A stretch of 63,946 nucleotides of DNA, the filler included, from Reticulomyxa filosa (Eukaryota > Protista > Foraminifera): the NCBI GenBank assembly GCA_000512085.1. It is 20 parts of 20 records of this genome, joined end to end, with 100 filler letters (N's around TTAATTAATTAA, not from the genome) between each part and the next. Parts side by side here need not be neighbours in the genome. Positions count along the whole stretch, not along the records: positions 27,887 to 38,337 come from ASPP01001874.1; 19 more parts are not named here. One strand, 5' to 3'. Position 1 is the stretch's first letter. Each line of letters begins with the position of its first letter. The position numbers were made by a program, and so were the translations under genes. Positions 1 through 63,946 of this stretch are shown piece by piece. Below the pieces are notes generated by a model. It was not told the DNA's origin, searched no databases, and saw only the letters and a list, made by a program, of their open reading frames with translations.

Positions 1-401
1 AAAAAGTGAAAAAAAAAACGTAGTAATAAAAAAAAGGATGAATAAAAAAGAAAAAAAAAAAGGAAGAAATTAATAAGAAAGAAAAAAAAGGAAGAAATTA
101 ATAAGAAAGAAAAAAAAATTATAATTGAAATATTTTAATATTTTTATATTTGGAAAAATGTTATCTGCTCGAGGATAACAACAAAGTTAAGTGAGATATC
201 TTTTTATGTGTGTTTGTTTGAAAAAAAATCAAATTTGAAATATAAATTTAGCTGTTGTAATAAATCTAAATTAAACCAATGTGAACATGAATTTTTTCAT
301 TGTACATGTGTAAAATGAAACAAAGAGAGAGAACAAAGCGAAGAAGAGCAGATTAAGGAATGATGAAAAAGAAACACCAGCGATAATTGGTATGAACTCG
401 T

Positions 402-1050
402 GTGGAAGATAATAAAGCTGTGATATTCAATTTGATTAAAAAGAACTTTGGTTATTACATTAAGAAAGATTGGAAGGACATTATTGAATGGATTATTTTA
501 TTCTATGATGGAATGCCTTTGAAAGAATATTGGAGTTAAAAAAACATTGATTACTTTTGTCTTTCTTTCTAAACAATTTCATTAATTATTGTTTGTTGTT
601 TTTGTATTTACAACAACTAGGATCACTGGTGACAAGACACACAAAGATGTTGGATCAGTCTACAATATCGGGAGTACAATCTCCGATCGCTCAATACAAA
701 TTGGTGGGATATTATACAAGGCAACATTCGAGCCAAGAAAATAAAGTACATTTTGCTATGCACAAACTCTCAATGCCACATTATGTCGTTGTAGTAATTC
801 CTGCATTCTCAAAGGTCACTCGTCTCGGCTACCTGATTCAAATTGCACCTTGTTTAAATCGTGTTGTCACGAACAGTCAAATATCAGACATTGCAGAATT
901 ATTAACATTAATGTCTAGAAACAAATAATTTGGGATCAGCTCCACAAATTCATTAATTAACATCTGGGAAACAATCCACAATACACTACCGATATTAAAA
1001 TGCAACAGTATCATCAAGTATAACAGAGGTGATGTGGACCTAATTCATTG
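402..1050 (+). pseudogene. Interrupted hypothetical spliced gene
   Basis: Frame VEDNKAVIFNLIKKNFGYYIKKDWKDIIEWIILFYDGMPLKEYW joins through a plausible phase-1 GT-AG intron (~535-620) to ORF 557..928, then meets in-frame stops at 926 and ~1048. Confidence 0.3.
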
Positions 1051-2865
1051 ACAAAATGTAACGCAATTGTGATCCGATCTTCTCTTGGTATGTTACAATC
1101 ACAATTCAAAAATGGATTGCTTTGTATTACGTTCATAAATCTATACACGCAATAGATACAATCAAGGAAGGACAGCTTTATCAGAGTTGTGGTGAATGCA
1201 AATGAGAGTGGTAGTGAATAGAGTAAATAAAATCAGTCATAAAAGGTCTGCCTTACTTTTGTTATATTTTTGGTTGTTGTGATATATCTTGATCGTACCA
1301 TTATGAACATTGATCTTTTAGGTTTCGAGTGAAAGAAAAAGATTGATGAAGAAGAAGAAAAGTAAATTAAGAAAGTAGGAAAAAAAAGAAGAAAAAATAT
1401 CGATCAAGCACATGAACTATGTCAAGACATATAACAAATGTTCATGAATCTTGCAAGATGAACTTATCGAGAAATAAATGGACAGTGTAAACAAAGGCAA
1501 TTGATACAGCCCCTAAAATGCGTCACCAAAATTAGTTGTTATGAATGATATTAATGGAAGTGAAGCGCAGTGACAATGGACATTATGTGTTTATGATCAC
1601 ACAATAACATCCAACTTAATATATACTACTATCAATCAAGTCATTATATATATAATCGATCACATATCCGTTGCTGTCGTTCATGTGTATTTGCGATTAT
1701 GTATATGTGGCTCCCGATGTCGACACACTAAAGATGCATTGAGACATTTCCGATGTAGAATTGGTATGATCTTTATGTTGATTTGGTGGAAAATAATAAA
1801 GTATATGGATATATTAAATCCACTGGTGATATAGGTGGTAGAATCGCAAATGAAGAAGAAGAAGGGGACGCACAGAAATGCAGAAGCAAGAACTACTGTC
1901 TTAATTAGAACGGAGGTGTCACAAAAACTCCAAAAAAAATTTGACGTGCAAGCGATATGCCAAAGGTAAAAATATAGTGACCCTACCATAATGAACAGTA
2001 TCAACAACGGTGAATAGTGTCAATGCGAGAGAAACATTGAGATGTTAAATCAAAAATCTGATACCATTAACACATTGTCACGTCTATCAAACAGAAGTAT
2101 GTTGTCAAAACGAAGTCACGTATGGATCAGTGCAACATCTCCATACGCGTCATCAATAATCACCAGACAATGTCAGAAGGATGCTTATCATAAGAATACT
2201 TCCTCCATTCAGAACAGATACATCGCTGCATGGAAGGACAATATTTCATCATCGTCGTAAGTTTTGCTTTTGTGCATGTCTGAGTGGCTCCAAAAAAATA
2301 AAATACATATATATTTTAAAAAAAGCAAACAAAGAATTTAATTGGGGAACCAATCGAAGAAGTAAGGCAGATGAGAATATTTCAATCAAAGAGTTGCACG
2401 ACATTAACGAACAACTTCTCCAAATGTCGCAGCGTGAAAAGGCTTTTTCAAATAGAAATGCAAGCATGCAAGAATCAAGTAGATGAAATAAATAATCATC
2501 AGCTTGGGTTGAAACAAGCATATGAAAGTATTGACAGCGAAAATCAATCCCTCAACAGTTTTGCAAAAATCTAAATAATTTTTTTCAGTCTCTTTTTGGA
2601 TTTCTTCCTTTTATCTTGTTTTAAAAACAGAAAGTATCAAAGCTTTGATATTGAAGCTGGCAAACCAAAGAATACTTCATAAATTGCAATTTTTTATCGA
2701 AAGCATTCAAAAAACTGGGATAATCATTGAAACAGTGAAAAAAGAGGAACCAGAAAAAATTATGGACCTGTTTCAAAAGATTACAACTTTGTTTGCATCC
2801 ACGTTAAACCAAGCGCAAATCCTGACAAATGATCTATAAAATAAACGGCCAAAAAAAAAAGGAGT

Positions 2866-2965
2866 NNNNNNNNNNNNNNNNNNNNNNNNNNNNNNNNNNN
2901 NNNNNNNNNTTAATTAATTAANNNNNNNNNNNNNNNNNNNNNNNNNNNNNNNNNNNNNNNNNNNN
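2866..2965. other. Artificial contig-joining spacer (N44-TTAATTAATTAA-N44), first of 19
   Basis: Identical 100-bp spacers start at 2866, 6173, 15757, 17332, 22967, 24335, 25435, 27787, 38338, 40833, 42291, 43577, 47737, 54235, 56245, 57528, 59170, 61313 and 62520. The core puts stops in all six frames. Neighbouring contigs are not physically linked. Confidence 0.98.
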
Positions 2966-2999
2966 TGCAGTCATACACAATGAATATTTTCTAAATACC

Positions 3000-5480
3000 A
3001 AATTCATTCACTATCGTCAAAATTGTAATGAGATATACAATTTGACCTTGGATGATTGTCATTGTTGGAAATTCTTGCATCCATCACCAATGTCTTCATT
3101 CAACAATTTTTGGATTAACAATCCGATGAGTGAAGTTATCATTTGTATTTCCTTTTTTTTTTGATTTGTTCTTCTTGCTTGCTTTCTTGAGTGCCGTTCA
3201 ACATGTTGCCAGTAGTCAATAGTCAATCCTGGAGACAGTTCAGCAACGATTACAGGCGCTCTTTTAACAAACGCAAAGCACACAACCCTTGCATTGGTGG
3301 AGCCAGAAAATGCAATAATATATCTCTATTCACAAATTATCAATGTTCAATGTTGCCTGCGAGCTTACGATTCTCCCATCAGCACGAGCATGATTCAAGA
3401 TCCAAATTTACGCATATGCGTACGCACACGACCAGTTTTGATACGATTGTCCAATATCCGCGTTTCGATTATTGTGATCCGTTTATAAAATTAGCACCTT
3501 GCTCATTGGAGCCTGTATATTGCAGTTCGATATAATCTTTGCGGACAATTGTTGGCATGGTAAAGCACCAGAAACTTGTGTCCCACCTACGTTTATGACA
3601 CAAATAAATTCTCTGCAATATTTCGAATTATTGCTTCGAGACGTTGACATATCCCGTTCAACATTTTCCATTGGGACGCACTATGTGAAGTTAGTATACG
3701 TCCGAGTGGCGAATTTGGTTATGGAATCGCTTTTTGTGTTTAGAAACACGCAAAGTCAATAAAGTCGGCCGACTGGGTGTTGTTTTTTTTTCTTTTATAC
3801 AAATCATCGCCACCATCCTCCCCCTCTTTCTCTTTCTTGCTTGCCGGTATCCTGTGAGTTTCGAACTAAATTGAACCATAATGTCCACATCGTTTTTTAC
3901 TTTGCACGATATACGGTCTTCTTTTTTTCTTCTTGGCGAGCTTGATTTCATATTTGGCGACACCAATGTCTAGGTATTGTCTGCGATCGATCGGAGAGAA
4001 TTTTGCCAACTGTTCCAACTACAAGTTCATCTTCTCTTGTCGCCGTTGTAATGAGACACATACTTTGGCCTAATCGAATGGACGTGAGTATTTACAATGA
4101 TAGACTGTACAATTTTTATATTCCATTTTTCTATTAGACGTATTCGTTTCATCTTTTTTCTTGCTTTTGATTGCCGCCCAACACGTCGTCTGTAGTTTCC
4201 TGATGCAGTTCGGCAAAGATAATATGCTCTTGCTCGACAAATGCAAGGTACACAACTTTTGCATCGATTGACTCGGAAAATGCAACAGTCTATATTTATC
4301 TTTCTTCACCGATAAATGTGCCCAATGTTTCGCGAGTTCAAAATTTTTCCCATCAATATATGCACGATTCAAAAGCCAAAGTTGTGAATGTACACACATA
4401 CTACCAGTTTCGACACAGGTGCTCAATCTATGCATTCCCATTACTCTCTTACGTTTATAAAATTAAACATTTCCATAACGATCGAGTTTCTCTTACTCGT
4501 TGGCGCCGGTAGATCATAGTTGGACAAAATCTTTGAGGATAATTCTTAGCAAGGCAAAGCACCAGAGACTTGTGTCTGCTTATATTGACGGCAAACAAGT
4601 TTTTTCAAATACTTCGGGTAGCACTTGTCATATTCGTTCGACACTTTCGCGAGTGACGACTTTGCGCATTTCTATGCGTAAAAAAGCAAGTCCATAAAAT
4701 CAATTTCAATAAAGCCGGACTACTGGTTTTATTTTATTTTATTCTATTTTTTAAACAAAGTTAACTTGATATAATTTCGGAACGCTCTTTTTCTTCGTTT
4801 TCTTCCTCTGCATTTTCTTACTTGCTGGTGTTTTGTAAGTTTCGCAGGCTAAATTGAACCACTTTTACATGTGATGATTCTCCTGATACAGTGGTTTGCT
4901 CGCTGTCCATGTATGTTTTTTTTTTTTTTTTATGATGTCCTTTGTTTTTTTCTTACGCTTTCCACTTCCTCGTCGATCCAGTCGCTGCCATCGTCGCTAC
5001 TTTCACTTTGAGGTTATCACCGTTTTCTTTTTTTTCTTTCTGGCGAGCTTCTATATTTGACGGCGCCAAGATCTATATATTGTTTGAGATTTTTGAGATA
5101 ATCTTGCCACACCGTCCCAACTCCATGTCGTGATGTTTTCAATACAAGTGCATCTGCTCTCTTTGAACTTATAATGAAGAACACAATTTGGCCTGATCGA
5201 ATGGACTTGAGCATTTGCAACGAGTGAATGTATCACTTTATATCTATTTCCTTGCTTTCTTGATTGCAATCCAACACGTCAGTATTCCATAGCCGATCCC
5301 AGATGCAATTAGTCAAAGATCATATGCACTTGCTCGGCAAACTCAAGGCAAACAACTATTGCAACAATGAAGTCGGAAAATGCAAATATCTATTTTCTTT
5401 CTTCACCAACCGACAATGCTCAAAGTCACACATGAGCTCACGATTCAAGTTGCGATTTTGCGCAACACACAATAAATTTT
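3000..5480 (-). repeat. Degenerate ~1.0-1.1 kb tandem repeat (~2.4 units) of a decayed coding sequence
   Basis: Anchors recur: TT(G/A)TAATGA at ~3022/4046/5169, GAAAATGCAA at ~3306/4276/5376, AAAGCACCAGA..CTTGTGTC at ~3562/4556. Minus-strand peptides align (VAFSESIDAKVVYLAFVEQEHIIFAEL vs IAFSGSTNARVVCFAFVKRAPVIVAEL). Confidence 0.75.
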
Positions 5481-7755
5481 GGCACGATCTATGCCTTTTC
5501 TTTCTTTTTTCTCTTTTTTTTTCGATTTTGTATTTTTTTTCTATCTTTTTTTTACTTTTTTTTCTCATTGTCATCTTTTTTTTCTTTTAAATTTTTCAAC
5601 ACTTTTTTCATTTATTTTTATTTTCTTCAATTTCTTAAATAAAAATTCAAAACTAATTTTCCCAATTTAATTTCCCCTTTTTCACCATTTGTTTTCCCCA
5701 TGCATTTTCCCCATGCATTTTCCCCTTTTTTCCAATTTATTTTCTACATTTTTCCCATTTACCCACCTTTTTCCATTTATTTTTTTTCCCCCAAATGTCC
5801 ACTATCAACTAATTCGGACAGAAATAAAAATAAAAACTTAAAACTTTCCAATCGATCATATATTTTTTCTTTTGTACGGGGGGTGGTGTGTGTAAATAAA
5901 ATTTTTTGTTGATTGGGGCGTGCCTATTGACAAACACAAACATTTGACAAAAAATAAATAAATAAATAAATAAAAGACACAAACCTTTTCATGTTTTTTG
6001 CACAACAGGATATCTTCAACCCCGAAATTGTTCTTTGTGTAGAGTTGGAGTGTGACGTATACAGTTTTTTTTGAACAGACGGGTTGCGGCTGTCAATGAA
6101 AAAACAACGTCAATTATGTCAAAAAAACCAAACGTATAAATATATACCAAACCATTTGTACTCCTTGCGGAGNNNNNNNNNNNNNNNNNNNNNNNNNNNN
6201 NNNNNNNNNNNNNNNNTTAATTAATTAANNNNNNNNNNNNNNNNNNNNNNNNNNNNNNNNNNNNNNNNNNNNCAAAAAAAGATACAGTAGATCGCAAAAA
6301 AACCGCCATACTTAAATGGCACTATATGAAGAGAATCGATTTTCTCCATGAAAAATAAAGATTTAAACCTAATTTTTTTAAAAAAAATACCTACTAATCT
6401 TGTATGCATTAATAGTATCGATATTGATTTGGAGTTCGACAATGTCGAAAAAGACAGCATGTTTTCGCATGCTAGAGAGATATTGATAAAAGAAGTTTAT
6501 TTACCGGTGGTCATATAGTCCAATTCAAAACTCCAACAAGCTCTTGCACTTCATTTTTGAATCTCGTTTGACAACAAGATAACATTTTGGTGTTATTTAC
6601 TTGAATTTTTAGTTGCGATAACTTGTTGCATAAAATCCAATTCTTTTTTTTAAATGGCCAAAAATTCAATCTCGATCGGCATTATTTGTTCTAGTTTTAT
6701 CATTGATTACGCAATCATTGATAATTCACGGTGTTATTTTTTTCAAATGAAAATTGAAATCTCTGGTCATATCAGAATACGTTCATAGTTTGATGATAAA
6801 TTATCATTATTTTTACCAACGAATAGCTCTGGATTGAGAAAGCGCTTAACCTGTTGCAAAAAGACTGCTTCGTTTGCAAAAATATATTCGCGACGTCAAA
6901 TACAACAAGTAGTTGGCCAATATTCATTTTATCGACAATCTGTTTGTAATCGTGATGAAGCGAATGAAAGCATTTGTCAATTCTTTGATCTTTTCATTGA
7001 AATTGATCGGCAAAAATTGCTCCACATCAATGTCCACAAACGTGGTTTTAGATTTCATGCATTTAATTACAAAAGTAAATGTTTTTTCCATTCTTCCATT
7101 GACTGTGTGTTAAGAATTCACATTCATACGAATGGTAACTCGATTACATCCAATATTTTCACTGTAACTTTGCAAAAATCTTTCAATCAAATGAGTCTTT
7201 CTACAAGCATTTGGTTTCCATTTGTTTTGTGGACATTATCATTTACATTGATATGATAATTGTCATTACCATTTTCATCATCATTGCGATGCATCCCTTC
7301 AACGGTTTGTTTACATTGACTGTCTTGTTTTGATTGGAATTGGAATGTATATCAATCAATTGCTATTGAATAGGCTTTATTCGATAATCTTGATCAAAAT
7401 TTGCACCTAATGTATGACATTTTTGTGATAAATAGTTGTATAAAGCTTGTTTGTGAATTTGACGATATTTGATATGTTTAGGATATTTCAAAATATGCAA
7501 ACACATTTCTCGAATTATTTTAAATTCAAGTTGGAAATTTGCAACCTGTCTTAATTCTTCAAGGTATCAACAAGAATTTGATTGCAATTTCTCTAAGTTT
7601 GTAACATTGCTACTTTTCCAGTGTATTTTCAAACCTCGGAATATGAGATAGATAAAGATAAAAAAAAACCAAATGCAAATCCATATTTAAAAAAGACATG
7701 ATTTATGAATATTTTAATTGTGCTTCTTCATGAAAAAATCAATTATCTAAATATG

Positions 7756-9017
7756 TCAAAGAATGTATTTCGTTCTATTGTATTTTATAATAATTTTATC
7801 AAAATCATCGATCCATCCTAATTTTATCTTTAAAATTCGAATCCAATACTGAATAACCAATTTCGTTTCATCTTTTGACTATTTATTATGTATTATTTGT
7901 TAATCAGCTATACAATTTATTATGTTTGATCAATAAACAAAAAAATAAATAAATCATTACCAACTGTGAAGGATCCCATACACGCACTTTAGTTTTCATG
8001 TGAGTTAATACTTTCTTTTCATGATCTCTTCCTCCAATGATGTGTATATAATTATCTTCTTCATCCAATATTGCAACACAACCTCTCAATCGACTGGGTA
8101 ATGTATTTTGAAATGTCGTCCATTTATTTTCTCGAATTGAATACTTGTACACTGATTTTGAAACAACAACATTATTGAATCTGCCATTCCATCCACCAAA
8201 GAATAAGATGATATCATTAATACACACATGTGCATAATAACTGAGTGGTGCAATTTTCTCACAAACAGGCAATCTTTGAAATTGAAAAATGTTGTTATTT
8301 TCATCATATTCAATTGATAATCCTGTTTTTTTACAAAACAACAGCATTTCATAATTTGTTTATTTGTTTTCATCATTTCTTGCCCTTGCCATTTTCTGAC
8401 TTTGATATAAAGCAATGAAAATAAATAATAGAATCAGTTGGTAATTTGTCATGTTTAATAAATTGAAATGTATTTAAATCGAACACACTAATGTTATGTG
8501 GTATATATGTGATAAATAATAAATGATTGTTGCTTCCACCAATCACCGCACGCACTCCAGTATAATTAGCATAATCACTTGCAATGATAATTGGATGATT
8601 ATCATTGTCTGTGAAAGGAACCCATTGATTGTAATTGTTGAATTCATTTGATTTATTTGATATATCTAATATATTACTCCAAACACTTACATATTTCATC
8701 ACTAATGTATGTTTATTTTTTCCAAACAAAGAAGACCCAAAAGATAACAAGGTGATTTCATTGCTGTTTTTATTGTTATCTATTAGTTTCACTACACAGT
8801 GTCCTTTTAATTTAACATGACTTGGATACTCACAGATAAACTTGTATTTGTTTTTGAGTATATCATAAGAATAACAAGCGTTTTGACGTTTACCTCCACA
8901 AATGAGGATTTCGTGTTTGTGTAGCACACATTGGGAGTCTTCAAGTAGAGTAGGCAGCTCCTCCAAAGTTTGAAAGGAGTTAATAAGATGTTTTTGTGCT
9001 GTAGTTCGATTACCCAT
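7756..9017 (-). pseudogene. Kelch-like beta-propeller gene 1 with C-terminal module exon; two frameshifts (pseudogene or sequencing error)
   Basis: Kelch motifs ILICGG, GHCVV, LFFGGW, IHIIGG. Frameshifts near 8390 and 8355. Intron 7960-7879. Last exon 7878-7756 encodes SKDETKLVIQYWIRILKIKLGWIDDFDKIIIKYNRTKYIL*. Confidence 0.85.
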
Positions 9018-9225
9018 TTGTTAATGCTCTGAAGTTTTTAAGTTTTTTGTTTTTTCAAAAGGGTTGCCACATCCCCTTTTTTTAAAAAATTAAAGATATT
9101 TTACATGGGATTTTGTTTAGTTTATGAAACGAAAAAATTGCACACAATTGAATAAAATAATTAAATTTGATGAAATTAATGAATGGAAAGAAATAGTAAA
9201 TAAATATATCGATAATATACAATAA

Positions 9226-9719
9226 GAAATTGTTGGTAATGGATATACAATTTGTTCTGGATCAAATGATAATACCATTCGAATATGGGATATTGAAATA
9301 ACAACACAATTAATTATATTTAAAGGATATGAAGGATATTTGATGAACGTAAAATATGGATCAATGAATTAATGAATGCTATATTATCTGGATCAGATGA
9401 TAACAGTATTCGTTTGTGGGCTATTCGATCTGGTAAACAAATTCAAATGTTTAATGGACATACAGACTGTGTAAATATTGCTGAATATTCACTATTTGTA
9501 GTGAGTAATATTGAAATTGGTAGTAATTCAAATGTGATATGTTCTGGATCAAGTGATAATACAATTTGTTTTTGGGATATTCGATTAAATAAGAAGGAAT
9601 TGCATGTGGTCAATGGGGATATTAAAGATAATGAAATAAGGTGTATTAAATTAGTTCAATTAAAAAATAATAACAAACATATTAATTTGTGTTATGGTTT
9701 GGTTCGTATTTGGGGATAA
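9226..9719 (+). pseudogene. WD40-repeat gene, 3' fragment
   Basis: GNGYTICSGSNDNTIRIWDIE...ILSGSDDNSIRLW...RIWG*. The 5' half is missing and there is a frameshift near 9364. Confidence 0.85.
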
Positions 9720-9998
9720 TACTATTGATAAATTAAAGGAAGTAATCTTTTTTTAAGGAAATAGCCAAAATAAACAGTCTTTGAGTACATTTTTTTTTCA
9801 TTTATAAAATAAAATCTTGTTTTTTACACGAGAAATACCGTCATCATTATCTAAGACACTCAATAGAATACAAAAGGAGTTGAAGAATGTTGCTCTTTTT
9901 TTAAAAAAGAACACCAACGCAGTACTCATTGGTAAGCTTCATTTCAATCTTTGTCTTCAGTTTCTCACTATATATTTTATCTGTTGTACATGAATCAG

Positions 9999-10435
9999 CC
10001 AAAAGAAAAAGAAATACAAATCATTATTCAACATTATATTGGAATATAAAAATTAAATTAGTATGGATACATGATTTTAACAAACTTGTTGCTAAATATG
10101 TAATATTTTATTATTATTATTTTATTTTTTATTCAATTACAATCAATATTGATTTGCTAAACTCTTTCTTTATGCTGAATACGTTTCATCAATCCTCTAC
10201 TTTACTTAATACATTCACTGGACATATGGAGCATTGATTATACATCATTTGATGGTAATCAATTCATTTGTCCAGGGTCATCTGATAAAACAATTCGTGT
10301 ATGTGATGTTGAAATTCAATCTTTTAATGAACATACAGTATATGTGTTTTGTGTAAAATTTTTACCATATCATCATTATAATCATTGTAATATCATTTGT
10401 TCTGCATTACATGGTAATACTATTCGTTTTTGGTG
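9999..10435 (+). pseudogene. WD40-repeat gene, 5' fragment including the module exon
   Basis: Exon 9999-10099 reads PKEKEIQIIIQH..IKLVWIHDFNKLVAKY (with stop and frameshift), followed by broken WD repeats (TFTGH, DKTIRV, GNTIRFW). Confidence 0.75.
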
Positions 10436-11838
10436 GATCAAATTTATGAAAAAAAAATAAAGAGAGTTGAAAGATAAATGTTTTTATGCACTTAACTACT
10501 CCAAAGAACTATGTATAGTCGAGGCAATCCACACAGATGAGTTGAGATAACATCTATCAGATTTCATTCCTCTATCCAAGGCAATGACAAATGCAGCATC
10601 TTTGTTATTCCTCAGTAAAATTTGGGATAGAATTTTCATTTACTTAATGATTTGTTGAGTATTGGAAAAGACTTTTTCGCTTGCATAGATATATACTCCT
10701 CTACCCAGAAATCATCATACTTTTTTCTTTCTTCCCAAAACACGCACCACAAAACAATACAAAAAAGGGCTGACTATACCTTGAAGAGAGAGAATGTCTG
10801 TTGCATCGTGTCTATTTTTGTCTGCTTGAAAAAAAAATGATCAGTTCTACTGTTTTTTACTTTTTAGTTTGGGCAGAGGAAATATAATTTAGCTTTTCAA
10901 CAAATTTGCAACAAGAAAACAATACTTGGGCTTTTTACATTCAATTATGAAATGTAAGTGATAAATTTTATTGTTGTCACAAATCTCATAATTGTAAATC
11001 TCAAAGGCTACGTTTTGTCTTGAAAGGATTATGGTCAAGTACTGCATCATCTGCTGTGCAGGAATGAACAAGAAAAAAAAAGTCATTGAAAAAGACTTCA
11101 AAGAGGAAAAAACGGTTTTTAAAATTCTATACATCGATCGGCTCTTTTCATTTGTAAAAGAGATTTATACAATACTTGAAGCTGAGCAATGCAATAACAT
11201 ACTATCAAGATTTACGTTTTCAACAAACGCAAGTAGCCATTGAACCGCAATACTTTCAAACTCTCAAACAGCTAGCCTGAAGTGAAAGAATGTTTTTTAT
11301 TTCGTAAATGAGATACTAACAAAGTGTAATTGCAATCCAAACGGTCAGCCTGTTTGAATTCGTTTTTCTTCCACTTTTCTTGTTCTATAAAACGAAAAAT
11401 GCTCTTTCTTTATTTTTGTTTATCATTACCAGACAAATTACCCAAATTTTCTTTTTAAAAATTTTCGCATGAATAGCTCGCAGAAATGGAGTGAATTTTT
11501 TTGTTACTGTCAAAGAGAATTTTTTGTCAAAAAACGAAAGGAGAATTCACTCCGATACAAAAGAACAAATCTTTTCGTGTAATACGCACAAGAATAACAT
11601 TGATACACATAATTCATGTTAAGCACTCGTGTTCAAGTCTTTTACTCGATACTTGTCAAACAGTTCAAAGGTACGTTCTCTTGTCTGCTTACATTGTTTG
11701 AGGCCTTCCAAATACTTCATTTATTTTAAAATTTTTAACAATTTATTCAAGCGTTGCTATTTAAAGATGATGCTTTAATTGTTTCTTCTTCACTAAGAAA
11801 ATCAGTAATTTCTATAAAATTACATTTTATATTTCGAT

Positions 11839-13062
11839 TTATGACATTGCACTGTATTTGATGATAATTTTGTCAAAATCATTGACCCATCCTAATTTTA
11901 TCTTTAAAATTCGAATCCAATATTGAATAACAAATTTTATATCGTTTTTTGACTGTTAATTATTTGTGCTCATGTAATTTATTTGTATTTGATAAAAAAA
12001 AAAAATTAATAATAATTACCAACTGTGAAACATCCCATACACGCAGTTTTGTCTTCATGTGAGTTGGCAATTCTGTATTTTTATCACATTTGCCTCCAAT
12101 TATGTATATATTAGTATTGTCCTCATTCAGTATTGCAACACAATTATATAATGGACTGGGCAAAGTGTTTTCAAATGTTATCCATTTGTTTTCTTGAATT
12201 AAATACTTATACACTGATTTTGAAACAATTTGCTTATCATCTTTGTAACAATATCCACCAAAGAACAAGATAACACCATTGACACATACACATGAATATT
12301 GATTAAGTGATGCAATATCATCACAAACAAGTAGTTGATAAAATTGAAAAGTGTTGTTATCTTCATCATATTCAATTGATAATCCTGTCTTTTTACAAAA
12401 CAACAGCATTTCATAATTTTTTTTATTCGTTTTTGACTTTGATACAAAGCAATGATAACCAGTATGATCGTTAGTTGGTAAAACATCGTGATTAATAAAT
12501 TGAAATGTATTCAAATTAAACACACTAATATCATTAAAAAGATAAGTGATAAATAATAAATGATTGTTGCTTCCACCAATCACTGCACGCGCTCCTTCGT
12601 AATTATCTTCGTATCTTCCAATGGTAATTGGATGATTGTGATTGTCTGTGAAAGGAATCCATTGATTGTAATTTTTGCTTTTTTTAGTTTATTCATTTCA
12701 TTGCCAGTATTGTCATCATTCCAAACACTTATATACTTCATCATCAGTGTATATTTTTCGGAAAATGTATATCCGCCAAAAGACAGTAAAGTGATTTCAT
12801 TGCTGTCTTTATTGTTATTATTATCCAATAGTTTCACTACACAGTGTCCAAATAATTTAGCATGACTTGGATACTCACAAATAAACTTGTATTCGTTTTT
12901 GAGTATATCATAAGAATAACAGTTTCCTTCACCAAAACCTCCACAAATGAGGAGTTCGTGTTTGTATAACACACACTGAGCCCGCTCAAATGAAGTGGGC
13001 AAAACTTTCAACATTTGAAAGGGAATTGAAGTAGATTTTTGTGTTGTACTTCGATTACCCAT
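11839..13062 (-). pseudogene. Kelch-like beta-propeller gene 2 with C-terminal module exon; one frameshift in an A-run
   Basis: MGNRSTTQ start at 13062; paralogous to gene 1; frameshift near 12675. Intron 12019-11953. Last exon 11952-11839 encodes SKNDIKFVIQYWIRILKIKLGWVNDFDKIIIKYSAMS*. Confidence 0.85.
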
Positions 13063-13492
13063 GTTGCTAAATTTTTTTAACACTTTCTTTAAAAAAAAGT
13101 GACCACATGGCCCTTTAAAAAACAAAAAAACAGCAAAACTTGGTTTTTAAATAAAATTTAAATTACGGTTAAGATTTGCAAAAAAACTCAAAGTTGAATT
13201 GATGTTGGACCGAATCAATTATTTATTACGATTTTGTGTAGCACATATTGAGCTTTAACAAATGGGATGGACAATAAATAAAGAAATATCTATCAAATCC
13301 AAATTAGTCAAGTGATAAAAGTATGAAGTATCTGAAAAAAAATTTGGATCCATCATATTATCACTTCTTAAACATATGCTGTCTGCCTAATCACCAGTGT
13401 CAAAATTTCGCACACAATTTTGAACTATAAGTTCGAAGGCCTCATCTGAAACTGAGCTAAATAAACTTCATTTCAAAGTTGTACGCGTAATC

Positions 13493-15756
13493 ATGGCAAC
13501 AGAAAGTGGTTTTGCAGATTGGTTAAAACAAAATGGCTTTGAAAAATATGTCAATACAATAATTGAAGAAGGAGGGATTATGGACAACGAAGGTTTGAAA
13601 GAGGATTTCGATGAAATCTGCGAAATGCTGCTTCTGTCCAATGAAGAGAAAGATAGATTCAAAGCGGCTGTTTTCGCAACTAATGTGCCTGCTGTGGATG
13701 ATATGCAAGTTTAGTATTTGTGTATTTTACTTTATCCTTTTAACATACGTCGTTTTTTTTTTTTTTTGTTGTTTTTTTTTTTTGACTCGATTTTTTTGCT
13801 ATACGTGGTCTTTTGGACATGTCAATGTAAAAGAAATTCTGTGAAGATTGTGATATCGTCCAGTTCAAAGATGCGCTGATCAAGGCAAGTTATACCCATC
13901 CAAAAGTGCTCTTGAACAAAACACAAGGCGAATTGGACAATATTGGTAAAGCAGTCGGGATGAGATTGGAGTATCTATGCAAATTTAAAACCGTGATTTT
14001 GGAGCGACAACAGAAAATTGAATTTGAGGTTTAGTGTCACATAGTTGTAAACTACTTTTGACTTTCTTTGGAAAAAGATAAAAAAGACAAATAAAATTTT
14101 AAGCCACTTTGTTATGATGTTTTGTGTTTTATAGCAATGGTGTCAAAACAATCGCTTTGGAAAATTTAGTCAAGTGCTAATGAAACATGGCATAAAAAGT
14201 AAGTGCGGACTTGTGTCCAAAAGTGACTCCGAACTAAACGAATTGTGCAAAAAGTGTTTGATAAGACTCGGTTTTGCTCGTTCGTTTCGAAATGCAGTGC
14301 GAGTGTTGCAAGAAAAAAGTGAAGACAACAAAGAGCAAAAAGAAAAAGAAAGCGAGGCCGATGTCGAAAGCAATGGTATGAATATATCGAAAAGAGAGTT
14401 GCAAAGAGAAAAATTGGAACTGAAAGTGCAAGATGCCTTGAAATGTATTGGTGTTCGTCTATCCAAAATGCAAGAAAAGCATCGAGTGCATTACCGTGCA
14501 AGATTTGAAAATATCTTGGAAAGTTTGAGCAGCGGCAAATGTAAGGAGCACTTTCAGAAATTGAAAGATATCTTGGGATACATGGACACGCAAGGGTACG
14601 TAGATGAAAAGTGACTCCATATTTGTCTCTTTTTTTTTTTTTTTTCCAAACGCAAATAAAATATTATTTTGTTGAAGATAACACTCTTTAACCCTTTTGA
14701 CTTAATGATACTTGTGCATGTGCGCATGTGCGCATGTGTGCATGTATGCATGTGTATGAAATCGCAGTCTAGAGGAATTTGAGATTGAACGCATCTTCCT
14801 TAGATTGTGCGGATTTGAAGTGAAAGAGGTGATTGGAGGAGGAGGAGGAGATGAAGAAACAAAGGAAGAAGAAGAAGAAGAAGAACAAAAGGAAATGTTT
14901 GATATTTGCGGCAGTGTGGACACAGCTGCAGTGACATTGGTACAAAAGAAGTTATATTTGGTCGAACAAACATTGGCGATGGTGATGGAAAATAAAAACA
15001 ATAGCAATGAGGGCCAAATCAATGATATTTTTGTTAATCAATTTGAGCATATGTTGCGGACAATGAAAGTGGATTTATCCATGTTTGGTAATGAACAAAA
15101 GCGAGGTCAAATCCATAAACATGCAAGTGGATTTTACGATGATCAGTTCATCGTATTCACGTTGCAACAGTTTATATTCGAAGTCCAAGATAATGCGTTG
15201 ACATCCAAACCGGTGTTGAATTCAGGTCATTTGGAAAAGTTGATTAATTTATTGGAGGCAAGTCGACCATATCTACTGAGAGTGCCTCCAAAATTAACAT
15301 GGATGATTTAAAACATTTGACACTTCATCCAGTTGGATTGTTTGGAACAAAGGAAGAAGTGATTTGGCAATTGCGAATATTGAATTGCATATCCAAACCT
15401 ATGGAAGATATGCTAAGCAGTGAAAAAAGTGAAGAGTATCTCAGTATGGGTATCTATGCGATAATGAATTTGAAAGACTCTTTTTTGAAGTTGAACAAAA
15501 CTCCAAAAGAATTGGAAATGATGTACAAGTCAAGCAATGTGGATATTGTGTTATTTTTTTGGCCAGACATTGACTCATTCACAAATATTAAACGAGACAA
15601 TGCTGCTTCCCTTTTTTTGAGAGTGTTATTGGAAGTCTGTTCGACTGTTTGCATAAAGGTATCGCAGAGTGAATTGGACAATTTTTTACATGGACAAACA
15701 AACTGTGCAAGACAAGACAGACGAAAAAGAAAAAGAAAAAAAAAGAAGAAGAAGAA
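13493..15756 (+). CDS. Large protein with three N-terminal SAM-like domains (3' truncated)
   Basis: Exons 13493-13708, 13834-14028, 14135-14595 and 14768 onward splice in frame. SAM-like units begin FADWLKQNGFEKYVNTI, KFCEDCDIVQFKDAL and QWCQNNRFGKFSQVL. One-base frameshift in an A-run near 15292. Confidence 0.7.
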
Positions 15757-16129
15757 NNNNNNNNNNNNNNNNNNNNNNNNNNNNNNNNNNNNNNNNNNNN
15801 TTAATTAATTAANNNNNNNNNNNNNNNNNNNNNNNNNNNNNNNNNNNNNNNNNNNNCAGAATCATAGCTTTCAATTTCATCAAAATTTAAAACTTGTCAT
15901 TTTTTTGAAATATTATCTATTATAAATCATAATTTGTGTGAATAATTGCTTTTTTAAATCCATTCGAGATATCAAGTAACTTATCCATCAATCAATAAAT
16001 GAATTATTCTTAGGAAAAAAATAAATCAAACAACTCCAAATTTAAAATAATAATTTTAAAAATTGAAATTAAAATAAACTTTGATAATATCTTTTTAATT
16101 CAAAAATTTTGTAAACTTAAACAAAAAAT

Positions 16130-17331
16130 TTATCCCCAAACATGAATTGAACCATCATATGAGCCATAATATAAATGAACATTACAATCATCTTTTGATT
16201 TTTGTTCATTATTATTTACTTTCTTTTTCAATGATATAAATTTAAGACATAATATTCTATCGTCTTCATCATCACTTCCTTCGATCATATATAATTCTTT
16301 TTTATTTGATCGAATATCCCAAAAACGAATTGTATTATCCCATGATCCAGAACATATCACATTTGAATTACCAATACCATTCTTTATTACAAATGGTGAA
16401 TATTCAACAGCATATACACAATCATAATGTCCATAGAACATTTGAATTTGTTGACCAGATCTAATATCCCACAAACAAACACTATTATCAGATGATCCAG
16501 ATAATATTGTATTTAATAATTCATTTGATCCATATTTTACACTATTTACGTAATCTTTATGTCCTTCGAATACATTGAATTGTTTGGTTGTTTCAATATC
16601 CCATATTCGAATGGTATTATCATCTAATCCAGAACAAATTGTATATCCATTTCCACCAATCACACCAATATTATTCATTTTATCATTATTATCATTGTTA
16701 TTATTGCTTTGTAATGGCGAAATATCAACACAAAAAACATCTCTTTCATGTCCACTGAAAACACATAATGATTTTGATGTTTCAACATCCCATAAACGAA
16801 TTGTATTGCCAGAACCAAAACACAAATATCTACCACCATTAAATGGTGAAAATTCAATTCCACTACACCATCAGTGTGTTCATTGAATATTTGTAATTGT
16901 TTATTATGTTTGAAATCCCAAAAACTAATTGTTCGGTCACTTGATGCAGAACAAATGACATTTTGACGATGATTATGATAATGATATGATGAAAATTTTA
17001 CACAATTCATACTGCCTGAATGTCCATTTAATGATTGAATTTGTTTATTGTTATCAACATCCCATACACAAACTGTATTATCATCTGATCCAGAACAAAT
17101 GAATTGGCAATCATCAAATGTTGAATAGTCAATACTACATACACTATCAGTATGTCCAGTGAATGTATTAATTAATTTGGATGATGAGCGAAATATGTCA
17201 AACATAAAGAATGTAGTTGCCTGTGTTAACAGTGATGATAAAAATAACAAATATATTTGTTTGTTTTTATTTAAATTAAATGAAACGCAAAAATAAAAAA
17301 CGTAACATAATTGACAATCAGTTTATCGAAA
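16130..17331 (-). CDS. WD40-repeat protein (5' truncated, one frameshift)
   Basis: About 7 WD repeats (GHTDSV..VWD, GHERDV..IWD, GHKDYV..LWD). End of the module exon (FDKLIVNY) at 17331-17307. Intron 17306-17221. Frameshift near 16865. Confidence 0.9.
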
Positions 17332-18288
17332 NNNNNNNNNNNNNNNNNNNNNNNNNNNNNNNNNNNNNNNNNNNNTTAATTAATTAANNNNNNNNNNNNN
17401 NNNNNNNNNNNNNNNNNNNNNNNNNNNNNNNAAGTTCTATGGATTGTACAATTCGGATTTAGGGATGATGACAAACAAAAAAAAAATGTTTTTTTTTTTT
17501 TAAAGATATAATAAGTGAATATGAAACTTATTATTATTATTATTTTTTTTTTTGCTATTGTTCCTTTTGAAAATTTTGTGAAGTGGGGACTTGTGCAAAC
17601 AATTCAATCAAAATGTTCTTTCATCTCAAATGATTTGATAATTTTTGTAATAGTATCTTTTGTCTCTTTTTGTTTTATAACTTTTATCTTGGTTCGAATG
17701 GGACGAACTTCATAAATGCTTCTTTCGATATAGTATTGAATATAATTTCAATTCACGACGCCAAAACGAACATCAACAACCTTATTTTTGTTTACTCCAA
17801 TTAACTTCAACAATTTTGCTGACAAAGATTTTTATCTTTCGCTCCAGAGTGACACAAAACTACTTTAATATTTTGACGAGAATTTTTTTTGTGCTCAAAA
17901 AATTTTTTTATGCATGAAACAGTTTTTTAATGAAAAATTGGTAGCCACAATACCATACAGCGACTTCAAATAATCATATATCTATCCTCTATCTATGAAA
18001 AATATATATCACGGCCAAAAATGTAGTTCAGATTTAAAAAATCGAAAGCTGTGGCATTAATTTTGCATCTTATCCAAAAAAAAAAAAAAAAATAGCAATT
18101 ACCATTTGTCATCAATTTTATACAAACCTTTCATCAAATAATACATATCAATTAAATCACATCCTTTCAATTAAAAAAAAAAAAAGAGCCTAGAAATGGT
18201 ACGCAAAACAATCACTCCAATTCATTCAAAATACACTTTAATAAATGCACCTTTAATTGACAAAAATAGTTGTAAACAATAAAACAAT

Positions 18289-19615
18289 TTATCCCCAAAT
18301 ATAAATTTGACCACTCAATGTACCATAACATAATTTAAAATCACAATCTTCATTGCAACTTCCATTTTTTTTCAATGGTGCAAATTTAAGACAATATATT
18401 CCATAATCTTCTCTTTTTCTTTCAATCATATACAATTCCTTCTTATTTGATCGAATATCCCAAAATCGAATTGTATTATCCAATGATCCCGAACATATCA
18501 CATTTGCATTACCACTACTATTCTTTGTTACAAATGGCGCATATTCAACTGCAGTCACAACATGTTTATGTTCATTGAATCTTTGAACTTGTTGGCCATC
18601 ACGAATATCCCACAAACGAACGCTGTTATCTGATGATCCAGACAATATCATATTTTCTAATGCATATGATCCATATTTTACACTGTTCACTGAAAAAGTG
18701 TGCCCATTGAGCACAACAATTTGTTTGCCTTGTTCAATATCCCAAATACGAATTGTTTTATCATGTGATCCAGAACAAATGGTATATCCATTACCACCAA
18801 TCTCCTCAATCATATTTTCTGTGTCATTTCGCGGGGGTGAAATATCCATACACCAAACATAATCTATATGTCCTTTGAAAACATGCAATGATTCGGATGT
18901 CTCAATATCCCATAAACGAATAGTATTATCATTTGATCCAGAACATAAATATCTGCCACCACTAAATGGTGAAAATTCAATACAACGAACACTCATTGTA
19001 TGCCCACTAAATGTCTGAAATTTCTTTTCATCTTTGATATCCCAAAAACAAATACTATTTTCATATGACGAAAAACAAATAACATTACGACGATGATTAA
19101 GATGATAATATGGTGAAAACTTTGCACATTGATATCCATTAAATGTTGTAATTGGGCTAGTTGATTCGATACGCCATACATAAACTGATGTATTTGTTGA
19201 TGAACAAAGCAAGCTACTATCAAATGTGGAATAATCAATATTAGCCACAGGACTGCTATGTCCAATAAAGTATGAACTAATTTTGATGACAATTGAAATG
19301 TGTCAAACATTGGGATAGTAGCTATCTATATTAAACAATGACACAATGCAAATAAGCAATTGAACATTTGAATTTGAATTGAATAAAAACAAAAGTCTTA
19401 CATATTTGACAACAAGTTTGTTAAAATCATGGATCCATCCAACTTTAATGTTTAGTGTCTGAATCCAATGTCCAATTATTATTTGGATTGCTTCGTCTTT
19501 TGACTATTTCAATACAATACACAAAACAAAAAAGCTAAAACGTAAACATTTTCGGAAGAACTGGAATGAAACTAACTATTAGTAAAGTCTCTTTTTTACT
19601 GTTAGAATTGCTCAT
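18289..19615 (-). CDS. WD40-repeat protein with N-terminal module exon (one frameshift)
   Basis: Exons 19615-19577 (MSNSNSKKETLLI), 19503-19402 (SKDEAIQIIIGHWIQTLNIKVGWIHDFNKLVVKY) and ~19325-18289 (WD repeats). One base is missing in a T-run near 19268. Confidence 0.9.
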
Positions 19616-20124
19616 TTTTTTCAACTTTTGTTGATGGATATCCTTTGCAGACGATAATGTAAGATAAAAATTGTATCCTTTTTATATCAATCTCATAAAA
19701 GGGACTCCTTAGTAAAAATCTCTTCGGCTTGTGAACTAAGTATTTTTGATAATATTGTTAAAAAGGAAATTTTAACCAGTATAAACCTCTGAGCTGTACG
19801 AAAAGTGGAGTAGGCGTCTGATAAAATTTCGACAAAGCACGATAAATGAAGATAATTCTCCAATTACATCGACAAAACAAACGACAAAAGAATTGTGTGG
19901 ATATTCAAAATGTTCAAAATTTATTCTAGATTGATTGTCTTGATCCCCTTGTTAATATGCATTGCCAGTATTAAGATCACTGACATGGAGTACATATAAA
20001 TAATTTCTATATGCCATATTGTAGTCCAGATCTATTGTTTCGCACGCCAATTAACTTGGAGACTACCAGATCCTCTAAATCAACTAAAGGCAATCAATAT
20101 TTTATTTTATGTCCAATTTAACAG

Positions 20125-20205
20125 ATAAGTACAAATTATTGTTGCTTCCACTAATCACTGCACGCGCTCCAACGCAATTATTATTATTTCTTCCAGTGAT
20201 AATAT
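20125..20205 (-). pseudogene. Short kelch-family fragment
   Basis: IITGRNNNNCVGARAVISGSNNNL matches IIIGRDHDNYNGARAVIGGGNNNL of the kelch gene at 20464-21650. Confidence 0.7.
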
Positions 20206-20463
20206 TAAGCAATTAAATAATATTAGCTAAAATATGCCATCTTTTCATTTAGGTATGGCAGTTTTTTTTGCAACCTACTGTATTATAGATATAAAAAATA
20301 TTCATAGAATATTTATTCAATAATTTGTTATTTGTTTTGATTGTTAACCTTTTTTATTTTGAAAATACTTAAAAAAAAAATTGATAAATTTCAGATTGAA
20401 TAAAATCAAAATCAAGCCATATTTAAAGACATAATGACTAATTTTACTTCTTTAAAATTTATT

Positions 20464-21650
20464 TCATTTACTGTATTTTGTAATAATTTTATCAAAATCA
20501 TCGATCCATCCTAATTTGATCTTTAAAATTCGAATCCAATGTTTAATAATACATTTTATTTCAATTTTTGACTGTTCATTATTTATTATTCATACAATCA
20601 AATTTATTGTGTTTGGTCAAAATAAATAAACAAACAAATCATTACCAGCTGTGAAGGATCCCAAAAGCGCACATTAGTTTTCATGTGAATTGATACTTTC
20701 GTATCTTCATCATGTCCTCCAATGACGTGTATATGATTATCTTCTTCACTCAATATTGCAACACATCCATATAATGGACTGGGTAAAGTGTTTTGAAGTG
20801 TCATCCATTTGTTTTCTCGAATTGAATATTTGTGCACTGATTTTGAAACACAGTCATCATATCCACCAAAGGAAAATAGGACATCATTGATACACACATA
20901 TGCATAACAAAAGAATGGTGAATCACAAACAGGTAATTGATGAAATTGAAAAGCGTTGTCATCTTCACTGTATTCAATTGATAATCCTGTCTTTCTACAA
21001 AACAACAGCATTTGATAATTTTGTTTATTTTTTTCTTGATTTATTTTCGTTATTTCTTGCACTTGTTTATATTCTGGATTTGATACAATGCAATGAAATT
21101 GAATGAAATTATCAGTCGGTAAAGTATCATGTTTAATAAATTGAAATGTATTTAAATCAAACACACTAATATTATTTCTCCAATAAGTGATAAATAACAG
21201 ATTATTGTTGCCTCCACCAATCACTGCACGCGCTCCATTATAGTTATCATGATCTCTTCCAATGATAATTGGGTGATTGTGATTGTCTGTGAAAGGAAAC
21301 CATTTATTGTAATTATTGAATTCATTTGATTTGTTTGGTATATTACTCCAAACACTAACATATTTCATCATCAATGAGTGATTGTGATATCCACCAAAAG
21401 ACAACAAAGTGATTTGATTACTGTCTTTGTTGTTATTATCTACCAGTTTCACTACACAGTGTCCCGTTAATACAACACGACTTGGATACTCACAGATAAA
21501 CTTGTATTCGTTTTTGAGCGTATGATAAGAATAACAAGCTCTTTGGTCTTCACCTCCACAAATGAGGAGTTCATGTTTGTGTAGCACACATTGAGATTGA
21601 TAAAATGGAGTGGGCAACTTCTTCAAAGTTTGAAAGATTTGGCTGCTCAT
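20464..21650 (-). CDS. Kelch-like beta-propeller gene 3 (intact) with C-terminal module exon
   Basis: Uninterrupted exon 21650-20646; intron 20645-20572; last exon 20571-20464 encodes SKIEIKCIIKHWIRILKIKLGWIDDFDKIITKYSK*. Confidence 0.9.
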
Positions 21651-22835
21651 ATTGTTAATGTTGAAGAATTATGTTGTTTAGATTATTTTAAAAGGGGAAG
21701 TATATGAAAAAAATCATCCTTTTAAATCTGTCGATTAGAAAGAATCACAAAGATTTGAGTGTTTGTATAATAAAAAACTATCGATGGAAAAAGAAGAACG
21801 TAATATAAAAAATGGAGCACACTAAAAAAAGAAAAAAAGATGGTCAGAAAAGGTGAGCAACCGCAGAAAAAAGGAAGAAAAAGTTCCATTAAAAGCACTT
21901 TTAAACTTTTAATAATTGCAACTCGAACTCAGACAAGATAAACTAAAATGGACAGCTATTGCTTAGTTGAAGTGGCAAGCAAAGTTGGACGTTTTGAAAA
22001 ACGTGTTCAAAAGCGTTTTTCGATACTAATCTGACTCAGGAATTGAATTAGAAAGATTCATATTTAATTAATTTGTGTGAATGTTGCAGCAAAGGCAAAG
22101 GCTACATTCCCGTGAAGTGTTTCACTGATTTATTTTTTAAACTTTTTGATGTTAGAATCTTGTTTGTCATAAAAAATATTTTTTTTTTGTCGAAGATTTA
22201 ACACGTCATCGAAAAGTTTCGATAAACAAAACTGTAAAGCAAAGTTTGTCAAAATCTGATGAACTAGGGGTATGATTTGTACATTAGCTAACAATATAAA
22301 GAGATGAATGCACCTGTTTTCTAAAAGCCAAATATTTTGGGTTCTCCACGGTGCGTAGATATTATTTAAAAAAATATTTGAATAAATGTTATTTTTCATG
22401 ACGAAGCACATGAATGTTCATAGGGGTTTATTTTAGGGGAATCTTTTTTTTAGCTTTTAATTGTACGTTCTTGATGAATTTTAAAACTTTTCATATATCT
22501 ATCTTGTACTATTTAGAAAGGTTCAATATTTCAAGTTTTTATAATATTCGTGTTTTTCGAAACAAAGAATTGTATTCGATGCTATACAAAAAACACAGTA
22601 CTTGAAATATCTTGCAATTTATTTTGATATTTGGATACAATATTTATTTATTATGCTTTTCAATTCTTTAAAAACATTGAACACAACTGTTTCAATTTTT
22701 TTAAACAATAAAGTAAGATAGAACATATCTTTCAGTGTTCAATCAAATCAAGCAACTTTAATATAATCTTACATTTTTTAAATCAAACTTTTCAAACAAA
22801 AACAACTTCTATTTCTTGTTCAACAAAAAAGTTAA

Positions 22836-22966
22836 TTATCCCCAAATACGAATGTGACCTTTGTATGAGCTATAGCACAAATTCAAATCATATTTGACAT
22901 TCTCTGTCTTCTCTTTCTTTTTCGATCCAATAAATTTGACACAACTTATTCCATCATCTTCTTTAT
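22836..22966 (-). CDS. WD40-family gene, 3' end (contig-truncated)
   Basis: Ends ...LNLCYSSYKGHIRIWG*. Its 3' flank resembles that of 56040-56244. Confidence 0.75.
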
Positions 22967-24070
22967 NNNNNNNNNNNNNNNNNNNNNNNNNNNNNNNNNN
23001 NNNNNNNNNNTTAATTAATTAANNNNNNNNNNNNNNNNNNNNNNNNNNNNNNNNNNNNNNNNNNNNTTTGATTTTTTCCACTTAATTGTTATGAAAAATT
23101 TGGAGGAAGGAATGTTTAAAGTTTTTTAGACTGAGTTTTTAAAACTAAAATTTTGTCAGGCTGGGTATGCATAATTTATTTTTGGATTGGTTGTTTTCAC
23201 TTGATCCATATCGGGTTAATATTACATCTTTCAAACAATCGATTGTACACAAAACATAACTGTGTTTCTCCAATATATTTTTTCTTCTAGATCAGAGTGG
23301 TATTGATGTTTCTCCTAATTTTGAAATGATAAACAAAATACTGGTTTGTCATGCCTTTGAGAAAAAGGAAAAGCTTCATTTTGTATCGAAGTATAGTTTT
23401 ATTTATCAAGGTCGTGCTTCTAGCTCAAAAGAATTACTTTTAATTCGATTTAAGATCTGCGATTTACTTGAAATACATCAACATCGCAACAGGAGAAGTG
23501 AAAAATGGCATGGTTATTGCTTCCACTTACTTATGTATTTCATTTTGTGATTTTTTTTGACAAATCAAATTTAATTTGTTCAAATCATTTTTATTTAATT
23601 CTTTCACACCAATGTAATTTGTTTCAAACATTTGCAACGTTCACTTCAAACAAATTTTTTCTTTACCTCAAGTAATTGTATCGATCTTATGTTTGGTAAT
23701 AATACAATTCTTATTCTCAGATAAAAGATAATGTTGTTGTTTTGAAAAAAACAAAATCAATTATTTTAATTTTGTTTATAGATTTTTTAAGGGCACAGGA
23801 TCGAGACGTCGCAAAAAAAAAAAAAAGGGACCTTTTTCTTAATTGTGATGAATATGGATAAGAAAATAAAGCAGCAACTCAAGGTTTATCGAATTGTGTC
23901 TTATCTGTTGTTTTTCCTCCAACGAGAAAAAAAATACAAAATTATCTGATACTTTGTGTACGTGACAAAGTAATAATTTTTTTTCTTTGGGTAAGATACG
24001 CATAATCGACAAAGGCATGTCTGGATTAGAAGACGAAGCGAAAAAAAAAAAAGTTATTTGGAAAATGACA

Positions 24071-24334
24071 TCATCTGTTTTCATTGATTTGCTGAGGCTG
24101 AGATTTTTCATTTTCCGTTGTGGCAGCACTTGCTTCTTGTTCATTGTTGCCCTCATTGGAAGCTACATTTGCTTTTTTTTTTTTATCTGGAAAAACATAA
24201 ATATCATCATATTCGCTAAGCTCGTCCCATTCTTTTAATGCTGGTCTTGGTTTCATGTATTCCAATCCTCGTTGTTGTTCGTATCTAATTCTTTTTTTGT
24301 TGCTGTCATATTCGTCGATGAACTTTTCCAATCA
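24071..24334 (-). CDS. Hypothetical protein, C-terminal fragment
   Basis: Open frame runs from the contig edge with protein-like composition; no family recognised. Confidence 0.4.
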
Positions 24335-24706
24335 NNNNNNNNNNNNNNNNNNNNNNNNNNNNNNNNNNNNNNNNNNNNTTAATTAATTAANNNNNNNNNN
24401 NNNNNNNNNNNNNNNNNNNNNNNNNNNNNNNNNNGTTATATTTTCTTTTTGGACTTATTGAATACTTTTATGTGTGAAAGATATCAACAGTCACTCTGAC
24501 AAACTATACTGAATCTACTTTTAAAAAACACATTGCAAACATTTAGTTGTCATCTTTGTGCAATTTAACACTGTAATTTCTCTTGTCGTGAATTTGCAAT
24601 ATGAGCATTTTGATAACAATGGCAGTGAGCAAACTTTGTCGGAAAAGGGAAAGCAAATGATCCCCTTTTTCCGTTGATTTTTTTTTAAATCGAATCGTTA
24701 AAACTG

Positions 24707-25434
24707 ATGTTACAGCTTTTGAAACAAGTAGCAGATACAAATAAGGCATTAGAAGAATGTAACGAGCAAATAAGGCACTTGAGAGCGATCATTGAAAAAA
24801 AACGGCAATTCCCAAGTTGAGAGAAGGAGCAAAAGACTATTTGTGGGCAGTCTTTCACCTCAATAATTAAATAAAGATGCACTACAGATCTACTCCCAGA
24901 GCAAAAACCTTAGTAAGCAAGCACATAACGAGCTACGTGTGAAGGCGGAATTGAAGGGTTGTTTTAGTAGGACATATGGTCTCGACTGGCATAATGACAG
25001 TATGCACTTGCTTTCAGCTTCTCAAGATGGAAAATTGATGGTTTTTAAAAATTTTTATTATAATATATATACATATATACTTTATATTTTGCTTTGCACA
25101 TTTTTTTTTGTTTTGTTTTGTAATTGTTAACACGTATAGATATGGGATACTTCCAAAGCAATAAGAAAAAAGAGTATCTCATTGCAGAGTAGCTGGGTGA
25201 TGACGTGTACTTTTTCCCCAAGTGGAAATCTTGCAGCTGTAGGAGGATTAGATAATATTTGCAGTATCTTTGATGTGTCCAGCGTATTCAAATCTTCAAC
25301 GTTCCTTGCGTCCTTGACCAGTAAACGAAACAAATTAACACGAGCAAAATGTGAGTTGATAGGACATGAAGGATATTTGAGCTGTTGCAAGTTTATGGAT
25401 GAAAATACTATTATCACCACTTCTGGAGATTCAA
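24707..25434 (+). CDS. Heterotrimeric G-protein beta subunit-like (3' truncated)
   Basis: Exons 24707-24815, 24877-25040, 25140-25434. N-terminal coiled coil, then G-beta hallmarks LLSASQDGKLMIWD, SSWVMTCTFSPSG..AVGGLDNICSIF and ELIGHEGYLSCCKF..IITTSGDS. Confidence 0.9.
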
Positions 25435-25534
25435 NNNNNNNNNNNNNNNNNNNNNNNNNNNNNNNNNNNNNNNNNNNNTTAATTAATTAANNNNNNNNNN
25501 NNNNNNNNNNNNNNNNNNNNNNNNNNNNNNNNNN

Positions 25535-27423
25535 TTTTTTTTTTCTCCTCCCGAATGTGCTAAAAGAGACTCTCGAAAACAAAAACATTGCTGCTGAAAA
25601 TGGATCCCAATGTATCGAACGACAGAGCAAAGGGAACAAAGACAAAACCAGAGGTGGCAAACTTGGAAAAGGAAATGACACAATTGCAAATGGACTTGTT
25701 TGAATTGGACGAGCAATATCGGCCGATACATTTGACATTGCGCAAGATTAACGCGGTGGAAACAGACATGGAAAACTATCAAGAGAACTATAGTTCAAAG
25801 CTGGGCCAGCTGCGTAGACTACACAGTCGATTGAACAAAACTCTGGAAATGCATCAAGAACAGCGAGCTAGTGCCATTGCGGCTTTGCAAGCCACCGAAA
25901 TGCAGCAAGGAGTAATGACATCCAAAATTAGTGACCGAGTGGCGCAAACGTTACTCAAAATCGATTTATTGAAGCAACAACTTGAAGAAGCAAAACAACA
26001 GCGAGTCAAAGACCAATCGTATTCGACCACCCTTTCCAATTTCTATTCCAGTTATTTTTCCACGGCACAAGCAAATGAGCAAATGGATCAAAGTTTGAAG
26101 TCCACCAAAGAATTGGAGTTGGAAAGTGAACTGCACATGTCCGACAATTTTTTAAAAGGATTGCACGAGTTTTTGAAAGGATTGAAAAAACTAAGAGCAG
26201 AACAATATCATCGAATTACACATATCGAACAAGTGGTTACACAAATGAGTTATCAACGGGCCGCCGTAGTCGACAAAATCGATACTTTAGAAAGAGAAGC
26301 CACACAGAAATTAGATGACATCCAGCACCAGTTTATTGTTCCATTGCAACAGCAAATCGCACAGTCCAAAGAGTATCAGCAGCAACACCAGCAATCCCAA
26401 TTGCAACAACAGGAACAAACCATGTAATTTTTGTTACTGTTGTTCAAATGTTTGCTTTCAATACATTGCTCCACTCTTTGTTTTTTGATGCCAAAACATA
26501 AATATGCGTTTGCACATGTGCACTCATGGGGGGGGGGGGAAACCTGTCATATTATTTAACTTTAATACCCAACAGCCATAATGACGAAGCGGATATTCAC
26601 AGCTCATCCTTGTCGCTCCAGGACATTATTCGAAGACGAGTAAATGGAATGAATAATGTCTATAAAAAATTACAAGAGCTGGAAAATAGACTGCTGACAA
26701 CTGGCTCCGAAGAGTATCTACGCGGATTAACCGAAATTCGTGAATTGCAATCCATCATAAACAATCAATACTTGAAACATTTTTTCACACGTTTTGTTAC
26801 CAAGGCCAATCAAATATTTAATGATCTTCAACTAGCATCGATCTCAATTTTGGAACCAACCATCAGTTATTTATTATATACGTATGTTATATACGCATGT
26901 AATGTATCTTCATATTGAAATAATAAAATATATATCTGTAAATAATTATTTCAATAAATTTCAATTAGCTGATAACTCCACTATTCTGGAATTGGAAGGC
27001 ATTAAAACTTTGCTGACTGTATTAAAACGAAATAAACGTAACAATGAATTGACTAAAGATATTGGTGATGTTATGAAATTTGTGCAAGCAATACCTGATC
27101 GTGAAATTGTGATCATGCAAGTGGCTCGGCATTTGGCGCTCGCCACGCCTTATAAACAGTTCATCACTGGCAAGCATCGGCCCAAAAGTATGATACCACC
27201 ACTGCCAAAAGATGATAATCGTGATCCAAATAATTCTTACGTTATTCTAGATTTATTTGTTAACAAATTGTTGGAAGAATGGATTGGCTCCATATGTAAC
27301 GTTTTTGGAACTGCCACAAGTGTGACTGTGGCACTCGAAAATGACATCATAGCTCAAGTACGACCTAACAACGCCGCAAAGCTTATTGTAAATTCGGTAT
27401 GGGGCTTGGATGGCACGTTATGA
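25535..27423 (+). CDS. Coiled-coil protein with helical C-terminus (5' truncated, multi-exon)
   Basis: Three consecutive long same-strand ORFs (25588, 26526, 26884) separated by intron-like AT-rich segments; heptad- and Q-rich. Confidence 0.6.
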
Positions 27424-30400
27424 TTAATCAAATGTTCAAGGGGATGAGTTTTATTTGCTTCCACAAATTTTGTGACGATTTGTTTGTGTTGATTGTTTTT
27501 CGATTATGACAGTTTTTTTGGATGTAACAAAAAAATACACAAAATGAAATAAACAACTTGAAAATGCAATATGCAGTGAATAATACTTTAATTTGTCAAA
27601 TGATGTTGATCTTGTGCATTGCAAAACAACTTTCTTACATTAATAACACAAGCTTTCCAGATATTTTTTCTAATTTCAAAATTTAACTTTTCCGAAATCA
27701 TTACGAAAACGACTGCATGTCTTCAATTTTTTGGTCACAGCCAATAATTAAATGAACACACGATTGTACCTATCATATGATAGATTNNNNNNNNNNNNNN
27801 NNNNNNNNNNNNNNNNNNNNNNNNNNNNNNTTAATTAATTAANNNNNNNNNNNNNNNNNNNNNNNNNNNNNNNNNNNNNNNNNNNNATATTTTAAAGATT
27901 AAATTAAAACTTTAATTTTTTTTTTCACTTGCTGTTGTTGATTGTGTGAGTTTTTGATATGCTTGTTCCTTTTGGGACGAAGTGCTCATTTTAACTTGTA
28001 TAAGATCTCATCCTTGATATAAAAAAAAATGTTGTTTTATTGGTTACTTTGTAATGTATTGTAGTTAAAAAATTTCTTTCTTTAAGTCTTGATGAACTTT
28101 CTTGGACAAAACGACGCTGGAATACTTGAATCAATTTTTTAAAATCTTCTTCAAAGCTTAAGAGATGTCGAATTATCTTAAGAAGGGTTACTTTTCATTC
28201 AATTTGTTTCGCTTTTGCTTCACACAAAAAAATATTTTCCTCGTTTGAATGTTTGCTTGTGTTCAAAAATTTCAAATGATAAAAAAAAACGTATTCTTCC
28301 ATATATCATCTAAATATCTCTTGTGTTGCAATAGGTATTTATTTGACGTGCCATTCGAATTTAAAATCTTGTTAGATATTTCTTACAGAAAATAAAAAAG
28401 CAAAAAGAAATATGATATCAAATTAAAAATGACATTAACAAGTGATCAGAAAAATGAAAAGAATCTGAATAATCACAATTTAAGACAATGGTATTTAATC
28501 GTCTTAATTAGATTCAGAATTATCACGATTAGAATCGTCTTCATAACACTTTCAGTCGTAAAAGAATGCGACATTAAACTAAACACCACAAAGCTCTAAT
28601 AATTTGAGACGCGTTCAACAGTGGGTGCTTTTGAAAGGTGTTAACAAGAAAAAAAGCACTTTCGCGACTACAATCGTTTTAGAGAGTTTTTTTATTTGAC
28701 GAAACCGTTTCCTCTTACTTTGCCCCACTATTTTTTCAAATTGCTTTCAAAAGGGGTTAGTTCCATTTTATTTTTTTTTACAGTAATGTTGTTCCCCAGG
28801 TAAGTAATCATACTTAATGCTTTTATTTTTTCTTTTGTCTTCATAACAAACAATATTGTTTAGTCTTGATTATTTATTTGACGGATGAAGACAATGAAAG
28901 TGATAAATAAAGTAAAAAAATTTTGACAAATAAAGAGTTGCATATAAGATTGGAAATTTGTATGTCATTGTTTGGTTAAAAAACGAATTTCAGAAATATT
29001 AAAGTAAAGATAAATTTTAGCAATATTTGCAAACAAAGTTACACATAATACGTGCGTTTTATGAGAAAAAAATAATACATTTTTACAAGCAAAACTTAAA
29101 TTCAGGACCAAATTCCACTTACCTCCCCTTAAAATAGATTTTACAATTTGTCACATACCAAGTAATCCAAATATATTATGCTTTTTACGCATTACTTTGC
29201 CAAATTATACCATTCACAGCAAATACAGCCCAGCGAAATTGTGTATATATTTTTTACAAAATAAAATTATTACATTTTGAAGAGTTTCACAAAAGGGTCT
29301 AGTTCCATTTTATTTTTTTTTATATCTGTCATCAGACTGTTCATTTAAGTAAATCCAGAAATGATGAAGCTAATGTTTAGAGTTTTTAGAATTAGAAGCA
29401 ATTGAATAAACATTTGTGCTGTTTTTGTCAAGTTTATTCTTATTATATTTCAAACCGCTATTTTTTAAAAGATAAATTCTATAATAACATGGGCTTGACC
29501 AATGTCGTACACATACCGTACAAAAAAAACGCGTGAAAATAGACCATAGATGCAATAGAATCGCTATTTTATTATTCGATAACGTGAATGATTGTATTTC
29601 CAATCCAACAAACTGATAAATTTTTGTTGCATGAAGAAAAATCATAATTTGTGATCTATCATTTGCTATATCCTGAAATGTTTGATCGTAGAAAAATAAG
29701 ATATTTTAATATAAATAATATTGAAAAATAAAAGTTATTTTTGTTTGTTTTCGTTTGTATGTGCACGGTAACTCGATCTTTTTTAATGGAAAAAAGATAG
29801 CACGCGATTTGGACACCTTTAAAAATTTCTCTCAGTAACAATTGACCGAATGAATCCGTAATTCCAAATCAACAAGATTCGACATGAAAGATAATGAGAT
29901 ATTATTGGCTGATGTACCAAAATAACGAACATTTGTTTGCTCAAAATCAGGCCCGTTTTGTGCGTCAATACAGTTTACAACACGTGTATTGTCACATTGA
30001 CCTTTTTATTAAAAAATAAAAATGGAATTATTTGATGAGAGAAATTGGCCGGTGTTGGATTTTATCAAATTAAGAAATTTCATGTTAATTATATAAAAGT
30101 GATTTTCTTTTTCCGCCTTGAAATTGAAACATTAACAAAAAAGGATTCGTTAAAAATTCCAAAAATTGTAAGTATTGCAATATGCATATGTATGTGTACT
30201 GACATGACGAATAATTATAAGATTTTTGTAGTCATCAACTTTCTGCTGTCCAACAACAAAAATGAGGTGACATAAAAACATTAAAAAAACAAGTATGGTA
30301 ATTGTTAATGAGACGACACACAACCAAAATTCATTGTTGACAATGATTATGTACACTTGTTGTTTCAGGTTCCGATGCCCAGAATCTCAATTGTACCGCT

Positions 30401-30498
30401 CAAATGGGCATTACTATGGCCCTCCGTTAACGAACTCGAAGCTTTTAATCTACTATTCATTGATCTTTAGATAATGAAAAATAATCATCCAACTTTTT

Positions 30499-33400
30499 TT
30501 ACAATTCTTCGTTTTGAAAAAAAGTTTCTTTGAGACACCGATTTTGACTCTTGGAAGTGACAGCAAAAGTTGTATTCTGGCTATAGTCACATGTATACTT
30601 TGTGAAGTTGGATGTATCAAAACTAGATTGGTTGTGATTTGGAAAAAAAGGATTTATCTTGGCTTCATTTCGATCTACGTTTGAAGTCACGTCACCACTC
30701 TGGACTTTCATTTGCAGTAATGGCCAAGATTGTCTTACCATTTGTTTGCACTGCAAGCATTCCCCAAAATGGCCAACTGTCGCCTCTTTGTCAAACGAAT
30801 AATATCCACAATAAGTCTTCTGTTTTCCAAAACAATTGATAAAACGAAGTTGCATTTTCAATTGTTCTTTGTTTATTTTTTTTCCCTTAGTAGCATCAAT
30901 GTGATAAAAATGGATGCGAGGAAATTGAGGAGAGCAAAACAAAATGGATAATAAACAAGCATATAAAAAGAAGGCATACATATTGTATTTGTCCATTTTT
31001 TAAAGGCTCAATTTCCAAAAGTAAGTTTCCCTTTTCATGTTTATCTCCAAGCGCTGTATTGAAATGAGTTGTAATTAAGCACAAATAGACAAGTCTTATT
31101 GAACAAAAAAATATAGAAATGCAAAAGCCAAAAAAAAACGTAACAGGGCAAGCGATTCCATGAATCGAATTTGTTACCCTTGTCAAGATCCGGCGTCATT
31201 TTTAGTAATTTGTGCATATATGGATCGCTTTTGATGATTTGAGTCATTGAGAGTACAAACAATCCATTGCAAAGTTTGCTATCATTTGCCGGGAAATTGG
31301 CATCATTGAATTGTCCACCATTCAATTTCGAAGATTTATATGCTGTATGTATATTGTCTTGTTTCGAAAAAGGATATGGGGATAATGCTGCCGAAAACAC
31401 ACTCGGGGCAATTGTAAAATCTCTTTCGCTACTAAAAAATCGCTGGTTTGTCGATATTTTTTCCATATCCGATAGCTTAGAGTGGGACATGGGATTTGTC
31501 AGGATTCTGCGTGTCTCGGCAATATCATCCCCATTGAGAGGATTTATATCGTTCATGATCATCAGAGGTGTACGGTAGTCGTCTTTCCATTGATTTGTTT
31601 TGCTCTCTCTTTTCTCATCACTGTCGTTTTCGTCGCTATTGTCCTCATTACTATCATCCTCATCACTGTCATCATCGTCATCTGTGTAGTCAATTTGCAT
31701 TTGATCCACTCTTTTTGTTCTACTTTGAGCCTGTTCTGAAGACATGATATCGTCTACTTGCGGAATATAGCACGACCATTTCATTATTTGTTTATCCATT
31801 GATTGGGTATATTTTGTTATTATTGTTATTGTTATTGTTATTGTTGTGAAAAAGATTTTTGTTTGACAAAGGCATTGCATTTTTGCACACGCATGTTATG
31901 CAAACTGTCAAAGCTTTTTAAAGCAGATGAAGAAAAACAATGGAATAGCTTTCCAGAAAGTATTGTGTCCCACCTTCCAAAACTTTTTCCGGCAAGGGCT
32001 TTTTATCACGCAATAATTTGAGGAAATAATCATGTGCATAAGAGCGCACTTGCTTCACAGTGCGTGTTGTACCCATGAACTTTACTATCTGAATCCAGAC
32101 AAGCACAAAATACAAAAAATTTTGTTTTTCATTTGCGTGATACCCGCGTGTACACGGGATTATATGTGTGTATATATTGTCTTGTTCCAAATCGTACAGA
32201 CCTTACGAAAATCTCTTCCAAATAAATGGAGCCCTTCAATCAATTTTGCACATTCGGTTTGATCCCAATGTGCCCACGAACACTAAAGAGAATGGACCAA
32301 GCATAAGCGTTGTCATTATTTTCAAAAGTAAGCAAATAAACAAAATACACAAAGCAAACCGAAGCGGATTTCTTTGCTCCCTTGGATTTTGTTGGTTTAA
32401 TGCATTTGCTTTTGACATCATTTTCATTTTCATTTTTGTTTTTGTTTTTGTTTTTGTTTTTATTATTCTTATTTTCGTTCGTATTTCTATTCTTATTTTT
32501 GTTTTTACGTTTGTTTCGACTGCGACTGCGACTGCAGCTATAACTGGAGCTGGGATCAGTGTGACAATTTTTACGATTTTTTGGTTTGTTACGTGGACGA
32601 CTTCTTTGCCAATTAGGGCTATTATCTGCATCTGGTATTTCATCACTGTCCGAAAGTTGTGAATAGAGTTTGTCGTGGAATGTATCCAGTGAATCGAAAT
32701 TGGAATGAGCACTTCCGTTGAGAGGATCCTCGGAATGAATAGAATTATTGAGAGGGGAACAAAAAGAGAGAATTGGGACAATGTCAGTAGAAATTTCAGG
32801 ATGGCAAGAGGGATGAAAAAAAGATGAAGAAGGAACAGGAATAACAATCCCATTCAAATGAATAAGTTCTTCCGAAATTCCTTCCCCAATGGCAAATTGA
32901 TGTTCGTGTATTTTTTGTTGTAAATAAAACTTGCCCAGTCCAAAGGAGGGCCGGGAACAAATATGACAAGGGCAGTGGGGCACATAAACATGTCCATCTT
33001 TGTCCGTTGTTGGTTTGCGTGGAAAGTATTGAAAAATCAATGGAGCATATTGATGTGCATCATGCAATGTCTCTGTGCAAATCACAAATCTTCGAACATA
33101 TTTCAAATCCATGAAAACACTTCGAATTGTTGAAAGCATTCGATTGGTGCATTCTCTATCCATTTGTTCAAAACGGGTTAATTCCAATCCAATTATATCA
33201 ATGGTCAAATCCATAGTTTGTTGAATATCAAGCAATCGCCGATTTATTTCAAGTAATTGACAATCTGTGAAATAATTACCCTTTGTTACCATCATTAACA
33301 CATTTTTGGGTCCTAAATATGTTTCTTCGGTATTCACAAAATATGTGTTCCCAATCTGTTTATTTCTCCATTCTTCTAGTTCCTCTTTGCCATTCAAGTT

Positions 33401-35606
33401 TTCTTCTCCACACAACAATTTCATTATATCTAGTCCTTGTGATACAAGTGCATCAATCAACTTTTTGCCACCCCGAGCCAGCAATCGTCCAATCAACCAA
33501 TCACTCTCATCCCCATTGTAACACAATGGAATTATTGCAACGTCCACACGCAACAATGTCAGGTCACATTGTCTAAATGTTTAGTCCCCATTGATATCCA
33601 AATCATATGTAGAGTGTATATGCATATATAATTTTCCCTTCAAAAAACAAAATCATAAATTGTGGGTTGTTTTCTGTTTTTTTATTTTAAGTAGTTGTAC
33701 CCAAAGGCTAAAATTCGATTGGCCGTTTCGTCGACAGTGTCTATAAGTGACAATGGTGGTTTTTTTGGCTTGAAAGTGAAATCCACAAATCCCCACGCTG
33801 TTATATCCAAAGGATGAATAATATCAAGATCTTGCGACTTTTCATCGAAATACACGCCTTTTACTATTTTTTTAATGTTATTTTGGTAATACATGCCTAT
33901 AATCATTTGTATTACTTTATTCATTATTTTCTGCAAACAAACAAAACTGAATTGTCCATAATACCTTCCACATGAGGGTTGAAATTGTTTGAACAGAACG
34001 GGCAAAGACTGCCATTTCAACAAAGTGAATCGATTGGGCTGTTGAACCAGTCGATAAATATAAACCATAACATGGACATGAGGCTCTCCTGAAAAGCCCG
34101 TATTGCCACCGTATCCAACCAACTGACCCGCTTTCACAAAATCGCCAATCGCTACCTTTTTGTATTATTGTTATTGTGAAAGACTAATGCAATTGTGTTA
34201 AAAAAAAAAGGGTAACAAACAACTCAAAAAAAAAACAAACTCGAATGGAGCGAAAGCGCAAATGCACCAAATCACAAAAACTGCCATCGCTGTGGAGAAT
34301 GGTGACGTAATTGCAGTACTCTTCATATTCTAATTCAGGCCCATGTTGCCATCGCTGTTGTTCAATGTCCACGACATAACCACTTCGAGGTGCAACGACA
34401 GGGGTCCCCACTGTCACTGCGAAATCGTAGCTATTGACATAAGATCCACACGCATGTGAAAAGGTACCTCCGGGTCCTTGAGAGCATAAAAATGAAAATC
34501 GGTGACGACATTGATATTTCTCCTTATCTCCATTACCATCATTTATTTGTTGTTGATCTTTGGAAGGCGAGCTTGACATACCCAGCACTTGTCGAATATC
34601 AAAGTCCAATGCAAAAGGTAATAAATATTCATATTTCGAATCGTGTCGGGCCAACACATTGACTTTGCTATAGAATTGCAGTTTTGGAAATGTTGCTTTG
34701 TCTTCGTCACCAATTATTGCCCTCTGTTTTTTTTGTGTTTTGTTCTGTTTTTTAATTGGTTTCGAAATATACAACAAATCGAAAAAAGAGTGTATTTCAA
34801 TGGAGTTGCATTGGATTTGAAATATATATAACATTGTCCTTTCGAGTTAATTTGCAAATGCAAATGGCTTTCATTTGATCCAACTGACAAGTGGACTGTG
34901 GAAATAATACGACAATAACTGAGTCCTCACATCCCCATTGAAGACATTGCTCCACTTCTGTCGTCCAATGGCAATCATAGATCTCATTGTCAAACTCCAT
35001 TCGAACTGACATTGGCGCGTAATTACTTGTGTTTATTGCCCATGCTTCCAAAGGGCCAGTCGAAGGAAGGTATACCCAAACATCATCTTTTTTTTTGTAA
35101 AACGTGACACTCAATCAAAAAGCACCTTGTTTCTTTTTTTTTCGCAAAAAAAAATTCAATGACTTTTGCAATTTATTAGCCTTACCATATAATGATTCAA
35201 TAACCACTGACAACTCAAAGTCTTCCAATTTTTCTCCATGGAAGCGCTTCTTACATCTCAGTGCTGCTCCACTGTCGTTAAATCGTATGTTTGCATGACA
35301 TGTACTTCTTCCTGTTTCTAAATCTCGATTGCTGTCACTCTTCAACTCCAATGTGTGTCTTCCTATTTCACTTAGTTGCTGTGACAATGTGCTTGAACGC
35401 GTGTGCCCTGGCAAACCCTTTATTGTCACTTGTGGTCTTGCTTCTTCATTTCCTGTGTTTGCAATATAGACATGCCCTTTTTTACTCTTGTTTGCTTTTG
35501 TCTTTCGTACTCAGTAATAAAATCATACAAAAATGAAACAAATGTTTCAAGTAGTGACAATTTACTGACTGCAAAAAAGAGCTCGTCTCGAGGATTGTGA
35601 GGGCAT
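30499..35606 (-). CDS. Multidomain protein: RRM + M23 metallopeptidase + degenerate macro domain + SHAQKYF-like Myb
   Basis: Phase-compatible GT-AG introns at 35569-35477, 35185-~35087, 34832-34724, 34240-34156, 33700-33573, 32359-32283, 32201-~32089 and further 3'. M23 motifs SQG..G.FSH..YDF..GTPVVAPRSG, HSDG..VHL, GNTGFSGEPHVH. Macro-like GQCDLTLLRVDVAII...QYFP. Myb WDQTECAKLIEGLHLFGRDFRK|IVKFMGTTRTVKQVRSYAHDYF. Needs one added G in a G-run near 31969. Confidence 0.72.
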
Positions 35607-36662
35607 CAAATCGCATATATACCAATAAGTAAAGGAAGGGAAAAATTATATTAAAATGTCCGTCAAAAGGAACTTTAAAAGTTACTTTAACTCGAATTTT
35701 TTGTCAAGATAAATAATTCTCACAAAGACAAAATTTCCTTACTTTTCATAATCAATTTCACAAAACAAAAACATTTTGGAGATAGCCACTTCGCGTATTA
35801 ATTTTTGTAATAAAATTTCTGATTCTCCCATTTTAACTACAATTGCTTACAATTTTAGAAGAGTTTCAAAAACCCATTCTTTTAAATGGAATCCTTTGTT
35901 TTTTTGCCACTTTGCCTAAAACAGCAATTAAAAATTCATTTTAGTATCCATTTAAAAAGTCATTAATTTATGCAAAAAGAAAAATAAATCTTGAGGGCTT
36001 TGATTTTATGTTAAAAATTCACACGAAACAGCTGACTAAACACTGTCCCAATGGACTTCTGAGAAAAAACATTTCTTTAAAATAAAGGTCTTTGTGAAAA
36101 AAAAATCAACAATGTAATCATTTCAAAATTTATAATGGGTCTCTGAATAATATCTGCAGATAAAGGCCTGTCACCACTTTCATACGTTCCACCTGAAATT
36201 TTAAACAAACAAAAAAAGGGGGTTTGAGTATAAATAATAAGAGAGAACAATATAGCAGAAAATGACTAAACAAATCAACTCAATGAAAAAGCATTTCTCT
36301 TCTTTATCTAACAGTTGCTGTTCAATATTTTTTATGTGGTCGCTTTTGATTATGTCCCCTCAATTTGTGTTTTGATTTTGTGTTCGGCACGTTTAGTCGT
36401 GCAATTTATTGAGCATCTAAAATTTATTAGGAAAGTGCTATCAATAAATGGTAAGTACGAGCATGGGCCGGAAGCGTAGCAATATATTGAATAAATGTAG
36501 CGCTGCTGTCTTTAGACAGAGATATCAAATATAAAAAACTGAAACAAGACAAAACTACAAAAAAAAGATGTTATTATATATCTCGTTCTTCTGAAAAGTT
36601 TTTGCGTCCTGTAGGGACATTCTTGACCGCATGATATTTTTTTAAAAGAAAAGCTTGCTTCA

Positions 36663-38337
36663 TCAATTAAATGTAGTCGCTGTTTGCGACAATCCCAATC
36701 CGTACATAACAGCAGGGATTTTCATGACTTGCACAGTGGTGCCAGTGGCATACAAACTTATGTGAGGAACAAAAGACATGTTTGCATATTTTTTGAATGT
36801 AAGAGAGTTTTTCAAAACATATTCAGAGCCGTTGCCACTTTCGGTGACCTGTTTCCATTTCAGTTCTTTTTTGTCAACGTGAAAATACATGTCAACAGTA
36901 CATTCGCGTAAGTGCCTCCAATCTAATGGAGATTCAAACACTTCAATCAAATTGGAGTCATTCATCTCTCCATTGCCTTGCCAGCCCCACACTATTCAAA
37001 AAATTAATTAATTTTTTTAATTAATATTTGTTTTGTTTTATTGCATTATGTTTGTCAAGATACACTTAACATTCTTTTTCAAGATATGAATTTGGGCTAA
37101 ATTTTTTTTTCCCATTGGCCACTCCGAGCATCAACAAATTGATTTGTCCTTGCTCATTACGTATCTTTTTTTGTATAGTATGTACACACATACATATACA
37201 TATATATTGTAATTTGTGTAATATACAAACAAACAAACTTTAAATCGCCAACAGTGCCGCCCTTGTAAAACCGCATAACAAATGGGTAACGAAATACTGA
37301 CTCGACTAAACACTCCAATTCCATAAACTCGACGAACGAGGGAGTTGTTATTTTCCAACTGAATGTCTTTGAAATTGAATATACGATCCGCACTGAAAGA
37401 CAGCAACGAACAAGGGCCTTTCGAATAGGAAGGTAAAGAGGGGGGAGGAAGGAGACATTGTAGAGCCACGACTAGTTATATCCCACGCATACATATATCT
37501 CAAAACAATTAAAAAAAAACAAACAAATAAAATAAGTAACAAAACTTGTTTGTGCAATGATGGTATTGGAATAAGGGGATTGACAATGCTCAAAAGAAGT
37601 GTGCACAGGTTTAATGCGAATTGCATAAAAACACCCCATTTCCAAATCTTCGACACAATGTTCCCATCTGTGATTTTGTGATTTGGTTACTTGGATTGGA
37701 CTCCATTTCTCATCCTCGCTGGTGACGTTGCACTCTGCACTTTTCACTTTGCGATATTCTATCAAAAATGAATCCGCATTTAGCATTTCATTGTACGGAC
37801 GACTTATTTTGCCCTTTTCATTTTCCCACTCTATCGTTATATTGTCAGTGCTGGCGCTTTTCAACGATACCTTCACTCCATTCATTTCATAAGCACCAAC
37901 CTTGCCGCATCTAGCTATTTCCTTTTTTTTTATTATAAAAAAAAAAAATATAATAATAAAGTAAGTCTTTATTACAACATGCATGTGTATACGTATATGC
38001 GTACGTGTATCATTTATATGTGTAGGTTGTGCATGTGCGTGTAGTATATATGTGCACGTATAATTAATATAGCACGTAATGTGCATGTGTGTTGATGAAA
38101 TAACTAGTTCACTTTTTTGATTGGGTAAAAATAAAATTTGTGGAAATTGAGCGACAAAATTCGAAGCATAGGTTTGCTCATACTCTTTGATTTGAGAATT
38201 GCAAAGTTGCATAATTTCGGTTTTTCGATCGCTCAGCTTTAATGTTTTGTCCTGCAGTAATTCGTCAACTTTATCTCGACACTTTTTTTTTTTTTTGAGG
38301 AAGATGGAGTCCCTTTTCTCTGTCGATAATGAAAATA
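36663..38337 (-). CDS. Coiled-coil + fibronectin type III + SPRY/B30.2-like protein (5' truncated)
   Basis: FN3 pattern ITIEW...FLIEY...VEDLEMGCFYAIRIK..SPYS. SPRY-like GRHCWRFKV..LMLGV..VDMYFHVDKKELKW..FVPHISLY. Multi-exon. Confidence 0.7.
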
Positions 38338-38451
38338 NNNNNNNNNNNNNNNNNNNNNNNNNNNNNNNNNNNNNNNNNNNNTTAATTAATTAANNNNNNN
38401 NNNNNNNNNNNNNNNNNNNNNNNNNNNNNNNNNNNNNATTAAATGTTGTTT

Positions 38452-38515
38452 TTTCATTTAGAAACACAATTATCTCTATAAGGTGGCAACTTTCTTTTTA
38501 TCCTACTGTATTATT
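38452..38515. repeat. Copy of one arm and flank of the 57628 hairpin element
   Basis: AGAAACACAATTATCTCTATAAGGTGGC followed by AACTTTCTTTTTATCCTACTGTA matches 57661-57725. Confidence 0.75.
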
Positions 38516-39176
38516 GTTAGTTTTAAAAATTGTTTTTATTTTGAAAGTATAAAAGAAACTGTCATTGCAGCCTGAAGATATTGTGACACTTCATATTTTT
38601 AACAATCAATTTGGTTTTGAAAAGATATTTTTTGTTGAAAGTGAAAATGATATCATATTATGTTGGCGACCAATAATAACTTGCAATTACATGATGACAT
38701 ACTTTATAAGATATCTACCCAATTTTATTCACTTTCTGATGCTAACAATACTGCACAATTGTAATAGTTGAAAACTTTGTGTTACTTTTTTTGTTTTATT
38801 TTTGTTTATGAATTACTACGTTAAGTTTTTTGACGATTTTACTATTTTATCTTTTTTTTTGTTTTTTAACTTGGAAAGTAATTTTACATCTGGCTTTCGG
38901 CTTATCTCTAAAAAAAATTACTTTCTGTCCTGAAAAGGCTAAGGCTGAAAGATAAACCGCAGTTCGGTGCAATTGTTGAGTATTAATCGGTTTTCAAAAA
39001 TAATTTTCAAAGTCAACAGAATCCACATTAAAATTATTCGTTTAAAGTTCGAGTTCAATGGCAATCAAAAGAATTTGTTTTCTGGAAGAAGAGAACGTGG
39101 TATTAAAATGAGTTCTCGTATATTTGGGACCAAGAAAACACAGAGCAGCAAAGTAAATATATTTCTATTGTAACTT

Positions 39177-40790
39177 TTAACTTTGCTTGTAAACAAGCTC
39201 TTGCCTGGGAATACTTTCAAGTTCTAACCACGACATGCTACTTTGTCTAACCAAATTCGAGTAACTGCCCATTCGAACGAAGGGGATTTCCTCCACAGAT
39301 GCTAAAGAGATTGCTCTAGAAGTATTACTGCCTTTGTCATTATTTTCGTTGGAGACTTCATCCCATAATTTTTTCACATATGGCAAGTCGCTTGCATTAA
39401 TTACTCCCTTTATCACGCAACCAAATATATTCCACACCTCTTTTACGTGTCCTTTTTCTGTCTCTTCTAATTCTTGACCTGATCCATTAGCCAATTCTTT
39501 CGATAATAGCAATTCTCGTATCACTCCAATAAACTCTTTCGTTATTTCTAATGACAAATATATGATGCAAAAAGAGGCATTAACGTATAAATGTATATAT
39601 ATATTTTTTGATGCAAAGGAAATGGATCACATTGTGCACAAACCTTCAGCAACTACCAATCCAGTTTGAACAAGGCATTCAAATAAAGCCGAAGCATAGA
39701 AAACAATTCGTGCATCTTCAGATTGGATACATTCTTGAGTTAATTCGATAATGCAATGATTAGCGAAGAGCCCTTACTTTTTGTGTTTGAAGACGCTGAC
39801 AAGTGTTCTAATTTTTGTTGACTTTCTTGTATCATCAAACGCAACAATTCCAATGACAGCGATCGGACTTCGCTGCTGCGATCAACCCGACGTGTTATCG
39901 GTCCCAATTGAATAGTCTCAATAAACTCAGTCCTTTTTTTTTTAAATTTAAATTTTAATATTTTTTTTTTTTTTGAACAACAAAAAAAAAATAGTATTTA
40001 ACTGATCCTTTGCTTCGTTTCAGTAATTTATCAACTAATAATGACCAATGATGGCTTTCACAACACTGAATGACAACACGAAGAAAGCGTAGAGCGGACT
40101 GAGATAAGTCCAAATCCTTGCTGACAATTAAGTCAATGACTTTTAGCATAAACTTTGTTTCCATTACATTATGTTTTGTTTGCCTTTCATTGTTGTCAGT
40201 GACAAGCAGCAACAGCCATTTGTTGTCTACCGTTGCGTTTGTGCTGTGATCAATAGTGGTCGTCAGGACTTCAGTAAACACGTCCAGACATATCTTCTGT
40301 TGCAAAGGCACTACGGAGTCAGTGATCCAAGACTGCAATAGCGCAGTTTCGATGGGACGCATTTCTGATTGCATTATCACCGATGATATCATATGCACAC
40401 ACTTCACACAAGTTAGCAAAACAGAAACAACAATACAAATATATATATATATGCATATATAATTAATTTTTTTTTTGTATCTATTTGCTTTCGTGTAATC
40501 GAAATTCGTATGAGAAAAATGCTAAATCAATATACAACAGAATTCTAGAGAAAAAACGTATATAGGCTAAGTATACGTTAACTGAATCATAATGAGTCAA
40601 AGCACGAACAATAGCCCAAGCGGAAACCTTTTCAAGCAACTCCACGGCAGAGCGATTTGACGGGTTAACACTGGTAAAAAACTATGAACCAAATGCAATC
40701 AAGCAATGATGTATGGTTTTGCTTGGTGAGGAGAGGGAAGAGCAAAGGGGGATTCCTTGATTTTTAAGTTGAGCCGGAAAACGATAAGGG
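39177..40790 (-). CDS. Hypothetical alpha-helical (ARM/HEAT-like) protein, multi-exon, 5' truncated
   Basis: Same-strand ORFs 39955..40419 and 39177..39557 with amphipathic L/V/I-rich helices, separated by intron-like segments. Exact boundaries uncertain. Confidence 0.45.
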
Positions 40791-40796
40791 AGGGAG

Positions 40797-40832
<36 letters not shown>

Positions 40833-42488
40833 NNNNNNNNNNNNNNNNNNNNNNNNNNNNNNNNNNNNNNNNNNNNTTAATTAATTAANNNNNNNNNNNN
40901 NNNNNNNNNNNNNNNNNNNNNNNNNNNNNNNNTTTTTTGAGCAGTCCAAATGTACATTGATCAAAATATCATATACTCTGAACTTTTGAAAAGTACAGCA
41001 AGTAACCTTTGTCAAACTTAACATACCAAGGTTAAAAGTTGAGTCGTTATTGTTTTTTTTACAAAAAGGACTTTGATTAAAACTTTTTACTCACCTTTAA
41101 AAGTTTTTGAGATACAAAAGAATGTTTTTTTTTTGTTTCTTTAATACTTGCACTCAATTCTTTACTTTTTCTTTGAGTGTCAGCGTTCTTTGTTTTACTA
41201 TCTATTTTCCATGACTATGAGTACCACTTTCAAATTATGTTTTTGTTTGAAACAAAAACGCCAAAGCAGAAGTTGTTTTACCAGCAGAATCGTCTACATT
41301 TTCAGAACTTTTTTTTAATGTTTAATGATATCTCGAGATATATGTTGTTCTGAAATAGCACATAGAAGAGCCAAATGAATACATGCTTCTGTAACGGTAC
41401 TGTGATTGAATCCAAAAATAGAAATTCTTCACGGTTGTACTATTCAATTGTTTAGTTTATCTTTTTCAAGCCCTACATCAGATTTAAAAGATTAAAATCG
41501 TTATTTCATTCATCAATAACTCAACAAAACCAAAGGAAAAAATTAAAAGCATGAGCCAATTAATTTGTTACGTTGTTTTAATATCAATATTGATAAAATT
41601 TGCTAGTTGTAATTTTTTGTTGCGCTTGTTTTAACAATTTTTTCATATATCGATTGAGTTAATTGATGTAAAAATATTTTGTGCGTGCTCATAAAAATTC
41701 AGATTTTAATTATTGATCAACAATTTCGCAGTGTTCAGTAGTACCAAGTTGATGAAACTAAATTTGATTTCTTTTCTTCCGTTTTTAAAAAAATTATTCA
41801 AAGGAATATATGAATAAATATACAAAATCTTACATTGTGGAATCGCTACAATCGAAGATAAAATGGAATCAACCGAGATAGGTGATTTATTTGTATTGAG
41901 ACAAGGTTGCATGATTGCAAGTTTAACTCTGGAATTACTATGCATTGTGGTGACAGCCAAGAAGATATGAACTTTCAACTGTACAAATGTTATCGTGAAT
42001 GGAGCAATTTTGTATTACTATCATTCGATGATGAATTCGAAGCCAAGTGTTTTAAAACAACGTCAATACAAAAACTCACATAAACTTTATTAAATCTATA
42101 AGTAGCATGCAACAGTAATTGCATCATATTAAAAAATAATTTTTTTTGATATACGTAAAAATACAAACGTTTTTGTTTGCACACTATCAAAAAAAAAGAA
42201 AATTAAAAAAAAGATTGAAACCAAACTTCATCAGGTCTTTGATTACTTTGCATGAGAAAAATGCAAAATTTTGCATATATTCCATTTGCCNNNNNNNNNN
42301 NNNNNNNNNNNNNNNNNNNNNNNNNNNNNNNNNNTTAATTAATTAANNNNNNNNNNNNNNNNNNNNNNNNNNNNNNNNNNNNNNNNNNNNTTATTTTAAA
42401 ATACACTCTGTTTTATACATATACATATATATATGTACGTATAATATATATACATATATATATAAAATAGAGTAAAAAAAAAAAAAAG

Positions 42489-43189
42489 TTAGAGCCTGCA
42501 GGTAGCATCATCAAAAGGAGGTAGTCCTTTAGGCGTGCTAACACGTCGAATATAGTCGTGCTGTTTTTCCATTTCGCCGGGGCCGTAGCGAACGCCATCG
42601 ACATGACAACGAATGAACTCCATTTTGTTTTGAGTGAGAGTGCCAGTTTTGTCGCTGAAGATGAAGCTGATCTGGCCGAGTTCCTCGTTGAGATTGGACG
42701 TGCGCGCCTGAGCATAGACATCTTCATTGTCATCGTTGACACACTTCATATGTTTGTCCTGGTTGATGAGCCACGCCTGAGTGAACTTGACGAGCTCCAT
42801 GCTGACGTAGAGTGAGATGGGTACGAACACGTCGAGCAGGACGAGGAAAGTGAAGTAATTGAGAAGCGCAAGCTGACCAAAGTGCGTGACATTGTGTCCG
42901 TTTTTTCTTAACATATTGATACCATTGATGGTTGGCATTGTCGTGCAGCCAAATGTAATACGCGATCACTCCAAACAGACACCACGCGGCTTGCAGCAGA
43001 AAGATCACATACAGCGCACTGTCCACCGTCAGGTCCACGTTGCTGCGCTTGAAACCACGCGACTTGTTGTTCAGCATCAGCTTGCTCTCGCTGCCAGTGA
43101 AGATCACCATGGCAATGATCCAGTCGGTATTTCGCAATGTGCAGCCGCGCAATAACATTTGGTTCATTCCAAGAGATACTCCATCATCA

Positions 43190-43224
<35 letters not shown>

Positions 43225-43525
43225 TGATCTTCCAAAGTATAGCGTGCCATTCCAACTCGACTTGTCCATCTTCTCGTTCGGTGCTTCCGAGATCAACTCA
43301 AAGTCCACCTTCGGGTTCGACGGGTAGTCGTCGCCGCTCGCGTCGCATGCCAGCGAATGCGTCGCACTTACTGCCTGCTTTATCTTCAGGTTCGTTTCCC
43401 CGTCCAAATTCGCCGTCTCGATATTGCACAGTCCTTGGTTTGTTGATGACTGCAGCAGCACCAGGTCGGCGGGGAATGCCGGGTCTTTCTTTGTCACTTT
43501 TACAATATCACCTACTTCGATATCC
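42489..43525 (-). CDS. P4-type ATPase (phospholipid flippase), internal fragment
   Basis: FPADLVLL, ETANLDGETNLK, LLRGCTLRNT, VPISLYVSME, ARTSNLNEELGQI..IFSDKTGTLTQN (phosphorylation motif). Frameshift in an A-run near 42905. Confidence 0.95.
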
Positions 43526-43676
43526 TTTTTTTTTTTTTTTTTTTTTTAAAAAATTTCCCCCTTTTTTTTTTTTTTTNNNNNNNNNNNNNNNNNNNNNNNN
43601 NNNNNNNNNNNNNNNNNNNNTTAATTAATTAANNNNNNNNNNNNNNNNNNNNNNNNNNNNNNNNNNNNNNNNNNNN

Positions 43677-44263
43677 AGAAGAAGAAGACGAAGAAGTAGA
43701 AAGAGGAAGAGGTGGTGATTGCATCGTGTGAAGAACAAATGGCATCTTCTTCACGATCATTGGTGGTTTGGTGGGATGCTTTGGCCTGCTTTCTTGACTG
43801 GCCATTGGCATTGAAAGCCGATTTTCCGAAATCAAGTGAGTCGTATGTTCGACAGTGGCGTCGACAAGCGTCAAGCCCGGAGGAGGAGGAGGAGGAGGAG
43901 GAGGTAACAGCGAACAATGGATGTCCACGAGTGGTTGCTCCTTCTTATCTTCTTCCAGTGAAGCAAAGGTGGCAGAGTGATGGCCTTGCACAAAGCAATG
44001 ATCGGTAGTGTTGGTGGGGATCAAGGATGATTGACCTGACGAATAAGGAGGCTTTAGTTTCTGTGATGGTGGAGGTGGAGGTGGAGGTGTTGGCTCGACA
44101 TTGTCAAGAGCCTGTGGCGTCTTTACCATCGTCGCCATTGTTGTTGCCATCGCACTCGTTGACATTACAAGCGTGGTCGCAGGTGTGGTGGCCGCGGTGT
44201 TAGTGGTACTACTCGGGGCAGTGACATCTGCAGTTACTGCAGTCGATGCTGTCGTCGTTGTCG

Positions 44264-44300
<37 letters not shown>

Positions 44301-47300
44301 CGACGTCGCTGCCGACAAAGGAAGCGGTGAACGTTGCGTTTTAACTTGCTTGGCTCTCATTGCCCACACATTTTGGACCGTGCCGTTTGCAGATGTCGTC
44401 AAGTTGGTGGTTTTGGATGATTTCTTGATTGTGTGAATGCTGATCTTGGGAGGCAACGCGGACGTCAATGACGATATTGTAATATTTGAAGGAAAAGAAG
44501 AAGTGTCATCACTTTTATGCGGGACATGAGAAGAGGAAGATTTATATTTAGACGCATGAATAGGCATGGGAACAGAAGCAGAAGGAAATGACGATTTGTG
44601 TGCATTGGACTTCCATTGCAATTGAAACAAAGATAAAATGTCTCTGGTTTCTTTTTCGTCCAATCGACGGATACGATTGCCATCCTTAAACATGTGCTTG
44701 AAACACATTTCTTGCAACGGCTTGAAATTGTAGACAATGCGAAAAGGGATTTGAGCAGGGAATGGCGTGCACGCCTGAAGAGATTTGCTTTTACACCAGG
44801 CCTTTGGATTCAAGTTTTCTCCTCCTTGACCAGTGGCCTGATATACTCCTTGCAAAGTGTGATGACTCAGATTGAACAATAGCAAGGCGCTTGTCTCAGG
44901 ACGCAAGGATTTGATCATAGCCAAGTATTGCTTTGGCAATCCCAACAATTGGATTTCAAGAGATTCTTTATACGTTTCATTGGTGCAAATGAACATCATT
45001 CCATCTTTGAATTTGTTCATTGTTACCAATGCTTGTCTTTCTCGCTGATCAACTGTCTCTTCGTCGTGTTCTTGTTCTGTCTCGTCATTTGTCGTCTTTT
45101 TTTTTTTCTCATTTTTTGGATTTTGGATTGCCTTTTTTTTTTATTGTTATTATTGCTGTCATTCTTGTTCTTGTTGCTCGGATCAAAACAAGCTGTCTTT
45201 TCATCACTGTTACTGGCATTGATGATTTTCTTTTTATTCGATGTTGTTTTTTCAGCAGCGCCATTCGAAATGAATCCGTTCATGTCTTTGTCATTGTGAC
45301 CTGAAGCATTACGTTTATGCGGTGTGGTGTTGGCGGTGACTGTGGTCGTCATCGTCATCATCGTTGTCGTCATCGTCGTTGTTGTTGTCGTCGTAGTAGT
45401 GGTGGTGGTCGCTGTCGCCGTGGTTTCTTCGCTTGCATTGCTGGAGACACTTGAACCTCTTCCATAATTTGTTTTCACTTGCTTGCCATTGGCAAGCGAT
45501 CTTCTCTTTTCCGATTCCATGGTATTTACTGGCGGTGCTGGCGTTTTGACGGACACGTGGGCCAAGTGGTTCGTCAGGTCGTGCTTGTGATGTGCAATCC
45601 CCGTCTTATCTGTCATCGATGATGATTCATCTTCGTATTCTTTGAGTTCGTCCGTTTCCGATTTTGATTTCTTCATCTGGCATTCGCTATCACTGCTAAG
45701 CCAATCTTTTTCATTTTTCAGTTCGTTGTCTTTGTGTTTGTGGTATTCTCGTGGACTGACACTTACACTGTCATTGTTCTCATTATCATTGCCATTGCCA
45801 TTGCTATTGTTATTGTTATTACTATTGTTATTGTTATTGTTATTGTTATTGCCATTGGTATGATCATTGTCACTATCACCATCACTGTCACTGTTACTGT
45901 CACTATCATTGTTACTATCATTGTTACTATCATTATTACTATCACTATTACTAGTACTATCGCTGTCATTATCACTTGCTCTTTCTCGATTTGGAAACGT
46001 TTGTTTTAGTCGCTTATTTATCCGAGATTTATTGCCATTCGCATTTTTAATCGACTTTTGCTTGCCTTCACTAGGCTTGGACGTGGTCGATACATTGTTC
46101 AATGCATGCTTTATGTTCGGATTGGCTTTTTTACTGTTATTACTGCCATTGCTATTGTTGTTTGCAACGTGGGATATCGTCTTCTTTTTCACCGTCCCAT
46201 TGGATTGCTTTTTTTTGGATATTTGATGAGTCGATTTGTTGGCCGCTTTGCCATTTGCTTTCTTTTTGTTTTGACGCAAAAGCGAATCTCGTTGCAACTC
46301 TCTTTCCAATTCCAAGCGAGCGACTTGAGTTTTGCTTTCTTTCACAAAGTGACTGTACGCAATAGCAATTTTGCGAGCAAATTCGCATAGCACGACATTT
46401 TCCAACATATCACGTCCACATCGTTCCCACTCTTTATTTTTTTCATGAATCGATAGTTCTTTGGTTAAGCTGGAGGACTTGCAGTCGTTCCATAAAGGCT
46501 TGGGTTCATTGATTTGTCCGGTCAATGCATATTGCTTGAACTTGTTCATTTCAATTTTGAAGCAAGGATACGACGACGATGATGATAGTGATGACTCTAT
46601 GGAGACATTTGCCGAGGGCCGCAATGGCACCAACACCGCATTTAAAATATCTTGTAACACATGTTCCATCACATGCTTTTCAATAAGATCGTCGCAAACA
46701 GTGACAGTGGAGGAAGCGCCATCTACAAACACCAACAAGTCATTCTTAAATGATTGCTTTGTGTAGTTGCACAATGCCGCGCGTAGCATTTCCCATTGAG
46801 ACGAGCACGTCAAAATGTCATTCAGTTCTTCCAATTGCATTTCTGTCAGTTTCCATTTTTCATTCATACTCAGGCGTTGCCAAAAATCGCTCAGTTCAAA
46901 ACTGTTGCGAAATTCCAATGTCCTCAATTCTTTGTCCACACTTTGAATTATTTGTATATATTTGCTTGTATTTATATATATATGTATATATATATATATA
47001 CATATATGTATATATGTATATGCATATATGGATATGTCAAACAAAAACACATTGGGTTTGCTTGTTTGGAATAACTCATCGTCTTGACAATAGGGTTGAT
47101 TTTTTTGGTGATTTTTTCGCTTATTTTGTAAATGCTTGGCCAACAATTGCTTTCGAGTATTGCGAGTGGACTTGCGCGCGTTGAGCGAAGACGAGGAATG
47201 AGCAGACGACTCCAATTGGTCGTCAAAGAATTGTAGCTTGAATCGCAACGGCACTTGACGATCTGGGATGCACTCGTCACAAAAACACAGGGACACATTG

Positions 47301-47617
47301 TCGTTTGTTTTGGTATGCGTGTGTGGATTTTTTTTCAACAATGTCTTGCTTATCGTGACAAGCTTCTTAAATGTCACTCGAATCCTCTCTGTCGTCAATT
47401 CGCTTCGATCCGGCAATGCTATGTTCCAGTAGCTGTCCACAACCTCAAAGTCATGCAAGTATTGATGGCGATTTAACGTGTTTGGAGAGCAAAACATCTT
47501 TCGTTTCTCCCAAAAGGAGTGCTTAAAAATGTGGCTTGCAATTATGTCGATCATTGCATTCCATACATGAACCTGACTGCTTCGAACGCTTATGCCCAGT
47601 CGGGTGGATTGCTCCAA
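43677..47617 (-). CDS. Nst1/GGNBP2-like N-terminal region + low-complexity linker + DCD domain (both ends truncated)
   Basis: DCD motifs GMMFICTNET..LLGLP..LLLFN..LQGVYQA..GENLNPKAW..FPAQI (~45000-44630). Upstream FWQRLS and GRDMLE..FARKIAIAY..LELE resemble Nst1-family motifs. The two ORFs join with one frameshift in an A-run near 45100-45140. TA-rich intron at ~47055-46947. Confidence 0.7.
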
Positions 47618-47879
47618 TTTGAACAGCTTTTACGTTGGAAAGCACAAGTGCAAGTGTAAAAACATATACATATTAATGTATATAAATATATAAATATATA
47701 AAACATAAAAAAAAAAAAAAAAACACTTGATGAAATNNNNNNNNNNNNNNNNNNNNNNNNNNNNNNNNNNNNNNNNNNNNTTAATTAATTAANNNNNNNN
47801 NNNNNNNNNNNNNNNNNNNNNNNNNNNNNNNNNNNNTATATATATATATATATATATATGTATATACATATACACGTAC

Positions 47880-48777
47880 CAAATAAAAACGATTGTTTAG
47901 AAAAGATTCATAAATATGCGGCAGCACGTGGAACTTGTCACATGTTCCATCATTAAAATTATGATGACTTTTTGACCAACACAGATACTCCTTTTTTTTT
48001 TTTTATTTACATATGTTTATATATGCATATATGTATATGCCTTTGTTAGTGCCTCCATCTTTCCCTCTCAAATAAGTCTGTCAAAGAATGGGACATTTAA
48101 GTGATAGATGAAGTGCTCTTGGATTTTAAAGCGTTGAATTTCGTCACGGAAATCATGAAGAAATGGCATTTCACTAATGCGATGCACTTTGATTCTCCAC
48201 ATTTTTTTATTTTGCAAACCGAACATGTTGATTAACATGTCAGTGATACTGACATATGTCATTCCAGTCGCTCCGAAATTACTTCCCATTAGTGCGGTCA
48301 TTACTCTATCTGCGGCACTCTTTTGATTTTATATACATATACATATACGTATACGTCATTTTTTTTTTATTTTTTTTTTTATTTTAAAAGAAAACACGTA
48401 TACGCAATATCAACCATTGAGGGCAGCATGTCCTATTCGAAAGGAACATTGCACGTGTGCATGTAAATCTGAAACAAACAAGCAAAATTTGATTGTTGTC
48501 ATACCTTGTAGGTTTCTACCGGTAAGTGTAACAGCTGACAATTATTGTCGTGTACACTGACCTTGGAACAAAAATCGGATATCTTTATTGTTGTTATTGT
48601 TATTGTTGTTGTTTTTTAAATAGCAACATTTTATCTTCTGATCCTTTTTTTTTTTAACGTCTGGCAGACACTCCACTACGTTATCTCTGCGCTATTCGAA
48701 GTTTTATGGATGTATGAAAAGGGAAGTGGAGAACATATGAACTTTTCACTTGCTTTATTAGTTAGTTTTCTATGGCA

Positions 48778-48811
<34 letters not shown>

Positions 48812-49018
48812 AGTCCCAGACAAAGGATGCAGCCTAACAGAGTAAAAATAAAAGTGGTACAGTCTAAGATCGGAACGGGTTGGCGGCTTTTCTTTGTACC
48901 TTTGAAACCATGTGTCTTCAAACGTTTCCCAGAAACAAAGTGGGACCGAGACCTCATCTCTTGAAAAAGCTTCAAGAAATAATTCTAAAAATTTTTCTCC
49001 GATATACTTTTTTGACAT
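47880..49018 (-). CDS. Hypothetical multi-exon protein, divergent from the RCC1 gene
   Basis: ATG at 49018 (MSKKYIGEKFLELF..) and several short coding-like exons between AT-rich introns; no family recognised. Confidence 0.4.
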
Positions 49019-49311
49019 GGAGACAATGAACGTTCTACCTTTTAGCTCAAGTTTGAACTGTGCCCACCACACTGCCGACCAGCAGTGCTATAATTATGAT
49101 TTTAAACGCGTTTATTCTCTGATTCTATACTGAATTTACTATTTTCAATTGGTTTGAGCTGTACAACTTAACTTTGAAACTGTAATGAAGGGTTAACCCT
49201 CTGTCGAAAACAAGAAAAAGTCTTGTAAATTGCAAAAACATTGAAAAACGGAGAAATTTGCATTTTCCTTTTCCATTCTTCCTCTAAATACTCTTTTTTT
49301 TGTGGTAAAAG

Positions 49312-51657
49312 ATGAGTGATCCCAAAAAACACAAAACTACAACGGGTCTGGCTGGCACGACTTGTGTGTGTGGCGTTGGAGATAATGAAAGTGGTCAGCT
49401 TGGTGTCGAAGACATTTCTTGCCAACGTTTGAAGAAAATATTTACACCACCAAGCTCAACACGAGTGAAACAAATAGCGATAGGCTATCACTTTACGCTT
49501 ATTTTGTGTGAAGACAATCGCATTTTTAGTAGTGGACGCAATACCTATGGTCAACCGTTGTGCAACAAACACAAAACGCTCTTTTTATTTTGAACTTTGT
49601 TTTGTTTTTCTTTTGTCTGACTTGTACGTGCCAAATATCAAAAAGAATTTTCTTTTCCTCTCCCCCCCCCCCTCCCTTTTCACAGATGCGTGCCCCTTTT
49701 TTTTTTTGTTATTAATAAAAAATAAACAACGATTAGGCCAACTGGGTTTGCAAAATGACATAACACAAGAGAGTTGGGCAGAGTGTGATTTCTTTGTAAA
49801 GAATGATTTAAAAGTAGTGTCTCTTTGCACGAGTCCTTTTGCGTTAATGAGTGCTTTGCCTTAAAAGCAAAAGTGTACGTATGTAATTTTTTTTTTTGTT
49901 ATTAAAAAGAAGGGGGGACACCACGTGCAGATATCACATTATTAAACATAGTGATCATACTTATGCCATTGTCGAAAATGATTATATCTATGGCTGGGGC
50001 AACAACAAACACGTATTACTTTTTTTTGTTTGTTTGTTTCAAAAAAAGAAGGAAATGCTGGGCATGAAAATAAAATGACAAAAAAAAAAAAGGGACAATT
50101 GGGATTAGGTGATGAGCGGAAAAGAGTTGTTCCAACTCCAAATCTATTTTTTAAACCAGGGAGTGTGATCCAAGTAGCATGTTCGGATTCCTTCACACTA
50201 TTTTTGGAAGGTTGAAATTGTGCTCTTGACTGTATCCGTGCATATTGTTTTGATTGATAACCCAACCTCCCTTTTCGTAAGTAGTAGTAGCGTGCAATAT
50301 TTCGATGTTTGGTTTTGTGCACACAATATCGACAAAAAAAAAAAATAAAAATAAAAAAGAAAGTCAAAAAAAAGAAGTGGTTATGAAAGTACTCAGTTAC
50401 TGGTGTATATTGGATGACATTTACTTGCCATCGGAATTAATCCCTATCATTTTTTTCTATTTCAGTTTTGTGACGTGTCATAATGCTACAGCAGCAAACA
50501 AGAGGGGTTCGATAATTTTACAACAAAAACAAACAAACAAACAAACAAAAACTGGTTGGATTGACAAGGACATACTGTGGTTTACTCATGTGGGAGTGAC
50601 CGATATGGCAGTTTGGGATTGAAGACGGATCTTCATATGACCCCTCAATTCATTGAAGATTTAAGTCATTTGTCCATTGTCAAGATTGCTTGTGGGGAAT
50701 TTCATTCATGCGTTGTTGACTGTTAATTAACCCTTTTTGCAAATAAGAAAGCAATAAAGTGAAACTAACAAAAAAAAGTATATTTGTATATGCATATGTT
50801 TCCCCCTTTGTTTTTTTTAACCTGTTTCATCATTTAGCAAACGGAGATTTATATTCATTTGGATTCAATCGACACGGCCAGTTTGGAATTGGTGTTACTG
50901 TTGAGAATAAAAACAAATGTTATAATCTCTCTTGGGTGAAAAACACAGATTGTAAACGGGGAGGGGGGGGGGGAAGGAGAAGGGAAAAAAAAGAGTGTTA
51001 AAAAAAAAATGTATACATTTGAAAATCACAATAAAGGATGAAGAATCGCATAGCGTGACATTGTGTCAATACTTTCGCGATCACAAAATCAAAATTGTTG
51101 ATATTGGATGTGGGTCAGAGTTTGTATGTGCACTTGATGATCGACGGAGGCTGTATTGTTTTGGTGACGCCAGTTGCCAACAAACACCAGTTTCGCAAAA
51201 TAGCTCTGAGCCTAATTGCCCTACTCCGGTTTGTTTGCTTGATGCTGTCAATTTTATCCAATTTAGGTTATTGTAGCATTAAACTTTTGACAGAACAACA
51301 GAGAGAGAACAGAGGGGAGAAACAGATCGGAAAAGTCATCATTGTAATTATAACCAAAAACAAAAGTAAGTATAAAAAAAAATGAAAATGAAAATAAACA
51401 GTTGTGGATATTATCATGGAATGGCAATCGATGATGAATACCAAGTATATACATGGGGTTCAAATCATTCCAAAGAGTCACAAATGAATGTGACTCAAGC
51501 TCAAAAAGGAAAAATGTATATTCAATCACAATTTTGGGATACTTATCTGTGCTATAATGACACTACATCCTCTATTTTTCCAATACAAGTTTGTGCTGGT
51601 ACACACTATTCTATTATTGTACATGCACATGTACCAATCGGTCACTTCGCCATCTGA
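49312..51657 (+). CDS. RCC1-repeat (RLD) beta-propeller protein with an internal helical module exon
   Basis: Repeats GDNESGQLG, IAIGYHFTL..GRNTYGQLG, GWGNNKHGQLG, IACGEFHS..SFGFNRHGQFG, IGCGSEF, CGYYHGMAI..YTWGSN, VCAGTHYS, joined by multiple phase-compatible introns. Confidence 0.9.
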
Positions 51658-54600
51658 TTCATCTGAAAAAACAAAAGTTGGCATTTCTAATCTGTATTTT
51701 ATCTCCGAACATAACGTTTGGCCCAAGTCTCTTTCTAAGCAGTGGAAAATTTTTTTCATTGTGTGAAAAAAAAGAAGAGGGGGGAAATGTTTTAAAAAAT
51801 CTGATGTTTCCGGTGTGAAAGGGGTTGCTTTGCAACAAATTGAAATGGTTGGTTTATTTCAAAATTTTAAAGAATATCGACAAACAAAGTACAACGTCTT
51901 ATTTTTCGTTATTTTTCAAAAACGAGGCTCCATAAATGGTACATTACCATTCAACAGCTCTTCCTCTATTAAAAAAAAATTACAATGGTTGTGTTCACTT
52001 TACGTTTTTTAAAATATATACTGAACTAAGACGAAAGAGTTGATCAGCTTTAACGTTTTTTTTGGTACGGCGAGAGGTTTTCTTTTGTCTTTTGTACAGT
52101 TTTTTTAAGCGAAAAGAAATGACCGCTTGTTGTAAATCTTTTGGAAGCTTTGAAAGCAACGGATCAACATAAATGTGATTGATCTCATCAGCGCTCTTGG
52201 AATGGTTAAGAGTTTTGTTCTTTGACTCCCTCAAAATATGGTATAAATTGCTCTGTTCATTTAATATACTCATTGGATATATTTTCTCTTTTTTTCCAAT
52301 CGGACTGGCTCCTATCCCATATGCGACTATATTTTCAAATAATTTTTCATGGAGTCATTTCACACACAAAACATGTTCCTTTTTCAGTGCTTATTACTCT
52401 TTTTTGGATCGCAAAAAAAAAAAGGATGCCATTGAAAATCTTTACTTAACAAAATTGGCTCTCCTTGATCTTCGATTTTGAAACTAACGCTCCCAATTTG
52501 GATACTTTTTTTGATCGAATGTAAAACTTCATCATTGTTTTTCATTTAGCCAAGACAGAGGTACAAGATTATTTTTTTAGCTTCTGGTGTACTTACATGT
52601 TAAAGCTCTTTGAAAGCCTGCTTCCCCCGTGGCCGTGTCACATATTTGACAAGCAAAGTTATGCCAAAAACTCTACAAAGAGGGAAATGAAATTGAAAAC
52701 ACCTTTGGGAAGTTCCATGGCAAAAAATGAATGGATCTGAACCACAGCAATTACCAAAAAAACACAAATGGAAAAAACTTTCATTATGATTATTTTCTGA
52801 ATTTTTTTATCAAATTCCGGAGTACCCGGAACAAAAAAACTCCAGATAAAACTTGCAAACTTATTGCCGCTCTTTCTATCTTAATCATTATCTACTTTTC
52901 GAAACGAACATTTGTTGTGTCATTTGTTCAAAAATAAAAACCTTGGAAAAAAGAAATTTTTTTTGCTTTTCATAAACTTTCAAACAACCAAAAGAAAATC
53001 AAATCAAATAAACGATATATCGTTTAAGTGCATAATTTCAACTACTTTCATTTTTTAAAATTTTTTTTGTCAGGAAAAAATAACATATGATAATCATGAT
53101 ACTTTTGTGAGATGTAGCATGTTTATCACTTTGCGGGAATACTAAGTGTAATACGAAAGGAACTTAGTCCCGAGTACAGTTTCAGTAAAAAGAAAGTAAA
53201 TTAATAGAAAATAATTATAACAAAGCCAAGAAAACAGTAAACCAAGATAGTTGTATTGAGAAGAAAGTTTAACACGCTGGTGGCTATAAGGTTCAATTAG
53301 AACTTTGTGGTATCAAACAGTTACTTACTCTACAACTTGACACATTCATTTTTAAAATCTTTTTTCTTTCATTTTTTAGCTTGCAACAACCACTTTGTGA
53401 AAAAGAGTTGTATTTTGAATGAAATTAAAAGAAGCAACAAGATACTACAATATCTACCATTTACGAAGAAATGTTGAATAATTAATTCAACATTTCTTCG
53501 TGTTGTGCAAAGTTCGTTGCGAAAATGGCGCAAAGGCAATTCAAAGAAAACAAACTACTAAAAAAATTTTTTTTATACTAGTTGAAAATATCATATATCT
53601 GTAAACTACACGTGCCAAACGAAGCCACATGAAACATGAAGCTAACCAGAATATCATTAATAAGCAAAAATATATAACAAAATTTATACTTTGATGCTGA
53701 ATAAGTCAATATAACAACTTGACAACAAAATACAATATTTGCTTAATGCTTCACCAAATATAAAGTGAAAATAAAAATGAAGTTCGTTTGGAAAGAAAAT
53801 ATTGAACAATTTTGATTTATCCAAAATGCTGTTTGTGAGCTTTTGAAATATGATATTTTGTTTTTGCTGCTTGCAAAGTCCGTGAAGTATTGGACAAAAC
53901 ATTATTCAAAAACTTCTCAAAAAGGCAACAACAAAGTTCGCTAAAAAACTACTGTTGGAGGTAATGTGAATGCACAACAAAAGTTCCAAAAGATTTTTAA
54001 AGAAAAAAAACGAAAGCCAAAGGCAAGAAAAACACACCAAACCACCCTATCCCTCTTCGAGTTTCAATTTATCATTACTGTTTTTTCTGTGTTCCAATTT
54101 TTTTGGTTTATCATGGACAAACATCAGGAGAAAAAAAAAATTTGAAAGCGTCACTTGTTGCAGACAACTAAAGAAAAAGAACCCTGAATTATAACCCATC
54201 CTCTTTTCAACAAAAAAAAAAAAAAAAGAAAAAGNNNNNNNNNNNNNNNNNNNNNNNNNNNNNNNNNNNNNNNNNNNNTTAATTAATTAANNNNNNNNNN
54301 NNNNNNNNNNNNNNNNNNNNNNNNNNNNNNNNNNAATTTGTGATGATAGACCAATATATTGCAAACACATTTGTGAAAAAATCTTGATATGGCACATAGT
54401 TAGACTGGTAGGCAGTATTGATTTAGTCTCCACTGTCAATGTCATTTTTAGTTTTCGTAAACATGAAACAGAATTTGGTTTGATTACAATTGCATTGGAG
54501 TCAAGTGTTTTTTTTTGACAATGTTGTACTTATAATTATTATCATGCTTTGCTTATCAGTGGGATTGTCAGCAGCAATGACACAAGTGCGTCATATGCGT

Positions 54601-56039
54601 TTGCCAGTTGAAATTGACTATCGGAAAGTGATACCCTCATGCTGTGGAGGTACAAACGTTACAACAATTGCACACTAATTGGGATCTTCTGCTTGAGACT
54701 GTCTGTGTATTTGTGAAACAAGTGTTTCTGCAGTCTTTCTTTGAATATTTCTTCTTATTGAATAAGTAGTCGTTGACTACAACTATGCTTTTTGTTTAAC
54801 TATTTGGTTTTGATACAATTTGTCACTTGTTTGGACTTGAATCAACTGCGACATTTGCGGTTCACATTATCAGCTGTCAATAGACTTGATTCCAGTTTTA
54901 TGCTATCTCGTCGTAGGACAACCGATTCCTTTCATTTTTCCTTAGTATTTCGCTTTATTCACTACGCTATAAGAAAGCCTGCCTTTTCGTGCACGTGGAA
55001 TTACAACTCTTATATAGCTATGTGAGACTTCTTTGAACCTTATAGTTCCATTGCAACTACCTCATAAACACCAGTAATTCGCTTTCAATCTCGAGTGTTG
55101 CTTCCATTTTACCAAGCTTTTTGTCAGAATATCAGTAGTACAAATACAATTACCTGTTTACTATTTTGCTTTTCAATTACTTCAAAATGAAAATATCTCC
55201 TTCAAACAGTTTATTATGTAACAACTATCACTTATTATTTCAACTTTAAAATTTTCCCAATCTTCCATCTTTTTTAAAAAATTAAAAAACTTAGAAGTGA
55301 GTTTTTGGAAATTACTAGTATTCAATAAACGCAAAATGTCTTAAAATACATTCATTGTTTTGCTTTCACTCGTTGGTGTTACTATTCTGAGGGTTGACAC
55401 ATATATCCATCAACACAATCATTGTATAGATCAAATGTTATCAGGGATCATATGATAAAGCTATTATTTGTTTTGGAGACAATGGATATTGAAACAAAAA
55501 GTAATTTTTCGAGCGTCACATTGTTGTCCGAGGTTTACAAATCAAGATATCATTTTCAAAAAGTGGATTACTTCGAGATAAGAAAAACATGTTCACCAAA
55601 AAGTTCAATAAAAATCCATTACAGATTCTGCAACACTGTTTTTTAAATTTGTTTGTGAACATTTATATTAATGATTGTCAGCTTTCTGCAAACAACTGTA
55701 TGAAAAAAATTGGAATAATTTGTATAGTTGTTGTGCAGGAAAAAAGCAATAATACTTTTTAAGTTTATATTTTTTATATAATTTTTTTTTAACTATTTTT
55801 TAGTCGAGTATTGTTTAAAAAAAAATGTCAAACTCCTCTTTTCATAAATAAAAAACAACCTTTAGACCACATTGCTTTATTTAATGTTAATTTGCTTTGT
55901 TAAAATACAAAAAATAAACTTCGCAGCCTAAAACAATGCTTGCATTCAACCAAATCAAACAAGTTTGATATCACATACTTTTCTTTTAATCAAATTTTTC
56001 AAACAAAAATACTTTCATTTTTATTCGACAAAAACTAAA

Positions 56040-56244
56040 TTATCCCCAAATACGAATGGGACCTTTGCGTGAACCATAACACAAATTCAAATCATATTTA
56101 CCATTCTTTGTCTTCTCTTTCTTTTCCAATACAATAAATTTAATACAAATTATTCCATTATCTTCTTTATCATCTCCTTTGATCATATACAATTCATTCT
56201 TATTTGATCGAATATCCCAAAAACGAATTGTATTATCATGCGAT
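56040..56244 (-). CDS. WD40-family gene, 3' end (contig-truncated)
   Basis: HDNTIRFWDIRSNKNELYMIKG...LNLCYGSRKGPIRIWG*. Confidence 0.85.
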
Positions 56245-57627
56245 NNNNNNNNNNNNNNNNNNNNNNNNNNNNNNNNNNNNNNNNNNNNTTAATTAATTAA
56301 NNNNNNNNNNNNNNNNNNNNNNNNNNNNNNNNNNNNNNNNNNNNTCTATTGTCCCTTCAAGTGATCAATTGTTTGTCTTTTGAATTTGGACATAACAATA
56401 AAAGGCTCTTGTATATGTGAAATTACTTTTCTCAAACAATGTTCTATCATTAAATTAAACAATATTTATATCCATTGATTTATTTTTTGTCCAATTATGT
56501 TTTGTCATTTCGTTTGTCTAGAGTCTCTTCTAATAAAAAAAGTTAGTAAAGATTTAATTGATATGTAACATTTTGCATACAATATTTTTTTAAGGTGGTA
56601 AGTAATACTATTGCATTTATTCATGTGATAAAACAGTGATTTATGAGATATAAAATTAGATAAATAATTAGCAAAAATTTCAGATTTTATTATTCTCTAA
56701 ACCATCTGATGATAACTTCATTTCATAGATCCCTTCTTCGCACAATTGCACTTATTATCTTTATCATTTTCACAGGAGAAAATCTTGATTGTGTATTCAA
56801 GCAATCTCTTTCTTCAGATATAAATAAAATTAATTTGCACTTTGGTGAGGCTATCACAAGAAAATATTACACTGACTATAATTATCTTCACAAATATAGT
56901 GGATTGAATATTTCATATAACGTGTTGATTATCATTTGCACATGATACTCTTAAATATGGGTTTCTAGAAAAACTACAGTTTCACAGTTCTTAAATGATG
57001 CAGCATTCTCGTTTTATTCTTTAAAAAAGAAAAATACTAGCAAGTTTTTTTACTTTTAACCCTTTTTTGCAATTGAACTTTTAAATTGTTTGAATATAAA
57101 AGTCCTAAGTCTTCCCCTTTTTGTAGGGAGCAACCAAGTAAGAAAAAAAAACTATTAGAATAAGAACAAATATGCTGCATTCGTTTTTTGCGTGAAATTT
57201 ACAAATAAAATCTATTTTTACTTTCATCTTCAACAATAAATGTTTTATCTTATCACATGATTTCAGTAATTAGAATATATTATCTTTTTTAATTTTAATA
57301 ACAAAAACAACTTTTGAAATGAATTTTTTTCAAATGGTGTAATTTTTGTACTAAAAAAAAATTAGAGTTGACCAAAATAAAAATTCCCCCGTTCAAAAAA
57401 ACTTCAAAAAAAAAAAACTCCTCTACATCATCTTACCAAGAAATCAAGAACCAAAAGAAAGAAACTGAGTAAGATGGAAGAAGAAAAAAGTAAAGACAAT
57501 GCAAAACTGGACTTGAAGTCACTTCCTNNNNNNNNNNNNNNNNNNNNNNNNNNNNNNNNNNNNNNNNNNNNTTAATTAATTAANNNNNNNNNNNNNNNNN
57601 NNNNNNNNNNNNNNNNNNNNNNNNNNN

Positions 57628-57687
57628 CCACCTTATAGAGATGATTGTGTTTTTTCATGGAGAAACACAATCATCTCTATAAGGTGG
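57628..57687. repeat. Perfect 25-bp inverted repeat (60-nt hairpin)
   Basis: CCACCTTATAGAGATGATTGTGTTT (57628-57652) is the exact reverse complement of AAACACAATCATCTCTATAAGGTGG (57663-57687). Confidence 0.9.
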
Positions 57688-57826
57688 CATTTTAGGTGTC
57701 AACTTTCTTTTTTATCTTACTGTAATATTATCTGTCATTTCTTTGTGCAAATTGAAAAGAATAAGAAATGATAAAAATAAATAAATAAAAAAATAAATAA
57801 AAGTATAAATGACGTTGTTTAAATAT

Positions 57827-57937
57827 GATGTTGGATTATCAATTGAATATGATGAAAATTACAGCATTTTTCAATTTGGTGATATATCTGTTTTTAATGA
57901 TTTACAAAAATTATATAAATATTCATATGTATGTAAC
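57827..57937 (+). pseudogene. Kelch-family fragment
   Basis: DVGLSIEYDENYSIFQF..LYKYSYVC matches KTGLSIEYDENNNIFQF..YAHVC in the kelch genes. Confidence 0.7.
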
Positions 57938-58279
57938 GCAAATTAAAACTAAATTGTGTTTATGATATTTTAAATTTAGTATTGTAGGGAAAGTCACTAC
58001 GTTACCTCCTTAAATACTAACGGAACGGTGGGACCCCCAGTGGGTTAAAACCCTCTTCTTAGCACTACTCACTTTCCTCTTGTTTTACTTGTTTTCTTTA
58101 CTTGCGTTGTAGTTATTCTTCTTTAATTAACTTTCTTTTACTGAAATTACTCTTTTGGAACTAAGTTCCTTTCGTATTACACTTAATCTTCTCACAAGTC
58201 CCACAGTATTATTTATTTTGATTAAACATAAATAGATAAATAAAATAATAAAAAATTAACAAAAATCAATTTAAAAATT

Positions 58280-58383
58280 TTTGATGAATTTAATAATATT
58301 TTTTTAAAATTATCAGCCCATCCAAATTTTACATGATAAAATATAATCAAATAATTAATAGTAAATTCCATTTCATCATTTTT
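58280..58383 (-). pseudogene. Isolated degenerate copy of the module exon
   Basis: An AG acceptor is followed by KNDEMEFTINYLIIFYHVKFGWADNFKKILLN. Confidence 0.55.
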
Positions 58384-58819
58384 CTAATTATTTTCAAAAT
58401 ATATTAAAAAAGGTTAAAAATAAAAAAATAACAAATAATTCAAAAATATTCTGTAAACTTTGTAATAAAAAGCAAATTAGTAAACGTGTTCTGAACAGGC
58501 GACGCTATGAAGAGATTTTTTTTTGTGCGCACTACAAAGTGTATATAATATGTCAAGCAGGAGAGTAAGGTTTGCGTTAGACGAAGATATACAAGAGCAA
58601 TCATCATCAGAAGTACAAGTATAGATAATTTTTTCCCTCGTGTTTTGTGTGTTTTTCTGTTTTCAACAGCAATTTTTTGTAATGTAGAACTTTTTGCAGC
58701 AAGTGCATGACACATTTGGTAAAGACCCGCAGTCGTTTCAAACAGTTTTGAGATGACATATATTTTTTGGGATCAAACATGGATTTAAAAAAACAAAAAA
58801 AAAAATAAAAAAAAAGAAA

Positions 58820-59169
58820 ATGGCATATCAATGGGGAGTAGATCAAGTAGTATTTTGGTTGATTCAAAATCATTTGGACGAATGTGCTCCTGCATTTTGG
58901 ACTAGTAAAATAACAGGAAGCCAATTATTGAATGAATTGAAGCAATCCGATTTTTCAGAAATGGCAATTCCGGAGTCATTGATACCAATTTTGACTCACA
59001 AAATTGAGGAATTGAAAAACCAACAAATAAACGGAATAACCATCACAATGGTGCATTCGCCAAGTTCCACCGAATTAATGACAAAAGTTACATCGTTAGA
59101 AATATGCACATGTGACATAGTTCATTTGAGTTGTGTGTGTGTGTGTGTATGCACTTTCTCTTTTTTTTT
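58820..59169 (+). CDS. SAM-domain protein (partial)
   Basis: WGVDQVVFWLIQNHLDECAPAFWTSKITGSQLLNELKQSDFSEMAI..ILTHKIEEL fits the SAM consensus. Confidence 0.8.
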
Positions 59170-61416
59170 NNNNNNNNNNNNNNNNNNNNNNNNNNNNNNN
59201 NNNNNNNNNNNNNTTAATTAATTAANNNNNNNNNNNNNNNNNNNNNNNNNNNNNNNNNNNNNNNNNNNNCTTGCATTGGGTGCAACCAAGTGCAAAACTG
59301 TTTGACAGAAGACCGTGTGTATGTGACGATACCAACAAATGGACACAACATGGACGCAGACAACAAGGATTTGTTAGTGGAAAGCGAACTGAAAGGGGTG
59401 ATGAATGTGACCACAATCAAATATCACGTAGTGTTCCACAACAACACATTAGATTATTTTTGCAACATTGGCACATGGCACGCTCGAACACAAACAAGCT
59501 GTTTGAATTTTCGCAAGGATTTATTCCGATCACGCATTTTCGGATGGCGTCAGTACTTCCCTCTATCCGCAAGTATACGTAAATCAAGATGATGTGATTG
59601 CCATTTACGGATACGGATTGTTTACCGCTGTGAGAAACCTGTGCAAATGACTTTCATGAACTTTGTCAAGGCACTGATGCAGTATATTTTTGAACTTATT
59701 TAGAATAAATTCAACTGCACTTATCGCATTTGGGATGATAAATATAAAACCCTTCTCGGCTATAACTTCATTCCACAAGAACTACTTGGCCGAACCATCT
59801 TACCAGTTCCTGCTTTACTTTGGTGACGTTGAGATCACATCACAACATGTCACTGTCTCTTATAGCCGTTTGCTCATTACTGACACTTTTTTTAAAAAAA
59901 TTTGAATTAGTTGTGATCTTATATATCTATACATGTTCCCAGGTGATTCATGATTTTTTTAATAGATGTATCTTTTTACATTTTTGTGTACATTGTTTGA
60001 AACATATCAACTAATTGTTCATTCTTTTTTCTCAATATTTGTTGATGTGATTTTAACTGATTGAAAAATAACTCATATTTCACTTTTTTGTTATTTTTAA
60101 AAAGAAAAGGCTCTCTTTTTTTTCTCAAGTACCATTGCTTATCGCAAAAGTTTAGTGAGATAGAAAAACTAATGCACAAACGAACTCTCCACTTGGAGAT
60201 GAAATGTTTTAGACTGCAGAAATAGAAAATTGCAAGAAAGGATTGATTCAATCTTATTTGGATTTCTTATTTCACTTAACCGGCTCAGACTTTGATTCGA
60301 ATAAAGAAAATTTCAAAAATTTAACCATATTGGGAAAAAAATAACAACAATTAAAATAACAACCTTTTGTATTACAGTGATCACACAATAAGACTAAACA
60401 AAAAACAAAACAGTGAAGAACCAATATGTCCTTGTTGTAGCATATTTTATATCGTCGAAGGGATCGGACGAATAACATTGCACAATTTTGTATATTACGA
60501 CAATGCCGTTTTTCAGTTTCACGTGGTTTGTATGCATGCCGAGTCCATAATAAGTGTATGGATTTGCTTCTATGGCGTAACACAACACGCTTTGTGATTA
60601 GATGAATTTCAACGATAACGATAATGATACAATCGAAAGCGTCTGTCAGCAGGCAATCCAATAAGTGAAGAAGGAGAAGAGAAGACACATTGATACAATT
60701 GCAACCCCAAGACTAGGCAATGATATCAGCGTTATATCAAGTGCCCATAATAAAACAGCAACGAAACGGAGCCAATAGCAATGACAACCAATTGGAAGGT
60801 AGCATTCATGGCCTTGCTCTATTCACATTTAATACAATGCTTTGATCATTGTATAATGTGTTGAGCTGTCGCTTTGTCTTCAGATATGAATAAAGGCAAA
60901 GGGAATGGTATTATTTCGACGCGGAATAGTTGATCGTATTCATATTTATAACGACAGAGCTGTTCGCGTATTTAGCAAAACGGAGTGGCTCTTGAAAACG
61001 CAGGTATACTACAATGACGAGATATGGCATTGACAGTGTGTGCATTGGAGAAAGACGCCTATTACTTTATTGATTTGGATATCGCCTTAGAAAGATCCAC
61101 CAAATTTCTATTTGATTATGCGTGAATGATACTCTCAATATTGTAGATAAACCAATATTGTTTCCCGAACCAATCTCTTCATGTATCTTTTGTATTGCTA
61201 CTATTCGTTGTTGTTGATGCTATTTATCATGGAGGGTAGCTATATTATTATTTTCTGGATATCTTTTGCATGCTACATTTTCTTTGTTTTCTTTGTGACG
61301 CCTCTGCTCTCANNNNNNNNNNNNNNNNNNNNNNNNNNNNNNNNNNNNNNNNNNNNTTAATTAATTAANNNNNNNNNNNNNNNNNNNNNNNNNNNNNNNN
61401 NNNNNNNNNNNNAAAA

Positions 61417-61457
<41 letters not shown>

Positions 61458-61472
61458 AAAGTTTCGTCAATG

Positions 61473-61892
61473 TTACTCTTCAATTTCTGCTTTGTCTTCA
61501 ACCATGCCATACCGAATCTTCTTTGCATCATTTATGAATCTTTCCAAATCTTGAAGAGATTGCATTAGATCAATTTCAAAATGGAGCTGATTTACAAAGC
61601 GATCATTGTTATGAAAAATCCATTGTTTGAAATTTTTTCCAAACAGTTGCTTGTCAACAATACTATCAAAAATCCACATATACCGCATAATACGTTCATA
61701 ACCGTCGATAAATCCAAAGTGATTTTTAAACAAAGGAATAGCACCCGTTGTCCAAAAATGGACATGGTTTCTTCCGCAGGCCATACTTGCAATCAAAGCA
61801 TTGATCACAATAGGAAGACAAGAAGATATAGCATCTCCTCCTTGCACAAGAGTGCCAACACCGTGGGGGGGGGGGCCACCAATTTCATCCAT
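61473..61892 (-). pseudogene. Hypothetical protein remnant
   Basis: 139-aa ORF whose upstream continuation is broken by stops and frameshifts; no family recognised. Confidence 0.25.
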
Positions 61893-62619
61893 TGAGAAAT
61901 TGAAAAGCGGTCAGTTGCATGGACTCGCACTCCGGTCTCAGTCTTTAAAATAAGCTAGATAGAGATCATTCTTCTTCGTCCAAATGTTCTTTTCCTTCGG
62001 AGACTAGTCCTATTCCATGTTCTAAAGCATACATTTGCCAAAGTTCTTCTGATATCTCCACTTCCATCAATATGAACATGGATTATCTGTTGAGGCATCT
62101 TCTATATTTCTTTTTCTTCCTTTATTGAAACTCTTCGACTAAAAGCCCTTCCTTTTGCAAAGTCATACTACAAACGATTATCTTTTTTATTTTTAGTCTT
62201 TGGTTCTCAGGCCATGCAATTATTGATTCATATGCAGATTAAAGCATACATCTTTTGGCTTTCTTTGTGATCCGTTTTTCATTTTTGTTTTCTTGTACGT
62301 AAAGAAATTATTCGTATTGGAAATTTGCGAGTTGTTTAAAGTAATTTTGTCTTTAAGCGTTTGCCTGAACCAAGCAAATCCTGAAATTTTTGTGAGTTTT
62401 CATTACAATGTCTCTGGAAGAGAAAAGTAAGAGTAACATTATTGAAAATGCTAAAAAAAGTGAAACATCAGAGTTGGAAGATTCAGATATAAAGTCAATG
62501 TGTTTGGACAAACAATGGANNNNNNNNNNNNNNNNNNNNNNNNNNNNNNNNNNNNNNNNNNNNTTAATTAATTAANNNNNNNNNNNNNNNNNNNNNNNNN
62601 NNNNNNNNNNNNNNNNNNN

Positions 62620-63296
62620 CGGGAATCCAAAACCCAGCGCGGTCTCCTGCATACGCGGACTGACCAAACCCAGTGTCGTTGCTGTAACCAGCCATGAGCT
62701 TCGGCTGGCAGCGATTGAAACAGCAGAGATAAAATTTCGTTACTGGTGACTACGATACATTGGATTTGTTGCTGACGCCACTGGTCCGACAAGCGTTGAC
62801 CATCCAAAGGTAACGGCACCCGTTTGTAACTTTGTACATAACTGACCTTAGCCCCCCGTGCCAGCAGACCTTGTTTGATCAGCTCGCGGCCGGCATTACC
62901 GCGCACTATAGTGACGTGGCGGCCTGCGACCTGCTGTAACTCCGGCAGCGCCAGCAAGCCTTCACTGCGCTGATCTGTTGGGGCGATCACAGCACGCTTG
63001 CTGGCTTTTCAATGCCGTCGCCGTAGTGCGGCCAACCGCAAACAACGGTTGCGGCAAACGGCTTAGATCAACTTGATTTCCAGACAAGTGACGGCAGCAA
63101 TGCTGACAAACACCAATAATTCAGCGTCTTGCAACGCGGCTTTATCTTTTGGTTTTAACATCACCTGCTGGGTGGTGATTAGCGGCTGGTAAGCATGGCT
63201 GATCCCAAGCTGCTCCAGCCCCGCCAATAAACTATCGGCGCGACCGGCCGGCCGGGTGATCAACACACTAAAGCCATCCGCCGCCGGAGTTAGCAT
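62620..63296 (-). CDS. hemD: Uroporphyrinogen-III synthase (bacterial, 3' truncated, homopolymer frameshifts)
   Basis: VLITRPAGRA, LLVFVS, FAVGRTTA, SEGLLALPEL, IVRGNAGRELI, VVTSNE. Its ATG overlaps the hemC stop (TGATG at 63298-63294). Indels near 63075, 63007 and 62668. Confidence 0.93.
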
Positions 63297-63946
63297 CAGC
63301 GCGACTCACCATACACAGCTTGTAAAATAGCGCCGGCACCTTGCGCCAGCAACTGCTCTGCTAACTGCTGACCTAAGGCTTCACCAGCGCTGGCAGTGCC
63401 ACGCACTTCGGCCTGTAAAATTTGACTGCCATCCAGCTGACCAACCAAACCACGTAACCAGAGTTGCTCACCATCAACCAGCGCAAAAGCGCCAATCGGC
63501 ACCTGGCACCCCCCTTGTAACGCCCGGTTCATCGCCCGCTCAGCCAGCACCGCCTGGCGGGTTGGCGCATGTTCCAGTGGTGCTAATAAAGCCAATACGG
63601 CGCTGTCATCGCTGCGACATTCAATGCCCACCGCGCCCTGGCCATTGGCCGGCAAACTTTGTTCAACCGGCAAATAGGTGCGGATACGGCTGTGAAAACC
63701 GAGCCGGATCAAACCAGCCGCCGCCAGAATAATGGCATCGAACTCAGCGGCATCTAATTTGGCTAAACGGGTATTGACGTTGCCGCGTAAATCTCGGATT
63801 TGCAGGTCTGGCCGCAACGCTTTTAACTGACACTGCCGGCGCAGGCTGGAAGTCCCCACCACAGCGCCTTGCGGCAATGCAGCCAGACTGTCATAAACGG
63901 TTCGACACAAAAGCATCCCGCGGATCTTCGCGCTCGCAGATGGTCG
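63296..63946 (-). CDS. hemC: Porphobilinogen deaminase / hydroxymethylbilane synthase (bacterial, 5' truncated)
   Basis: [64 protein letters not shown] (cofactor Cys). One-base frameshift near 63896. Confidence 0.97.

What the first reader, a model, noticed from the sequence alone, without database searches (positions are those of the whole stretch)
30499..35606. Unusual fusion: RRM - M23 peptidoglycan-type peptidase - macro domain - Myb in one intron-containing eukaryotic gene
Seen: five or more ORF fragments join through phase-compatible GT-AG introns into one frame (e.g. ILAF GG|gt..ag|A QCDLTLL and KSAS|CSWAHWDQ), with one G-run indel near the Myb end. Order: RRM (~35430-35190), M23 with its bacterial-style N-terminal extension (~35085-34000), GDAP2/MacroD-like macro (~33830-33015), K/N-rich linker, SHAQKYF-like Myb with the LPEKVLE..ILSGK tail (~32282-31930), acidic tract. 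No signal peptide is evident. Established: M23 enzymes are Zn endopeptidases that mostly cut peptidoglycan cross-links; macro domains bind ADP-ribose; RRM and Myb bind RNA and DNA. I know of no described protein with this combination. Inference: an intracellular sensor or regulator in a bacterivorous protist that may couple muropeptide recognition or cleavage to gene regulation.
Basis: partly seen in the sequence, partly recalled or inferred. Interest (0 to 1): 0.88.

Follow-up and report, generated by a model that had tools for sequence, protein, structure and literature searches.

The report
Foraminiferal RRM–M23 peptidase–macro fusion gene
This is a real, intron-containing gene of the foraminifer Reticulomyxa filosa in which a bacterial-type cell-wall peptidase (M23) sits between an RNA-binding domain and a degenerate macro domain; other foraminifera share this three-domain layout, and the R. 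filosa copy probably carries an extra Myb DNA-binding domain, but what the protein does is unknown.

Summary
The piece is Reticulomyxa filosa contig ASPP01001874.1. NCBI annotates this locus only as "peptidase" (ETO35188.1, 987 aa).

**Domains.**
- RRM: Pfam, 25.8 bits.
- M23: Pfam plus fold match, with all zinc and catalytic residues invariant.
- Macro: invisible to sequence models, but the AlphaFold model matches GDAP2, MacroD and YmdB (Foldseek E 5e-7, Z about 12). The ADP-ribose loops are lost.
- SHAQKYF-class Myb: its two exons hit adjacent parts of PDB chain 6nvz_A.

**One gene or several.** The RRM–M23–macro order is a conserved family, not a chance neighbourhood.
- It is a single intronless 1040-aa ORF in a metagenome scaffold that groups with Bolivina.
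- It is supported by a Bolivina argentea transcript (RRM to M23) and a Tara Oceans transcript (M23 to macro).
- Two more intron-bearing contigs have the same order.

**Origin.** The M23 core forms one foraminiferal clade inside a secreted bacterial M23 subgroup. That points to a single acquisition, with the signal peptide replaced by an RRM.

**Open points.** No relative has the Myb. Its link to this gene rests only on splice-phase logic, and no RNA run was listed. I judge this a new domain architecture built from known domains, of moderate to high interest.

The parts
35743..35831 (-). Candidate first exon a. It is the start of the NCBI model: ATG at 35831, donor AA|GTAAGG at 35743|35742, phase 2. 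It is phase-compatible only with the acceptor at 35485|35484.
   Evidence: It is not conserved in P0004 or P0008 and remains unresolved.
35566..35616 (-). Candidate first exon b. ATG at 35616, 17 codons, donor TCA|GTAAAT, phase 0. It is compatible with acceptors at 35502|35501 or 35487|35486.
   Evidence: Read from the sequence. It is an alternative to exon a, and no RNA is available to choose between them.
35186..35501 (-). RRM exon. Coding runs at least from about 35501/35484 to the donor G|GTAAGG at 35186|35185. There is no in-frame ATG, so an upstream exon is required.
   Evidence: Pfam RRM_1 at 25.8 bits. The K-x-K-[KR]-G...N-x-G-x-E stretch and the L-P-G motif align with P0008 and P0004. 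The NCBI model wrongly splices out the RNP2 part.
35087..35185 (-). Intron 1 (99 nt, phase 1, GTAAGG...AAAAAG).
   Evidence: L001 has an intron at the same position and phase. P0004 and P0008 read ...H-[HN]-D-D-x-W straight through.
34833..35086 (-). Exon for the beta-rich N-terminal extension of the M23 module.
   Evidence: tblastn against L001 gives E 8e-12. It aligns with secreted bacterial homologues. The structure model is low-confidence here.
34745..34832 (-). Intron 2 (88 nt, phase 0, GTTATA...AAACAG).
   Evidence: The region is a continuous ORF in L001 and P0004.
34241..34744 (-). Exon holding the Y-L-L-P-F-A-L-D motif, a low-complexity insert, and the first half of M23. That half carries the F-S-H and Y-D-F zinc ligands plus I-L-H and V-H-L.
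   Evidence: Pfam M23. 57% identical to P0001. Invariant H, D and H residues in A4.
34156..34240 (-). Intron 3 (85 nt, phase 0, GTTTGT...AAAAAG), lying inside the M23 domain.
   Evidence: M23 is uninterrupted in L001, P0004, P0008 and P0009.
33948..34155 (-). Second half of M23, with G-N-T-G-F-S-G-E-P-H-V-H (the HxH motif) and W-Q-S-x-P.
   Evidence: Pfam, invariant P-H-x-H in A4, and M23 fold matches to Csd1/2, ShyA and lysostaphin.
33864..33947 (-). Intron 4. My preferred version is 84 nt, phase 1, with the acceptor at 33864|33863. The NCBI model uses the acceptor at 33897|33896.
   Evidence: The longer intron removes 11 residues that P0004, P0005 and P0006 lack, and restores an ...F-I-K-G-V-Y-F-D... 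match to P0005.
33701..33863 (-). Exon linking M23 to the macro domain (the W-x-x-x-D and N-x-x-L region).
   Evidence: Aligns with P0004, P0005 and P0006.
33573..33700 (-). Intron 5 (128 nt, phase 2, GG|GTACAA...TTTAG|A).
   Evidence: The sequence is contiguous in P0004, P0005 and P0006.
32900..33572 (-). Degenerate macro domain followed by the invariant H-C-P-C-x-x-C and G-L-G motifs.
   Evidence: Structure model m40f2613dc696. Foldseek top hit GDAP2 4uml at E 4.6e-7, and VIA Z about 12. Alignment with E. coli YmdB shows both ligand loops replaced. Invariant columns are listed.
32360..32899 (-). Disordered S/P-rich then K/N/R/S-rich (S-R-S-R-S-R, N-K repeats) basic linker, ending at the donor TCG|GTTTGC.
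   Evidence: Basic R/K/S-rich tails sit at the same position in P0004 and P0005. Hexamer repeat at 32433-32461.
32283..32359 (-). Proposed intron 6 (77 nt, phase 0, GTTTGC...CTTTAG). The NCBI model reads through it and ends at 32240.
   Evidence: The donor resembles the validated GTTTGT donor of intron 3. No RNA or homologue evidence.
32202..32282 (-). Myb exon A (27 codons, helices 1-2). A stop lies immediately upstream in frame and there is no ATG, so it cannot start a gene.
   Evidence: PDB 6nvz_A residues 11-32 at E 0.12, the only hit. Pfam Myb_DNA-bind_7 at E 0.037.
32089..32201 (-). Intron 7 (113 nt, phase 0, GTCTGT...ATTCAG), lying inside the Myb domain.
   Evidence: The two flanking exons match adjacent residues of 6nvz_A, 32 then 33 onward.
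31918..32088 (-). Myb exon B (helix 3, with S-Y-A-H-D-Y-F in place of SHAQKYF). It either runs to the stop at 31918 or is spliced at G|GTGGGA (31974|31973).
   Evidence: PDB 6nvz_A residues 35-57 at E 0.043, the top hit. Pfam Myb_DNA-binding at E 0.02-0.1.
31041..31757 (-). Acidic D/E/S-rich ORF, annotated by NCBI as a separate 279-aa protein. It is phase-compatible with the 31974 donor through the acceptor at 31757|31756. It also has its own ATG near 31746, so it could be a separate gene.
   Evidence: No family or Atlas match. Its assignment is open.
30748..30834 (-). C-x12-H-x3-C-x2-C motif in the 30499-30996 ORF, annotated by NCBI as a separate 160-aa protein. P0005 ends with the same motif at the same spacing; the L001 tail has C-x20-H-x3-C-x2-C.
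   Evidence: It is the only occurrence in all six frames of the piece, against 0.075 expected. The tails are otherwise not significantly similar. This is a weak lead that the gene may extend this far.

Best explanation
The locus is one intron-containing gene of Reticulomyxa filosa, and it belongs to a small protein family that is conserved in foraminifera.

**Core architecture (shown).** The order is:
- a short N-terminus with no signal peptide;
- an RRM;
- a beta-rich domain;
- an M23 zinc endopeptidase;
- a degenerate macro domain;
- an H-C-P-C-x-x-C motif;
- a basic R/K/S-rich tail.

**Origin (shown).** The beta-domain plus M23 module came once from a secreted bacterial M23 subgroup. The signal peptide was replaced by the RRM.

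**Myb (inferred, about 0.6).** In R. filosa two further 3' exons add a SHAQKYF-class Myb domain. Possibly an acidic region and a C-H-C-C knuckle follow. The public model ETO35188.1 is wrong at both ends and at two internal splice sites.

**Function (inferred, about 0.25-0.3).**
- All zinc and catalytic residues are kept, so the M23 domain is probably an active peptidase working inside the cell.
- The RRM, the SR-like basic tail and, in R. filosa, the Myb would tether it to RNA, RNP or chromatin.
- The macro fold has lost both ADP-ribose-binding loops, so it probably serves as a scaffold or binds some other ligand.
- The substrate is unknown. It could be imported muropeptide or an endogenous Gly-rich protein.
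For: **Identity.** ETO35188.1 / X6PAN0_RETFI on ASPP01001874.1.

**Domains.** Pfam RRM_1 and Peptidase_M23. M23 fold. Macro fold (and weakly 40). Myb exons.

**One gene.**
- P0004 is a single 3123-nt ORF covering RRM to tail and aligns collinearly with window 35453-32837.
- The Bolivina transcript P0008 covers RRM to M23.
- The Tara MERC transcript P0005 covers the M23 end, the macro and the tail.
- L001 and L005 show the same order with introns.

**Active site.** The zinc-ligand and catalytic H, D, H and P-H-x-H residues are invariant across 4 foraminiferal and 6 bacterial sequences.

**Bacterial origin.**
- Bacterial homologues carry signal-peptide-like N-termini.
- 439 bacterial loci are related.
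- On a quick tree the foraminiferal sequences form one clade (SH-aLRT 99) inside a bacterial subgroup (96).

**Degenerate macro.** Alignments A3 and A5 with YmdB.

**Myb linkage.**
- Exon A has an in-frame stop just upstream and no ATG.
- The 32360|32282 junction is phase 0.
- The donor resembles a validated one.
- Relatives also continue 230-300 aa beyond the basic tail.
Against: - No RNA evidence exists for R. filosa itself. No run was listed.
- No relative carries a Myb, and L003 ends 38 nt after its stop.
- NCBI annotates the acidic ORF and the last ORF as separate genes, and the acidic ORF has its own ATG.
- The 5' exon is unresolved, with two phase-compatible candidates.
- RNP1 and RNP2 lack the usual aromatic residues by eye, so RNA binding is not assured.
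- The macro model has only moderate confidence (pLDDT 55.7, from 4 sequences).
- The tree is a quick search on 124 columns, and the donor lineage is unresolved.
- No functional data of any kind exist.
Confidence: 0.72

Rival explanations
1. Two or more genes. The peptidase gene (RRM-M23-macro-basic tail) ends near 32240 as in the NCBI model, or at another nearby 3' end. The Myb exons then belong to a separate downstream transcript, perhaps together with the acidic ORF.
For: None of the five relatives has a Myb. NCBI annotates separate downstream genes. The acidic ORF has its own ATG. No RNA data exist.
Against: Myb exon A starts right after an in-frame TAG and has no ATG, so it needs an upstream exon. 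The only upstream coding sequence on this strand is the basic linker, and that join is phase 0 with a donor like the validated intron-3 donor. The NCBI 3' end is 39 residues of intron-like read-through. Relatives have long extensions after the basic tail.
Confidence: 0.3
2. This is a cytosolic or nuclear sensor that recognises or cleaves bacterial muropeptides through M23 and passes the signal to gene regulation through the Myb and RRM.
For: The M23 active site is intact, and its nearest relatives are bacterial cell-wall-type M23 enzymes. There is no signal peptide. Nucleic-acid-binding domains sit in the same protein. From general knowledge, foraminifera eat bacteria.
Against: Nothing tests substrate or signalling. 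The Myb is absent from all relatives, so it cannot be central to the family's function. The macro domain lacks ADP-ribose loops. Peptidoglycan is normally digested in phagolysosomes, which this protein has no signal to reach.
Confidence: 0.12
3. M23 acts as a non-catalytic binding module, like LECT2 or EnvC/NlpD-type LytM factors, inside an RNA-processing scaffold protein.
For: Degenerate LytM domains are common, and the neighbouring macro domain is itself degenerate. The architecture is SR-protein-like, with an RRM and a basic R/S tail.
Against: Every zinc ligand and catalytic His is invariant across deeply diverged foraminifera (R. filosa against Bolivina) and their bacterial relatives. That argues for retained catalysis.
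Confidence: 0.1
4. Artefact: bacterial contamination or a chimeric assembly creates a false fusion.
For: The M23 module is clearly bacterial in type.
Against: A spliceosomal intron lies inside the M23 domain. GC is 35-39% throughout, like the flanks. The same fusion appears in five independent sources, including two transcript-derived proteins and one continuous ORF.
Confidence: 0.02

Closest known systems
Bacterial secreted M23 (LytM/lysostaphin-type) peptidases of the 'G-T-F-S-H ... Y-x-[VI]-D-F' subgroup (for example P0002, P0010-P0013; Pseudomonas, Bacteroidota and Myxococcota loci L006-L033)
   Same: 35-46% identity in the catalytic core and the same zinc and catalytic residues. The H-D...Y-x-L-P-F motif and upstream beta-rich extension are shared. 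The M23 fold matches.
   Different: The bacterial proteins are 270-460 aa with signal peptides and no other domains. The foraminiferal proteins have an RRM in place of the signal peptide, a low-complexity insert before the catalytic core, a macro domain, a basic tail and spliceosomal introns.
GDAP2 / MacroD1-2 / YmdB macro domains
   Same: Same three-layer alpha/beta/alpha fold (Foldseek E 5e-7 to 1e-4, Z 11-12). The C-terminal ...F-x-C...Y...F-P-R ending resembles the MacroD/GDAP2 type.
   Different: No Pfam Macro hit. The Asn and Gly-Gly-Gly-x-Asp of loop 1 and the G-[VI]-[YF]-G of loop 2 are all replaced. It is followed by a family-specific H-C-P-C-x-x-C motif.
SHAQKYF-class single-repeat Myb proteins (PDB 6nvz; human KIAA1915 SANT, PDB 2cu7)
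   Same: Both Myb exons align to adjacent parts of 6nvz_A. A basic stretch precedes the first Trp.
   Different: S-Y-A-H-D-Y-F replaces S-H-A-Q-K-Y-F. The domain is attached, if the splice model is right, to a peptidase rather than to a transcription-factor body. No other family member has it.
Domesticated bacterial cell-wall hydrolases in eukaryotes (tick dae/Tae amidases, GH25 lysozyme transfers; from my own knowledge, not checked here)
   Same: A bacterial peptidoglycan-hydrolase-type gene was acquired by a eukaryote and retained under selection.
   Different: Those are secreted antibacterial effectors kept as single domains. This one lacks a signal peptide and is fused to RNA- and DNA-binding and macro domains.
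SR-type RNA-binding proteins (N-terminal RRM plus C-terminal basic R/S-rich tail)
   Same: An N-terminal RRM and a C-terminal R/K/S-rich tail with S-R-S-R-S-R runs.
   Different: About 700 residues of enzyme and macro domain lie between them. The RNP aromatic residues are not conserved, and there are no true long RS repeats.

Membership tests
Peptidase family M23 (PF01551) | Sequence match to the family model above its curated threshold | tested here: met
   P0003 scores 56.1 bits against a cutoff of 28.7. P0004 scores 51.3 and P0008 scores 53.6. The single window exons score 22.7 and 17.4 bits because the intron splits the domain.
Peptidase family M23 (PF01551) | Zinc ligands (His, Asp, second His of H-x-H) and catalytic histidines present | tested here: met
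   Invariant H (F-S-H), D (Y-D-F), H (I-L-H), H (V-H-L) and P-H-x-H in alignment A4 of 10 sequences. The first His lies 9-10 residues before the Asp rather than in the usual H-x-x-x-D, as in the bacterial subgroup. The geometry was not checked.
Peptidase family M23 (PF01551) | M23 beta-fold | tested here: met
   The model core has pLDDT 62-87. Foldseek top hits are Csd1/Csd2, ShyA, lysostaphin, EnpA and LytM at E 2e-7 to 5e-6.
Peptidase family M23 (PF01551) | Zinc-dependent endopeptidase activity on peptidoglycan cross-bridges or Gly-Gly bonds | not testable with these tools
   Needs a recombinant enzyme assay.
Macro domain (PF01661) | Sequence match to the family model | tested here: not met
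   No Pfam hit at E up to 10 for any of four family members. The only PDB profile hit is a PARP9 macro at E 0.23.
Macro domain (PF01661) | Macro fold | tested here: met
   Foldseek: GDAP2 4uml at E 4.6e-7, then MacroD1, macroH2A, MacroD2 and YmdB. VIA-align Z 11-12 over 150-179 aligned residues at rmsd 3-4 A. The model confidence is moderate.
Macro domain (PF01661) | ADP-ribose pocket: Asn plus Gly-rich loop 1 (N-x6-G-G-G-x-D) and loop 2 (G-[VI]-[YF]-G) | tested here: not met
   In the alignment with E. coli YmdB, loop 1 is replaced by P-L-x...[KND]-[HND]-W-L-x and loop 2 by E-L-[PT]-x-[FH] in all members. Which residues matter is taken from established knowledge of MacroD/YmdB.
RRM (PF00076) | Sequence match above the curated threshold | tested here: met
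   The window exon scores 25.8 bits against 20.7. P0008:15-115 scores 23.0 bits. P0004 and L001 fall below threshold.
RRM (PF00076) | Aromatic RNP1/RNP2 residues used for RNA stacking | tested here: inconclusive
   By eye, RNP2 reads [IV]-[TLS]-[IM]-x-[GN]-L-P and RNP1 reads C-[HR]-A-x-I-[RK]-[FC]. The usual aromatics are mostly missing, and no structure was modelled.
SHAQKYF-class Myb (TIGR01557 / PF00249) | Three-helix Myb repeat with the conserved Trp and the SHAQKYF-like third helix | tested here: inconclusive
   Each exon alone is below threshold: Pfam E 0.02-0.1 and TIGR01557 at 13 bits against 29.3. Even so, both exons hit the same SHAQKYF Myb chain 6nvz_A at adjacent residues.
The foraminiferal RRM-M23-macro family itself (undescribed) | Collinear RRM, beta-domain, M23, macro-like domain, H-C-P-C-x-x-C motif and basic tail | tested here: met
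   The window aligns collinearly with P0004 over 35453-32837 and with L001.

The most novel reading that the evidence does not exclude
A bacterial peptidoglycan-type endopeptidase was domesticated early in foraminiferal evolution as a catalytically active nuclear or RNP-bound enzyme. It either cleaves endogenous Gly-rich RNA-binding proteins, or it detects imported muropeptides and, in R. filosa, acts directly on DNA through its own Myb domain. The second case would be a one-protein link from bacterial cell-wall fragments to transcription, with no known counterpart.
Probability: 0.12. Interest if true: 0.85.

Novelty: new variant of a known kind. Interest (0 to 1): 0.62.

Why it matters
Eukaryotic acquisitions of bacterial cell-wall hydrolases described so far are, to my knowledge, secreted single-domain antibacterial effectors. 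This one has been kept with an intact active site across deeply diverged foraminifera (monothalamid Reticulomyxa and rotaliid Bolivina). It has no signal peptide and is fused between an RRM and a macro fold, with an SR-like tail and, in one lineage, probably a Myb domain.

That architecture implies an intracellular, nucleic-acid-associated job for an M23 peptidase, and I found no precedent for that in three literature searches. It is a clean, testable case of gene transfer followed by domain fusion and change of function, in a group with almost no functional genetics.

It also shows that the public gene model is wrong in at least four places, which matters for anyone using the R. filosa proteome.

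Tried and rejected
- **RNA evidence.** The look-up of sequencing runs listed no run, so read laying could not be used.
- **Macro domain by sequence.** Pfam and PDB sequence searches were blank. Only the fold search resolved it.
- **NCBIfam.** Nothing significant.
- **More family members.** A profile search with the macro alignment returned only P0006. The JGI metagenome scan found no relative.
- **C-terminal tails.** BLASTP of the tails of P0005 and L001 against the window's downstream ORFs was not significant. Only the short C-H-C-C motif is shared, and I treat it as a lead.
- **Myb in relatives.** tblastn of the Myb, acidic and C-terminal pieces against L001, L003 and L005 found nothing.
- **ESM Atlas.** The acidic ORF gave no usable hit.
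- **N-terminal extension fold.** The model was too poor there (pLDDT below 35), so its fold is undetermined.
- **L003 3' end.** A possible terminal intron does not lead into a Myb within the remaining 38 nt.
- **RNA families and repeats.** There were no Rfam hits, and the only tandem repeats are short coding microsatellites.
- **Literature.** Three searches found no description of this family.
- **Joined spliced protein.** It was not built, searched or folded. All searches were exon by exon or used database proteins.
I did not adopt it. A donor at 31974|31973 and an acceptor at 31757|31756 keep the frame without any sequence error, but neither option is tested.
- **Contamination or chimera.** Rejected (see rival explanations).

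Full report
**What the piece is**

The 10,451-nt piece (window 27887-38337) is Reticulomyxa filosa contig ASPP01001874.1. The gene lies on the window's minus strand. NCBI annotates 35831-32240 as ETO35188.1 / X6PAN0_RETFI, "peptidase", 987 aa (P0003). It annotates three further hypothetical proteins at 38281-36663, 31880-31041 and 30981-30499. GC is 26-30% in the flanks and 33-39% over the gene.

**Checking the observation: the four domains**

I scanned the minus-strand ORF pieces separately.
- RRM: Pfam RRM_1 on 35115-35429 scores 25.8 bits, above the 20.7 cutoff.
- M23: Peptidase_M23 is split over 34184-34834 and 33682-34137.
- Myb: there is a partial Myb hit on 31918-32190.
- Macro: the region is invisible to Pfam and to PDB sequence searches.

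For the macro region I built a four-sequence family alignment (A3).
- As a profile it has a single PDB hit at E up to 10, a PARP9 macro domain at E 0.23.
- As AlphaFold input it gives a model with mean pLDDT 55.7 and a core of 65-78.
- The top Foldseek hit for that model is the GDAP2 macro domain 4uml (E 4.6e-7), followed by MacroD1, macroH2A, MacroD2 and YmdB.
- VIA-align gives Z 11-12 over 150-179 residues.

The Myb is also real. Exon A (32282-32202) has one PDB hit, the SHAQKYF-family Myb 6nvz_A, at residues 11-32. Exon B (32088-31921) has the same chain as its top hit, at residues 35-57. Two independent searches land on adjacent parts of one 60-residue chain, and this also validates the intron between the exons.

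**Is it one gene?**

For RRM, M23 and macro the answer is yes, and the arrangement is conserved. An exhaustive phmmer search with the macro-like region found P0003 itself plus three relatives. A profile search added two more.
- P0004 (1040 aa) is one uninterrupted 3123-nt ORF in a metagenome scaffold (L003). It contains the RRM-like N-terminus, the beta-rich extension, M23, the macro-like domain, the H-C-P-C-x-x-C motif and a basic tail. It aligns collinearly with window 35453-32837.
- P0008 is a Bolivina argentea transcriptome protein (EukProt) covering RRM, extension and M23.
- P0005 is a Tara Oceans MERC transcript-derived protein covering the end of M23, the macro-like domain and a 250-aa tail.
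- L001 (a Logan contig) and L005 (an ENA contig) are intron-bearing genomic copies with the same order.

**Gene model**

| Intron | Coordinates | Size and phase | Support |
|---|---|---|---|
| 1 | 35185-35087 | 99 nt, phase 1 | Same position and phase in L001 |
| 2 | 34832-34745 | 88 nt, phase 0 | Homologues read through |
| 3 | 34240-34156 | 85 nt, phase 0 | Lies inside M23; homologues read through |
| 4 | 33947-33864 | 84 nt, phase 1 | My preferred acceptor, see below |
| 5 | 33700-33573 | 128 nt, phase 2 | Homologues read through |
| 6 | 32359-32283 | 77 nt, phase 0 | Proposed; no RNA or homologue evidence |
| 7 | 32201-32089 | 113 nt, phase 0 | Lies inside the Myb; validated by 6nvz_A |

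Homologues that read straight through support the first five junctions.

The NCBI model is wrong in at least four places.
- It splices out the RNP2 half of the RRM.
- It retains about 20 residues of intron 1.
- It uses the 33897 acceptor. This leaves 11 residues that no relative has, whereas the 33864 acceptor restores an F-I-K-G-V-Y-F-D match to P0005.
- It reads through intron 6 to a stop at 32240, which adds 39 residues of intron-like sequence and misses the Myb.

The 5' end is unresolved. The RRM exon has no in-frame ATG after the TGA at 35513-35511. Two upstream ATG exons are phase-compatible: 35831-35743 joining to 35484, and 35616-35566 joining to 35501 or 35486.

**The Myb question**

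Evidence for including the Myb in this gene:
- Exon A begins directly after an in-frame TAG and has no ATG, so it must be spliced to something upstream.
- The only coding sequence upstream on this strand is the basic linker of the peptidase gene.
- That junction is phase 0.
- Its GTTTGC donor resembles the validated GTTTGT donor of intron 3.
- The join puts a lysine-rich arm in front of the first Trp, as is usual for SHAQKYF Mybs.
- Relatives continue for 230-300 residues after their basic tails, whereas the NCBI model stops at once.

Evidence against:
- None of the relatives has a Myb.
- No R. filosa RNA run was listed.

I put the fusion at about 0.6.

I note instead that a donor G|GTGGGA at 31974|31973 and the acceptor at 31757|31756 join the Myb in frame to the acidic ORF. 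That ORF also has its own ATG, so it remains open.

There is one weak lead that the gene reaches about 30750. The 30499-30996 ORF carries C-x12-H-x3-C-x2-C. P0005 ends with the same motif at the same spacing, and the L001 tail carries C-x20-H-x3-C-x2-C. This is the only occurrence of the motif (scanned with a C-to-H spacing of 10-22) in all six frames of the piece, against 0.075 expected. However, I defined the motif after seeing it, and the tails are otherwise not significantly similar.

**The parts in detail**

*M23.*
- In a 10-sequence alignment of 4 foraminiferal and 6 bacterial proteins, the His of F-S-H, the Asp of Y-D-F, the His residues of I-L-H and V-H-L, and P-H-x-H are invariant.
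- The first His sits 9-10 residues before the Asp, as in the bacterial subgroup, rather than in the textbook H-x-x-x-D.
- The modelled core (pLDDT 62-87) matches Csd1/2, ShyA, lysostaphin, EnpA and LytM.
- The bacterial relatives are 270-460-aa proteins with signal-peptide-like N-termini. The fold of that extension could not be modelled.
- 439 bacterial loci in the GTDB representatives encode relatives at 30-42% identity.
- On a quick ML tree the five foraminiferal sequences form one clade (SH-aLRT 99) inside a bacterial subgroup (96) drawn from Bacteroidota, Myxococcota, Verrucomicrobiota and Pseudomonadota. The donor lineage is unresolved. L003 is sister to Bolivina.

*Macro.* Aligned with E. 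coli YmdB (fetched, aligned), the family keeps the strand-helix pattern D-V-I-I-V-P...R-R-G-G-x-K-L, the L-P-C-K-K strand and the C-terminal F-P-R. It replaces the Asn, the Gly-Gly-Gly-x-Asp loop and the G-[VI]-[YF]-G loop. From established knowledge of MacroD/YmdB, these loops form the ADP-ribose pocket, so canonical ADP-ribose binding or hydrolysis is unlikely.

*RRM.* It scores above threshold in R. filosa and Bolivina but lacks most RNP aromatic residues by eye.

*Tail.* It is R/K/S-rich with S-R-S-R-S-R runs, which resembles an SR-protein tail or a nuclear localisation signal.

**Mechanism**

Shown:
- a conserved intracellular-type multidomain protein with an intact M23 catalytic centre;
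- a single bacterial origin for the M23 module;
- a macro fold without ADP-ribose loops.

Inferred:
- The protein is an active zinc endopeptidase held on RNA, RNP or chromatin by its RRM, its basic tail and, in R. filosa, its Myb.
- The macro-like domain acts as a scaffold or binds another ligand.
- The substrate is unknown.

**Novelty**

Three literature searches found nothing on this family. The databases hold it only as "peptidase". All the domains are known, but the combination and the intracellular context of an M23 enzyme are new. I therefore class it as a new variant of a known kind.

**Limits**

- No RNA data were available.
- Both structure models rest on shallow alignments.
- The tree is a quick search on 124 columns.
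- The absence of a signal peptide was judged by eye.

Noticed in passing
window 35831-32240 (NCBI model ETO35188.1 = P0003): The public gene model has at least four errors. RNP2 of the RRM is spliced out. Part of intron 1 is retained. The acceptor of intron 4 is probably wrong. Intron 6 is read through to a false stop.
   Followed up: yes
L003:5014-8136 (ENA metagenome scaffold BOEU19-1_SAMN09765692_METAG-scaffold_3143): This is an intronless full-length family member. On the M23 tree it is sister to Bolivina argentea, so the 8-kb metagenome scaffold is probably foraminiferal. Its neighbours are Band_7, DUF92 and Abhydrolase_2 genes.
   Followed up: partly
window 32940-32990 and family alignment A3: The motif Y-x-x-H-C-P-C-x-x-C, followed by G-L-G, is invariant directly after the macro fold in the four family members whose sequence reaches it (R. 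filosa, P0004, P0005, L001/P0006). It may be a small zinc-binding element with no family assignment.
   Followed up: no
window 30748-30834; P0005 C-terminus; L001:3440-3560: A C-H-x3-C-x2-C motif is shared at the extreme C-termini of two relatives (C-x12-H in P0005, C-x20-H in L001) and occurs as C-x12-H-x3-C-x2-C in the last ORF of this locus. An upstream [IV]-N-C is also shared.
   Followed up: partly
window 36663-38281 (-): The upstream neighbour gene is a 412-aa NCBI model. It has only a weak fibronectin type III hit (E 0.02) on 37472-38212 and an H/T-rich low-complexity stretch.
   Followed up: no
window 27887-30400: About 2.5 kb of 26-30% GC sequence has no ORF with any family hit, no Rfam match and no tandem repeat. 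It is apparently intergenic.
   Followed up: partly
L001:2659-3582 and P0005:380-630: In relatives the region after the basic tail is a long K/E/Q/N-rich segment that looks like a coiled coil. It is not similar in sequence to the R. filosa Myb and acidic region, so the C-terminal halves of the family diverge strongly.
   Followed up: partly
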